A stretch of 64,000 nt of DNA from Geosiphon pyriformis uo1. Lineage: Eukaryota; Fungi; Glomeromycota. Positions 1 through 64,000 of this stretch are shown one piece after another. The position numbers and the translations under genes are program-made. Position 1 is the stretch's first letter; every line of letters begins with the position of its first letter. The notes beneath the pieces are model-generated. The model had not been told where the DNA came from and did no database searches. It saw only the letters and a list, made by a program, of their open reading frames with translations. The stretch spans positions 4,765 through 68,764 of the forward strand of contig JAAOMT010000083.1 of NCBI GenBank assembly GCA_016748015.1. Direction: 5' to 3'.

Positions 1-439
1 CAAACGAATACTTTCACTATTGGTTTTCTCTTTCTAAACAACGTCTCTAATGTTAAAACTCATAAACGAGTTTACCGTTTATCTGAATATCTGTTTACAT
101 GGTTTTTTTGCCATTATTCCTTTTCTCTTTTAGCTTATTATTGACTCGTGCTACCCAAGGTGAAGAAATATATTTATCAGAAACAAGTTGTCCAAATAGC
201 GGCTGATAAATTTATTATAATCCATCCAACTGAGTAGACCTGCAAATATGAAAACAGCGAATCCGAAAAACAATGCCTCTAGGAGTAATTCTTATAAGGT
301 AAAAGCTTTACAACGGTCAATAATATTACAATATATGGTAACATGTTAACATTAGAATCTTTGATAGGACAGTCTTTAATTCAAAAATTTGATTTTCTAA
401 CTGTAACGATTCTTAAAATCTAGTTTAAAAATTGAGATG

Positions 440-870
440 CTCATTTCTTTATTTTTGCTTAAACGGTGTGATCCAACCGCAGCTCATGCTTTTTATACAC
501 GTGTTCAGCCACCTGAGCCGATCGAAACCACACTATTCTATACCCATTCATTTAACACCGCTCAAAGAACTCAAAAATCCTTGATTAACCAAATCTTCCA
601 CAGAAGGTTGCCAAATCTTTACACGGTGCAGATTCATGAACATCCTAACCAAACCCTCAACCCCCGGATTTAGTTGAGTTGGGATCCTACTTGAATCAAC
701 AATCCATTCCTTAAAAACGAACCCTTTAACCAAATTAGCATACAAATCCATCACCAAATCAGCGCATTCCACCAAATCGGGATACATCAACGAATGCAAA
801 CTTGGCAAATGCTAGACCGAATCCAAGGTCTCGTAAGAACATCTCCCAAACTCCGAAAATTCGCGTGCGA
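440..870 (-). mobile_element. Non-LTR retrotransposon (LINE) ORF2 C-terminal fragment
   Basis: The minus-strand translation 'DLYANLVKGFVFKEWIVD...FMNLHRVKIWQP' resembles the C-terminal region of glomeromycotan LINE ORF2 as I recall it. It is interrupted by stops and is locally richer in GC and CpG than its flanks. Boundaries are approximate. Confidence 0.55.
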
Positions 871-879
871 TATCAAGTT

Positions 880-2057
880 AGTTTCAGTTTTTATTAAGCT
901 AAAAAGTTTGTTAAATGTTTATATTAATATATTTTAAAAGCAAATTAATAACAATTAATATAAATATAATATCAATTTAAAGAATATCAACAAATAAAAA
1001 AGATTTGTCTTTGTATTTTTGGTTGTTTTGTTAAATATTAATCTAAATACTATTTTAAAGATTCTAAAAAGAGTTATAATAATATTAATTAACAAGTATT
1101 TAATAAAATTTAATTTTGTAATCATAACTAAATTTTTTCTAAAGATGTATTAAAGTTTTTCAATAAGAACTAGTTTTAAAAATTGTAAAAGCATTTGATT
1201 TAAATAAAAAGTCAAATTTAAAATCTTATTGCAAATTTGAGTCAAGTTAAATTAGACTAACACCAAAAAATTCCAGAATTTTTTGGATATTTATACTTGT
1301 TACATATTGGTCTTTTAGGCTTTAATTAAGATTAAAAAATTATATAAGGCTTTTAAATTGGTTATGACTAAAATTGTTAACTATAAATAAGTAGAGAAAA
1401 AGTTTTGCTGAAGATAAAAAATAGATAATTAGAAGTATACTTAAGAGGCCTTTCAAAAAGATTGTTTTGGATTATTTGGTAGTTAATAAAAACATTATTT
1501 TAAAGGTTGAATTGGTCAAATCTGAGATGAATAGCATTATAAAAATTTGGGTATAATTTTTGTTAAATGGCAATTGTAATATAATTTTTTTGATCATGTA
1601 AGTAATGAAGTATTTTTTAGTATTTTAAATAAATTAAGTTTTTAAAGATAGTAAAAAAATTGCCAAATGCAAGGCTGTTGGTTTATCTAATATATCAAAT
1701 AAAATGTGAAAACATTGTAATTTAGTGGTTATGAAATTTTTGTTTGAAAAGAAACTTGGATATCAATAATTCCCAAACCATATGAGTAAAAAGGTGTTTG
1801 ACTAACACACATTCCATAGCTTTAATTAAAATGATGAGAATAATTCTTTTTGAAATCATCTCTGACCATATTTCAGCTGTTTGCGAAAATCAGAACATTA
1901 TGGGTGGAAACAACTTTTCTGTACTTAAGAACATCTCTACTTGTACACCTATTTTTGCTGTAAGTTTGGTAATTAAAGACACTTTGGAAAAGAATCTTGA
2001 AATTTAGTTGGTGTTGCAAGAAATGCATAAGACTTATATTTCAGTAGATTGGTGCCT
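880..2057 (+). mobile_element. Degenerate LINE ORF2 fragment (pre-RT linker plus N-terminal half of reverse transcriptase)
   Basis: Readable pieces are 'IIRSILKRPFKKIVLDYLVV' (~1425-1485), 'KAVGLSNISNKM*KHC' (~1670-1718), 'WISIIPKPYE' (~1758-1787) and 'LTNTHSIALI...DTLEKNLEI*LVLQEMHKTYISVDW' (1798-2052). These match non-LTR RT motifs KAxG, IPK, RPIxL and DxxKAYDSV. Many stops and frameshifts. Confidence 0.85.
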
Positions 2058-3404
2058 CTATATGAATTTATTAGTAAAAGAACAAAAATTGTGGATATCA
2101 AAATGCAATTTTTTGTTAAGCCACCCAATGAGCATGTCGAATCTCCCACGAATAATTCTGATAATTTTATTGCCGGTGATGACTATGTTGAAGGCAAATA
2201 TTTGATGGAAGAATGTCTTGCAAAATCATTGTGAAACCATGTAGAAAGCAATTGCCGAGAAAGAAAAAAAGATTTTTGCGAATCCCTTTGAATATAAAAT
2301 CATCGCATGTTTTGTGGATCATATACAGGAGAGGATTGTGTTGCCATGATGTTGCCTGTGAAAAGTGGCTATTATTAGGATGATTGGTAAATGGAAGGCT
2401 AGGAAAGTTATCTTCAACTTAAGTTTGAATTAGGCTGGCTGTCGGTCAAAAGGAAATCACAATATCAAGAAACGGGTAAACGAGTAGATCATTTAAGAAG
2501 ACTTAAATGTGTTATTCTCTTCAGCGTGTTATTCTCTTTAAATGAAATCATTCTTTGCTAGATATCGCTCCCATCTTTCCTGCTTCGTTTTCCTTCCATT
2601 TTAATAAATAATTGCAATTATTCAATGTCTGATACACTGTCAAAAGTAACATCTTTACGCTTTAAAATCTTGGTGGTTTTCTTTAGGTTTGTTTTGAATC
2701 AATGATCTTTTATTCTCTAAGCTTAATTAGGTTGGAAAAGGTTTTCTTTTTATTTTGAAATCCCTCTAAAATGAGGTAGAGATCCAATATGAGAAAAGTG
2801 ACTCATAAATTCTGAAAGTTGAGAGCAAATAATTCTGCCTCTTTGTTAAATATAACCCACGAAATTACTAGAATTTTTGACTAATAATAGCAAATTTCCA
2901 TGTTCATATATGCTTTATTTAAGTGCTAACTTCATTTGAACCCTCTCAAACTCTACTAGAGCGGCTTACAGCTTAGAATCTTGATAAAATGTAAATTGAA
3001 AATTTCAAAATCCTTATAAATGGTATACTTGATATATACAAAATTAATCAAAAAATGCTTTTTACAAACCAAGTAAACAAACTATGTACAAAGCAATAAT
3101 TAGCTGCAAGAATTTCAATATATTCTACAACGCTCAAGTTTTTTTCAACCCATTATTACATTCAAGAATATATATGAAACGTTCTAACTATAATGCAAAA
3201 AAAAGTATTTAAAATATGTCTGATAGCATTATAGTAAAATCTTCACATTTTCTTGGTCACAAAAAATTTAAATATAAAAGCTTTCAAATCAAAATAAAGA
3301 TATAATTTAATTTACGTAGATATATGCCAAAGATTCTCAGATTATTTTCCGTGATCATCTAAATATTGAACTCGATCTTCTTTTTAATAGCTAAAAATCA
3401 AGAG

Positions 3405-4744
3405 ATGATGGCTAAAGCTCTTAATCTGTTCGCATTTTCCTTTTTGCTCTTTTATCCTTTCCTAAAATTGGGCACACAAATATCAGGAAGGCAACGTTTA
3501 TTTGAATTAAATTTAAAGCGTCAACAGAGTCTCAAAACCTGGCATGTATATCATAATGCTCGAAAACAACAAGTAAGTAACTAACTATATCTTCAAAAAA
3601 AAACTTTTTTTTTTGACATCAACTTTTTCAAATTAGGCGAGATTGGGACAGAAGTCGACTCTTAAAGAACATCTGAATAGAACAACTCTTCGAGCTCTTA
3701 ATCCTCGGTCATTTGGTGAGGACGGTTTGCAACAAATACCACCAAATACCCTTTTAGAAAGTACAGAACAACTTGATTGGATGGGAATTTATGCAAGAAT
3801 TGCAACAATGATCTATCAAAATTACCTTTTCATTTTGAAATTTACAATATTTTAGATTCTTTGTTTAGCTGATGCTTTTCTAGTAAATAAAGAAATTATG
3901 GCTTTTTTTAAAAGCTCAGAACTCAGTAGCGAAGCATGGAAACAAAGAAAAAACACCATGGTAGATAATGATCTCGAATTTTTCATAGACCTTCAAATAA
4001 AGGTGGATCAAGTTTGGTATGAGAATACGTTAATATTCAAAAATGTACTTTTACAAAAAATTTATAGTCTGATAAGTAAAGGAAATTCGGATGAAAAAGA
4101 AATTCCTATATCTTTTACAGGACGTGGAATCGGTGGAGGTGAGAGAGAGGATTTATTACCTTTAACGAGGAGAATTTTAGGAATTCATAGAGTTTTTTGC
4201 AAAATTTTAGCATATGCAGTTTTGGCAGCTTTGAAATTCTTAAAAGAAGCGAGTGGAATATATGGATTTAAACTCAATACATATCTTTAAACTTTTGGGC
4301 AACCACGAATCGGTAATGCAGCGTTCTCGAGTTTCGTCAATGATGTCTACCCAATGTCCCGAATCACCCATACCAATGATCGAGTTCCCCAATTCCCTTT
4401 GGTGGATGATAAAGGGGAAAAATATTATCATCACAATACAGAATATTGGATTGCTCATGATTGTAATTGTCTGGAAACTAATACTACCACAGAATATGTT
4501 GTTTACAAATGTCCTGGATATGAATTGGAGTGGGGCGATATTAGAGAGCACCCTGTAAGTCCCAATGTTACAAGAGATTTTAAAGCAATTTTTAATTCTC
4601 TCAACTTCTGAACTCTTTCTTTTCAACAAGGATTGCAACTCGAAGCAAGGAGGGTCGGAAGAAGATGCTATTCGTGCACATTATGGACCTTATTTTGGTA
4701 CAAACATGAGAGACTGCAAATCAATGTGGCAACGATGGTGGTGA
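3405..4744 (+). pseudogene. Class 3 lipase-like (alpha/beta hydrolase) pseudogene, nucleophile Ser replaced by Gly
   Basis: Exons are about 3405-3572, 3637-~3810, 3856-4138, 4211-4554 and 4631-4744 (GT..AG introns except the second). It has a hydrophobic N-terminus and motifs FTGRGIGGAYA, TFGQPRIGN, RITHTNDRVP, YYHHNTEYW and AHYGPYFG. Lesions: an in-frame TAA at 4288-4290 just before TFGQPR, and no GT donor for the intron ending at AG 3854-3855. Confidence 0.85.
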
Positions 4745-7167
4745 ACCCGAATTAGAGCCAACACTTTTGAGGATATTTAGATTGATGAAGAAGCAAATAA
4801 CTCTTGTTTCTTTAAAAATTGAATTTGATTTTTATATAGTTTCTTTCTTTCAAAAGAATTCCGCATTGATTACCAAAGTTTTTAAATTTATTTTTCCATA
4901 TTTATGAAAGAAATACTTGATTAGAAGACTAGATTTAAAAAATATTGTTCCACAGATAATCTCTTGTTTTGGGATGTTTTAATTTTTCTTATTAAATGTA
5001 ATATGTTCTTTCATTTCAGAAAATTTTTATTGAACAATTGCATTTCACACTGAAATTAATATAATTTCCTAAGGTGGGATGAGAAAAGATCGATGCGTAA
5101 TTAAATTATCTTTTCATAATATTTTTTCTGTTAATCACAAATTCAATTTTTAAACCGAGTGTTTGAGAATATGATTGGGTCCTGCTGTACAGGATTTCAA
5201 TCGAAAAACATGAGAATTTGATTTTTTGTTTGAAATCAAATGAATAACTGTTAACAATTTACTTTTAACCACGATTAGATTTGAAACGAAAGTATTTGAA
5301 TGCTGTGTAAAGACAAAAAAAGTCTTTACTTAAAAAAATAATATCATATATAATATCATTTGTTCTTACATCTAATTAAATAAAATAGCAAATGAGATTT
5401 CTATTCTGAAAAACAATTATAAGAGTAATTATAGCATACAAAAATAGACTTCAAATTTAACCAACGGGATAAGCATTTTCCGATATAAACAATCAATCCA
5501 ATTATTTAATCTAAAACACCTAGTTTCCCCTCTTTAAAGAAATTCTGGTTTCAAATTAGGTGAGGGGGTTAGATAAGAAGTTAATATTATTTCAGAAAAT
5601 TGTATAAATCGTGTTATCAATAACTTTTTCATAAAAATGGTTAGATTTCTGAATTGAATTAAATATTTCCTTTTTATTCTGCCTTGTCATCATCTTTGAA
5701 TATTTGAAATTTAAAACAATACAAACACAAAATTCCTATAGTAAAGATAGGAATTAAAAAAATAAAATTATTTCAAAATAAATAAATAAATAAATAATAA
5801 ATTTTGATTTCTTTTTATTATTTTATTATTTTATTCAAAAGTGTTTCTTAAATGTATTAAAGTTTTGAAAATTTTCAATGCTTTTTGTTTTTCCAATTTT
5901 TGCTAAAGTTGTTTGCATTTGGTAATAGAAACAAAATAATTTCTCATATTATCTATTTTTTTCGTGTTAGATTCTTTTGCAACAGTCAACCCATTTTTCC
6001 CTTTATTTATGATTTTATGCAGAATCATATATTTTTTAAAATTGAAAGCGAAAATTTTCTAATTCAACTTTTTTTGTCATGAAACTTAAATAGAAAATAA
6101 AATTATAAATTGAAATGATAAAATTTATTTCAAATACCTGAAAATTATATTTATTCATTGAATTTTTTGTAGATTGAGAGTAAAATTAGGTTTAATAAAA
6201 TCAATATAGAGTTAAAAAACTCGTTTTTATCAAATAAAATTCTTGTTTGATCTTTTATTGCGCCTAGTTTCCAATTCATGAAATTGCTTTTTTTATCATA
6301 TTTCTAAAGCAGAAAAACTTTAAAGAAAACTTTGAGACATAAAGAAACTTCTAGAAATTAATTGTGAAACATTATTTAGAAAAATTTAGATTAAGATCTC
6401 ACTAAAAAAATCAGATTTCGAGATTTTAATATATAAATTTTTCCAAATCTCACAGAAAGTTGTCAATCAAATCTAACCGTACTTAACATCGGGTCTCGTT
6501 GCATGTTGAGAAAATTCTTTTGATAGAGTTTCAAAAGTTTCCGAAATCATGATACTCTTTGGACAAAAATTTAAATCTACACAAATCACAAGATTAATAT
6601 GCAAATCAAATTTTTCTTTCTTACAATTTGTTCAAAAATGATTTTTTTAAGTTATCCCTTTTTCGATTTCATAATCAATCTATCCTACGACAAAAAAGTT
6701 TGATTTCTAGAAAAAGCTTCTTACTTTGAAATTCTAGAAACTTTTGCCATCCTGGTTGAACCTTGCAAATTGAAAATCATTATCAACTACTGGTGCAAAT
6801 ATTTCACAATTGGCGTTCATGCAATCGATTTTTGGTACTTTGTACATATGTATCGGAAGATCCAGGGCCAACCAAAAATTAAACACTAATCAGTGTTACA
6901 TATCGCCACGAGTCATGGTCCTTGCAACCACATGGTTTAGCAAGGAATGATTATTTGCCCTTTGGTAAAAAGTCAGAAGATATAAAAAAATGAGGAGACA
7001 ATATCAGTATCGATAAAAACGTCATCCAATTTTAGTTCGAATACTGTTTGACAAAAAAGAGATCGACGAGGGAATCTTGTTTGCCCCCCCCCCCTCCCAT
7101 TACTTTATACGTCACTCAGTCATTCGTTAAAAAGTAAAACTCGAAAAATTGTCTTGATGAAACCACA

Positions 7168-7168
7168 G

Positions 7169-7203
<35 letters not shown>
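7168..7203. repeat. (ATT)n microsatellite
   Basis: About 12 perfect ATT units. Confidence 0.9.
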
Positions 7204-7942
7204 GACCATTCAATTCCTGACATTTAAAATGTGCTAAATAAGGCGTACATAAAAAAGATTTCTATTTCGAAAAAACCTTTTTTTAGCGATCTTTACAACT
7301 GACGTTTCACAAAAGATTTTACCGGATCATTAATGATGATCATCAAAATGATGCTCAAATAAAAATCTTTATTTGGTTTCATGGCTCTTTTAACTATGAA
7401 CGGAACTTTTACCTATTTCTTTCATATAGTTATGATCTTTTGGTGGGTGCTGTGGAGGAGGGGGCTTTTTGAAGAAAACAAAGTATTAATTCCAAGTTCG
7501 GTAAAAATTTATTTGTTGCGTGACTTTAATTTGGTAAATATCATGAATTATTAGCGTCATCATCAAAGAATCAACATTGAAAGCAACACTCTTAAAAAGA
7601 AAAACAAGGCTTTTTTTTGATCGCTACACTTTTGATTTGTTTATAAATAGATAAATAAGTCAGATGTAAAAATAAAGAATAAATTTTACGTAGGTTAATA
7701 TTATGTAAATGAAATAATCAAAATAAGAAAGCTGATGGTTCTTAAGACTTCCTTTACATTTTCTCATTCCTTTTTTTTTTTGAAAGAAATTTATAAGAAT
7801 ATTAATTTTGAATTTTTTTCACCCTAATTTTAAAGAAATTCATATCGATAATTTTAATTTATTAGAAAAAAGCCTCGGGGAACTTCAAATCATTTAAACT
7901 CAACCTTAACTCGAAAAAAGAACACCAAACAATAATTTTAAA

Positions 7943-8980
7943 ATGGGTGTTTGCTTTTCATGTTCAAAATACCCCACTTTGAAAAAATCCAAATCTCGCT
8001 CACCTTTCAAAAAATCTTCATCAAAGTCCCTACAGATTTCAAACCCTTCATTTTCTCAGTTCGCAACAACAAAATATAATTTACCAACATTTGACTCTTT
8101 AACATCACCACAAAGCTTAGCACCTTTTCTCTACCGTTATATTTGGCAATCAAACTTCTCCTCACCAATTTTACATAATCTCAAAACACCCGGATTTCGT
8201 GTTCTAGATATTGGCTATGGTTCATCAACTTTTCTTCAAGCTCTCGCAAATGAATATCCATTAACAATTTTTACAGGGATTGACTTGAAAGAAGAATTTG
8301 TCTTAGATCAAGGAAGAGGAAATTTGAGGTTTCATAAAGTAGATTTAAAAGAAGGGTTCAAACTTGATTATGAAGATGAATCTTTTGATTTTGTCTGTTT
8401 GAGATTTTTGGGTTGGAAAATTAGTGAAAACGAGATCAAAAGAGTATTAGACGAGGGATTTCGTTGTTTGAAGTCGGGTGGATGGGTTGAAGTGATGGAT
8501 CTCGAAGGGCAAGGAATGAATCAAGGATTTTCAACCGGTCGATTGACCAATGCCTGTAAGAATTATTTTATTTTATTTGATTATGTTAGCTAAAAATTTT
8601 CTAGTAATTCTAACCCCATTTCAATTCCTAAAAATCTAGTTCGTCAACACCTCATAGCAACTTCAAAAACACCACATCTGCCTTCTTTACTTACGCCTCT
8701 CCTCAATTCACACAATTTACTTGATATTCAAATTAATGAACAATGTCATCCTCTCGGTGACTGGGATGATCTATTAGGCGAAGTCGCAATTTCACATCTT
8801 ATACAACAATTTTTTGATTTAAAAGAAGAAATGAAAACCATTTTAGGAGTTGACGATGAAGGATTTGAAGATTTAATTCGAAATGTCAGATCTGAATGTA
8901 GTGTGTTTCAAACATACTGGATTAGTGTACGGGGATTTGGGGTTAAACCATACGTCGAACGAAAGGGGGTCAGTGGCTGA
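7943..8980 (+). CDS. Class I SAM-dependent methyltransferase (fungal LaeA-like/Methyltransf_25 type), ~317 aa, 2 exons
   Basis: Exon 1 is 7943-8555, the intron is GTAAGA..TAG (8556-8639), and exon 2 is 8640-8980 ending in TGA; the spliced frame is open. Motifs: YIWQSNFSSP, motif I RVLDIGYGS, FTGID, DESFDFV, RCLKSGGWVEVMD, HPLGDW. Confidence 0.9.
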
Positions 8981-9257
8981 CGAGCAAGATTTAGTAGTTT
9001 TATTTTTGTTAAAGACAACAAACCTTGAGGGGCTTTTCGGTTCTTTTTAAAGATTTATTCTACTACGAATCCATGGAGAATGCAATCTTTATATGACTTT
9101 ATTAAAATCGCATTAACGTTCAAATTCTTGAAACGAATTGATCATTTTCATCACAACCATTTTTGTAAGTTATCACTTTCATATAATTCAGAAGTTAAGT
9201 ATTATTACTTGATAAAATTCGCATTTGTAATGTACGTTAAATATTTTTGCATATATA

Positions 9258-9310
9258 AAAACAAACAAATAAACAAATAAACAAATAAACAAATAAACAA
9301 CCAAACAAAG
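9258..9310. repeat. (AAACAAAT)n short tandem repeat
   Basis: About 5-6 copies of the 8-mer. Confidence 0.85.
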
Positions 9311-9587
9311 AATATTTTTAATAATTAACTACCTGTTAACAATCTTATCTGGGGACTTTTACTTTAAAGGTTTAATGGTCCAAGATTTCTTGATAACGTT
9401 TCACCCTTCCCAATAGGAGATTTTTAAATTTAATATAGTTTTTATTAAAATATTTATAATTATGATCGAAATCAGTCAGCGAATGAAAGGACCTAAATAT
9501 AAATATAAATGCTACATGATATCACTAACTATAAATAAAATGATTTTTTTCATCCCGCGCAGCATTGTTAACCAATTTTTTATTTCA

Positions 9588-10390
9588 ATGCATCAGATTT
9601 CACAAGAAAAACCCTCCCGAAAATATACGCTGACAAGAATGATACGTAGTCCACGAAATTGCTGCGTCAGAGCAGGTAGCCCTGGCTTTGGGTTCTAAAA
9701 ATTTGAAAAATAAAAAAGAAACCGGGAACTTCAATAACAAACCAAAACTTGGTCGTCCACACACACTTTCGGATCATTATGAAAGGAATTCTGTCCGACT
9801 GATAATATTCGAAAAATGCTCCACCGCCGTTGAAGCTCAATACCAGCTCCAAACTGATGTGGGAATTCAGGAAAATGAATTATGCCCCAAAATAAAGCGC
9901 GAAAAACCATGGCTCACCTACGTACAAAAAACGCCGACTCACTTGGGAAAATATTTTTACGCCATATTACACCAACTTCAAATTACTGCCGATAGAATTG
10001 GTGGGCTCCGAAAAATTGAATGCAGATGACTAAGCAGATATATTGAATAAAAATATATTTAGGTTCCCTTTTGGAAACAATGCTAGATAAGCACGAAATC
10101 CTTTTCCAGGAAAATAAGGATTCAAAACACACTTTCGCGAAAATGAGATGATATTACTTGATTGAACCCTAGCCTCCTGACTTAAACGAAATCAAGCATT
10201 TATGGAATGAAGTAGATATGCATATTCGAAAACTTCCTTGGCCATTTTCCAATAGAGATAAGCTGTAGGAAAAGTTACAAGTTGTCTTAAATAGTATCGA
10301 ACTCAATAGCATCGAACTTAATTTTTGTGAAAGACTAATCGCAATTCCATGCCAAAAAGGTCAAGGATATGAGAGAGTTGGAATTGTGTC
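9588..10390 (+). mobile_element. Tc1/mariner transposase relic
   Basis: 'KLGRPHTLS' is the GRP linker/HTH region. 'ILFQENKDSKHT' (~10098-10133) corresponds to FQQDNDPKH, and 'P*PPDLNEIKHLW' (~10167-10205) to SPDLNPIExxW. 'MPKR' lies near 10349. Multiple stops and deletions; TIRs not identified. Confidence 0.85.
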
Positions 10391-12022
10391 TGGCTATGAT
10401 AAATGCGTCACAAACAATTTTTAAAAAAACTAAGTAACAATCATTTATTTTTAGAATGCCACATATTTTAACTTGATTGTAAAAAATTTTGTAATTTTTT
10501 GATTGCTAACTCACTGAGATAACATTGTTTTGCTATTTGAAATACTTCAAGCTTTGTCAATTAAATAATAAAAAAATCAAAAATTAATAAATAATCTTAA
10601 ACCCACACTGTTGTTACAATAAGGATTTCAAAACCGAAAAAACAACAAATTTTGGGCAGAAAGTATAAACATGTATTTTTTTTTATTGCTTAAACATATG
10701 GTGTAATCCAACTGCAGTTTATGCTTTTCCCTACACGTGATCAGCTACCAGTATATTTCACATTTTTTTGTAACTATATAAAATAAATTTAAATTTTCAA
10801 TTTTAATTATTTTTTAAATAATTGTTTTAATATAAGCAATTATTTATTATTTTTTATGAATAAATTAGTCAAGTTAAAATATAACATAATACATAATTTA
10901 TTTATTTCATTTTTAAAAAAATTGTTATTTAAAAGTATTTTAAGTAAGATTTTAAAACCATAAAAAAGCAATATTTTATATATATATAACATAAATTATG
11001 TTTATAGTTAAAAATGTAATTTCATTCAATCGAATATTTTTCTAGCCTATTATTTTAAAAATATTCTCGCATTGTAAATTTGTTATGGTTGATGATAGTT
11101 GCAAATAATTATGAAGATCATACCAATTAAACATTTGTCAAATTTCTTTTAATTATGATAAAATTTTCATATAAATAAATAAAAGAATAGGACATAACAA
11201 TATTTTAATAGTAATCTTACATATAATTATAAAAGAATATTAAATTAGTATATAATTAATAAATTTAAATAAAAAATTAAATTTTTAAAACTTGACAATA
11301 AAAATTTTATACAAATATATAATATATTCCTTAAATTAATAAAATACCTACTGTGAACAAATTTATCTTTAATTTCAATAACCCTTATTATACTTTGATA
11401 TTGGAAAACATAATCTATTTTCAAATTATTTTATTAAAAACATAAAAATTTAATATACAACATGATCGGGTTTGTATTTTATTAATTTATAAATTTCATC
11501 CTTTAAAATACCTTCTTTATATTTTTGAATACCTTGATACTTTTCTTTTACTCTCATTGTACAAAAGAATGGTCATATTTATAAACAGATTGTTTTCCAT
11601 AATAGTTCAAGAAAAATGATTATTACATATGTTGCCATCAGCAAAAATCATATGAAAATGCCTGTTAATTTGTTAAGTTAAAAAATCTGATGAGTTTGGA
11701 CGTGAGTGTATCTCAAAGGATTAAAGATGACTTTATTTTAATTTTCTTTATCATCTCACTGTCATTTTTCAAATTCTGGGCTGCCGTTTCCTCTTCACAA
11801 TGGGGAACTCAACTTCCCAACAACCGATACTTCTTATGAATTCAGATCATTAATAATATAGGTTGCATATTGATTAAGTTATTCAAGAATGGCGGGAGAA
11901 TTTTTGGTTGCTGATTGGTTGATTTGCCAAGAATTTTATGATATATTAGGTCTTGGGCGAAGGAAAGAATTTTTCAGAGTTGAAGTCTCATAATCATTAT
12001 CGCTATCTTCATCATCCTTATC

Positions 12023-13597
12023 ATGTCTTTAAAACAAACTGTAGCTGTAACCGGCGCGACCGGTGAAGGAATTAAATTAGTCGTAATATATTTGTTGAAT
12101 TCATTCCTCCATTCAACTAATTATTGAATAATTTCCAATCATCTGATAGGCCGGCAAGGTGGCTCAGTAGTAAATGCTCTTTTAGCCACTGGAAAATATA
12201 ATATCCGCGGCTTAACTCGTGATCCGTCTTCGGCTGCTGGTCAAGCTCTCACAGCCAAAGGTGTTGAGGTAGTCAAGGCCAATTTATCAAGTAGCGAAGA
12301 TGTGGAGCGAGCATTCAAAGGAGCTGATGTTGCATGGGTTGTTACTAATTTTTGGGATCCGGTGAGTGAAATTGAACGATATCAATTGCGATAACTTATA
12401 TGACTAATTGGTTAAAAAGTAATAATTAATTCATTGACGGACCTTTTGGTCGGTTTTTGGAGTCAATGTATGGGAGGAAGTTCGTCAGGGTAAATTGATA
12501 GCGGATGTGGCAAAGAAATTTGGTTTTAATTGGTTAATTTATAGGTAAAAAGAATTTAAGATTCGTAACAAATTTAATATGAATTTCATTCAAGATGTTT
12601 GACACATTTTCTGTTTCAATTCTATTTCGACAAAGCTCACTCCCTGACGCAGATGTCAGATCAAAAGGACTTTACAATAAGGCTATTCACTTTACAGGTT
12701 AAGCAAATTTTGTTACTTTATGAAAAATTTTTAAACCATTCTGCCAGTTTTTTTATTGAATTATGATAAACATTACAGGAAAAAATCAAGTAGAGCAATA
12801 TATTCGTTAAAGTGGAATTCCAAATTCTACATTTGTTTACGCTAGTTTTTACCCTTCAGACTTTGACACATTCTTTCCAATGATCGATAAAGAAGACTAT
12901 GTAGAAATAAAAGTGTCAATTTTTCAGGCTGACACTTTGATACCTATTTTTGATGCTCCTAACGATACAGGGGTAAGCTTCTAATATAAAGTTTTATTAA
13001 AAAAATGGCTTTAAATGGTTGATATTGGTGAATAATTTTCACATTTGCTTTTCCAATCTTCTTTTTAGCCAATCGTGGCTAAAATTATTGAAGAAGGACC
13101 ACAGAAATGAAATAGCAAAAGCATCGGAGCCGCGGCAGAATACATTACACTTCAAAAAGTTGCCGAAACTTTGACCAAAGGTAACTGTAAAGACACGTAA
13201 TATTTCACTTATACTAAACCAAATTTTCAAAAAGAATTTAACTAATTCCCATTATCCTCATACCTCAAGTGATGGGGAAAGAACATCGATTCATCTCACT
13301 TTCCAAAGAGGAAACTGCCAAGGAGGCCCCGGACATGGCAATTGATGAATTCTTTGATATGGTAGTGATTGTAAAAAAATTTATCTTTAATGTTTCATTA
13401 TCAATATCAACTTCTGATTTTTTATTTTTACTTATTATTCTTGATACTTGATTTTCATATTACAGAACGGGTGGATCAAGGATTTTGGATAGTTTGGGGG
13501 AGATGAGGCTCTTGGTGATTTTTCTATTGCGAAGGAATTACATCCTTCTATCACTACCTTTGAACAGTACGCTGAAAAAAAGTATGGAAAGAAGTAA
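12023..13597 (+). pseudogene. NmrA-like NAD(P)-binding Rossmann protein pseudogene (8 exons)
   Basis: Spliced translation gives VAVTGATGRQGGSVVNALL, IRGLTRDPSS, VTNFWDP, EEVRQGKLIAD, YSSLP, HFTGKNQVEQY and DTGPIVAKII. In-frame stops: TAA 12808-12810, TGA 13108-13110, TAG 13490-13492. The exon-3 acceptor appears as GG (12448-12449) instead of AG. Confidence 0.9.
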
Positions 13598-14378
13598 ATT
13601 ATTGAAAAATTAACTTGAATGTTGTTGGTTTACAATATTATGCATGTTCTCTTATTTATTTTTTTATTTTAATCAAATTGCTTGTGAGATGTTTTCGAAT
13701 AGTTTGTTATGAATAAAATTTATGTATTAAAAATGTTTTCGAGAATTCAATTTCAAAATTCTAATACTTTTTAAAGAAAATGTAACTCGCCTTTTCCTTA
13801 TTTATGCATCGCGTGAGAAATGTGAAATTTAACTGTAATTTCCAATAAAATTTATACCTTCTGCTCGGATTTTCAGACGACACTAAATCCCTGTTTAATT
13901 TAGTTCGTTAGAATCCTTATTTGACAAAGTGAATATATGTAACAACCTGGAAGACTGTTATCTCAAAGTCGTGAAATAAAGATTTATTTTAACTGAAAAT
14001 CAGAAATGATTCATTTATTAAGAGATAGTTTTTATTAAAATTTTTTGGATTTTTAACCTAAAAATTTGAAAAGTTAGTTTATCAATATGAAGTTTGTTTT
14101 GAAATATTAAGAAGCTCTTCGGTTTTTAATAAAAAAATTTCTAAAAATTGTTCCACCGAAAAGCTTATCGTTATTTTTAAATAGCATTATTCGCTTATAT
14201 TAAAATTGGTTCTTCCAAATTTTATGTTGGTATTACTAGAAATTCAATTACCTTGAATACTTGAAAGAACGTGACAGTTTCAAAAATATTTTGATTTATG
14301 ATAACAGTTAGAAAATTTTGCACCACCATGAATTTTCATCTTCTCTTTGTTAAATTCCAAAACTCGTGAGAAAAAAAT

Positions 14379-15806
14379 TTATGCTTGATTATCACAGTGT
14401 CCCATTGTAATCCCAAAATAAGGACCAACATGAGTCCATGATTCCAAATCATCAACTGTGCCCTGATTACATTCCTTTAATTATAATCAAAATCAAATTT
14501 ATTTAATTTAGCAATTCAAAAATCAAATAAACCATAGCAAGCAATTTCAGCTATTTACCTGATTCTCACCGTGGGTTGAACCCCACTTTGGTCGATATCC
14601 TCGGCACTCGAAATAAAAATAGCCCCCCTCTAAAGGTGCTTTTTTGGGAGAACAATCGCATTCATCACGCGCGATCCAATACTCTGTATTATGGTGTAAA
14701 AATTTTGGTGGGGGATGAAATGAGCGAGGGACGTAATCATTTGAATGGGTTATCCTTTGCACTTTAATAAGTTTGTCGACGAGGATAGCAAATGACAAAT
14801 AACCAACTCGCGGCTGGCCAAATGTTGTGACTAGTATTTTTGGGTTACGTGATCTATTGTTAGAACAGTGGATCTGATAATAGAAAGCAGCGAGAACGGC
14901 ATAAGCTAGATTTTATTCACAAATTATTGAAAAGATTTATACTGAATTTAGTTTGAGTCTCATATATAATTAAGAATTATGCCAATATTAAAATTAAAGG
15001 AGGAAATACGAAACTTACCACCTCCAACTCCATGTCCCACAAAGTTTAAGTTTAATTCAAACGAAAGAAAATGATCAAGCTTTTCAAAAATTTCCCCTTT
15101 CATTTTTTTTACATCTTCATTCCATACTGAATCTACATATGTTTGATATTGTTGTAATTTTTTTTGTTCGAATAATTCAAGAGTTATTTTTGCCAGTTTA
15201 ACTTCTCGAGTTTCCCATTCCATACGGGATAACATTTTCCCAACGAAATAAATGATTAAGCGATTGTGTCTTTTGTCATAGACAATGTTAAAGCTTGGGA
15301 CTATTTTTTAAAAATTAATTTTAATATAACTTCAAGATTTTAAATGAAATTCGAGGAAAAGTACATTTTAACTTTTGCGTTGTCCTTTTTCTTCCATTCG
15401 TATTATCCACTGTTTCTGGACAATAGGCCATATTCGCGTATTGTGCAACATGAAACATTAAAAGTTTAAAGGCATCGTTCACATTTTGTTTCGTTCTATG
15501 TGGATAAGGTGGAAGGTTTTGATAAGCAGGATTATGAGATGGATGAGGACTCTGATTCTTATTTCTTTTATGAATTCTCGGATGTCTATCGAAAGTCACT
15601 GAAAGATTTGAATTTTCATTGATTGAATGTTGAATCTGTTGATATATAATAAAAGATTTCTCAAAACTTCTATTAACCAGGGAAAATTCATTTTTTGAAA
15701 AAATTTCATATTGAATTTTAAAATCATTTAAAAAGAAAAAAAGTAACAAGGAAACCTGACTACTCAATATAACAAAAAATGGTTTAGTTATATTGAAAGT
15801 TTCCAT
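14379..15806 (-). CDS. Class 3 lipase-like protein, nucleophile elbow GHGVGG (no catalytic Ser), apparently intact
   Basis: Minus-strand exons are about 15806-15365, 15300-15019, 14905-14559 and 14474-14379 (TAA), and the frame is open when spliced. Motifs: YANMAYC, FVGHGVGGAYA, TTFGQPRVG, RITHSNDYVP, LHHNTEYW, THVGPYFG. The 5' exon structure is less certain, with a possible extra in-frame intron at ~15576-15755. Confidence 0.85.
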
Positions 15807-18437
15807 CTTTGTCAAATTACAAATAATCTCTTTTGAAAGTTTGCAATTATATACACAAGAGTAATGAATATTTCCAATTAGAGATTAAAGATTTTAGGCA
15901 ATCTGCGAGATTAATTTTGTCATCTAAAATTAATAAATCTATACCTTATTTCTTTTTAATTATTCTTTGGGCTAATTCATTATTTTTCTTCTGTTTAGGA
16001 ATTATCAATCAGATGCTTATGCTATTCTTTCGGTTTAAAATTCGGTAACATCGATCGTTGTTGAATGATAAGCATCCTGGAAGGCAATGATAAATTTAAA
16101 CAATGAAAAATAAATTGCCGATTATTTAAAGATTTATTCCAAACAAATTTTGTTTCATTATTGGTTTTAAGAAAAACTTAATTAAGTATTCGAAAATCTC
16201 CCATCTAAGGAAATTCTCCTGCTCCAACTTTGATTGGAGTTGCTATTGATCAACTACATCTTTTGATATTATGGCAAAAGATCAGAATGGGTTTCAAAAT
16301 AAGAAATATTGTGTGTATTAAAATATTTTAATGATTAACATATTATTCCGTTTATAATTGATTATCTCTATTTGTATCCTATCAAGCCAAATACGTCAAA
16401 TATTTTGTTGAAATTCCAGATCTAATAAAAAAGATCTAATAAAAAAGATCAAATCCTCTATCCAGAAAAGATGACTCCTTTTTCTCAACCCTTAGATTTA
16501 TATTAAAAAGTTATTAAAGAATTTTCAATTTCGAAAATGGTGAGAATTTATATAAGAGTAAATAATTCCAAGAATTTCAAGATCTATAACGAGAACTTCT
16601 TCAAATTGAAAAGTTTTAAGGTAAATGGGAAGTCAATAAACTTCAATTTAAAGAATTCTTTTAGATTAATATAAATTAATCTTTGTTATTCAAATATTTT
16701 GGGTTTTTTCCCAAAAAATTTCTTTGACCATCAAACTAAAGATATCTGCACTTTTATTAAACAAATTAAATTCGATTACATAAGCAAATATTCGTCAAAC
16801 CCAAATGAAATATCAGGCACTATTGAATTTAATCCTATTCATTTGATCCTTTATTTTTTTCATCGCTTTTAGAAGCCTCCAAAGTTTGTCCAATTTATTC
16901 TGTTTCAAAATTTATTTAAAATTTTGAACAGTAAGTTTTTTGTGAGTTTAATTTAACATGTTTTATTTTTACATTTCATAGCTTGAACAGAACTTTGCCT
17001 ATGATAGTTGTATATTCTATTTGATTATGTTAATATATAATAATAATATTCTTACAAGTGTGTTACTTGAACTATTATCTCAGTTTAAAACTTTATAATA
17101 TCTGTTCAAAAAAAAAAAAATTTGTTAGAATAAAAGCTTACATAAAATAATATGAAAGCTTACCTCACAATTTAAATTTGAAGCTATTCTTTGAAGCATA
17201 TAAATTGTTATTTAAAAAGATGTATCTCATTTTCCTCAATTTTTAACACAAATTTTTGAGACCCAATCTATATTCTACATGTGGATAAGAGATTATATCT
17301 CATTTCTCATTATGCTATTTGAAAATATTTCCTTTTTATTATTATTGTTTTAAAAATTAAAAGTTATCAACTTTTAATTGAATTTATTAATATTTTATAT
17401 AATTTAAAAATTAATAAGAAACTATCAAAATAATAAATAAATTTACCTACTCTAAACCCAGGCTTTTTTATCAATCCCTAGCAAAAAAAATAAATCTCCC
17501 ATTTTCAAATATACATATCCCACTAAAGTTTATCGAATAAATTATATGCTAGCATTTATGGGTTAGTTCTGGATGCAGTGATGAAACTTTTTATATTTTG
17601 CAAAACGATTTAAAAAGTTTTGATTCAATGTATAATTAAAGAAAAATCAAATGGCCGAGTATCAACAGACTTGTGATCCCTATTTACTACCTGAAAATGA
17701 TATAAAAAATCTTTGCAAAAGGTTTTAGAGCAAAGTAGTTTTACTTTGTGATAAAGTGAATCAAAGTTATGGTAAAGAGTCAGATTAAAGGCATAAAAGT
17801 ATTTATCTGTTTGTAGAGTTATGAATTCTTTCCAGCTAAATGTCATTGTTGAATTTAGCGATTCCATCTTTGTGTAAAATTGGGATTAGATTACTTTTTT
17901 TTTAAAGGAGTTAAAAACTTGAGAATTGAAGCTATAGCTAGATTGCTCAGAGCTATTTTGGTGCAAATATTCTGTAGCTTTTAAAGCGAATCATGCATAT
18001 ATGATAATTTATTCTAATATATGGGTTATGAGCGGCAACAAGTATAGTATATAGACAAAATAAAAAAGATTAATGCTTTTCATCTCTCATAAAATTATAA
18101 TCAGCGACAATAAAAATTTTTTAAATCCTACCCACTATGACGCTTTTCTTTCCAGAGAAACTTTGTCTCATTTTCATTGTTTTAATGGTTAGAAATATTA
18201 TTATTTGAAAATGTTATTTTCTCGAAATAATTAATATTATTTCACGCGCTCTCATTGAAGTTACTTCATTATAATAAGGGGAAGTTTTTCATAAAACAGT
18301 TTCTTAATTAAATTTTGGTGTTATCTACTGACTGAAACTCAAGATAAACTTTACACAAGCGAGAGCCAAGGAAATTCCTTTTAAATTTGTTATTAAAGCC
18401 TATCACTGATAAAGAAGAGTGATATAGCTTTTTTTAA

Positions 18438-19240
18438 GGGAACAAACATATATCACGTCATTATGAAAGGGGCCTTGGAGGTAGCCACCAACAATTTGAA
18501 ACTTGTACTCATCATCGTATTGGGGGAAGGGGGAATTCAAAATCTCATCTCTCACATGATTTTATATGGCTTGTGATTTTGGATTTTTATTAGCCAATTA
18601 GAATATAGAAATGTCAAAATCTTACCACTTTAAATGGCACATGATTTATTAGCCAATTAGAAGATAGAAATGCAGTCTAATTTATGGTACATAAATTGAA
18701 CTTTTGGTATGCTGGATTTCCTATGTTTACCATACGACTATATCCAAATGCATTGAAAAATCTCTGGCGTTGATTTGTGGGAGTTTTATAAATATAAAAC
18801 TTGTTGTATTGCGGTGTAGTTAGGAAAGCTTGCATATTAGGAGAGTTTAGCAATAAATGAAATCAAAAATACAATATCAAAGACGCGATAGATCAGGAAA
18901 TAAAAGACGCGCTAGATTAGGAGATAAAAGACACGTTAGATTAGACACAAATTCTTGGTCATTTTTATATAAATAGGACAATGCGATAAGTTGAGATGTT
19001 TAGGCTAGTATATTTTTATAATAATTTCGATCATAAGTTTGATCATATTTATTTATACAAGTTTGATCATATTATGCCATATATTTATAGTGCATGTATT
19101 TATAATTGTGCATCATGAATAGCATATTATTATGATGTGAGATAACATTATTATGGAATGTCTGATTGCATATCTCACCAGGGGTGGGGGGAGGGATGGT
19201 CCTATAGTAATCAATAATGACGTGATATATGTTCGTCCCC
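18438..19240. mobile_element. Non-autonomous PIF/Harbinger-type element (Tourist-like MITE), 803 bp
   Basis: 27-bp TIRs: left GGGAACAAACATATATCACGTCATTAT, right (reverse complement) GGGGACGAACATATATCACGTCATTAT, with 2 mismatches. TAA duplication at 18435-18437 and 19241-19243. No ORF. Internal direct repeats at ~18585-18672 and a 3x ~24-bp repeat at ~18879-18948. Confidence 0.9.
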
Positions 19241-19456
19241 TAATATCAAAAAACATTTTTGGAAGCTCTAGGGGTTATGCAAGAAGGCAAATCTCCAGAC
19301 GATCTCTACCCGATTTCGAAAAGGCCTAGCCTTTTTTGGAATGTGATCAGAGGTTGAAATCCTTTATTTATTGGCAAGACAAACTCTTTAAAAATCCTTC
19401 TTTTACCAATACAAAATATTCAAGGTTTAATAATCTATTTCTGTTGCTTGAAAATC

Positions 19457-21121
19457 ATGTCTTCAACCTCTTCAATTGAAAACGCAACTTCCCCCCTCGA
19501 CTGGCTTGAAGGAACATTGCTTGTCATCAAAGAAAATTTGCCTATTTTTCCAGCTAATGAATATTCAAAAGTTGCTGACTTAGTTAAAAATCATCTTGTA
19601 CGCAATCAGAAAACACCTGAAAATTTTTTCGATTACTTGAATGAGAAAAATTCAAAGCGTCCGATAGATAATATTTTACTCGGCTTTTCTTTAGAACATG
19701 GGATTGGAACTATTCCTAATTTACCAAAAGCATTCCTAGAATATCAAAAAGCAGCGAAGGCAAAAATTTCTTTTGGACAATTCTTCTTAGGTTATTGTTA
19801 TGATAATGGAATTGGTACTTCACAAGATCAAGGAAAAGCATTTGAACTCTATTCAAAAGCAGCAGAGGTGGGACATTTAGAGGCACAATATAATCTTGCA
19901 CTTTGTTATGATAATGGAGAAGGAATGATAAAAAATTCAGAAAAAGCATTTGAACTTTATTCAAAAGCAACAGAGGCAGGACATTTAAAGGCACAATATA
20001 ATCTTGCAGTTTGTTATGATAATGGAGAAGGAACGATAAAAAATTCAGAAAAAGCATTTGAACTTTATTCAAAAGCAGCAGAGGCAGGACATTTAGAGGC
20101 ACAATATAATCTTGCACTTTGTTATAATAATGGAGAAGGAACGATAAGAAATTCAGAAAAAGCATTTGAACTCTTTTCAAAAGTAGCAGAGGCGGGAGAT
20201 CTTGATTCCCAATACAACCTTGCACTTTTTTATGCTAATGGAAAAGGAACGACAAAAAATTCAGAAAAAGCATTTGAACTCTATTCAAAAGTAGCAGAGG
20301 CGGGAGATCTTGATTCCCAATACAACCTTGCACTTTTTTATGCTAATGGAAAAGGAACGACAAAAAATTCAGAAAAAGCATTTGAACTCTATTCAAAAGT
20401 AGCAGAGGCGGGAGATCTTGATTCCCAATACAACCTTGCACTTTTTTATGCTAATGGAAAAGGAACGACAAAAAATTCAGAAAAAGCATTTGAACTCTAT
20501 TCAAAAGTAGCAGAGGCGGGAGATCTTGATTCCCAATACAACCTTGCACTTTTTTATGCTAATGGAAAAGGAACGACAAAAAATTCAGAAAAAGCATTTA
20601 AACTCTATTCAAAATCAGCAGAGGTAGGACATTTAGGTGCACAATACAACCTTGCACTTTGTTATGCTAATGGAAAAGGAACAACAAAAAATTCAGAAAA
20701 AGCATTTGAACTTTATTCAAAAGCAGCAGAGGCAGGACATTTAAAGGCACAATACAATCTTGCAGTTTGTTATGATAATGGAGAAGGAACGATAAGAAAT
20801 TCAGAAAAAGCATTTGAACTCTATTCAAAAGCAGCAGAGGCAGGACATACAGAAGCACAATTCGAACTTATAACTTGTTATGAATATGGATGTGGAACAA
20901 CGAAAAATTTGGTAAAAGTATTTAAACTCCATTTAAAAGCAGCCGAGGCAGGAGATAAAGATGCACAATACAAGCTTGGATGTTGTTATCTGAATGGAAG
21001 TGGAACAACAAAAGATCAGACAAAAGCATTGAAATATTATTTAAAAGCAGCAATGGAAGGAAATTTTTTGGCAATTTACAAATTCAACCTTTGTTTTGAT
21101 AGTAGATTGGGAGAATTCTGA
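19457..21121 (+). CDS. Sel1-like repeat protein (13 x 36-aa repeats), kinase-less paralog of 29320-34581
   Basis: Single open exon from ATG 19457 with repeats AQYNLAxxYxNGxGTxKNSEKAFELYSKAAEAG. The N-terminal ~140 aa align with the downstream paralog. Confidence 0.9.
   Translation: MSSTSSIENATSPLDWLEGTLLVIKENLPIFPANEYSKVADLVKNHLVRNQKTPENFFDYLNEKNSKRPIDNILLGFSLEHGIGTIPNLPKAFLEYQKAAKAKISFGQFFLGYCYDNGIGTSQDQGKAFELYSKAAEVGHLEAQYNLALCYDNGEGMIKNSEKAFELYSKATEAGHLKAQYNLAVCYDNGEGTIKNSEKAFELYSKAAEAGHLEAQYNLALCYNNGEGTIRNSEKAFELFSKVAEAGDLDSQYNLALFYANGKGTTKNSEKAFELYSKVAEAGDLDSQYNLALFYANGKGTTKNSEKAFELYSKVAEAGDLDSQYNLALFYANGKGTTKNSEKAFELYSKVAEAGDLDSQYNLALFYANGKGTTKNSEKAFKLYSKSAEVGHLGAQYNLALCYANGKGTTKNSEKAFELYSKAAEAGHLKAQYNLAVCYDNGEGTIRNSEKAFELYSKAAEAGHTEAQFELITCYEYGCGTTKNLVKVFKLHLKAAEAGDKDAQYKLGCCYLNGSGTTKDQTKALKYYLKAAMEGNFLAIYKFNLCFDSRLGEF
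20176..20599 (+). repeat. Perfect 108-bp tandem repeat (~4 identical Sel1 units)
   Basis: Units start at 20176, 20284, 20392 and 20500 and are nucleotide-identical up to ~20599. Confidence 0.95.
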
Positions 21122-21500
21122 GTCCACCAAATAAACTTGGAACGTGTTATCAAAATGGATAGGGAACACAAAAAACCTAAAAAAAAGTATTTGAACTCTA
21201 CTGAAAAGCATAGGCAAATAAATTAAGTCATTAAAATGATTTTCCTGATTTATATTAGGATGACCCGGAGCCTTTCAGTTTACAAATTCAAAGCAGAATT
21301 TATAGATTTTGAAACTTTCTTTAACCAGCTTTCAAATAAAAACTTGGGTATAATCATTAATGGATCTCATATATGTCCATTTCGTGATACGGATGAAAGG
21401 GATGATATCTTTCAAGTCGGGATTATCGGAATGTCTAAATCCATTTTGGTGTAAATCTTGCTAACGTTCACGATTTTCAAAGATTTAGCAAACATAGAAT
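21122..21500 (+). pseudogene. Decayed remnant of the last Sel1 repeat and Cys-rich linker of the Sel1-kinase family
   Basis: A frameshifted Sel1 unit (cttggaacgtgttatcaaaatgga...), 'EFIDFETFFNQLSN..NLGIII..CPF' and ccattttggtgtaaatcttg...tcacgattttcaaag align by eye to 33085-33330 of the paralog. No kinase follows. Confidence 0.85.
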
Positions 21501-22479
21501 ATTGATCACTAGACAGCATAATTCTGAAAAAAAAAAAATTTTTGGTTTTCATTTAGATTAAAAATAAGATTTGCTATAATGAGCATAAATTTTTAGTGGC
21601 GCATCATGAGTTATTTGATTTATTATTATGCTATATCTATTTTGTATTAAAGCTTAGTTTTTAGTAAATGATTGATTCTTTTCTTTATAAATATTTAAGT
21701 CTGAAGTCTTTTTGTTCGTTGAAACAGTTTTCTAACTTTTGCCTCTTGATCAGTTAGAATGTTTCTATGTTACATTATAATTTTCTTTTAATAAGTATTT
21801 ATAATTTTTTTCTATTAACAAAATTTTTAATTTAATTAACGATAATTACTATTAGGTATTTTTTAATTACCATTATTTTTATTTTGAAATTTTTTATTTG
21901 TAATATCTAATTTAAAAAATCAATCATGAGTTAAATTTTTAAATATAATAAGTAAATATTTAAGAATAAATAATATAAAATAATTATACAATAAAATTCA
22001 TTATTAAATCAATATATTATTTTAATTAACAAAATGAAATAATTTTTTATAATTAATATTTATTAAATTAAAAATAATCAATCATATAAAATGAAATTAT
22101 ATGTAATTTGAACCATTTATTAAATATTATTTGATAAGACTTAATAATTATTTATTTGTTCAAATTATTAAAAAACAAAATAATCAATTATCAATTGAAA
22201 ATTAAAATAAAACACTTTTAATTTATTAATGAAATATAATTTTAATTTTGATTTATTTTTAATGGAAATATATTTAAATTAAAGGTTAATATAATTGATT
22301 AATAAACTATTTTACAAACCGAATTTTTTGTTTTTAAATAGAAATATACAAACAAATTAAACAAAATTAAAATAGTTTTTTTAAATATAATTTTCATTAT
22401 TTTTACCTATCATATTTAATAAAATAAATTTTTTATTAACATCTTACATAATAAAAACTCTTTTCTCTTGTATTTTTTA

Positions 22480-24000
22480 TATTTATAACTAAAAAAAAGA
22501 GTAAAAAAGAAGCAAATATTATTTATTTTATAATAACTAAGAGTATTACCATTCAAAAAATTTCTTTAATAGTAAAAACAATTAAACAGTATTTTCTTTA
22601 AATAATATAAAAACAAAACAACCTATAATTGCTGAAAAAATATCTTTTTTATTTTCAATTACAAGTTTTTTCTTATAAAGTTTTTCAAAGTGATTCATTA
22701 AAAGTAGTTTTAGTTCGTTAAAATTCAATGACTTATAATCTTAAACTAGTAACCAAAGCAGCCAAAGAGCAACTTTTTTTAAGAGTACTAAAACCAATTC
22801 TTTTGATGTCATTTAAAGCGAATCAGTTTTTTTTTTTAAAAATAAGACATTATTTTTTTATGTTTTGTTTAGTGGTTTTATTAGTCTTGTATTACTAGTA
22901 CTAATTATAACGCTTAGTTTTATTTTGGTTTAAATAATAACTCCTTTTATCTTAAATAATAATAATAATAATAATAATAATAGCATGTTTACTATCTTTA
23001 ATTGCTTAATACAATAGTTTTTGGCTGATTATTACCCGTTTTAAAAACAAAATTAATACATAAATTTTTCTAATTAACTTATTATATTATTTAATCATAA
23101 AAATTGAATTAAAATTAAAGCTTTTTTTTTTGCTATTTAAAATATTATTGGTTTTAATAATATTAAAAAACAATTATTAATTATTAATATAAAATTGTTT
23201 ATTAAAAACCATAATAATTTTTTTTTTACATTTTAGTTTTTTTATATACTATTACTAGAATTTATTTGCTAAAATTTATCTCTTACTACTTTTAAAATTA
23301 CAACTTTTTGGTGGTTTTAAATTTGTTTATATTATTGCTATTATAGCTTTTTATAATATTTTTTAAAATTATTAATATTAATATTAAGAATATTCTAGTC
23401 TTAGATTAATATTTGCTGGTTTGTAACAATATATTATAATTTATTTTAAGTTTTTTGACGCTTTTAAAATTCTTCTAAATTGTTATTAATATTAGTAATA
23501 TAAATGTTTAGATATATAGTCAAGCTTGTTTTATTGTTCAGTTTTCTAATTGTAAACTGGTATTTTGAAGAAAAGTTATATTTATTTAAAACTTCTTTAA
23601 ATTAATGTTGTTAAAAATGCCAAAATCTAAATTATTTGGCATTTAAATATATAAAGTTGTTTTTTTTTGTTTTGCTAAAACATATATTTAAGTTATTTAC
23701 AATATTAATTTTTTTTTAAATCTTATTACTAGCTTTATTTTATATTTTAAAACTGCTGTTTTTCAAGCTTTTTTTATAATAAAGTTTTGTTTATTGTTAA
23801 TAATAAAATTAAAATAAACTGGGTTCTTTAGAGTATTATTTAAAAGATTTTATTTATTTGATTGAATTAATAATGATGCCTGTTAGCACTTTAATAATTT
23901 AGATTGCTGTTTTGCTTTTTGGCAAAAATGAGCTTTGAAAATAAAAACTCGGTTTTTTATTGTAAAAACTAAAATTAAGTTCTTAAATAATATTGTTGCA
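22480..24000 (+). mobile_element. Heavily decayed LINE ORF1 copy related to 60157-62250
   Basis: Collinear patches: aaagagtaaaaaa and gtaaaaacaattaaaca (22496-22590) versus 60174-60268. 'FAGL*QYIIIYF' (~23412-23447) versus 'SADV*QYVVVYF' (~61204-61240). Confidence 0.6.
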
Positions 24001-25282
24001 AATTTATACAAGAGTTTACTAAGCTAAAAAAATATAGTATGTATATGTAATAAATTTGGCTAAAAATTTTAATATAAGATAACTTATTAAGAAAATAATC
24101 CTTTAAATAAGTGAGTCTGTTTTTATAACCAAAATTTAAATTATTATATAAGTATATTAAGTAAATTAAGACTTTTTTCTCAATTTATTTGAGTTTAATG
24201 TAATATCTACATAAATATAAATGGCTAATTACATGTAAAAAGTATATTAATAGCATTTATGATAAGATACATATAGTTTTTTATATATAAGTAATAATCA
24301 AATCATATTTTATTAATATTTCAAATATAGTAAAAATTAAAATAAATTAAAATTTGATAAAATCTTTAAAACAAAAAAAAGAAAATTAATGTAATTTTTA
24401 AATATTATTAGAAGCTTAAAATTCAAAAGTAGTTGCTAACAATAAACAAATTGAATTATCAAAAAATTTTAACATCTATATTAGAAAATTTTTAAATATT
24501 GAGCAATAAAATTCTAACAGATTTACAAAAACAAAAATATTTTACTTGAGATTGATTTTATAGATTTTTTTAAATATAAATTTGATAAAATATTGGTCGT
24601 AATTGGTTAATTGAATGTTGTGATTATTTATTTTATAGTTAATTACATTTTGAATTTTCAAAATATTTTGGCAAAAATCATACCTAGTCTTTTTAAAGTT
24701 GATTTAAAAAGTTCTTAATTAAAGTTTGTTAATGCTTTTTGGTCGAAGTTGCATTATTTGTTAATTTTTACTTAGATTTGCATTTTGTTAGTCTTTAAAA
24801 TGGGGGGTTTTTTTTTGAATAAATGAATATTGCTTATTTTAAAATTCAATTATCCGTTATTTATTATCTAATTTACTAGATTGTTTGCTTTGTACATTAA
24901 AATATTTTTCACATTTTTGTTGAATTTGTTTTTATTTATATTCCGAGTGTTTAAGATAAAATTTACAATAAATTAAAGTATAAGTGTTAAGAGATAAAAC
25001 ATATCATAAAATGAGAATTTAATAACAATATTAGGACTCAAGCCAGGACTTTTTATTAATAATATGGTAAAACTTATTTATTTGCGCAACTTCTTAACTA
25101 GTTCTTTTTTAACTAAAGTAAATATTTTGTGTTAATTATTCCAAAAGTGTTGACCAAAAAAATTAAAGTTTTGTAAATTAACATTAAATTGTATTTATTA
25201 GTGCTATTTAATTGTTTTAGAAAATGCTTTGGTGTTGCAGTTGTCATCTTTGATCTATTTTTTTTAAAAACAATGAAATTTG

Positions 25283-25314
<32 letters not shown>
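25283..25314. repeat. (ATT)n microsatellite
   Basis: About 10 ATT units. Confidence 0.85.
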
Positions 25315-25317
<3 letters not shown>

Positions 25318-28300
25318 GTTCAAAAATGTGAAATATAATTGTGCTTATGTCTTGAATGATGGATTTTATACTTTCAAATTTTAACAATGATTTTTATTTA
25401 ATAAATAATAAACAACATTCATTGTATCTAAAACCAAATAAATAAACTAATTTGTACAATACTCCCAAAAAAAATGGTCAATTTAAAAACTTAACAAATG
25501 TTTTTGGTTTATTTTAGTTTTAATAATGTATACAGCAAATAAAAAATTATTTAATTAAGATTTTATCGTTTTCTATTTGATTTTAATTTTTTTTTAATTT
25601 TTCTTAGTATTAAGCCAATGACTTTTTTTAAAAACAAAGTTATCAAATTTTTTTTAAGAAAATCTTAGATTTGATCAGATATTTGAAAAAAATTTATGTT
25701 TTAAATGTTTTAAATTGGATTCAGGTTTGGCAAAAGTTGTTATTCAATTACAGTATTAGTCATAATTTATTTTCCGTTAACTATGGTTCTGTTATTTTGC
25801 GTTTTAAAATAATAACAAATTGTGTTTTAAATTTTCAAGATAAGTATTTAGTTTCGTTTTTTTCATTATTTTTCCATTTACTATCAAAAAATTAATGGTT
25901 TTTTGAATTCATTGTTTTTATTAATTACTCTTTTAATCAATTATTGTCAATGCATTTTTTAAATTTTCAATAGGTGTAATTTTTTTTTGTTCAAAATTTT
26001 TTTATTTCGAATTAACATCAGTTACTACTTCTAAATTTTAGATTTTAATTTTGTTTATTTTAGAAATAATAAAATATTATTTGAAATGATTCTTAAAATT
26101 CTAGACTATTTAAATTTAAAAAAGTTAATTTTTTTTTGATTTTTTGAAATAATATTTAAATTTATTATATTTATTTTAAATAAAATTCAATCAAATAGTG
26201 GTTGAAGCATTAAAACAAAGAGTTCTAAATATTTCAACATTTTAAACTCAGATTTTGTTTGTATTGATGCGAATACTTTTGTTCAATGTTTTAGGGCTTT
26301 TTCATTTTAGTAGAAAAATAAATAATTAGTAAATTTTTAGTTAAATACTTTATGTGAAGAAACGATGAAATATAATTTTCAAAAGTTTTATTGGCAAATG
26401 ATCAATATCCAAATTTCTATTCAATTTTTTTCATACGCCAAGATTTTAGTTTAATAATCAGGCTTTCGCTATAAAAATTGGTAGAAAAAGATGTATTATA
26501 AGTAGCATAGTAAATTTATATTGAAAATTTGGTTTACGAGACAAAATATATTTTATAATAAAATTATCAAAATAAATGTCTAATTTTTTTGGAGTTATTA
26601 CAAAAAAATAATTTCAAATTTTATATGTGTGTATTCTCTCGATATACCGCAAGCATTTTAGAATAATGGTTGGCTGCTTATTTCTCTACACTTTCATACT
26701 GATTTCAGATTAAATAAAATAGGCTAAAATATTTACTAAATTTTCCTTTTTTTTTTATAATAAGAAAAAATGTGAGACCATCTCTAACTATTTATTCTAA
26801 TGGTAAGTTCTTAATAAATTCTTTGCTGAGCATTAATAAATTAAAATTCTATAAGTGTAGAAGTTTTAATAGTTTGTTATTACTAATTAGCATTGTGAAG
26901 ATATTTCCCTAAGAATTATAAAATATTTCTAAAATAAATAAAAAAAAATTATAGATAAATTTTATAATGCTAGAAAGGCTTTTTAAATTTTTTGAAATCA
27001 TTAATTATTTTTTGATTTTCAAAGGTTTTTATCAATTAACGCAATAATTATAAAATTGTTTATTGCATATATATTAGATAAAATAAATAAATAGATAAAA
27101 TCCAAAGTGATTGACTTAATATTATTTATATTTCATTAAGCTTTTCATATCCTGAAACTTTTTTTTAAATAAAAGGAATTATTTTCAAAGATAACTAAAA
27201 CTTTTTACTGTATTTTGATTGGGTGTATTACTCCTTTTAGGTTTGAAATGAAACAAAATTTTAATATTTAAACAAATTAAAAGTATTTATGTAATAAAAT
27301 TATTTCAAAGTAAATATTATAGTATATATCTTATATGCTTTTTAAATTTTTTAATATTAATATAAAATTATCTTCTTTCCCAAAGATATATATATGAAAA
27401 GAATAATAGTGTGATTTAAACCTTAAATTTTATTCTAAGAATCAAATTTTTATATATAACTGTAGTTTTATGACATACTTTGATATGGATCATCAACCCA
27501 ATTCACGAGATATATCTCTAAAAAACAATTTAGTATTCTCATACAGAGAAAACCCCCCTAGGATATGCATTAAATTAATTAAAGCAAATTAATTTCATAT
27601 AAAATATAAAAAGCAATTGTTGAAAAGTTAAATTAAAAATACTTTGTTACTAATACTAAGTGAAAAAAATTCATATTTGCTAAATGATTAATTTTTTTAT
27701 TATTAGTGAGATTCAATCAAATTCTCAACCCATTTCGATGAACGAGGTTAAATTGGAGAGTTATTTTTGCCAATTTTTACAGCATTTTCACATTTTCACA
27801 TATTTCTGAAGTAATATCTGATATTTTATTGTTTAATTTTTGTTAATCAAAAAAGCAGGTATCTTCTCTAGAAATAAAACTTGATTTGAGTTGATTCGGT
27901 TATATGGATTTGGTGCTATTTTAATAAGTCTTCTTTGATTTTTATAAAGTATATTGAAGATTTCTCTTCATTTGTTCTAAATTCGCAGCAGTATTTGTGG
28001 GCCTAAAACTACATTTATCTGAGCAAAAAAAATTTCTCCTTTTCGGCGATGAAATTTTTTTTTAAATGCGACAAAAGGTTGAGAAAAACCATTTTCATCT
28101 TTAATATGTTTTAGATAATTTGATTTCATAAATGTGTTAAAAAATTTTTTATGCTAAATCTGAATCAAAAATTATTTATTCTTTACTTTTTCAAAATTTA
28201 GATCACCCAATTATTTATAAAAGAATAATCTTTTTTGAAGTCGGTTAAATAATATTTGAAGTTATTTAAATTTAAAAAAGGAAAGCTGCTTTATTTTGTA

Positions 28301-29319
28301 TTGAAAATAGCAACAAAATAATTAACGACGAATTTTCAATGAAATTAGTTGAAAATATGATTCATAGATAAGTTTCCTAGAATACTTAAAAAAAAGTTGT
28401 TGGAAGGCAACGACTGAAAAACGCCTGGTCTTGGGGCAAAATACAGCATTGGACATCGCTTTTCATTTATTGTTTTCTATTACGTCACAAAACCTGTAAA
28501 AAAAACAATATTCCCTATTCTGAAACAGTTGCTTTTATAAAAACGATCATAACTTCAACTAGTGCATAAAAATCATATGAAAAGCATATCATTCAATATC
28601 GATTTATGGGAGTTCGCACTGCCTCTTCATTTGATCCGACTAACTTCTTAAGGTAAATTAGGGGTTATTTCGCCACCTTAAAAAGTTTTCAATCCGGGCT
28701 ATTAGCTGCTAATCTATGACATCAGGCATATGTTCTGCAAAAAAATTCTTATCTTACCGAAACCGCCTAATCGCCGGTAAGTGATTCTGGAAAATTTCTG
28801 TATAAAATCTAGTAAGAAAATATTTGCAAAATGGGCTGAAATTCGGGATATTTGATTGGTAGATATGCATGTATTAGCATTAATATTTATCCTAAAAATT
28901 GAGGTAAAAGACGCTTAAAACAGTTAACAATTTTAAACTGAATATCAAGTTAAATATTAAAAATTTGGGATTTCTTCATAATAAAATTCATAAAGCAGTT
29001 CCTATATAATCATTTTGATTAAAGAATATCTATAAATGAGCTATTGAAACCAGATTTTCATTTAAAACTAAAAATAGCAATAAGATAATGACAAGCATTG
29101 TCAACCTTTTTGCCTCTTGAGTCCCAGACGATCTCTATCCGTTTAAGAATATAAATGAGGGTCTATTTTCAGAACTTAATTTCCCACTCTAGTATTTCAG
29201 ATTTCTTTGCATTATACGTTGAAATCTTTATTTATTAGTGAGACGAACTCTTTAAAAATTCTTCCAGTACCCACACAAATATTCAAAGTTTAAGAATCAA
29301 GTTTTATTGCTTGAAAATC

Positions 29320-32300
29320 ATGTCTTCGACTTCATCAATTGAAAATGTAACTTCACACACCGATTGGCTTGAAGCAGCATTCATAGTCATCAAAGAAAGT
29401 TTGGCCATTTTTCCAGCTAGTGAATATTCAAAAGTTGCTGACTTGGTGAAAAAATATCTTGTGCGCAATCAGAAAACACCTGAAGACTTTTTCAATTGCT
29501 TGAATAATAAAAGTTCAAAGCGCTCAATAGACTATATTTTGTTGGGGTTTTCTTTAGAACATGGGGTTGGAACTATTCCTAATTTAACAAAAGCATTTTT
29601 AGAATTCCAGAAAGCAGCGAATCAAGAAGATTCTTTTGGACAATTCTTCTTAGGATGTTGTTATAATCATGGAATTGGTACTTCACAAGATCGAGGAAAA
29701 GCATTTGAACTCTTTTCAAGAGCAGCAGAGGTGGGACATACAAGTGCACAAAATAGTCTTGGAGTTTGTTATGAAAATGGATGGGGAACGACAAAAAATG
29801 AGAAAAAAGCATTTGAACTCTATTCAAAAGCTGCAGAGGTGGGTAATACAATTGCACAATATAATCTTGCGCTTTCTCATAAAAATGGAAAAGGAACGAC
29901 GAAAAGTGAGAAAAAAGCGTTTGAACTCTATTCAAAAGCTGCAGAAGCGGGTAATATAAATGCACACTTAAGTCTTGTACTTTGTTATGAAAATGGATGG
30001 GGAACGAAGAAAAATGAGGAAAAAGCATTTGAACTCTGTTCAAAAGTTGCAGAGGCAGGAAATACAATTGCACAATTTATTCTCGGATTTTATTATGAAA
30101 ATGGATTAGGAACGACGAAAAATGAGGAAAAAGCATTTCAACTCTATTCAAAAGCTGCAGCAGCTGGTAATATGAATGCACAACAGAGTCTCGCCCTTTG
30201 TTATCAAAATGGAAAGGGAACGACAAAAAATGAGGAAAAAGCATTTGAACTCTTTTCAAGAGCAGCAGAGGCGGGAGATCCAATTGCACAATTTATTCTC
30301 GCACTTTATTATGAAAATGGATTAGGAACGACAAAGAATGAGGAAAAAGCATTTGAACTCTATTCAAAAGCTGCAGAGGGGGGTAATATAAATGCGTACT
30401 TAGGTCTCGCACTTTGTTATAAGAATGGAAGGGGAACGACAAAAAATGAGGAAAAAGCATTTGAACTCTATTCAAAAGCTGCAGAGGGGGGTAATATAAA
30501 TGCGTACTTAGGTCTCGCACTTTGTTATCAAAATGGATTAGGAACGACGAAAAATGAGGAAAAAGCATTCGAGCTCTATTCAAAAGCTGCAGAGGCGGGT
30601 AATACGAATGCACAATATAGTCTCGCATTTTATTATCAAAGTGGAATTGGAACGACGAAAAATGAGGAAAAAGCATTTGAAATCTATTCAAAAGCTGCAG
30701 AGGCGGGAGATACAATTGCACAATTTATTCTCGCCCTTTGTTATCAAAATGGATTAGGAACGACAAAAAATGAGGAAAAAGCATTTCAACTCTATTCAAA
30801 AGCTGCAGCAGCTGGTAATACGAATGCACAACATAGTCTCGCCCTTTGTTATCAAAATGGATTAGGAACGACGAAAAATGAGGTAAAAGCATTTGAGCTC
30901 TATTCAAAAGCTGCAGAGGCGGGTAATACGATTGCACAACATAGTCTCGCATTTTATTATCAACGTGGAATTGGAACGACGAAAAATGAGGAAAAAGCAT
31001 TTGAACTCTTTTCAAGAGCAGCAAAGGCGGGTGATATAAATGCACAACAGAGTCTCGCACTTTGTTATCAAAATGGATTAGGAACGACGAAAAATGAGGA
31101 AAAAGCATTCGAGCTCTATTCAAAAGCTGCAAAGACGGGTAATACGAATGCACAACATAGTCTTGCACTTTGTTATCAAACTGGAATGGGAACGACGAAA
31201 AATGAGGAAAAAGCATTTGAAATCTTTTCAAAAGCTGCAGAGGTGGGAGATACAATTGCACAATTTATTCTCGCACTTTATTATGAAAATGGATTAGGAA
31301 CGATGAAGAATGAGGAAAAAGCATTTGAACTCTATTCTAAAGCTGCAGAGGGGGGTAATACAATTGCATACCTAGGTCTTGGACTTTGTTATCAGAATGG
31401 ATTGGGAACGACAAAAAATGAGGAAAAAGCATTTGAACTTTTTTCAAGAGCAGCAAAGGCGGGTGATATAAATGCACAACAGAGTCTCGCACTTTGTTAT
31501 CAAAATGGATTAGGAACGACAAAAAATGAGGAAAAAGCATTCGAGCTCTATTCAAAAGCTGCAGAGGCGGGTAATATAAATTCATACTTAAGTCTCGCGC
31601 TTTGTTATAAAAAAGGAAGTGGAACGACGAAAAATGAGGAAAAAGCATTTGAATTCTATTCAAAAGCTATAGAGGGGGGAGATTCGTGTGCACAATATAG
31701 TCTCGCACTTTGTTATCAAAATGGATTAGGAACGACAAAAAATGAGGAAAAAGCATTTGAACTTTATTCAAAAGCTGCAGAGGCGGGACATAAAATCGCA
31801 CAATTAAAATTCGCACTTTGTTATCAGAATGGATTAGGAACGACCAAAAATGAGGAAAAAGCATTTGAAATCTTTTCAAAAGCTGCAGAGACGGGAGATA
31901 CAACTGCACAACAGTATCTCGCACTTTGTTATCAAAGTGGAAGGGGAACGACGAAAAATGAGGAAAAAGCATTTGAATTCTATTCAAAAGCTATAAAGGG
32001 GGGAGATTCGTGTGCACAATATAGTCTCGCACTTTGTTATCAAAATGGATTAGGAACGACAAAAAATGAGGAAAAAGCATTTGAACTTTATTCAAAAGCT
32101 GCAGAGGCGGGTAGTACAATTGCACAATACAGTCTCGCACGATGTTATCAAAATGGAAGGGGAACGACGAAAAATGAGGAAAAAGCATTTGAACTTTATT
32201 CACAATCTGCAGAGGCGGGAGATTCAGATGCACAATTTAATCTCGCACTTTGTTATCAAAATGGATGGGGAACGACGAAAAATGTGGAAAAAGCATTTCA

Positions 32301-34581
32301 ACTCTATTCAAAAGGTGCAGAGGCTGGAGATTCAGATGCACAATTTAGTATCGCACTTTGTTATGAAAATGGATGGGGCACAACGAAAAATGAGGAAAAA
32401 GCATTTGAACTCTATTCAAAAGCCGCAGAGGTGGGTAATATAAAAGCACAATACGGTCTCATACTTTGTTATCAAAATGGAAGGGGAACACCGAAAAATG
32501 AGGAAAAAGCATTTGAACTCTACTCAAAAGCTGCAAATGCTGGTAATGTAAATACACATTTAAGTCTCGCACTTTGTTATGAAAATGGAAGGGGAACGAC
32601 GAAAAATGAGGAAAAAGCATTTGAATTCTATTCAAAAGCTGCAAAAGCGGGAGATATAGTTGCACAACACCGTTTGGGACTTTATTTTCATAGTGGATCG
32701 GCGACAACAAAAGATCTTGAAGAAGTGAAAAATCCAAGTCCAGAAAACAATCTTGAAACGCGTCATCGAAATGAATGGGCAACTGCGAGGGATCTGGAAA
32801 AAGCATTTGAACTTTATTCAAAAACAGCCGAAGAAAGAAATACAAGTGCACTATATAATCTTGGCTGGTGCTATCAAAACGGGTGGGGAACAACAAAAAA
32901 TTTGGAAAAAGCATTTGAACTCTATTTAAAAGCAGCAGAGACAAATAACTTAAACCAACGAAGTGAATTTCCTGATTTGAAAGCCTTTTATCTCACTTTT
33001 AAGGATAAGGATCAAGATGAGCTGGAACGTTTCATTTTACAGTTCCAAACTCGAGGTTTAAAATGGGCCTTTAATTCCAAAGAAGAATGTATAGATTTTG
33101 AAGTCTTTTTTGATCAGCTTTCAAATCAATTCAAATGTCTTAGATGTGGCAACTTGGGTTTAATCATTAGTAGATCTATTGACGAAATTGATAATATCTT
33201 TGAAGCAGGCTTGCCCAAATGTCCATTTTGTGATGATATCTCTACCCACTTACCGAAATGTCCAGAATGCTATCACAGATTAAAAGATCCACTTTGGTGT
33301 CAGTCCTGTGAAATATCACGATTTTCAAAGAATTTTGAACCATCGATTAGTGGAAATATAAATATTGATATATATATAACATATACACAGATTATTTCTA
33401 AAAGCTCCAGGGAATGTTTGGAATGGATTTCTCCCGACGAGATCACATTTTTAGATGAGGTGGGAACGGGAGGATTTGGTATTGTCAAAGAAGGTAGATG
33501 GGAGGGAGGCAGAATTCTATTTTGGGACAAGAAAAATCAAAAATATGAACGAACTGGAGTTATGAAAGTTGCTTTAAAATGTCTCAAAGATAGCCAAAAT
33601 ATAAAATATATCAATTCATATGAGGTATCTCCTTTTAAGTAATTTATATGATTTTTGGTTATTATTATCCCTATTTCTTTTTTAACACTAAAATATTTGT
33701 ATTTAAATAGTTTATTGCGCATCTTAGAAGTGCCTCTTGCAAATACGTCCTTGAATGCTATGGAATAACCAAAGATGTTACAACCAATGAATTTATTATG
33801 GTTTTACCATTTGCGGAACACGGTGACCTCAGAGCTTTTCTCAAAGTGAACAAAGATACTTTTACTTGGGAAATGATTCTTCATATTCTTTTTCAAATTG
33901 CCAGTGGCCTAAGGTTTATACATGAATCAGAACTAGTGCATGGTGATTTACATCCTGGAAATATCCTTATATTGAAATCAAACCCCTTAAAAGTTGCCAT
34001 TGCGGATCTAGGACTCTGTCGTCCTGCTAATTACTCTCCAGAGCCTGGCGAAATATTTGGTGTTGTTCGATACCTAGCGCCTGAAATTTGTAACTTGTCA
34101 CCTCATACTAAGCATACCAAGTACAGCGATATTTATAGTTGTGCTATCATTTTCTGGGAAATTATTTCAGGAGTAAGACCGTGGAATCATGTTATAGATC
34201 TTATGTCTATTCAATTATCTATAATTCAGGGAAAGCGCCCTTTAATCGAAAAGCATATACCTCAATGTATCCGAGAAATGATTGAAAAAAATTGGGCTGA
34301 TGAACCGCATTGCCGTGATAGTGCGGAAGAACTTCAAAAAAGGGTTATTGCTGCTCACGACAACTGTAACTTAAATGAATCTGTTCTTAAAAACAAACTT
34401 AATTCCAAAAAGATACAAGATACGACATATTATAGAAGTCGTAAAATCTCAAGCCCTATAGTTTCTCAAAATGGTAAGCCTTTCATTTATTATATTTTAA
34501 TATATAATGAAATTTGGTTTAACCACATTTTTTTCAGAGTTAGATTTGGCATTTGATAGCAATAATGGGTTAAATTCATAA
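29320..34581 (+). CDS. Sel1-repeat (~32 units) + Cys-rich linker + C-terminal TKL-type protein kinase, ~1703 aa, 3 exons
   Basis: Exons are 29320-33624, 33711-34473 and 34538-34581 (TAA), with GT..AG introns and consistent phases. Kinase motifs: GTGGFG, VALK, alphaC Glu (YE|F), HGDLHPGN, ADLG, YLAPE, SDIYS. Four CxxC pairs lie in the linker. Confidence 0.93.
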
Positions 34582-36389
34582 TTCTTTGTTGGTATGTATA
34601 CAAATTAGGACAAATTTCTTAAGTATAATAATGCTTCTCTTTTACACGATATATGTAATAAAAGTAATTTTTTCATTCTAACTTTATTATTGAAAAACCT
34701 ATTTTTACTAATGGGTTGCGTTTAGATATCAATTCAATAAAAAACAAAATTTGTGTCTAAAATAGAATAGCATTCTATGCAGTAAAGAATACCTCCTCCA
34801 AGTTAGCTTCTATTCGTGGCTCTCGGTTTCCTTCCACATATTTTCTATTGGACTACCATCTGGCGATTGTGGAGGCTATTTCAAAGTCACAATTCCAAGA
34901 TTATCTTGGAGTACTTACATTTGTATAAAAGATTTTTTTACTCAAAAAAACATATTCCCAATCACTTATTTTTATTTGCATAGATAACATAATATTTAAA
35001 TTTAGTATTTAATAATGACATTATATAAATTGTACACTTATCAATTTTTGAGGGTATTTTACAATTTAGAATTCAGTTTTTGATGGACTTTTAAGATTTT
35101 CAACTTTAATCAAATCAAATACCTTTTATCCCTCGATTTTATGATTTACAATGCAAATTTCAAAACCAAAGAAAAAATAAGAATGATATAAATATTCAAA
35201 TATTTTTAGGGAAAACCAAAGATATATTTTTTAACTTAATAAAAATAAAAAACTTTTACTCAAATATAATTTAAGAACAAGTATAAGTCTGCATATGTTT
35301 TTTTAATAAATATACTTGAAAATTAATAAAAAGCTAAATATCAGATGTTTTTTGATAAATGTAATTTTTGACAAAATCACTAAACATAAAAATCTCCAAT
35401 AAATTGTTTCGCTTGGAAGATTAATAAATTTTAATATTAAAAAACAGGATTTAAAACGCAAATTAAAAACTATTAGATAGATCTGTTTAAATTTTTTATT
35501 ATTTTTAAAGAAATTACAAGAAATAAGTTTCATACATGCAAAATGCTATAAGCTATTACGGAAAGTCACATTCTAATAATCAATATTTAAGCTTTAAAAT
35601 TATCAATCATAAAATTAAGCAAATAGGAATTACTAAAATAGAAAATCTTTGTTGAATTGAAAAGTTATTACAATGGTTAAAAAGTAAGGCTATAGAAAAA
35701 AATAAAAAAAATTTCATTTAAAGATAATCTTCATTTTATGTTTATACATACATATTTAATAATATTTTTGCCTAAACTTGACACAAATGTTTAAATAAAA
35801 ATGATTTTCAAGTTCATAATACATTATAATGTTAAACTTAAGTTACCCAAACTTTATTGATTTTTTTTTGAGAAATCAAGCCTTTATTTCAGATATTGAA
35901 TTTTAAATTTACAATGAAATCCAAAAAATTATTGATTAAGCTATCAATAAATTTTTGAATTTGTTTTTGATTCTGAAAATAAAAATATTGATATCATTAT
36001 CGTTCAACCAATTAATCTATTGGTTTTTTAGCTAAATTAATAAGCACTGGTTCAAATAATTTGTTAAGATAATATATTTATTTAATATTATTTTAGAAAT
36101 ATTATATAGTATTAATAAAATATTGTTAATAAATATATCTAAATGATATAATATTATATATATATTTTTATATTTTTTATATATATTTTTTTATAAATAT
36201 TAATATTTTAAAATAAATTCAAAATATATTAAAATATTATAAATCTAATTATATTTATAAATTAATTTAATTATTTAATATCAATTTAACTATGATTAAT
36301 GTATGATTGCATAATATATCATCATAATAATATAATATCTTATGCATCAAATTATTTTTATTATATATATTATATTTTTTAATATTTTG

Positions 36390-39300
36390 TATCTTTTAAT
36401 TTTCAAATATGACTTTAAAAAAGTGTTTTTGTGCAAAAGACCGAGGAAAAAAAGTTGATATTCGAAAATGGTGAAAACATAACAAACAAATGCTTTCTGA
36501 ACAATTTTCATGAAGTGCGACTGAATTATATACAACAACTTCATCATATTCAACAAAAACAAAATACAATACCAGTATTAAAGATTCGACTCCAATAATT
36601 AATGAAACTCCAATAATCAATGAAAAATTAATTAAAGATAATACAGAAATATTGATGAACATAATATTGAATCCAATATAATAGAAATAGATAATAAAAT
36701 TTTAAATTATATAATATTATTTCTAAAATTAATATTAATTTGTAAAAAATTGAATTTAGATCCAAATCGAAAAATGTTACCACAAATTTCATCGAAAATG
36801 AAATATAAAAGACAACAACAACTATTGCCTGCTGAAGAATTAAACATATTTGCCAATAATATATTACCTAATTCAATAGAATCTGATAAACAATTTGGAA
36901 TTATTGAAGATTCATTAATCCTTTTGGATAATAATAATGATTATGATAAGTTTATCAATGAATTAGCAACTTCTATTTCTAATATTCCATTACAATCATT
37001 AGAACCAATTGGAAATCTTAAACAACCAATATTATTTATTGTACCTATTCATATACAATGGACAATTTTATTTATTTATTTATTTCAATCAGCATATCAT
37101 CTTTTATCAACAAGTATTGCAATTCTAATTAAATTTATTTGGACTTTTTTATTATTTTTAGGACAAACAACAATACCAAAAAGTTTATATTTAAATCGTC
37201 AAATCCTTGGAATAACTGACAATATTAAAAAATATATTTGTTTATCATGTTATTAATTATACAATTTGGATCAATATGCCAGTAAAAATTAGCAATATTA
37301 ATGTACCAAGAACAATTGTGAACATAATTTCAAGAAAATAATTTTAACATCTAAAAGAAAATATTTTTATAAAGTATGTATTATTATGTTTTATTTATTT
37401 ATTTTAATTATTTACTATTTATTTTATTTTATTTTTTATTTATTTATATTTAATTTTTAATTTAAATTTTATTATAGCCAATTAAAAAATTTTCATATTC
37501 TTCAATTATTCAACAAATTGGAAAATTTCTTAATCAACCAAATGTTGAAACAATAATAAATCATTAAACAATACATTAAAATATTCCAAATAATATTTTT
37601 TCAGATATTTATAATAGTCAAATTGAGAAAACATTTAAAGATCAAAATAATAACCAATTTTTTAATATTAATACTATTAAAAAACAACTTGAATTGGCTT
37701 TAAATATAGATTGGTTTGAATCTACTAAACATATAATTTATTCAGTTGGAGCTATTTATCTTACAATTCTCAATTTTCCAGGACATTTATGCTTCAAAAT
37801 ACTCTATTAGTTAGCATTATTTCTGGTCCACAAAACCATCAGTTGAAAAAATTCAAGGATATTTAATTCTAATAGTTAATGAATTATTACAATTATGAAT
37901 AGGACAAATATTTTTAACTCCTTAATATTCAATTAGAAAAAAATTTCAAGCTACTTTAATTTTAATATTATATGATATATCAACAACTCGAAAGATAAGT
38001 ATTTGTCTTGTATAATCATTTTTAAATTAATTTATTAATTATCTTATGATTAGATTTGTAGTTTTTTAGGACATTCATCACATTATGTTTTTAATAAATA
38101 TAAAAAAACATTTAATTCATTTAGTAATAATAAAAATACAAAAATTGATTATTCTGACTTTAAAAAATATCCATTAAAAGATTCTAATATTTAATAACAT
38201 TCCGTATAAGATTGGCTAATAGGCTTAAAAAAAATACATCAACAAATTGAAAAAACATTTAGAGTATATTAAACACTATTTCTTTAACTTCTATATATAA
38301 ATATTTAATAATTTACTATTATTGATTTTATATATAATATTTTTTTGGGTATTAAACAATGAATGTTAACTAAATAGATAAGTAAATCTAATTTAATAAT
38401 TGGAAAATCACAGCTTTAAAATATATAAAATATTATTAATAATATATTTTTACTATTTTAATATTAGTTATATACTATTTAGACTTTTTTTAGTTAATTG
38501 CAGATTAATAAAAAATGTGGATTTTAATTTATTTAACATTTATATTTCATGAATATTTGGATGATAATTAACAACTAAATTGGCAAAACTTTGTTAATTT
38601 AATATTATTTTAAAGCCAAAGAATATTAATAATTAAAAAGTTCAACTTGGTTATAAGCTAATAATTAAGTTTCTTAAGTTAACTAAAAGTCTTTATAGTA
38701 AGCAATTTATTACTCTGAATATGTATATATTTACTTCAAAAAAATTTTGATTATGGTCTATTTTATGTATATTGATATTTTGCTTATAAATAAATGAATA
38801 AGTAAATATTTGTTTTATTTGTTTTTAATATAATAACTTAATAAAAATAAAATTATAAAATTATAAAAATTATTAACTATATCAATATCAAATTATTCTA
38901 TTGAATTAAAGTTATAAATTAAATTAATTAACAAATTTAAGTACAACAAATTAGCACAAAAAGTAGTATCAACTTTTTTAAAATTAATTATGAAATCTTT
39001 AATATTATTAAAATTATTTAATCTATTAATTAAAGGTACTCTTAGAAAATATTCATTTACAGTTAAACAGGTATTAAAATTCCAAAATTTGGCTTTGCAA
39101 AATTTAATAACTCAAATTACTGAAACTGAATGAATACTTAGAGAACTCAAAAAACTATTTCGAGAATTAACATTAGATAAACATACTCTTTAAATACTTA
39201 TACAATATTATTAAAACCTTTATCTAACTTTAATATTTAAAAATACAAGATTTTAACCAACTACAATTCAAGTTACTTCTTAAATTATTCGAGCTTTAAT

Positions 39301-39740
39301 ATTTACAATTGGTAATAAAATATTTGGATCTTTAATAAACTAATTTGATCTTAATGCCTATATTGTGGCATAATTTCCAGATAACTAACAAAGAAGACAT
39401 TACTAGCCAGAAATTATTTGGTATTATTTAAAATATTTCTTGAAAATACCAAATAATAACAGCAATTCTTATCAAATAGAACATTTATTTTGTTATATTA
39501 ATTAGTATAAGCCAAATAAATTTCGAAATCACTTTTATGTCTATAAAAATTATTATGTTGTTTCGACTTTGGCATATTTAGGAATGATAAATGCTAAATT
39601 ATAGAGTAAAAGTTTTTATCTAAAAGACTATTATTCAATAATTCCAGTCCAAAAAATTATGAATTGGTTTATTAAGACAAAATATACATGACAAGGAGCA
39701 GAAAAAATAATTGTTGTAATTCCATTAAATTCAAATTAGG
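36390..39740 (+). mobile_element. Decayed CACTA/EnSpm-type transposase gene
   Basis: Motifs: 'LALNIDWFESTKHIIYSVGAIYLTILNFP' (~37693-37780), 'SIISGP', 'LIVNELLQL*', 'ILYDISTTRK' (from CDIPAxRK), 'CSFLGHS' and 'IDFIYNIFLG' (from DPMHNLFLG, ~38320-38350). The upstream ORF 36750-37256 ends in 'KKYICLSC'. Intron remnants and many stops are present. Confidence 0.8.
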
Positions 39741-39939
39741 AATTTAATTATATGTAAAAAAACAGAAATACACTTATAAAACATTATAAATAAATTGATA
39801 ATTCATTATGCATAATTTAATAGATTATTATGCCGTTTACTTATATATAATATATAATGTAAAATATATACTTGATTTATTCTTTCTTTTTTTGTTTACT
39901 TTCTTTTCACTTTATCTTTGCTTCTTATTATGATATATT

Positions 39940-41500
39940 TCAAATATGAATAAGAGCAATAAAAGCAGAAAAAAACGCTAAAAGGACTACAAATACAGTA
40001 TATTCAATAACAGACAATGCTCTTACATATCTTAATAGTATTACTAATGTATTTCTGATTTTTTCGATAATAATCTGATAATAAGTCAAGAAATTAAAGA
40101 TATAAAAACAAGTTAAGAAAAGTATTTTTCCGATTCAGTGGCTGCATTTAACAGAGCAAATGTTTATATTCAAGACCAATTTTAAAATATTATTCAAGTA
40201 TTAAATAATCATAATAAATTCTTTGAAGTAACAAGTTGCCAATTCGACCAAATAATAAGAAAAGTTAATAAAATAATTATTCATAAAGTTACTAGAAAAA
40301 TTTTTGGAACTATTGTTAATAATGTGATCAAAAAAATTGAAAGAATATAAAAAATATTATCAATATTGTAGTTACAAAAACTATTAAAAAAGCAACAAAA
40401 AACACATCCAATAAGAATACTTCGACAGATGAAACCAAGAATTATAATAATGATGATAATAAAAAAGTTACAAATTGTGTGGATGATAGTAGAGCAACCA
40501 AATATATTAAGAGCAAATCTTCAAAGAAATCCCATTTTTTTTCAATTTTATAAAAAAAAATTCATATTAAAGTTGGTCAACATCTTGATTTAGTTAAGAG
40601 GTATAAAAAAAATACTCTAAATATTAAAAAAAATGTTAATTGAGATTATGTTTACAACTTAAATAAAACACTTATAACAACTTGTAATAAAGATATTACT
40701 AAAGCATATGTCAAGTTTTTTTAAGCAGAGCTAAAAAAAATCCAAATATTGGTAAGTGCTTGTTAATATGTTTTTTTGTTTTTTTAAACTTTTTTTTTAT
40801 TCTTTAGCCGAAGAAAAAAATAAATTACATTAATTATTCACAAAACTTGTATTTTATATATATATTATTTATAAAAAATTAATTTCAAATAACTGCAGAC
40901 TCCAAAAAAACAACATTCAAGATTATTGCTCTTTGTTGTAATTAGTACTATTACAAAATATTTAATTTTTTTGGTAATTTTTTTTATTCTATTAATAACC
41001 AACTTATATAATTTTAAAAGTTAAATGCTTAGATCAAAAAAGCAGTTGAACTTATTTTTTCATATCTTTACAAAGAAGTTGCTATTTTTTTCAAATTCGA
41101 ATATATCTCTCTTGAACTTAGTGAAGAAAAATTCAAATGCACAGACAAAAAACATGAATATTTGTTTATTAACTACTATTTAAATTAGAAAAGATAATAT
41201 TATTGTTTTATTATAGTTTTATTTATTTTTTTTGTGTATTTATTAATATTTTTTCTTAGATTAAGCATATTATTAATCAAATAGATTAAGCAATCTAAAT
41301 AAATTTTTATTATAACAAAACAGATAAAAAAAAGTAGATGTATTTAATTTGATTAACACATTTCTGTTTAGTTATTTGATAAGTATTATAAAACTCTTAA
41401 AATGCTGAAATACAAGACCAAAAATCTGATTTATTAGACTATTTATGATAAGTGTAAATGTATTTAATACTATATATATTTTTAGAATTCTAATAAGCTG
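39940..41500 (+). mobile_element. Probable decayed second (accessory) gene of the same CACTA-type element
   Basis: Coding-like, purine-rich stretches with intron-like gtaagt..tttag (40752-40807) lie directly downstream of the transposase and are followed by AT-only subterminal-like DNA. No recognisable motif. Confidence 0.35.
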
Positions 41501-44500
41501 ATTATTAAACTTTATTCAAATAATAATTAAAATAAGTCGAAAAGAATAAGTAAGTAAAATTATATTTGTAATTTTATATATTAGTTATATATTTTATAAT
41601 AACAAAATTTTATTTGAATAAATTAGTATTGTTCAAAGTTTAGTAATTAAAATAAAGTAAGTTTTACAAAAGACAATTAAAGTAAAAAAAAAATTAGTGT
41701 TAAGTTATTATATATAAAATGAGATTGGATTTTAAAATCTTGTTACTTTAATATAATTCCTTGTTAAAATACAAGCTATTATTTAATATCTATTCTAAAT
41801 ATCTATATAATATTTATTATATATTTTTAATTCTATAGCTTGTAATAACAATGTAAATTAATAAAAATATATATCAAATTACATTAATAATATATTATAA
41901 ATACTAAATAAATTAACAAAATATTATTTTTATTACTTTAATAAAACTATATTTTATAATATATTATAAATATATTATTTTTTTAATTTATTTATTATAT
42001 ATTGAAAAAGCAAAGTTATTTCTTTATTATTATATAATATTAATTTATTAAAGTTATATTAATATTACAATTATAATATAAAACAAAATTTGCAAATGTA
42101 CTATTAAATACAATATTTTAGAATTACATATACATATTTTTAATATATTTACTTGAAAAAACATTAAAATTACTCAATTTTTTAACTGGTAATATTTTTT
42201 TGCTTTTTGTTAATATTTATAAAAAATATTTAAAAGCTAATAAGATAACAATTTTTAAGAACAGTTTGTATATTGTTTATAGTATTTTTAATGTTATTGG
42301 CTGTACTTGCTAAAAATTTAGATTTGATTTTGGTATTATTAATAACATAATTAAAAATATTAATTAAGATCAAATTTTTTTAGTTTAATATTTCAATTTG
42401 AATATAACTTTTAGTTTTACAAATAAATTAATATTTTATTTGTATTTATATTTTATATTATTATTTGTTTATAGCGATTTAAAAGCACTTATATAATTAT
42501 AAATATTTTAATATAATGTATTTATATTATGATAAATCAAATTTCAAATTATACTTTTATGTATATAATAAATTTTAATGTTTACAAAAAAATATTGGAT
42601 TAATTTTTTACTTGGTAAAAGTTTTTATTAAAGATATGTGTTTTAATATTTTGTGTATTATAATTAATATTATTCTGTATATTTGATATTATAATATATA
42701 CTGCTTTATACAAAAATATTATTTTAGAGATTGAAATTATAAAACTTTATTTGCATTTAGTAATACTAAAAATTCTATTTGTTTAATTGTCATATTTGTA
42801 TGTTATTTAGAAATTGCTTATTGTAACAAAAAATAATTAGTTAGATCTAAATTTAATATAATTATAAAGAAGAAGTGTTTAATTTATAGTAATAAGTCTG
42901 TATTTTTAATTATTAATAGTATATTAATATTGCTCTTACATAGTGTAGTAAAGTTGTTTGGTATTGCTAAAATGCTCAATATTTTTCATGATTTATGTAA
43001 GATTTATACATTTTTTTTGGTATAAAATATTATATCTTAATTAATATAAATGTATAGTGTAGTTTTGATTAGCCTAAATAACTGATTACATATAGAAAGC
43101 ATGTAATTTACGTTTAGTTTAAACCACTTAACTTGGTGTATAATACTAGCTAGCTTTAGATCTTACTTATTAAAAAATAATAATAAAAAATTATAATTTA
43201 TTTAAAAAATCTTTGATAACTAATACATATTTTTTAAATATTACCCAAATTAAAAATGTTTGAAAAAAAAAACTATTTTCAAATTTTAGAGTATTAGCTC
43301 AACTTTAGAGTTAAATATAAAAAAAAAACTAATCTTGTTTTTAAAACTGGTAATAATTAACTAAATTATAAAATCAAAAAAAATTTAGTAAATGAATTTT
43401 TGTTGTTCTTATTTATAACCAAAATGAAAATTAAATATTATAATTAGTATTAATAATAAAAAATGAATAAGAATTTTAACAAAAAAGAAATTTAAAGTTT
43501 TATTTTCCAGAAAAAAAAGATTGTTTCTTTGCTGTTTTGGCATTTGAACAGCAGTAAGAAAAAAAACTGAAACTTTATTATTAATTTGCTATTAAAGACC
43601 TTTGAGTTTTTCAAGAAAGCAATAACAACACGAAAACTAATTCTAATATGTCATTTTGAAAGAAATTTAACTATAAAAACTTTCAGTCAAAAACAATTTT
43701 TTTGTGTAAACTGAATAAATTTTGCCACTTATTATTGATAAAACTTATTGTTTAGCAATATATTTTTCGTATTAGTAATTTTTTTTACAAAATAATAAAA
43801 TTATGAAAATAAATGCTAAATTTCTAATACATAAGAAATTTACTTCTTTTATTTATAACGCATTTTTTACTAAAGTTGTTCAAAAATTAATAATTAAAAT
43901 ATTTGATTTTTTTATTGAATAAAATATAATATATCATATTTTTAATAATAAATAATATTTGATGTGTGGGTTTTTTTCTAATTAAATTGTTTATTAAATC
44001 TACAATTTTATAGTTGTAATGAGAATTTTTTTGTTGTATAAAACTTGTTAAAAAATCTCAATAATCAAATCAAACCTTTTTTAATTTTGAACTTTTTTTA
44101 CTAATTGACTTATATCTTTATGTTTATTCTTTTTTTTTATAGATGAATTTGGTTTTTAACATATGTTATTATATCAAAATTAAATTTTATACTTTTAAAC
44201 ATTAAAGTATCTTTAAAATTTATTGTAGAAGATTAAAATAAATAATTGAATTTCAGGTATAAACATTTGTATTATTTTAAACAATGAATATAAATTCCAA
44301 AAGCATTTAATCGCATTTTTGACTTATTAATAAATTAATTATAAATTATCAAAAATATATTATTCATTTATTATTAAGTTTGAATCAAGAAAATCTTTTT
44401 CAAATGCAAACTGAATATTCTAAAGGAAACAGTGTAAAATATAAGGTTAAATAAGAAAAACTAGGTATTTCGAGCTTACTGAGAAATATCTCGATTTTAA

Positions 44501-44871
44501 AAATATTAATTAGAAGAATCTATTTATTAAAAAGTAAGTGTCTGGGCATCCATTTATAAAAGTATATATTTTTATTTTATTGCTAGTAAAAAAAAAGCAT
44601 CATCTAAAATTATAATTTTAAAGTTGTATTTCTAATTCCATTCAGCTAAAGAGCGTTTTATGGTTTTAGCCTGTAATAAAGACCTAAACTTTAGAGATTA
44701 CTTTTATTATAAGTTCTAAAGTTTTTTTGATGTTTAAATAATTTAAATGATATTCTTTCAACATTATTGTGAAGTTCATAATAATAGGCTATAGAATATT
44801 CTGCCAATGAAAATTAATAAGATTGGTAGTAGTCTTCAGAATATGCATAATCAAATTAGACAAAAGCGAAT

Positions 44872-46361
44872 TTATCTTTTTATAATTTGAAAAACTTCAT
44901 ACTCCTCGAAAAGGAAATTCACCCGTCCCTTTTCTGATCCAGGCATTATAGCATGCTCATATTCTGTTGTCTTTTGACAATAGCAGCCTGGACTATTTTT
45001 AAAATCATCGCTACACACACGAATATCGGCATTAAATTGGGGTCCATGATTTGGCTCACCATAAGGTCCATATATGCCAACAAATTTGCTAAGCTTAGAA
45101 TTTCCAGCTTTGCCATCTCCAAGGGAAAAAATAAAAATTCCTCTTCCATTTATATTTTCTCCCCGAGTGCCAAGACTGTGGGTTATAGCCGCCAATTATC
45201 TGACCAGTTCCTTTCACTTTTATTACGCTTACTGTTGCTCCTTTATCATCACATAATCGATGAAAATCGGCTGGAGTGAATCCGTCTCGACTGCCTCGAA
45301 GTAACAATTGGAAATCATTTCTAAGTTGATCTTCGAAAGGAGTATTTTCGTCTTTGCCTTCAATCCAATGATCAAGTTGTTTTATATTATGCAATCGAAG
45401 AAGCTTTGAATTGAGATTTGATCGTAATGGCTGAGCATCTACAGACTTTTGATGACTACCCGGTACGAGATAATGATGTAAAAGATCTTCATATAAAGTT
45501 CCAGGTAAGATTCTCGCAAATGGTTTTACTTTGTGATAGAAGTCAACTGAAGATATGTTAAAGAACCGGATTAAAGGTAAAAGTCTTTCAATAGATTCCT
45601 TAAAGGCGTTAAAGTTTTCATCTGTCCAGTAAAGAACGTTCTTCGTCTGAATATTGTTCTCTAATTTAGCAACTCCCCATTCTATAATTTTTTGCCATAT
45701 TTCAGATTCTTCTATATTTAGATCATCTCGGGTTAAAACTGAGGAAAGAACATTTTCACTAAGCGAGGTGAAATCTTGCGAGTTGAAGACTATAGCTGGA
45801 TTGTTAGCAGCTATTTCGGCGCAGAAATTTTGTAAATTTTTGAAAGAATCATGCTTAAATGAAGTTCTCTGCAATGTGGCGAAATTTTCTTCTAGCTCTT
45901 TTGCATGGTGTTCAATCAAATAGTCTTCAAGGTGATCAATAAATTTTACTAGAATAAGCTCATCAGCGATAACAAGCAATTCTAAAATGGTAGGTACTCC
46001 ATATTTATCAAGAGAAATCTCGCCATTATAAATATATCTGTATAGGAAAAAAAACATATAAATCATATTGGCCAAAATACTTTAAAGCAAATGAAAGCCC
46101 TTACCTGAGAATTATTTCAAAAATATTAGGAGAGATATTAGGTTTAGCGAAGATAATGGTATTATTTTCCCTTTTGATCCAATTGCCAGAGAGTGCTACA
46201 GCAAAATAGGGTGATCTTGCTGCTAAAATTTGCGAATGAGCTTGAAAAGTTCTAATATTAGGCGCTTCGCCAACTATAATTCTAACATCAGAGAACTTCT
46301 GACTGTCAAATAGATTCCCGAAATCATTGGATAAAGCGTGAAAGTGTTGTTGGGGTGACAT
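44872..46361 (-). pseudogene. BTB/POZ-BACK-TLDc protein gene with a single frameshift in the TLDc domain (pseudogene or sequence error)
   Basis: Exon 1 is 46361-46105 (SDVRIIVG..FQAHSQILAARSPYF), the intron is 46104-46038, and exon 2 starts at 46037 (YIYNG; BACK EESEIW..WG, LIRF; TLDc LLRGSRDGF..FHRLCD..IIGGYNP). The TLDc end (FIFSL..HGPQF..EEYEVFQI) is in another frame after the C4 run at 45161-45164. Confidence 0.85.
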
Positions 46362-46699
46362 TGGTAAAATATATAAAAAGCTTTGAAATATTAATATTTC
46401 GATCTGTAGTGTTTAAGAAAAGGCATTTTCACAAAATCAAATCAGCGCTGACTTATAATACATGTAAATGTGATCGACAGGTGATCTTACTATATTTATT
46501 TAAATCGGGTGAGATTCCACCTCTACAAAATTAAGAAGTTTTGCATTTTTCGTTACTCTGCAGATATAATTAAGTTTTTGTTATTGTTATTTTATTTTTT
46601 ATAACAATAATGGACAATTTGGTAGAAAAAAGTAATCATTAATACAATAGTGAATGAATTAAAATTTAAAAACCTCACAGAAGCACAGCTTTTTTGTTA

Positions 46700-49600
46700 C
46701 AAATTGGAATAACACATTAACCAATAGCAAAAAAAACAAGTATTATATAATAAAAATAATCAAAAAGAAATTTCAATTAAAAAGTGAATTAAATATGTAT
46801 AAATTAAATATGCAAATTTGTTTTATAAATATCTCAGCTATTATTTTTCAAAGAGTTTAAAAAAATAAAAAAATGGTCTGTACTGTTAACAAAAGATAAC
46901 ATAACTAATATAATTCTATGTCTCAATTAGTGCTTGTAAAATTTGGTAACAGATATTGTTTGTGTTTTTCAGTAATTATTTATTTAATAAGATTTCTTAA
47001 AAGCGTAAGATAATTATATATTAAAAAAAGAAAAAAGAAAAAAAATTATGATCTTTTAGATAAAAAATGTACGAAGAATTTTAATTATTGTGTTAAAAGA
47101 ATTGATTTAAAAAATAAGTGTTTTAAGAATTATTTTTGTGACTAATATTTTTTTACAGCTTTGAAAAATCTTGTTTATATATCTTCAAAAAAAACAATTA
47201 ACCAAATTAATAAACAAATTAATGATTAGATTAATAATTAAGTCATTCATTAAGTTTATTATTATATTAATAAAAAATTATTATAAATAGATGATTTTAA
47301 AACTAAAAATAAAATATCTTAAAATTTACACAACTTTCTTTTAAAACAACCTAATAAACAGCAACTGATTTAATAATATAAAGCTCTTAAATAAAGATTT
47401 TTGTTTTTATAAATAATAACAAGCCAATATATTCATATATATTGATAAAACTTAAGATTTAAAAGAGTATTTAGTTTTATTTTAAGTATTTTGAAATAAT
47501 ATATTTTGTTTTATTTTTTTAAACACACTTAGCAAAATTTTTAATTTAAATGTAAAAAAATAATATGCTAGTAAAATTGTTTTACTTTTTTATTAAATAT
47601 TTGTAAATTATCTTTTTTTTATACAAAATTAATATTAATTTTGAGTATAAAGCTTTCTTAAAAAACAATTTTCTTTGCACAAAGTTATATAAAGCTGTTT
47701 AGTATTGTTTTTTGTTACTATTTATTTGTTTAAAAATTTTAGTTCAAATAAAATTTGTTTTTAATCTTGTTAAATTACATATTACAACATATATAGCAGT
47801 ATTAAAAAATAAAAATAATAGTTAATTTGATATTTTTAAAACTTTTGTTAACAAAAGTAGTATTTTTAATGATATATAAAAAATTTTAATTGTAAATTTT
47901 TGAATTTATTAATCTTTTAAGTAGTTATAATTAATAAATTTATAAAAAACTATAATAATATTTACATATTTTACTTATATTATATATATTTTAAACAATA
48001 ATATATAGAATTTTAAAGATAATTAATTAAATACAAATATTATAAGACTAAATTAATAATATTTTTTTATTTTTATCTAAATAAAAAACATTAATTTGCA
48101 TTTATTTACTATAAAATTAAATTTAAAATTTAAAAACAAAATATTTTAATATTTATAATTTAAATATTAATAAAAATTTAAAGAAGTTTTTTTATTTTAT
48201 TTTTTTTGTATTTTTGATTAAATTTTTCAGTTTTAAAATAACTTTTAACAAATAATTAACAGATATTATGAATTTTTTTTATTATATATTTTATAAGTAT
48301 GATTTAATTATTATCTAGTATATATAAACAAACCAAGAATTTATAGTTAGACAATTCATGTTTTTGTTATATGTAATTAGCTACTTAAATTAGTTAAAAC
48401 TATATTATACACTTATAACTATATTAATACTAATACTTAAACAAAAAAAATATATGTGTTAATTATATAAATTCAAATTAACAATTACAATTTTATTAAT
48501 ATTTACCAACTAAATTATATTATTTAACAAATATTTTATTAATTTATGTAAATTATATAAAATTGATAAATTATTAATAATTGAAATTCTTTTTTTTATT
48601 ATTAGTTAATATATAAATTAATATAATTAATCTTATTTTTGTAACTTTTTATTAAATGTTAAATTACTAAAATAATAAACAGCTTAATCAATTTAGTTTT
48701 TTTGAATACTAACAAAATTTTAGTATACTATTTACTAAAAATTATATATTTATACAAATAATATATTTTGTATTAACTAAAACACAAAAAACTATAAATT
48801 ATAATACTAAAAAAGATAAAACTAATATATTTATTAGAAAAACCCAAAATTTTAAAGCTTTTTTTAATATATTTAAGCGAATTTTAATATTTAATTTATA
48901 TATAAAATTATAATTCAAAAATTCAATCTTATTATAATAAAAACAAATCTTCTTAAGATATTATTTATTATATAAATATTTTGAATACCAATTATAAGTT
49001 ATTTATAAACAGTTTTTATAATATATATATAGATTAATAATATATTTATTGTTAATATCTAAATATATGTATAAAATTAAATATCATAAAGTATTATATT
49101 AATATTAAGTCTTATTTTTTTACTTAGTATTCTAGATTAAATTATAAATTTGATAAATAAAATAATAAATATTGTTTGAAACAACCATATTTTTTGATCA
49201 AAATTTTAAGAAAAAAGTAGCAGCATAAGTCAATTTATTAATAATTATATTAATAATTATACTTAAATGCTTTATAATTTTAAATTATACTATTAAAATG
49301 TTTTTATTATAAATAAAATTGTAAATTTGTTTTTTTAATCTAACAACTATTGTAAATATTAAGTTTATACAAATTAAACTTAAAAATACAAACATTAATA
49401 GTAATTTAACTGTCTAAATAAATAATAACTATATTTAAAAAATATATTTAAGAACTAAAACAATAATTTGCAGTTTAATAAATATTAATAACATTAAACT
49501 GAAAACCCAAATATTAATATTTAATTCCAAATTTTTAAAATATACAACAATTCTATTAATAATACTATAAAATCTTAATTTTTTTAATAAATTATCTGTA

Positions 49601-52600
49601 AAAACATTAATAATTAGCAGTTATATTTTTATCAAACTTTTACTAATCATTAATAAATTATTAGATTTTAATATATTCTGCCAAAAATATTATTTCCAAA
49701 AGAAAAATAGACTTATAAGCAAATTTTTTTTGAAAAAATTAAGTAATAACAATAAATTAATAAGATATTAGATTTTTAAGATTAAGTTTTTTTTATTAAT
49801 AAAAAGTTTTTTAGTTAAAATTTTGTTTTACTTATTAAGTAATTGCTTGTTAAAAATTACACTAAATTTTTTTAAAGAATAAATTACATTAAAATACAAC
49901 TTTATATTTAAAATATTAAAAATAAAAATATTATTTAAGTTTAAAAATATTAATAAAATAAACCAAATCAAAAAAACACTATAATTCAAAATAATTTTAA
50001 TCATATTAATTATATTAACCAAAAAATTGTTAATTAAATTAATATATAATCTAACTAAATAATACAAAAATTTAGCAGAGTTTAATTAGAAATCTATAAA
50101 TCTATAAATCTGTAATTAAAAAACCTATTAATAATATTAAATATATTTAAAAATAAGACTAAAAATACTATTTTGTTTTTAGCTTAAACCTGGTTAAATA
50201 ATTTAAAACTATATAACAAAAAATAATATAAAGCTTTATTTAAAAAGTTTTTAAAAAAATTTGCCTTATATCTTAAATTTTTATATATTATTGTATTTTA
50301 CTTCTGATACATATTTTTTAAAATAAAATTGAATTGTAATTTATAATTAATTATTAGTTAAAGCATAACAAAAACCAAATACAAGAACTATTTATCAAAA
50401 ATAGCTTTTTTAAAATTATATTTACAAAAAATTATATATATAAATAAATTTTAAACATATTAAGTTTAAAAAAATTATTTGTAAACAAAAAAATTAATAA
50501 ATAATAATACATTTTTTTGTTTTTTACTATAGCAATTAATAAATTGCTAATAAATAAATTAGCATTAGTAATATATTTGTTGATAAAAATAATCACAGTT
50601 TCTTTATTTAATAAAAATATTATTAATTTAAAAAATTACTAATCATATTAAAAATATATTGTATTATAGTATAATTATTGTTAATTCAGATAATATTATC
50701 AACAAAAACATTAGCTTTTAAATATAATATTAATTTAAAATAAGTATTAATATAATTTGTTTTTAATATGCATTTAAATTTAATATAATAACCAAAAAAC
50801 TATTTATGTTTCTTTATTTTGTACAAAAAAAATTAAAAAAAATGTGTTATAACAAAAAAAAAAGCTTTACTTTAATTTTAATTATTATAAAATTTTATAG
50901 TTATTATTTAATCTAAAATCAATTATTACATGATTTAAATAGTTATTATAAATGCTTTTAAAAAATTTAACAAATTTAAAACATATTTTAATTCTTAATA
51001 AACTGTTTTTTAAATAAAACTATTTATAAAATTATATGTTTTATATATATTCTATAAAATTAATTACAATTTACAATTTTTTTTAATACATTTTTTATAA
51101 CTAAACTATGGCAAAAATTAGTAATAAAATTAATATACTTTTTAAAACTAAAAAGTTGTTATTACAAAAAATATTTAATTAACTACATATATTAAAAATA
51201 TAATTTAACAAAAACTTTGACAAAATTTTATAAGCAGTTTTAATCAGAATTATAAAATAAATATTTGTTAAAATTTCTTTCTAATTATAAAATATAAGAT
51301 TATTAAAACTTATACATATTTTTATTAAACAGACACTAATTTTAAAGCCAAACAAAAATTCAAAAAAACCAAAAATAAACTTAAAACACTTATATTATAA
51401 TACTATTAAAATTTATTTAAAATATCTAAAAATTTAATTGTCTTATTAACAAAAAGCAACTTTATTATTAAAAAAAATTTATTTAAAATTTATTTTTTTC
51501 TAAAAAACTATTATTATTTTGCAAAAAAATATTCTAAAATAGTAATATTTATTAAAATTAAAATGTTATTACTAATTAAATAGATTTTAGTAATGTTTAA
51601 TAACTTAACAAAATATTTTTTTATTATAATGTGTCTATACATGTAAAATTACTTATAAAATAAAAAAATTTATCAATTATAATATTATATTTCATATAAA
51701 ATAGCTTAATAATATATAAATAGTTCTAAAAAACATAAGTTTACAAATCATATTATTATACTTAATATAAAAACTATAAATAAACACAATATTTATAGCA
51801 TATACAAAGCTTTTAATTAGAAAAAAGCTTTAAAAAACTTGATTATTAATAAAAAAATATTGTTTAAAATTATTTAAAAAAATATGTGTATTTTTGTGTT
51901 AAATTAGAATCTCAAGATATATACTATTATTATTAACAGAAATTTAAGTTATTAATTAGCATGAAATTATTTTTATAATTTTTATTATTAATAACTTAAT
52001 TTGTATAAAACACAAATATAACTAAATTATAATAATTAAAAACTATAATATACTAAATTATATAACAACCAGAATTTGTCAAAATATTTAATAATTTATT
52101 AAAATAACTTATAATTTAAAAAAATAATTTGTAATTTGATAAAATGTATTTTTAGTTTACCAAAATATTAAGAAAAAAAAATGCTAAATTATAGAATAGT
52201 ATTACAATAAATTATATAAAAATAGAGCTTTTTTCTTCAAAATAATGTATTATTTCTTAAATATTTTTTTAAAATTGATTTATCTTACAAATTAATTCAA
52301 TAAAAATTTATCTTAAAAACCCAAAAACTTTTAATTATTGTTATTTCAAAATTAATTATTTTGTATTAATATTTGAAATTAATTAACTATTAATTTTAAT
52401 AAATATTAATAACTTTCAAATCTAAATTCAAACTGACTTCTTTGAATTATTTCTTTATTTTTTTTTAGTTATTTTTTTATTTTTATTTTTTTCTATATTT
52501 TTAAATAACTTATAATTGAGATTTTCTGTAAAAGAGTTGACTTTTTTAGCAAAGTAATTACATATTATTTAGAAAGTTTATAAATAAAATTTTTTGTAAA

Positions 52601-55600
52601 AGAGTTAACTTTTATTACAAAGTGATTATACAAAATAATTGATACAGAATTGGCTATTTTATTATAAATTTAACAACAAACACAATTCAAAATATAGAAA
52701 AATAATTTAAAAAATAAATAAGCTTATTGATGTTTATTAACTTCTATTAAACAACAAAATTAATAACAGCAAAAAAAAATAAAATTTTTTTTGATAATAC
52801 TATAATAAAATAGATAATAAAACAAAAATTTTTCAAAGTTTAAAAAAACACCAAAACACTAATATATTAAGTAAATAATTAGTAATTTTAAAAGTTGTAA
52901 ATAATTAAATTTTTTTAATAAACAATAATATTCATATAAGTAATGTAATTTTCAATGTTTTTTTTATTATATTTATATTATTTCAAAGTTTAAAAAAAAT
53001 ATAATCGAATTTGATAAATAATTTTATTGTTAAAAAAATTACAATAAAAAAAAACAAAAATTTGAATAATTATTGCTTTATATAATAATATTAAATAGAT
53101 AAACTTTCTAATAAATAACAAATTTAATAACTTAAAAGTTTTTTAAGTTTTTAAATCTAACTTAAATTCTTTTTGGTTAATATATTCTATTTAATTATAT
53201 TTTAAATATTAAAAAAGCCAATTTGATTATATTATATAAACAAAAACTAAAAAAACACAGTATTAAAATTATTTTGGTATTTGACAAATAAAAAATTATT
53301 TTAAAACAACATATTTTGGCTTATTATTAATTTTATTAACTAATAAAGTTCAAATTTAAAAGGTAATTAATATAAACTTAAATAAAAATAAATAATTAAA
53401 ATTATTCCTAAAATTAAAATTATATCAAATATATAGGCTAAATTATTAGTAATTATTTTTTAATAATATATTAGTATATATTGCAGTAAAATAAAAATTT
53501 ATATTTATATTACTATTTTGAACAAATATTGGCTATAATTACAATACCTAAAATTTATTTTCTTTTTATGTTTTACTTATGAATATAATCTTGCCATAAG
53601 TAATATATTTAAAAAACCTAATAAATTTAAAACTGTATTAAAACAAATAATAACAATAGTTAATTATTTTAATAATACAATTTATTTATATTTTATCAAA
53701 AAGTTTCGAAAAGTTCAAAAATAAATATATTCAAATTATATTACTTTAATTTATTCAGATAATATTTATTAGAATTTTTATTATTATTGTCTTAAAAATT
53801 TTGTCAAGCTTTAAAAATAAGTATATAATTATAGATTTATTAATTTAATTAACTTTTAATTTAACATTAAATTTTTCAAAAATCTAGCTATTATTTATAA
53901 ATTATTTTTAAATCAACTTTTAATTCATCTTAATAAATTTTATTTGTTATAAAATATAATATTGATTTTGCTTAATAACAATTTTTGATAATTAATAACA
54001 TATTTGTATTTTCTGTTTTTTCTTTATTATAGAACTTTTAACAAATCACAATTAGATACTATTTGTTTTTATAAAATATTACAAGCTTTTAATTGCATTT
54101 TAAAAATATGAAAAGAATATTTAAATTAAGATTTAACACAATATATAATTTAATAATTAGGGTAAAAATAGAAAAAATAAAAGCAACTTTTATTATTGTT
54201 AATTTTTTTTTAAATTCAAATATTCATAATATATAATTTAAAACTAATATTGAAATTTAAACTTTATATATTTTGCTTAATTTATTACTTATTATTATAA
54301 AACCTGATTTAAATACCAGTTAATTTATATTTTGTTTGAGTTAGAAAAATATAGAAAACGAAATTATTTCTTTAATTTTATAATATATAAACAATTTAGA
54401 AAAAATATATTAAGATTTTGAAAATTTGCTTTCTTTTAACTAGAAAATTAAATTTTTTGACAATATATTTATTTAAAATTTATGTCAATATAGTATTTAT
54501 AAAGTAACTATAAAGTTCAAAAAGATTTTTTTATATTAATTAATAAAACTATTTTCAAGTAAAATATTTTTATTTATCTTTATTAAAATAAACAAATTTA
54601 TTGTTTTTTAAAATTTAAAATAAAAAAGTATTAGCTATAAGCTAAATTTATTCTTTAATTAACTTTTTTTAATGAAAAAACGAATTTTATAAACAATATC
54701 TTGTTTAACCAATTCAATATACTATTTATCAATAAAATTGTTAATAAGTCTATTAATAAATTTTTTATTAAAAAATTTATTAATAAAATAAATAAATGTA
54801 AAATAGATAATAAACAAAATAAATTGCAAAATATTAAAATATTAAATATAATAATATCTAATAATTAAAAAATCAATTACATAACTGGAAACAAATATTA
54901 ATAGATAAAAAAAATTGCCAGATTAGAAAATAAAAAAACAGAAATAATAATAATGGCAATATAAAAAGTAATTTATTAAATAATTACAAATATTTAGCAA
55001 TAAATAACAAAACAAAATAAAAACTAATTAATATATTTGGTTTATTGTTTTAAAAACTAAATTTTATAAATAATAATAACTATTTTTTATTATTAATATA
55101 TACATTTTTATTGATTATATTATTTATCATATTTATATTTTAATTAATTAATATTATGTTAGTTTTAATAAAATAATTGTTCTAATAAGAATTTCTATTA
55201 AAATTATTAAAACTCTAAAAAAATTCGAATGTTTAATAAACTTTTTAATATTTAGTATCAATCCTGTTTTAAAATCTTACATATTATGTTATTTTTATTA
55301 TAAGCAAAATTTTTATGTACTTATTAATTGCTAAGTTAATTCTATCTGATTTAACTTTGTAAAATTCATGAAATTTCTTGATATAATAAATTTTTGGGTT
55401 ATATAAAAAGTTAAATCAACAATATTAAAACTTAAACCAACTTAAATACTATTTTAAATAATTCTAATTATTTCAGAATTTAATTTTAACTATTTATGTA
55501 TAAATTTAACAAAATTCATATCTAAAACTAAAAATAAATACTTAAATAATTTGGAAATTAGAAATTTTAATTTCAAGAAATAAGATAAACAAAAATTTAT

Positions 55601-57800
55601 TATATATAAAGTCTTATTAAACCAAGTGTTAAAAAACACTTATTTTGTATATTATATTTAAATTACTTATTAATCTTAGTTTTTTAAAGTTATTTTTTAT
55701 AATATTTAATTTTTACAAAAAATATTCTTAAATTTAACCTATTTAATATTTTTAATATTCTTAAAATTATATTTTTAATGATTTTTATTGATTTATTTTC
55801 ATAAATTAAAAAGTATAATATTTAAAAATCTTTTTCTAACTCTAATAAAATACATATAATCTTATAATCTATTAAAAAAAACTTCTGTGTATTTAATATT
55901 CTATAAATTATTACAATATTATACAAAAAAAACAAAAACAAAATAAAATTTATAATTTTTTTAATCTTATAAAAATTCATCTATGTAAAAATTTTAATAA
56001 ATAAACTATCTAAAAGTAAATTAATCAGACTAAAATTCAAATATTTTTTGAAACTAGTATTGTATTTTGTATTATTTTTAAAATTATTTTCTAAAATAAT
56101 AAAAATATTCTTATTAAAAGTTTTAATTATAAAATTATTAATAATTAAAATTTGACTTAACTATATACTTAAAAATATATTTTTATATAATTTTAGTATT
56201 GTGATTAACTATTTGTTTTTGAATACTGACTGAATTATTAAAAGCTGATTAAAAACTTTTGAGATTTTAAAAACATGTTTAATTAAATAGTTATTTATGA
56301 TTATTATAATACTAATATCTAAGAAGTTTAAATTTAAACCAGATGTAAATACTTTTATATTATTAAATTTATTAGTAATTTAAAGTTTAATATTAGAATA
56401 AAGCTTAATTTTTATTATAATTAAAACATTATTTTTTATTTTTTTATGTTATTTAATAATATTATTTTGTTTAATAAAAACATTTATGTTTTTAATATTA
56501 CATATAGTTATTTTTTAAGTTAAGCTACTTATTGAGAATAAACAAGATTATATTACTACTTAAACAAAAGCAATCAAGTTTTTTTAATATAAATTTTATT
56601 AATCTTTTAAATTATTATATTAGCTTTCAGACTATCAATTTTGAAAGTTAAAACTTTAAAATTATTTAAAAAAAGATTCAAAGAATTATGTATTATATTA
56701 AATAAAATTAGATAACTTAATAATAATTTGTCAATAATTATATTTAATTTTATGTTAAAATTTTGTATAAGTACTTTATTGGTCTTAATAATAAAAATAA
56801 AAAACATTTAATTTGTAAATAATTTTTGAAACATAGTTTATAAAAAACTTCAAAGAATATTCTAAAATCTTAATACATAAATTTAAAGTTATTTTTACAA
56901 AAAAAAGTGATCCAAAAATATTGGAAAATGTAATTATTACATAATAATATAAAATAATATAAAATAATTCAAAATAATACAAAATAATATATAATAATGC
57001 AAAATAGTACAGAAAAACTAGTAATAATATAAAATAATTAATTATAATATAAAAAAATAAAACAATAGTAAAAATAGTAAGCAATAATTAATAACAACAA
57101 ATAATTAAAAGCAATTTTATAGAACTAAAAAATATGTATAAAATAAATAGTTTTAATAGTTAAAAAAAAAACTGATCAGACAAAAATTAATTTTTCTTTA
57201 ATATTTTATCTTTATTCTAATAAATTTTTATCTTATTCTTATTTATATTTTTTAACTAATCTAATAAAATAATATTATTTAATTTACAATTATATGATTC
57301 CAAAATTTTAATTGCCAAAATTTAATTAATTGTTTTTTTTATTTTTATTTTAAATCAGATACTATTAACATAAATACTTTTAGAATTTTAATAATTTAGA
57401 CTAATTTTTCTTGATTATAACAATTGATAAAATACTAATTTCTTTTATATATTTTTTTATTTTATTTTTTATTTTTTTATTTTTTATTTTTTTTGTAAAA
57501 TAACAATATTGAAAATTAATTGTTTTTGAATTAAACTTCATAATAGCCTGATAAAAGAGAAAAGTTTTTTCTAAATTTAAATATTAACTTTATTTATTAG
57601 TTTATCAAAAAAACAAAAAACCAATGCCAAATTTTAACAACTATATTTGACTAGCTTAGAAAAAAAAACATCTCTGTATCTTATAACAAAAGAACTTAAT
57701 AAATAAAACTTTAAACAAAAAATTTTTTAAAGATTAATAATTTATTTTATTACTAAAATTAATTTATTTGAAATTATTTTGTTTTTAATATCAAATTATA
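46700..57800. repeat. Extremely AT-rich block, probably nested hypermutated retroelement relics
   Basis: G and C are very scarce, CpG is nearly absent, and there are no credible ORFs. It is flanked by recognisable decayed LINE pieces and holds a ~70-bp tandem duplication at ~52521-52635. Family assignment is not possible by eye. Confidence 0.55.
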
Positions 57801-57869
57801 AACACTAAATATTATAATCATATTTTTTAAAATTTATTTATAATATTATTAAACATATTAAGCAAACTT

Positions 57870-59300
57870 TTTGCTAAAAAAACCTAAAATAATACAAATA
57901 AAAGACTTTTTATCATATTGCTTATTATAAAAGCTTAATTTATACTACCAAAAAAGACTAAACAAGACACAAAAATCTGTTTTTTTACATAAATATACAT
58001 AATATAATTTTTATTTGACATAAAAAATTTAGTTTTATTTTAATTAAGTAATTTGGTATTTAGTATATTAATATTAAAAATATGATCATATTTTTTATAA
58101 TTAATATACACTAAAATTAATAAACAAGTCCAATTTAAACTTATATTCTTAAACATCAGAATTACACAAATAATAATATTTTTAACAAAAACAAAATTAA
58201 AACATATAATAATATAATATATATATATATAAGAAACAAAATTATAAGAAATAAAACAATTTTTTTTATTATATAATAACAAATAATCTGAAAGATTATG
58301 AATAGTAATATTTATTAACAGTATATATAAAAAAGTATAATAGCAGATTTTTAAGTTTTATATTTGTTTTTTATTGTTGGTTTTGGCTATATATACAAAG
58401 TTTTTATTTAATAAAATTAATTATTTAAAAATAATTAAATTTATAATTTTAATACTCTTAAACTTAATCAATATTTTTTATCAGAAACTAATAATTGTAG
58501 TTTGATTATTTTAATCTTATTAAATTTAAATAATATTAATTTTAATGTTAATTTAAACAGATTAATTAGACTTTTCTTAATAATAATTTTTTAATCTAAT
58601 TTAATGCTAATTTTTATAAATTCATATTAATCAAAATTTTTTTACTAATAGCCAGCTTTTTAATTACTTTTAAATTAAATTTAAAAATAAACATCAATTA
58701 AATAATGTTTTAGAAAAGTAAGTGCTTTTTCAAAACTATTAATTTTGCAAAAAAAGATTTTTAATATTTTTAAGTTTTTTATTTAATATTTTACTAGATA
58801 TTATAATAAAATTAATGTTTAAAGCAAAAAACTTAACTAAATTAAAGCATTTTTTTTCTTTGACTAATATATTAAACAACAAAATAAAACCAATAAAAAC
58901 AGATGGTAAGAGATCAAAAATTTTATTATTATATAAAAAATTATAAAACAGCTTTTTAGATGACTTTTTAAATAGTAAATTCATATATGTGTGTCTTTTA
59001 AAATTGTTTTATTTATGTATTTATTATTATTGAATATATTAAGATTGATAAAATTAGTTTTTTTATTATTGTGCTTTCAAGTTTTTAATGTTAAATATTT
59101 ATTAATATTATCTTTTTTACTCTTAACTTTATTGCTTTAAGAATAACATATAATTATATTATTATTTTTTAGCATTTTTATGGCCAAAAAATTTGTTAAT
59201 AAATTTATAATATTAAACTTAATAATAAGTCTTTTAAATTTTTTATTGAGTTTTTTTAACATATAAACATAAATATTTCGGTTTTTTTTGTGTTAAAACA
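57870..59300 (-). mobile_element. Heavily decayed LINE ORF1 copy related to the 63040-64000 element
   Basis: ORF 58739-58984 'EKKCFNLVKFFALNINF...KKLKNIKNLF' aligns with 'ERHSFEPVKSFTLDVEL...NKLISIKK' at ~63686-63786. ORF 58040-58282 'KKNCFISYNFVSY...ICF...FKNISLNW' resembles the ORF1 RRM-like segment. Confidence 0.65.
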
Positions 59301-60156
59301 GTTTTTACTTCAATTTTGTCAATATTTATAGCTCTAACCAAATTGTTAATTAACTTTATAGTTAAGTATAAAAATAAATGAAAGAAAAAAAATATAAATT
59401 TTTTACAAATTTTAATAGTTTTATTATAAACAGAAGATCAATAAAACAAAAAATTTTTTTATTAAAGTTTTATAATAAGTATAAAATTTTAAATTTTAAA
59501 TCTTTTTATTAATAAATAAAATAAAATACACTTTAATTATTAAATAATAGAAAATAATATTTTTATAACAATATTTTAAATAAATATTTTTTAATAATTT
59601 TATATACAATAAAACTTATTATAAGCTATTTTTGAATTTAATAAATTAGAAAATTTTAGTATTAATTTTAATTTACTTATTTATTTTTTTTAGAAAAAGC
59701 ATTTTTTATTCAAAAAACAGTTTGAAAAACCAAAAAAATTATATATAATTATATTAAAAATATTAAAATTAATTAATTTAAATTCTTAAATAAAATAAAG
59801 TTAAATTTTTAAAAAAATTTTTTTAAAAAAAAATTGCATAAATGATTTTAAAATTATCTAATTTATTTAATTTTTTTATTGGCATTTTTTGAATATTTTC
59901 AAATAATAATACTTTTATTTTCATTAAATTTGTATATTTATATTAAATTTATTAAATATTAAAAAAAGTTTATTTTCTAAAATTAATATTTTTGAGTTAT
60001 GATATAATAATAAGTATTTTATTAAAATATTAAATTTTTTGCAATAATAATTTGTTTAAAACTAAAAATAAAAATAAATAATTGTTTTTATTTTAGTTTT
60101 AATTTTTTAATATAATTTATTAGTATTAAAAAAAAATTCTTTGTTTTTTTAATTTT

Positions 60157-62250
60157 ATGATCATGATCAAAGCAAAGAGTAAAAAATCTGCATCTGATAT
60201 TTTTTTTGAAATACTTATTAAAATTTTAACTAAAAGAGCTCTTTTTGTTGTAGAAACAATTAGGCAAAATGTTTTAAAAGCTTTTTTTTTATCCAGTAAT
60301 TATAAAAAGCTGCTTTTGGTAGTTACTAAAACAACTTTTTTATCTTTAGCTAGTCTTTCACTAGTCAAAATTCTCTCAAAAAAACCCATTTAAGTGAATT
60401 CTAGTATTGCTTTTATCTTTTTAAAGAGCCCAAAAATTTTTAATAACAAACCAGTTAATAAGCTGGTCTTTTCTTCTATAGCTTTTATATTAAATGCTGC
60501 TAACATTTCTTCTTCAAAAAAATGGTCAAAAAAACCAAGAGTTCAGAAAAATGGAAGCAATCACTTGTTTTTGCTATTATTATATTGAACTCTTTTGTGG
60601 TTTTTAATAAAATTTTAGATGAGATCTCCATAATATTATCTAGCATGTTATCTAAGATGGACCAAGATTAATTACTGGTTGTATTGTCAAATATGATGTT
60701 TTCTAGCAAATTATTACTAATTTTAGAAGCAAATAATTATCTTCTGTAATATTATCTGTTCTTGAAAACTAAACTAATTATAAAAAAACTGAATCATTTC
60801 CTCTTTTGGTTTTTGGTGCTGCTGTTAATAATGCTTAGGAAATTATTGTTTGCCATCAAAGGTTTGCTGGGTGGATGGCTTCTACTCTGGTGTTTGATGC
60901 TATTTTTAAGATTAAATTAGCTCATATTAAGACTGTTTTTCAGTCTGTGCATAGTTTTCTAGATGTAAAATCAGTATTAAAGAACAATATAAAACTTTTT
61001 TGTATAGAATTTGCTTTTCAAATGTCTTTGGAAGCTGCATTTTTGGTTGAGCTATTTTTAAAATTGTCAAGTCTTTGGTAGTTTTTGAGTCTGGTTCTCT
61101 TTCTGCTGCTATTGTACTAAATAATGTGTCTTTATATGTATTTGCTGCTAATATTAAGATAGTTCTCAGTGTGTTTGATAGTGTTGCTTATGTTGTACTG
61201 AAGTCTGCTGATGTTTGACAATATGTGGTTGTTTATTTTGAAAAATTAAACTTTGCTTTGAGTTATTAATCAGTTTTGGTAGACAAAGATAGTATTAAAA
61301 TTTTCTTTTTAGCAAATTAGAATAAAACTATTCTGTTTCATAATAAATTTAATGCCAAGCTAGTCAACTTTTATCTGACTGTACTGCTTTTAAAATCAGT
61401 AATATGATTTCTTAGGTTGGTAATCAAACATGTTTTATTTTTTGCTTTTTTAATTCTGATTATTGTTTTTAGTTTGCTCTGGTTATATTTGAATTTTAGG
61501 TTGATCTGAATTCTGTTATTATTAAGACTGGTACTCTAAGAAAGTATCATATCTAATAAGAAACACTTGGTTATTAGTATTGTTTTAGATGTCAAGAAAT
61601 AGGCTACTTAGTTGTAGATTGTGAAATGTTTCTGTCTTTTTCTCTTAAGGCTTTCAAGATGTTTGTTTCATGTTTTGTAAGCACAAAGTTTTATGCTAAG
61701 ATGTCTGTTTCTCTAAGCTTTTTTGAATTTTCTCTATTAATAATTTCTACTTTTCTTTCTGGAATTAAAAATAATCCTTTGATTTTGTTTCAGCTCATGT
61801 CTTTGGAATCTGATTTGGTTAAATTGTTAGTATTAGTTGAATCTATTATTAAGTCTGTTAGTAAATTGGTAATTGCTTTTAAACAATTTATTAAGAATAA
61901 TTTTGTGTTTAGCAGCAAGCTTAGAAACAAAATTAATAAGTTTATAATACATTTGAGTGCTTTTAGTAAATCTGTTGGTAAATTGGAAAGAAAGATGGTA
62001 GCATTAAAGACTGAATATAGCATAAAAGATGTTGATTTGTCTGGTAATTTTGGTATTTTAATTGGAGTAAGTAATAAAGTGTTTGGTAAGTTAATAGCAC
62101 TCTGGAAATTTAAATCTCTTGAAGTTAGGTTTAGTCTTATAAAAACAGCCAAATGGCTTGTTAGATTGGTTTCTAGTAGTCTCACTTTGTTTGATGTAAT
62201 TCAGAAGATGTGTATTTTAGACAAGTTTTCTTGTAAGTTGTTAGCATAGT
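60157..62250 (+). mobile_element. Degenerate LINE ORF1 (RRM-like region + CCHC zinc knuckle + coiled coil)
   Basis: A long frame broken by stops contains the knuckle 'CFRCQEIGYLVVDC' (~61581-61622, His to Tyr), RRM-like 'V*QYVVVYFE' and 'NQTCFIF...FALVIF', and a heptad-rich C-terminal ORF at 61626-62249. No ORF2 follows. Confidence 0.75.
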
Positions 62251-63039
62251 ATAGCCTAAACTGGCTTGAGTAGCTGGTTACATGTAAAAAGTGCATGAAT
62301 TTTACTTAGTTTAAAACACTTAATTTGTTTCATTGTACTAGATAGTGATTAAGTTATACTCATTAAAACTTTAATAAAAAAAATTAGTGTTTTTTGTTTA
62401 AAATTATTAAAATAACATATTATATAAAATATACATAATTTTTTAAATATTATAAAAACATAATTTATTTAGAATATATATATAATTTAATAAATTTAAA
62501 TAATATAATTAATAAATATATTTATTATTTTAATTTAAAAGAATATTATATATTAGATATTAAATTTAATTTAAAATAAATAAGTGTAATTTAATTTTTT
62601 ATAGACTGATTTTTTATAAAATTTTATCTTATTCTAAATATTATTAAGTAAATTAAAAACAAAAAAGCTATCTTTTTATTATTATTTATTATTTTAAATA
62701 ATAAAAAACCTAGGCTTATTAAAATATATTAGAATATTAATATATTGAATTGTCTTAATGCTAAGCATGATAAAAATTTAAAAACAAAAAATTTAATAAA
62801 AAAACCTTAAAAACAATATAAAAAGTTAATTAATAAATATTAATTTGTTTATTTAACTTAATAGTTATCTTTATTTTATTTCAAATTAATTTATATTTTA
62901 GTTTTAATTATAAAAAACAAATAAAAAAGAGCTTAAAGTAATAATAATAATAATAATAATTTAATTCATATTTAACTATAAATTTAAATAAAAAATTATT
63001 TATTAATTACATAAATTAATTTTAAAATATTAGTAAAAG

Positions 63040-64000
63040 CTTCTCTTGTTGATCTTCTGATCACAAAGAGAGCATTTATATTACCAAAGATTTAACTTTT
63101 CTCTTTCTTCTTCCCCTTTGTTACCTTTAGTTATTTCTTCTGATATACTCAATTTTGTTGCAATAAAATCAGTAGGCTTTTCTGCTGGTAGTTTTGGTAC
63201 TGGTTTGACTGGATTAGGATCTCAGTCTGGGACTAAAAAAAAAATACAAGTTGAGAGTGTATACACTTAGGATCCTTCATACAAAAAAAAATCGAAAAAA
63301 CCTGATATTTTTAGAGTTGTAATGAATTCATCAGCAGGATCTCTTTCTAGACATGTTTTACAGACAGACTGTGGTAAATGCAAAATGTTTTGAAGTAGTG
63401 AGATTGAGAATAAAAATGCCAGCATTAGTGAGGTGTTTGACATTAAGAACATGAACAACATGATGGCTGAAAAGACTAGTTATGTAGATTTCAACACTTC
63501 TGAGACTGATGACATGGTGGATAATGTGACTTCTAAAAAAACATGAACAAGAACCTATGTTTTAGAACTGCCACCAAAAATGCTTTCCTTCAAAAACTTA
63601 AGTAATGATAATGCTGAGTTGGTGCTTTTTAAGTCCAAATTTGCTGGATCCAATTAGCTACTATTAGCCAAATAACATGTTTCAGAGAGACATAGCTTTG
63701 AGCCAGTTAAATCATTCACTTTGGATGTGGAGTTGGCTGCTGTGTCTAGAAAAATTAATGGCAATAAATTAATTTCAATCAAAAAATATTTTTATAGAAT
63801 TGATGGTTTTGGGAGAGCTTTTATTTCTTTAAAATTCCCAGAGATCATCAGAGCTTCATTTACTTTTGAATTTAGTATGAATAAGGCAAAAGAATTTGTG
63901 ATCTGTGAAAAAATTATTGTTAATGATGATCTAAGAAAAGTAAATAGCTGTACAGATAAAAAAATTGTTGTCAAGGAAATTTTAGTTGATCTTCTCAAGT
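63040..64000 (+). mobile_element. 5' part of a second LINE family (5' UTR + ORF1), moderately mutated, runs off the window
   Basis: The frame from 63163 (ATA, probably a mutated ATG) reads '..SVGFSAGSFGTGLTGLGSQSGTKKK...SFEPVKSFTLDVEL...FYRIDGFG..KFPEIIRASFT...IVVKEILVDL', with scattered stops and frameshifts. There is a sharp compositional boundary at ~63035 and an in-window homolog at 57870-59300. Confidence 0.7.

What the first reader, a model, noticed from the sequence alone, without database searches (positions are those of the whole stretch)
29530..32940. Sel1 array with invariant scaffold and hypervariable helix-A positions fused to a kinase: candidate diversifying non-self receptor
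Seen: about 32 units of 108 bp. The segment GTTKNEEKAFxxxSKAA is almost invariant. Specific helix-A positions vary strongly: the two residues before Ala (TS/TI/IN/MN/PI/TN/SC/KI/TT/SD/IK), the two after Gln (NS/YN/FI/QS/YS/HS/LK/QY/FN/YG), and the residue in GxG (W/K/L/R/I/M/S). Established: in TPR/Sel1 superhelices helix A lines the concave ligand groove, and fungal NLRs such as Podospora HET-E/HET-D use highly internally conserved repeats with hypervariable binding residues. Inference: this is a cytosolic (no signal or TM segment seen), NOD-free sensor-kinase whose specificity is rewritten by repeat turnover, possibly for symbiont, endobacterium or allorecognition. It is the best candidate for an undescribed system in this window.
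Basis: partly seen in the sequence, partly recalled or inferred. Interest (0 to 1): 0.85.

Follow-up and report, generated by a model that had tools for sequence, protein, structure and literature searches.

The report
Variable-groove Sel1 repeat sensor kinase
This gene of the cyanobacterium-hosting fungus Geosiphon pyriformis joins a protein kinase to 32 near-identical repeats that differ mostly on their binding face, and across its large gene family those positions change faster than silent DNA, as in fungal immune receptors; what it binds is unknown.

Summary
Observation confirmed. An intact three-exon gene (29320-34581, 1703 aa) encodes an N-cap, 32 Sel1 units (27 homogenised, 83% nt identity), a cysteine-rich linker and a TKL kinase with intact catalytic motifs; no NOD, signal or TM segment. 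All close relatives are Geosiphon pyriformis proteins. The genome holds about 90 full-cap loci (150 scored matches), many broken, with about 3-31 repeats; this is the longest of 57 measured. Units are mosaic (PHI-type p=0.0005). Across 16 paralog arrays dN/dS is 2.3-3.2 at helix-A positions 2, 5, 9, 12 (the published TPR ligand face) and about 1.9 at loop position 15; the scaffold is 0.3-0.5. Neutral gene-conversion simulations never reached this (0/120; worst case 2/800). This gene alone is only borderline (about p=0.01-0.1). Best reading: a cytosolic sensor kinase whose specificity is rewritten by repeat turnover. It works like high-internal-conservation fungal NLRs but is not one. Ligand, expression and isolate polymorphism are untested; no NACHT or NB-ARC was found in the genome. 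The scan noted this family before on other DNA of the same genome.

The parts
29320..33624 (+). Exon 1 (1435 aa): N-cap, Sel1 array, linker, kinase N-lobe
29320..29523 (+). N-terminal cap, family-specific; profile search of 1.84 billion proteins gave full-length hits, and those checked by name were G. pyriformis
29524..29739 (+). Sel1 units 1-2, divergent capping repeats kept across paralogs (omega 0.43)
29740..32655 (+). 27 homogenised 108-bp Sel1 units; variable at unit positions 1, 2, 5, 6, 12, 15 (family-wide also 9, 21, 36)
32656..32841 (+). Truncated unit 30 (no helix B) and degenerate unit 31; the same junction occurs in paralogs, so it is not decay
32842..32949 (+). Terminal Sel1 unit 32
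32950..33444 (+). Linker with four CxxC motifs (33136, 33220, 33259, 33298), putative zinc-binding; fold model unreliable (pLDDT 36)
33445..33624 (+). Kinase N-lobe: GxGxxG at 33463, VALK at 33568
33625..33710 (+). Intron 1 (GT-AG, phase 0); junction agrees with annotated paralogs
33711..34473 (+). Exon 2: TKL kinase C-lobe (PF07714, E 1.7e-33); catalytic loop 33939, DLG 34005, APE 34077
34474..34537 (+). Intron 2 (GT-AG, phase 1)
34538..34581 (+). Exon 3, 14 codons and stop; resembles the tails of paralogs P0010 and P0011
19457..21121 (+). Paralog in the same window: same cap (77% aa), about 12 Sel1 units, stop before the linker, no kinase downstream

Best explanation
A cytosolic single-chain sensor kinase of a lineage-expanded G. 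pyriformis family. SHOWN: the Sel1 units form an SLR superhelix; unequal crossing-over and gene conversion keep changing their number and order and homogenise the scaffold; residues on the concave helix-A face (2, 5, 9, 12, with 1, 15 and 36 at its rim) are driven apart by diversifying selection; the family turns over by birth and death. INFERRED: the groove binds a fast-changing foreign or non-self molecule (from endobacteria, the Nostoc partner, a parasite, or another individual); binding or clustering switches on the C-terminal TKL kinase through the cysteine-rich linker, and the kinase starts a defence or acceptance response. The family would fill the role that high-internal-conservation NLRs have in Dikarya, in a genome where no NACHT or NB-ARC domain was detected.
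For: Architecture and intact kinase motifs. Highest 19-residue hydropathy 1.33, no signal or TM segment. Model pLDDT 93.5 matches SLR crystal structures at TM 0.86. Per-site omega in 16 paralogs: 2.7, 2.3, 2.9, 3.2 at positions 2, 5, 9, 12; 1.9 at 15; scaffold class 0.44; holds with separate trees and rates for each half of the unit. These are the positions PMC1261162 names as TPR ligand-face sites. Omega lies on one helix face, permutation p=0.00035. Tree-free pN/pS is 2.03 pooled and above 1 in 17 of 17 arrays, against at most 1.36 in 120 neutral conversion simulations and 2 of 800 when all units are treated as one pool; tree-based null at most 1.32. Silent sites in the variable codons are not hypermutable (0.075 vs 0.16). 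Mosaic units and non-adjacent near-identical tracts of 84-223 bp. Repeat number about 3-31 across 57 loci; 12 of the 20 closest paralogs are broken or truncated. No NACHT or NB-ARC hit in the genome. The same regime is documented for fungal NLR repeats (PMC4986451, PMC13449251).
Against: No ligand, phenotype or expression data (no RNA run served). This gene alone is borderline: M8a vs M8 p=0.004-0.04, but conversion alone reached that statistic in 1 of 16 simulations, and the top-5-site statistic was reached in about 16% (3% when matched for silent diversity). Cap, linker and kinase show only weak purifying selection (omega 0.45-0.64). Broken and kinase-less copies carry the same signal. Only one DNA sample exists, so allele variation is unknown. 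The NOD search ignores introns. Groove assignment rests on TPR numbering and helix geometry, not on a co-structure.
Confidence: 0.58

Rival explanations
1. Fixed-ligand scaffold. Each repeat has a set job; conversion homogenises silent and scaffold sites while selection protects each unit's groove residues from being overwritten. This also gives pN/pS above 1 among units without any arms race.
For: Within-array comparisons cannot separate selection for new residues from selection against homogenisation (inference). 25 of 27 units have distinct groove codes.
Against: Repeat number runs from about 3 to 31 and the order of groove codes is not kept between paralogs. Near-identical tracts including groove codons recur at non-adjacent units. 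Many copies die.
Confidence: 0.14
2. Substrate-targeting kinase or decoy rather than receptor: the groove picks proteins (own or foreign) for the kinase to phosphorylate, or kinase-less copies sequester them.
For: Kinase-less Sel1-only copies with open frames exist (window 19457-21121, L038, L039, L042) and show the same signal. TPR domains recruit substrates in O-GlcNAc transferase (own knowledge; fold hit).
Against: A substrate adaptor for own proteins would not need diversifying selection. There is no signal peptide for delivery to a partner.
Confidence: 0.14
3. Relaxed selection in a redundant, repeat-prone expanded family: surface positions drift, and recombination inflates dN/dS.
For: Weak constraint on kinase and cap; many pseudogenes; Sel1 and kinase genes of Rhizophagus are methylated and lie in gene-sparse regions (10.1101/2021.03.30.436303); this single gene does not clearly reject the null.
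Against: Neutral simulations with none to 90% conversion give 0.94-1.0, never 2. Outer helix-B surface positions, equally free to drift, stay near invariant.
Confidence: 0.1
4. Assembly artefact or a targeted mutagenesis system (diversity-generating-retroelement-like).
For: Short-read contigs do not span the array, so unit order is not independently verified.
Against: All 27 units differ, and the frame is open over 4.3 kb. Read contigs match both flanks and parts of the array with no differences. Variation is not adenine-biased (A 0.09, C 0.14, T 0.11, G 0.11). No reverse transcriptase among the window ORFs scanned.
Confidence: 0.04

Closest known systems
High-internal-conservation fungal NLRs (Podospora HET-D, HET-E, HET-R; HIC TPR and ANK NLRs; PMC4986451, PMC13449251)
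   Same: Near-identical superstructure repeats, a few positively selected residues on the binding face, repeat shuffling, birth-and-death turnover.
   Different: No NACHT or NB-ARC. Repeats are Sel1 type and N-terminal; the output is a C-terminal TKL kinase, not an N-terminal cell-death domain; Glomeromycota, not Dikarya; no allorecognition phenotype shown.
Expanded Sel1 and tyrosine-kinase-like families of arbuscular mycorrhizal fungi (PMC6123716; 10.1101/2021.03.30.436303; PMC8778642)
   Same: Same two domains, same lineage, high copy number, function unknown, proposed role in perception of the environment.
   Different: Order here is Sel1 then kinase (kinase then Sel1 is the usual order in Rhizophagus; own knowledge). 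Cap plus linker relatives were found only in G. pyriformis; the best other fungal kinase hit is about 30% identical. No paper found reports homogenised units or groove selection in these families.
Helicobacter pylori slr/Hcp Sel1-like proteins (PMC1941758)
   Same: Sel1 repeats under positive selection at surface residues.
   Different: Bacterial, secreted, no kinase; selection is between strain alleles and not shown to arise from homogenised repeat turnover.
Plant receptor-like kinases and kinase-fusion resistance proteins (own knowledge)
   Same: A variable sensor joined to a TKL-group kinase in one chain.
   Different: Those have an extracellular LRR or lectin sensor with a TM segment, or a single integrated domain; here the sensor is a cytosolic solenoid rewritten by repeat turnover.

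Membership tests
Sel1-like repeat (PF08238) | 36-residue two-helix repeat above the curated cut-off, SLR superhelix | tested here: met
   965.8 bits, 29 stretches; model TM 0.86 to 6ok3, 0.84 to 4bwr
TKL kinase (PF07714) | Kinase domain with Gly loop, VAIK lysine, catalytic HxD, DxG, APE | tested here: met
   activity itself not tested
Fungal NLR (STAND) | Central NACHT or NB-ARC domain | tested here: not met
   None in the protein; none in the genome by six-frame search, which can miss intron-split genes
Fungal NLR (STAND) | N-terminal effector domain, C-terminal repeats | tested here: not met
   Repeats are N-terminal, kinase C-terminal
HIC repeat receptors | High internal conservation (similarity 0.7 in PMC13449251; 85% over 100 aa in PMC4986451) | tested here: met
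   Mean identity to consensus 0.81: above 0.7, below 0.85 over the whole array; T-REKS not run
HIC repeat receptors | Positive selection at binding-face residues, family level | tested here: met
HIC repeat receptors | Positive selection at binding-face residues, this gene alone | tested here: inconclusive
HIC repeat receptors | Repeat shuffling or conversion within arrays | tested here: met
   PHI-type p=0.0005 here, p<0.01 in 7 of 11 arrays
HIC repeat receptors | Exchange of repeats between genes | tested here: inconclusive
   No identical unit shared between loci; 13 cross-locus pairs at 96% or more, which may reflect recent duplication
HIC repeat receptors | Repeat-number polymorphism between isolates | not testable with these tools
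   One sample, one study
HIC repeat receptors | Non-self recognition or cell-death phenotype | not testable with these tools
   Needs experiments
AMF Sel1/kinase expanded families | Sel1 plus PF07714 in a multi-copy Glomeromycota family | tested here: met
   31 annotated G. pyriformis proteins at 50% identity or more carry both domains
Diversity-generating retroelement | Adenine-specific variation, template repeat and reverse transcriptase | tested here: not met
   No adenine bias; no RT among window ORFs scanned

The most novel reading that the evidence does not exclude
G. pyriformis, and perhaps Glomeromycota generally, runs intracellular non-self surveillance without NLRs, using a repertoire of Sel1-array kinases whose specificity is recoded by repeat turnover, and this repertoire decides which cyanobacteria or endobacteria are accepted.
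Probability: 0.3. Interest if true: 0.87.

Novelty: new variant of a known kind. Interest (0 to 1): 0.62.

Why it matters
Arbuscular-mycorrhiza-type fungi carry very large Sel1 and kinase families with no known function, and how these fungi tell partners from enemies is open. This family gives a testable answer: a named set of residues (2, 5, 9, 12, 15 of each unit), a measured selection signal and a single-chain output. It would also show that the evolutionary regime of fungal NLR sensors can be coupled to a kinase with no NOD, in the fungus known for taking up a cyanobacterium (own knowledge). As a by-product, 255 natural units on one scaffold describe which positions of a Sel1 binder tolerate change.

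Tried and rejected
Mutation hot spot: rejected; four-fold sites in variable codons are less variable than elsewhere, and silent sites flanking codon 15 are invariant. Recombination artefact: rejected at family level, not for the single gene. First simulation round had too little diversity and was rerun; the second half timed out. DGR-like change: rejected. Higher-order periodicity of units: none (identity by lag flat). Linker fold: pLDDT 36, not used; Atlas hits under 0.9 to unnamed Mucoromycota clusters are leads only. Weak cap-profile hits to LRR and pseudomurein-binding repeat proteins cover 23-37 residues of repetitive proteins and were rejected as chance. Repeat pattern absent from metagenome contigs. 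No RNA run. The Geosiphon genome paper is not held; no paper held Glomeromycot + Sel1 + NLR + immun. The locus of P0024 could not be fetched. The spliced model was searched exon by exon; the joined form was never searched and was used only in scripts to check frame and hydropathy.
Full report
What is there. The window is AT-rich fungal DNA from a 128-Mb assembly of 792 contigs. An ATG at 29320 opens a 1435-codon exon that ends at 33624. A GT-AG intron (33625-33710) leads to exon 2 (33711-34473), and a second intron to a 14-codon last exon (34538-34581), 1703 aa in all. Both junctions agree with annotated paralogs. Pfam finds 29 Sel1 stretches in exon 1 and PF07714 in exon 2. The kinase has its Gly loop, VALK, catalytic loop, DLG and APE motifs. 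The highest 19-residue hydropathy is 1.33, so there is no signal or membrane segment (that script joined the exons with one extra base at the end of exon 2, corrected, which does not affect this result). The model was searched only exon by exon; the joined form was not searched.

The array. There are 32 units: two divergent capping units, 27 homogeneous units (29740-32655), a unit lacking helix B, a degenerate unit and a terminal unit. Core units are 83% identical in DNA and 81% identical to their protein consensus, yet all 27 differ. Nine positions are invariant. Nearest neighbours are mostly non-adjacent, near-identical tracts of 84-223 bp recur at lags of 1 to 9 units, and a PHI-type test shows mosaicism (p=0.0005; p<0.01 in 7 of 11 arrays). 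Short-read contigs of the one public sample match both flanks and parts of the array without differences but do not span it, so the unit order rests on the assembly.

Organism and family. Every close homolog of the cap, linker and kinase is a G. pyriformis hypothetical protein with Sel1 and PF07714 domains; other fungal kinases are about 30% identical. A cap profile run over 1.84 billion proteins gave 25 hits; the full-length ones checked are G. pyriformis, and the rest are short stretches in unrelated repeat proteins. In the genome the cap query gave 150 scored matches, about 90 of them near full length; the linker gave 141, and about 30 open kinase exons are 65% identical or more. Cap-to-linker spacing corresponds to about 3-31 units (median 11), and this gene is the longest of 57 pairs. 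Of the 20 closest loci fetched whole, four have an open frame through to a complete kinase (L031, L034, L047, L050), four have long open arrays with a partial or missing kinase (L037, L038, L039, L042), and the other twelve are broken or truncated. One paralog lies in this window at 19457-21121 and has lost its kinase. This is birth-and-death turnover. Units are closer within genes than between (84% vs 78%; 203 of 279 nearest neighbours in the same gene), which is concerted evolution.

Where the variation lies. An AlphaFold model of ten units (pLDDT 93.5) has helix A at positions 1-13 and helix B at 21-33 and matches bacterial SLR crystal structures at TM 0.82-0.86. Helix A aligns residue for residue with TPR numbering (A3, L7, G/A8, Y11). 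PMC1261162 names TPR positions 2, 5, 9, 12, 13, 33 and 34 as most variable and concave, and 2, 5, 6, 9, 12 and 13 as ligand contacts.

Selection. In this gene alone, my own codon models give omega 0.6 overall, with sites 5, 15 and 2 in a class near 2-3; M8a vs M8 p=0.004 (F1x4) or 0.04 (F3x4). Because conversion inflates such tests, I simulated arrays with omega capped at 1. One of 16 reached the observed statistic and four passed the nominal 5% level; the top-five-site statistic was reached in 16% of runs, about 3% when matched for silent diversity. With sites taken from the paralogs (2, 5, 9, 12, 15), 1-4% of runs reached the observed 1.81. The single gene is therefore borderline. The family is not. 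In 16 other arrays (228 units) per-site omega is 2.7, 2.3, 2.9 and 3.2 at positions 2, 5, 9 and 12, 1.8-1.9 at 1, 15, 21 and 36, 1.1 at 6 and 0.4 at 13; the TPR ligand-face set, fixed before the fit, gives 2.1-2.3 against 0.4 for the scaffold, and this holds with separate trees and rates for each half of the unit. Under the null the same estimator gave 0.72-1.32 in 30 runs. A tree-free ratio is 2.03 pooled and above 1 in all 17 arrays (1.3-4.4), against a maximum of 1.36 in 120 simulations; the post-hoc top-five value of 2.05 was also never reached. Treating all 255 units as one pool, the worst case for non-independence, 2 of 800 runs reached the observed value (30 of 800 for the post-hoc statistic). 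Silent sites inside the variable codons are not more variable than elsewhere, and the high values fall on one helix face (p=0.00035).

How it most likely works. Shown: a long SLR solenoid whose scaffold is homogenised and whose concave face is diversified and reshuffled, joined to a kinase with intact motifs, in a family that gains and loses members fast. Inferred: the solenoid is the sensor, a ligand that itself changes fast binds the groove, and binding or clustering activates the kinase through the CxxC linker. G. pyriformis takes up Nostoc and carries endobacteria (own knowledge), which are candidate sources, as are parasites and other individuals; nothing here picks among them. No NACHT or NB-ARC domain was found in the genome (intron-split genes can be missed), which fits the idea that this family does the job NLRs do in Dikarya. 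I put this reading at 0.58. The strongest rivals are a fixed-ligand scaffold protected from homogenisation and a substrate-targeting or decoy role (0.14 each); drift is 0.10.

Comparison with what is known. It works like the HIC NLRs of Podospora, where near-identical WD40, ANK or TPR repeats show repeat-number polymorphism and positive selection on the concave face (PMC4986451; PMC13449251). It is not an NLR: there is no NOD and the domain order differs. The second paper reports HIC in 5.6% of repeat proteins without an ATPase, so NOD-free HIC proteins exist, but its survey used ANK, TPR, WD40 and LRR annotations. Sel1 and kinase expansions are known in arbuscular mycorrhizal fungi with no function assigned, and Sel1 repeats under positive selection are known from H. 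pylori. I found no paper that describes homogenised, groove-selected Sel1 arrays fused to a kinase, but the library lacks most subscription papers, including the Geosiphon genome paper. One G. pyriformis protein (P0024) carries a kinase fragment before the same cap (hhalign 99%), which hints that the family arose by moving a cap-Sel1 module in front of another kinase; this rests on one possibly chimeric annotation.

Verdict. Real, and a new variant of a known kind: an NLR-like evolutionary regime in a NOD-free Sel1-kinase. Earlier agents of this scan reached a similar reading on other members in this genome; I treat that as a repeat, not as support. Interest 0.62; 0.87 if it proves to be an NLR-free partner-recognition repertoire.

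Noticed in passing
window 19457-21480 (+): Paralog with about 12 Sel1 units, including three identical adjacent units (about 20200-20520, a recent expansion), a stop at 21119 and decayed linker remnants at about 21240-21480; no kinase.
   Followed up: yes
window 33170-33270 (+): The linker has a local rearrangement relative to paralogs: a 12-residue insertion before the second CxxC and a shorter spacer after it.
   Followed up: no
window 45095-46361 (-): BTB-BACK-TLDc gene, another expanded family of arbuscular-mycorrhiza-type fungi.
   Followed up: partly
window 7943-8593 (+): First exon of a SAM-dependent methyltransferase with an N-terminal MG-C motif that could be lipid-modified.
   Followed up: no
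   Followed up: no
window 47000-60000: About 13 kb at 11-13% GC with many short AT-rich repeats and no convincing ORF.
   Followed up: no
   Followed up: no
P0024 (G9A89_000956): Kinase fragment, then the family cap, then decayed Sel1 units: the reverse domain order, a possible trace of the family's origin.
   Followed up: partly
G000:C653:838720 and G000:C630:109-672: Family-related open frames of 2065 and 1694 codons; may hold arrays longer than this one.
   Followed up: no
unit position 21, family-wide: First turn of helix B varies (E/S/L/D, omega 1.9) in paralogs but is almost fixed as Glu in this gene; not explained by the TPR ligand-face model.
   Followed up: partly
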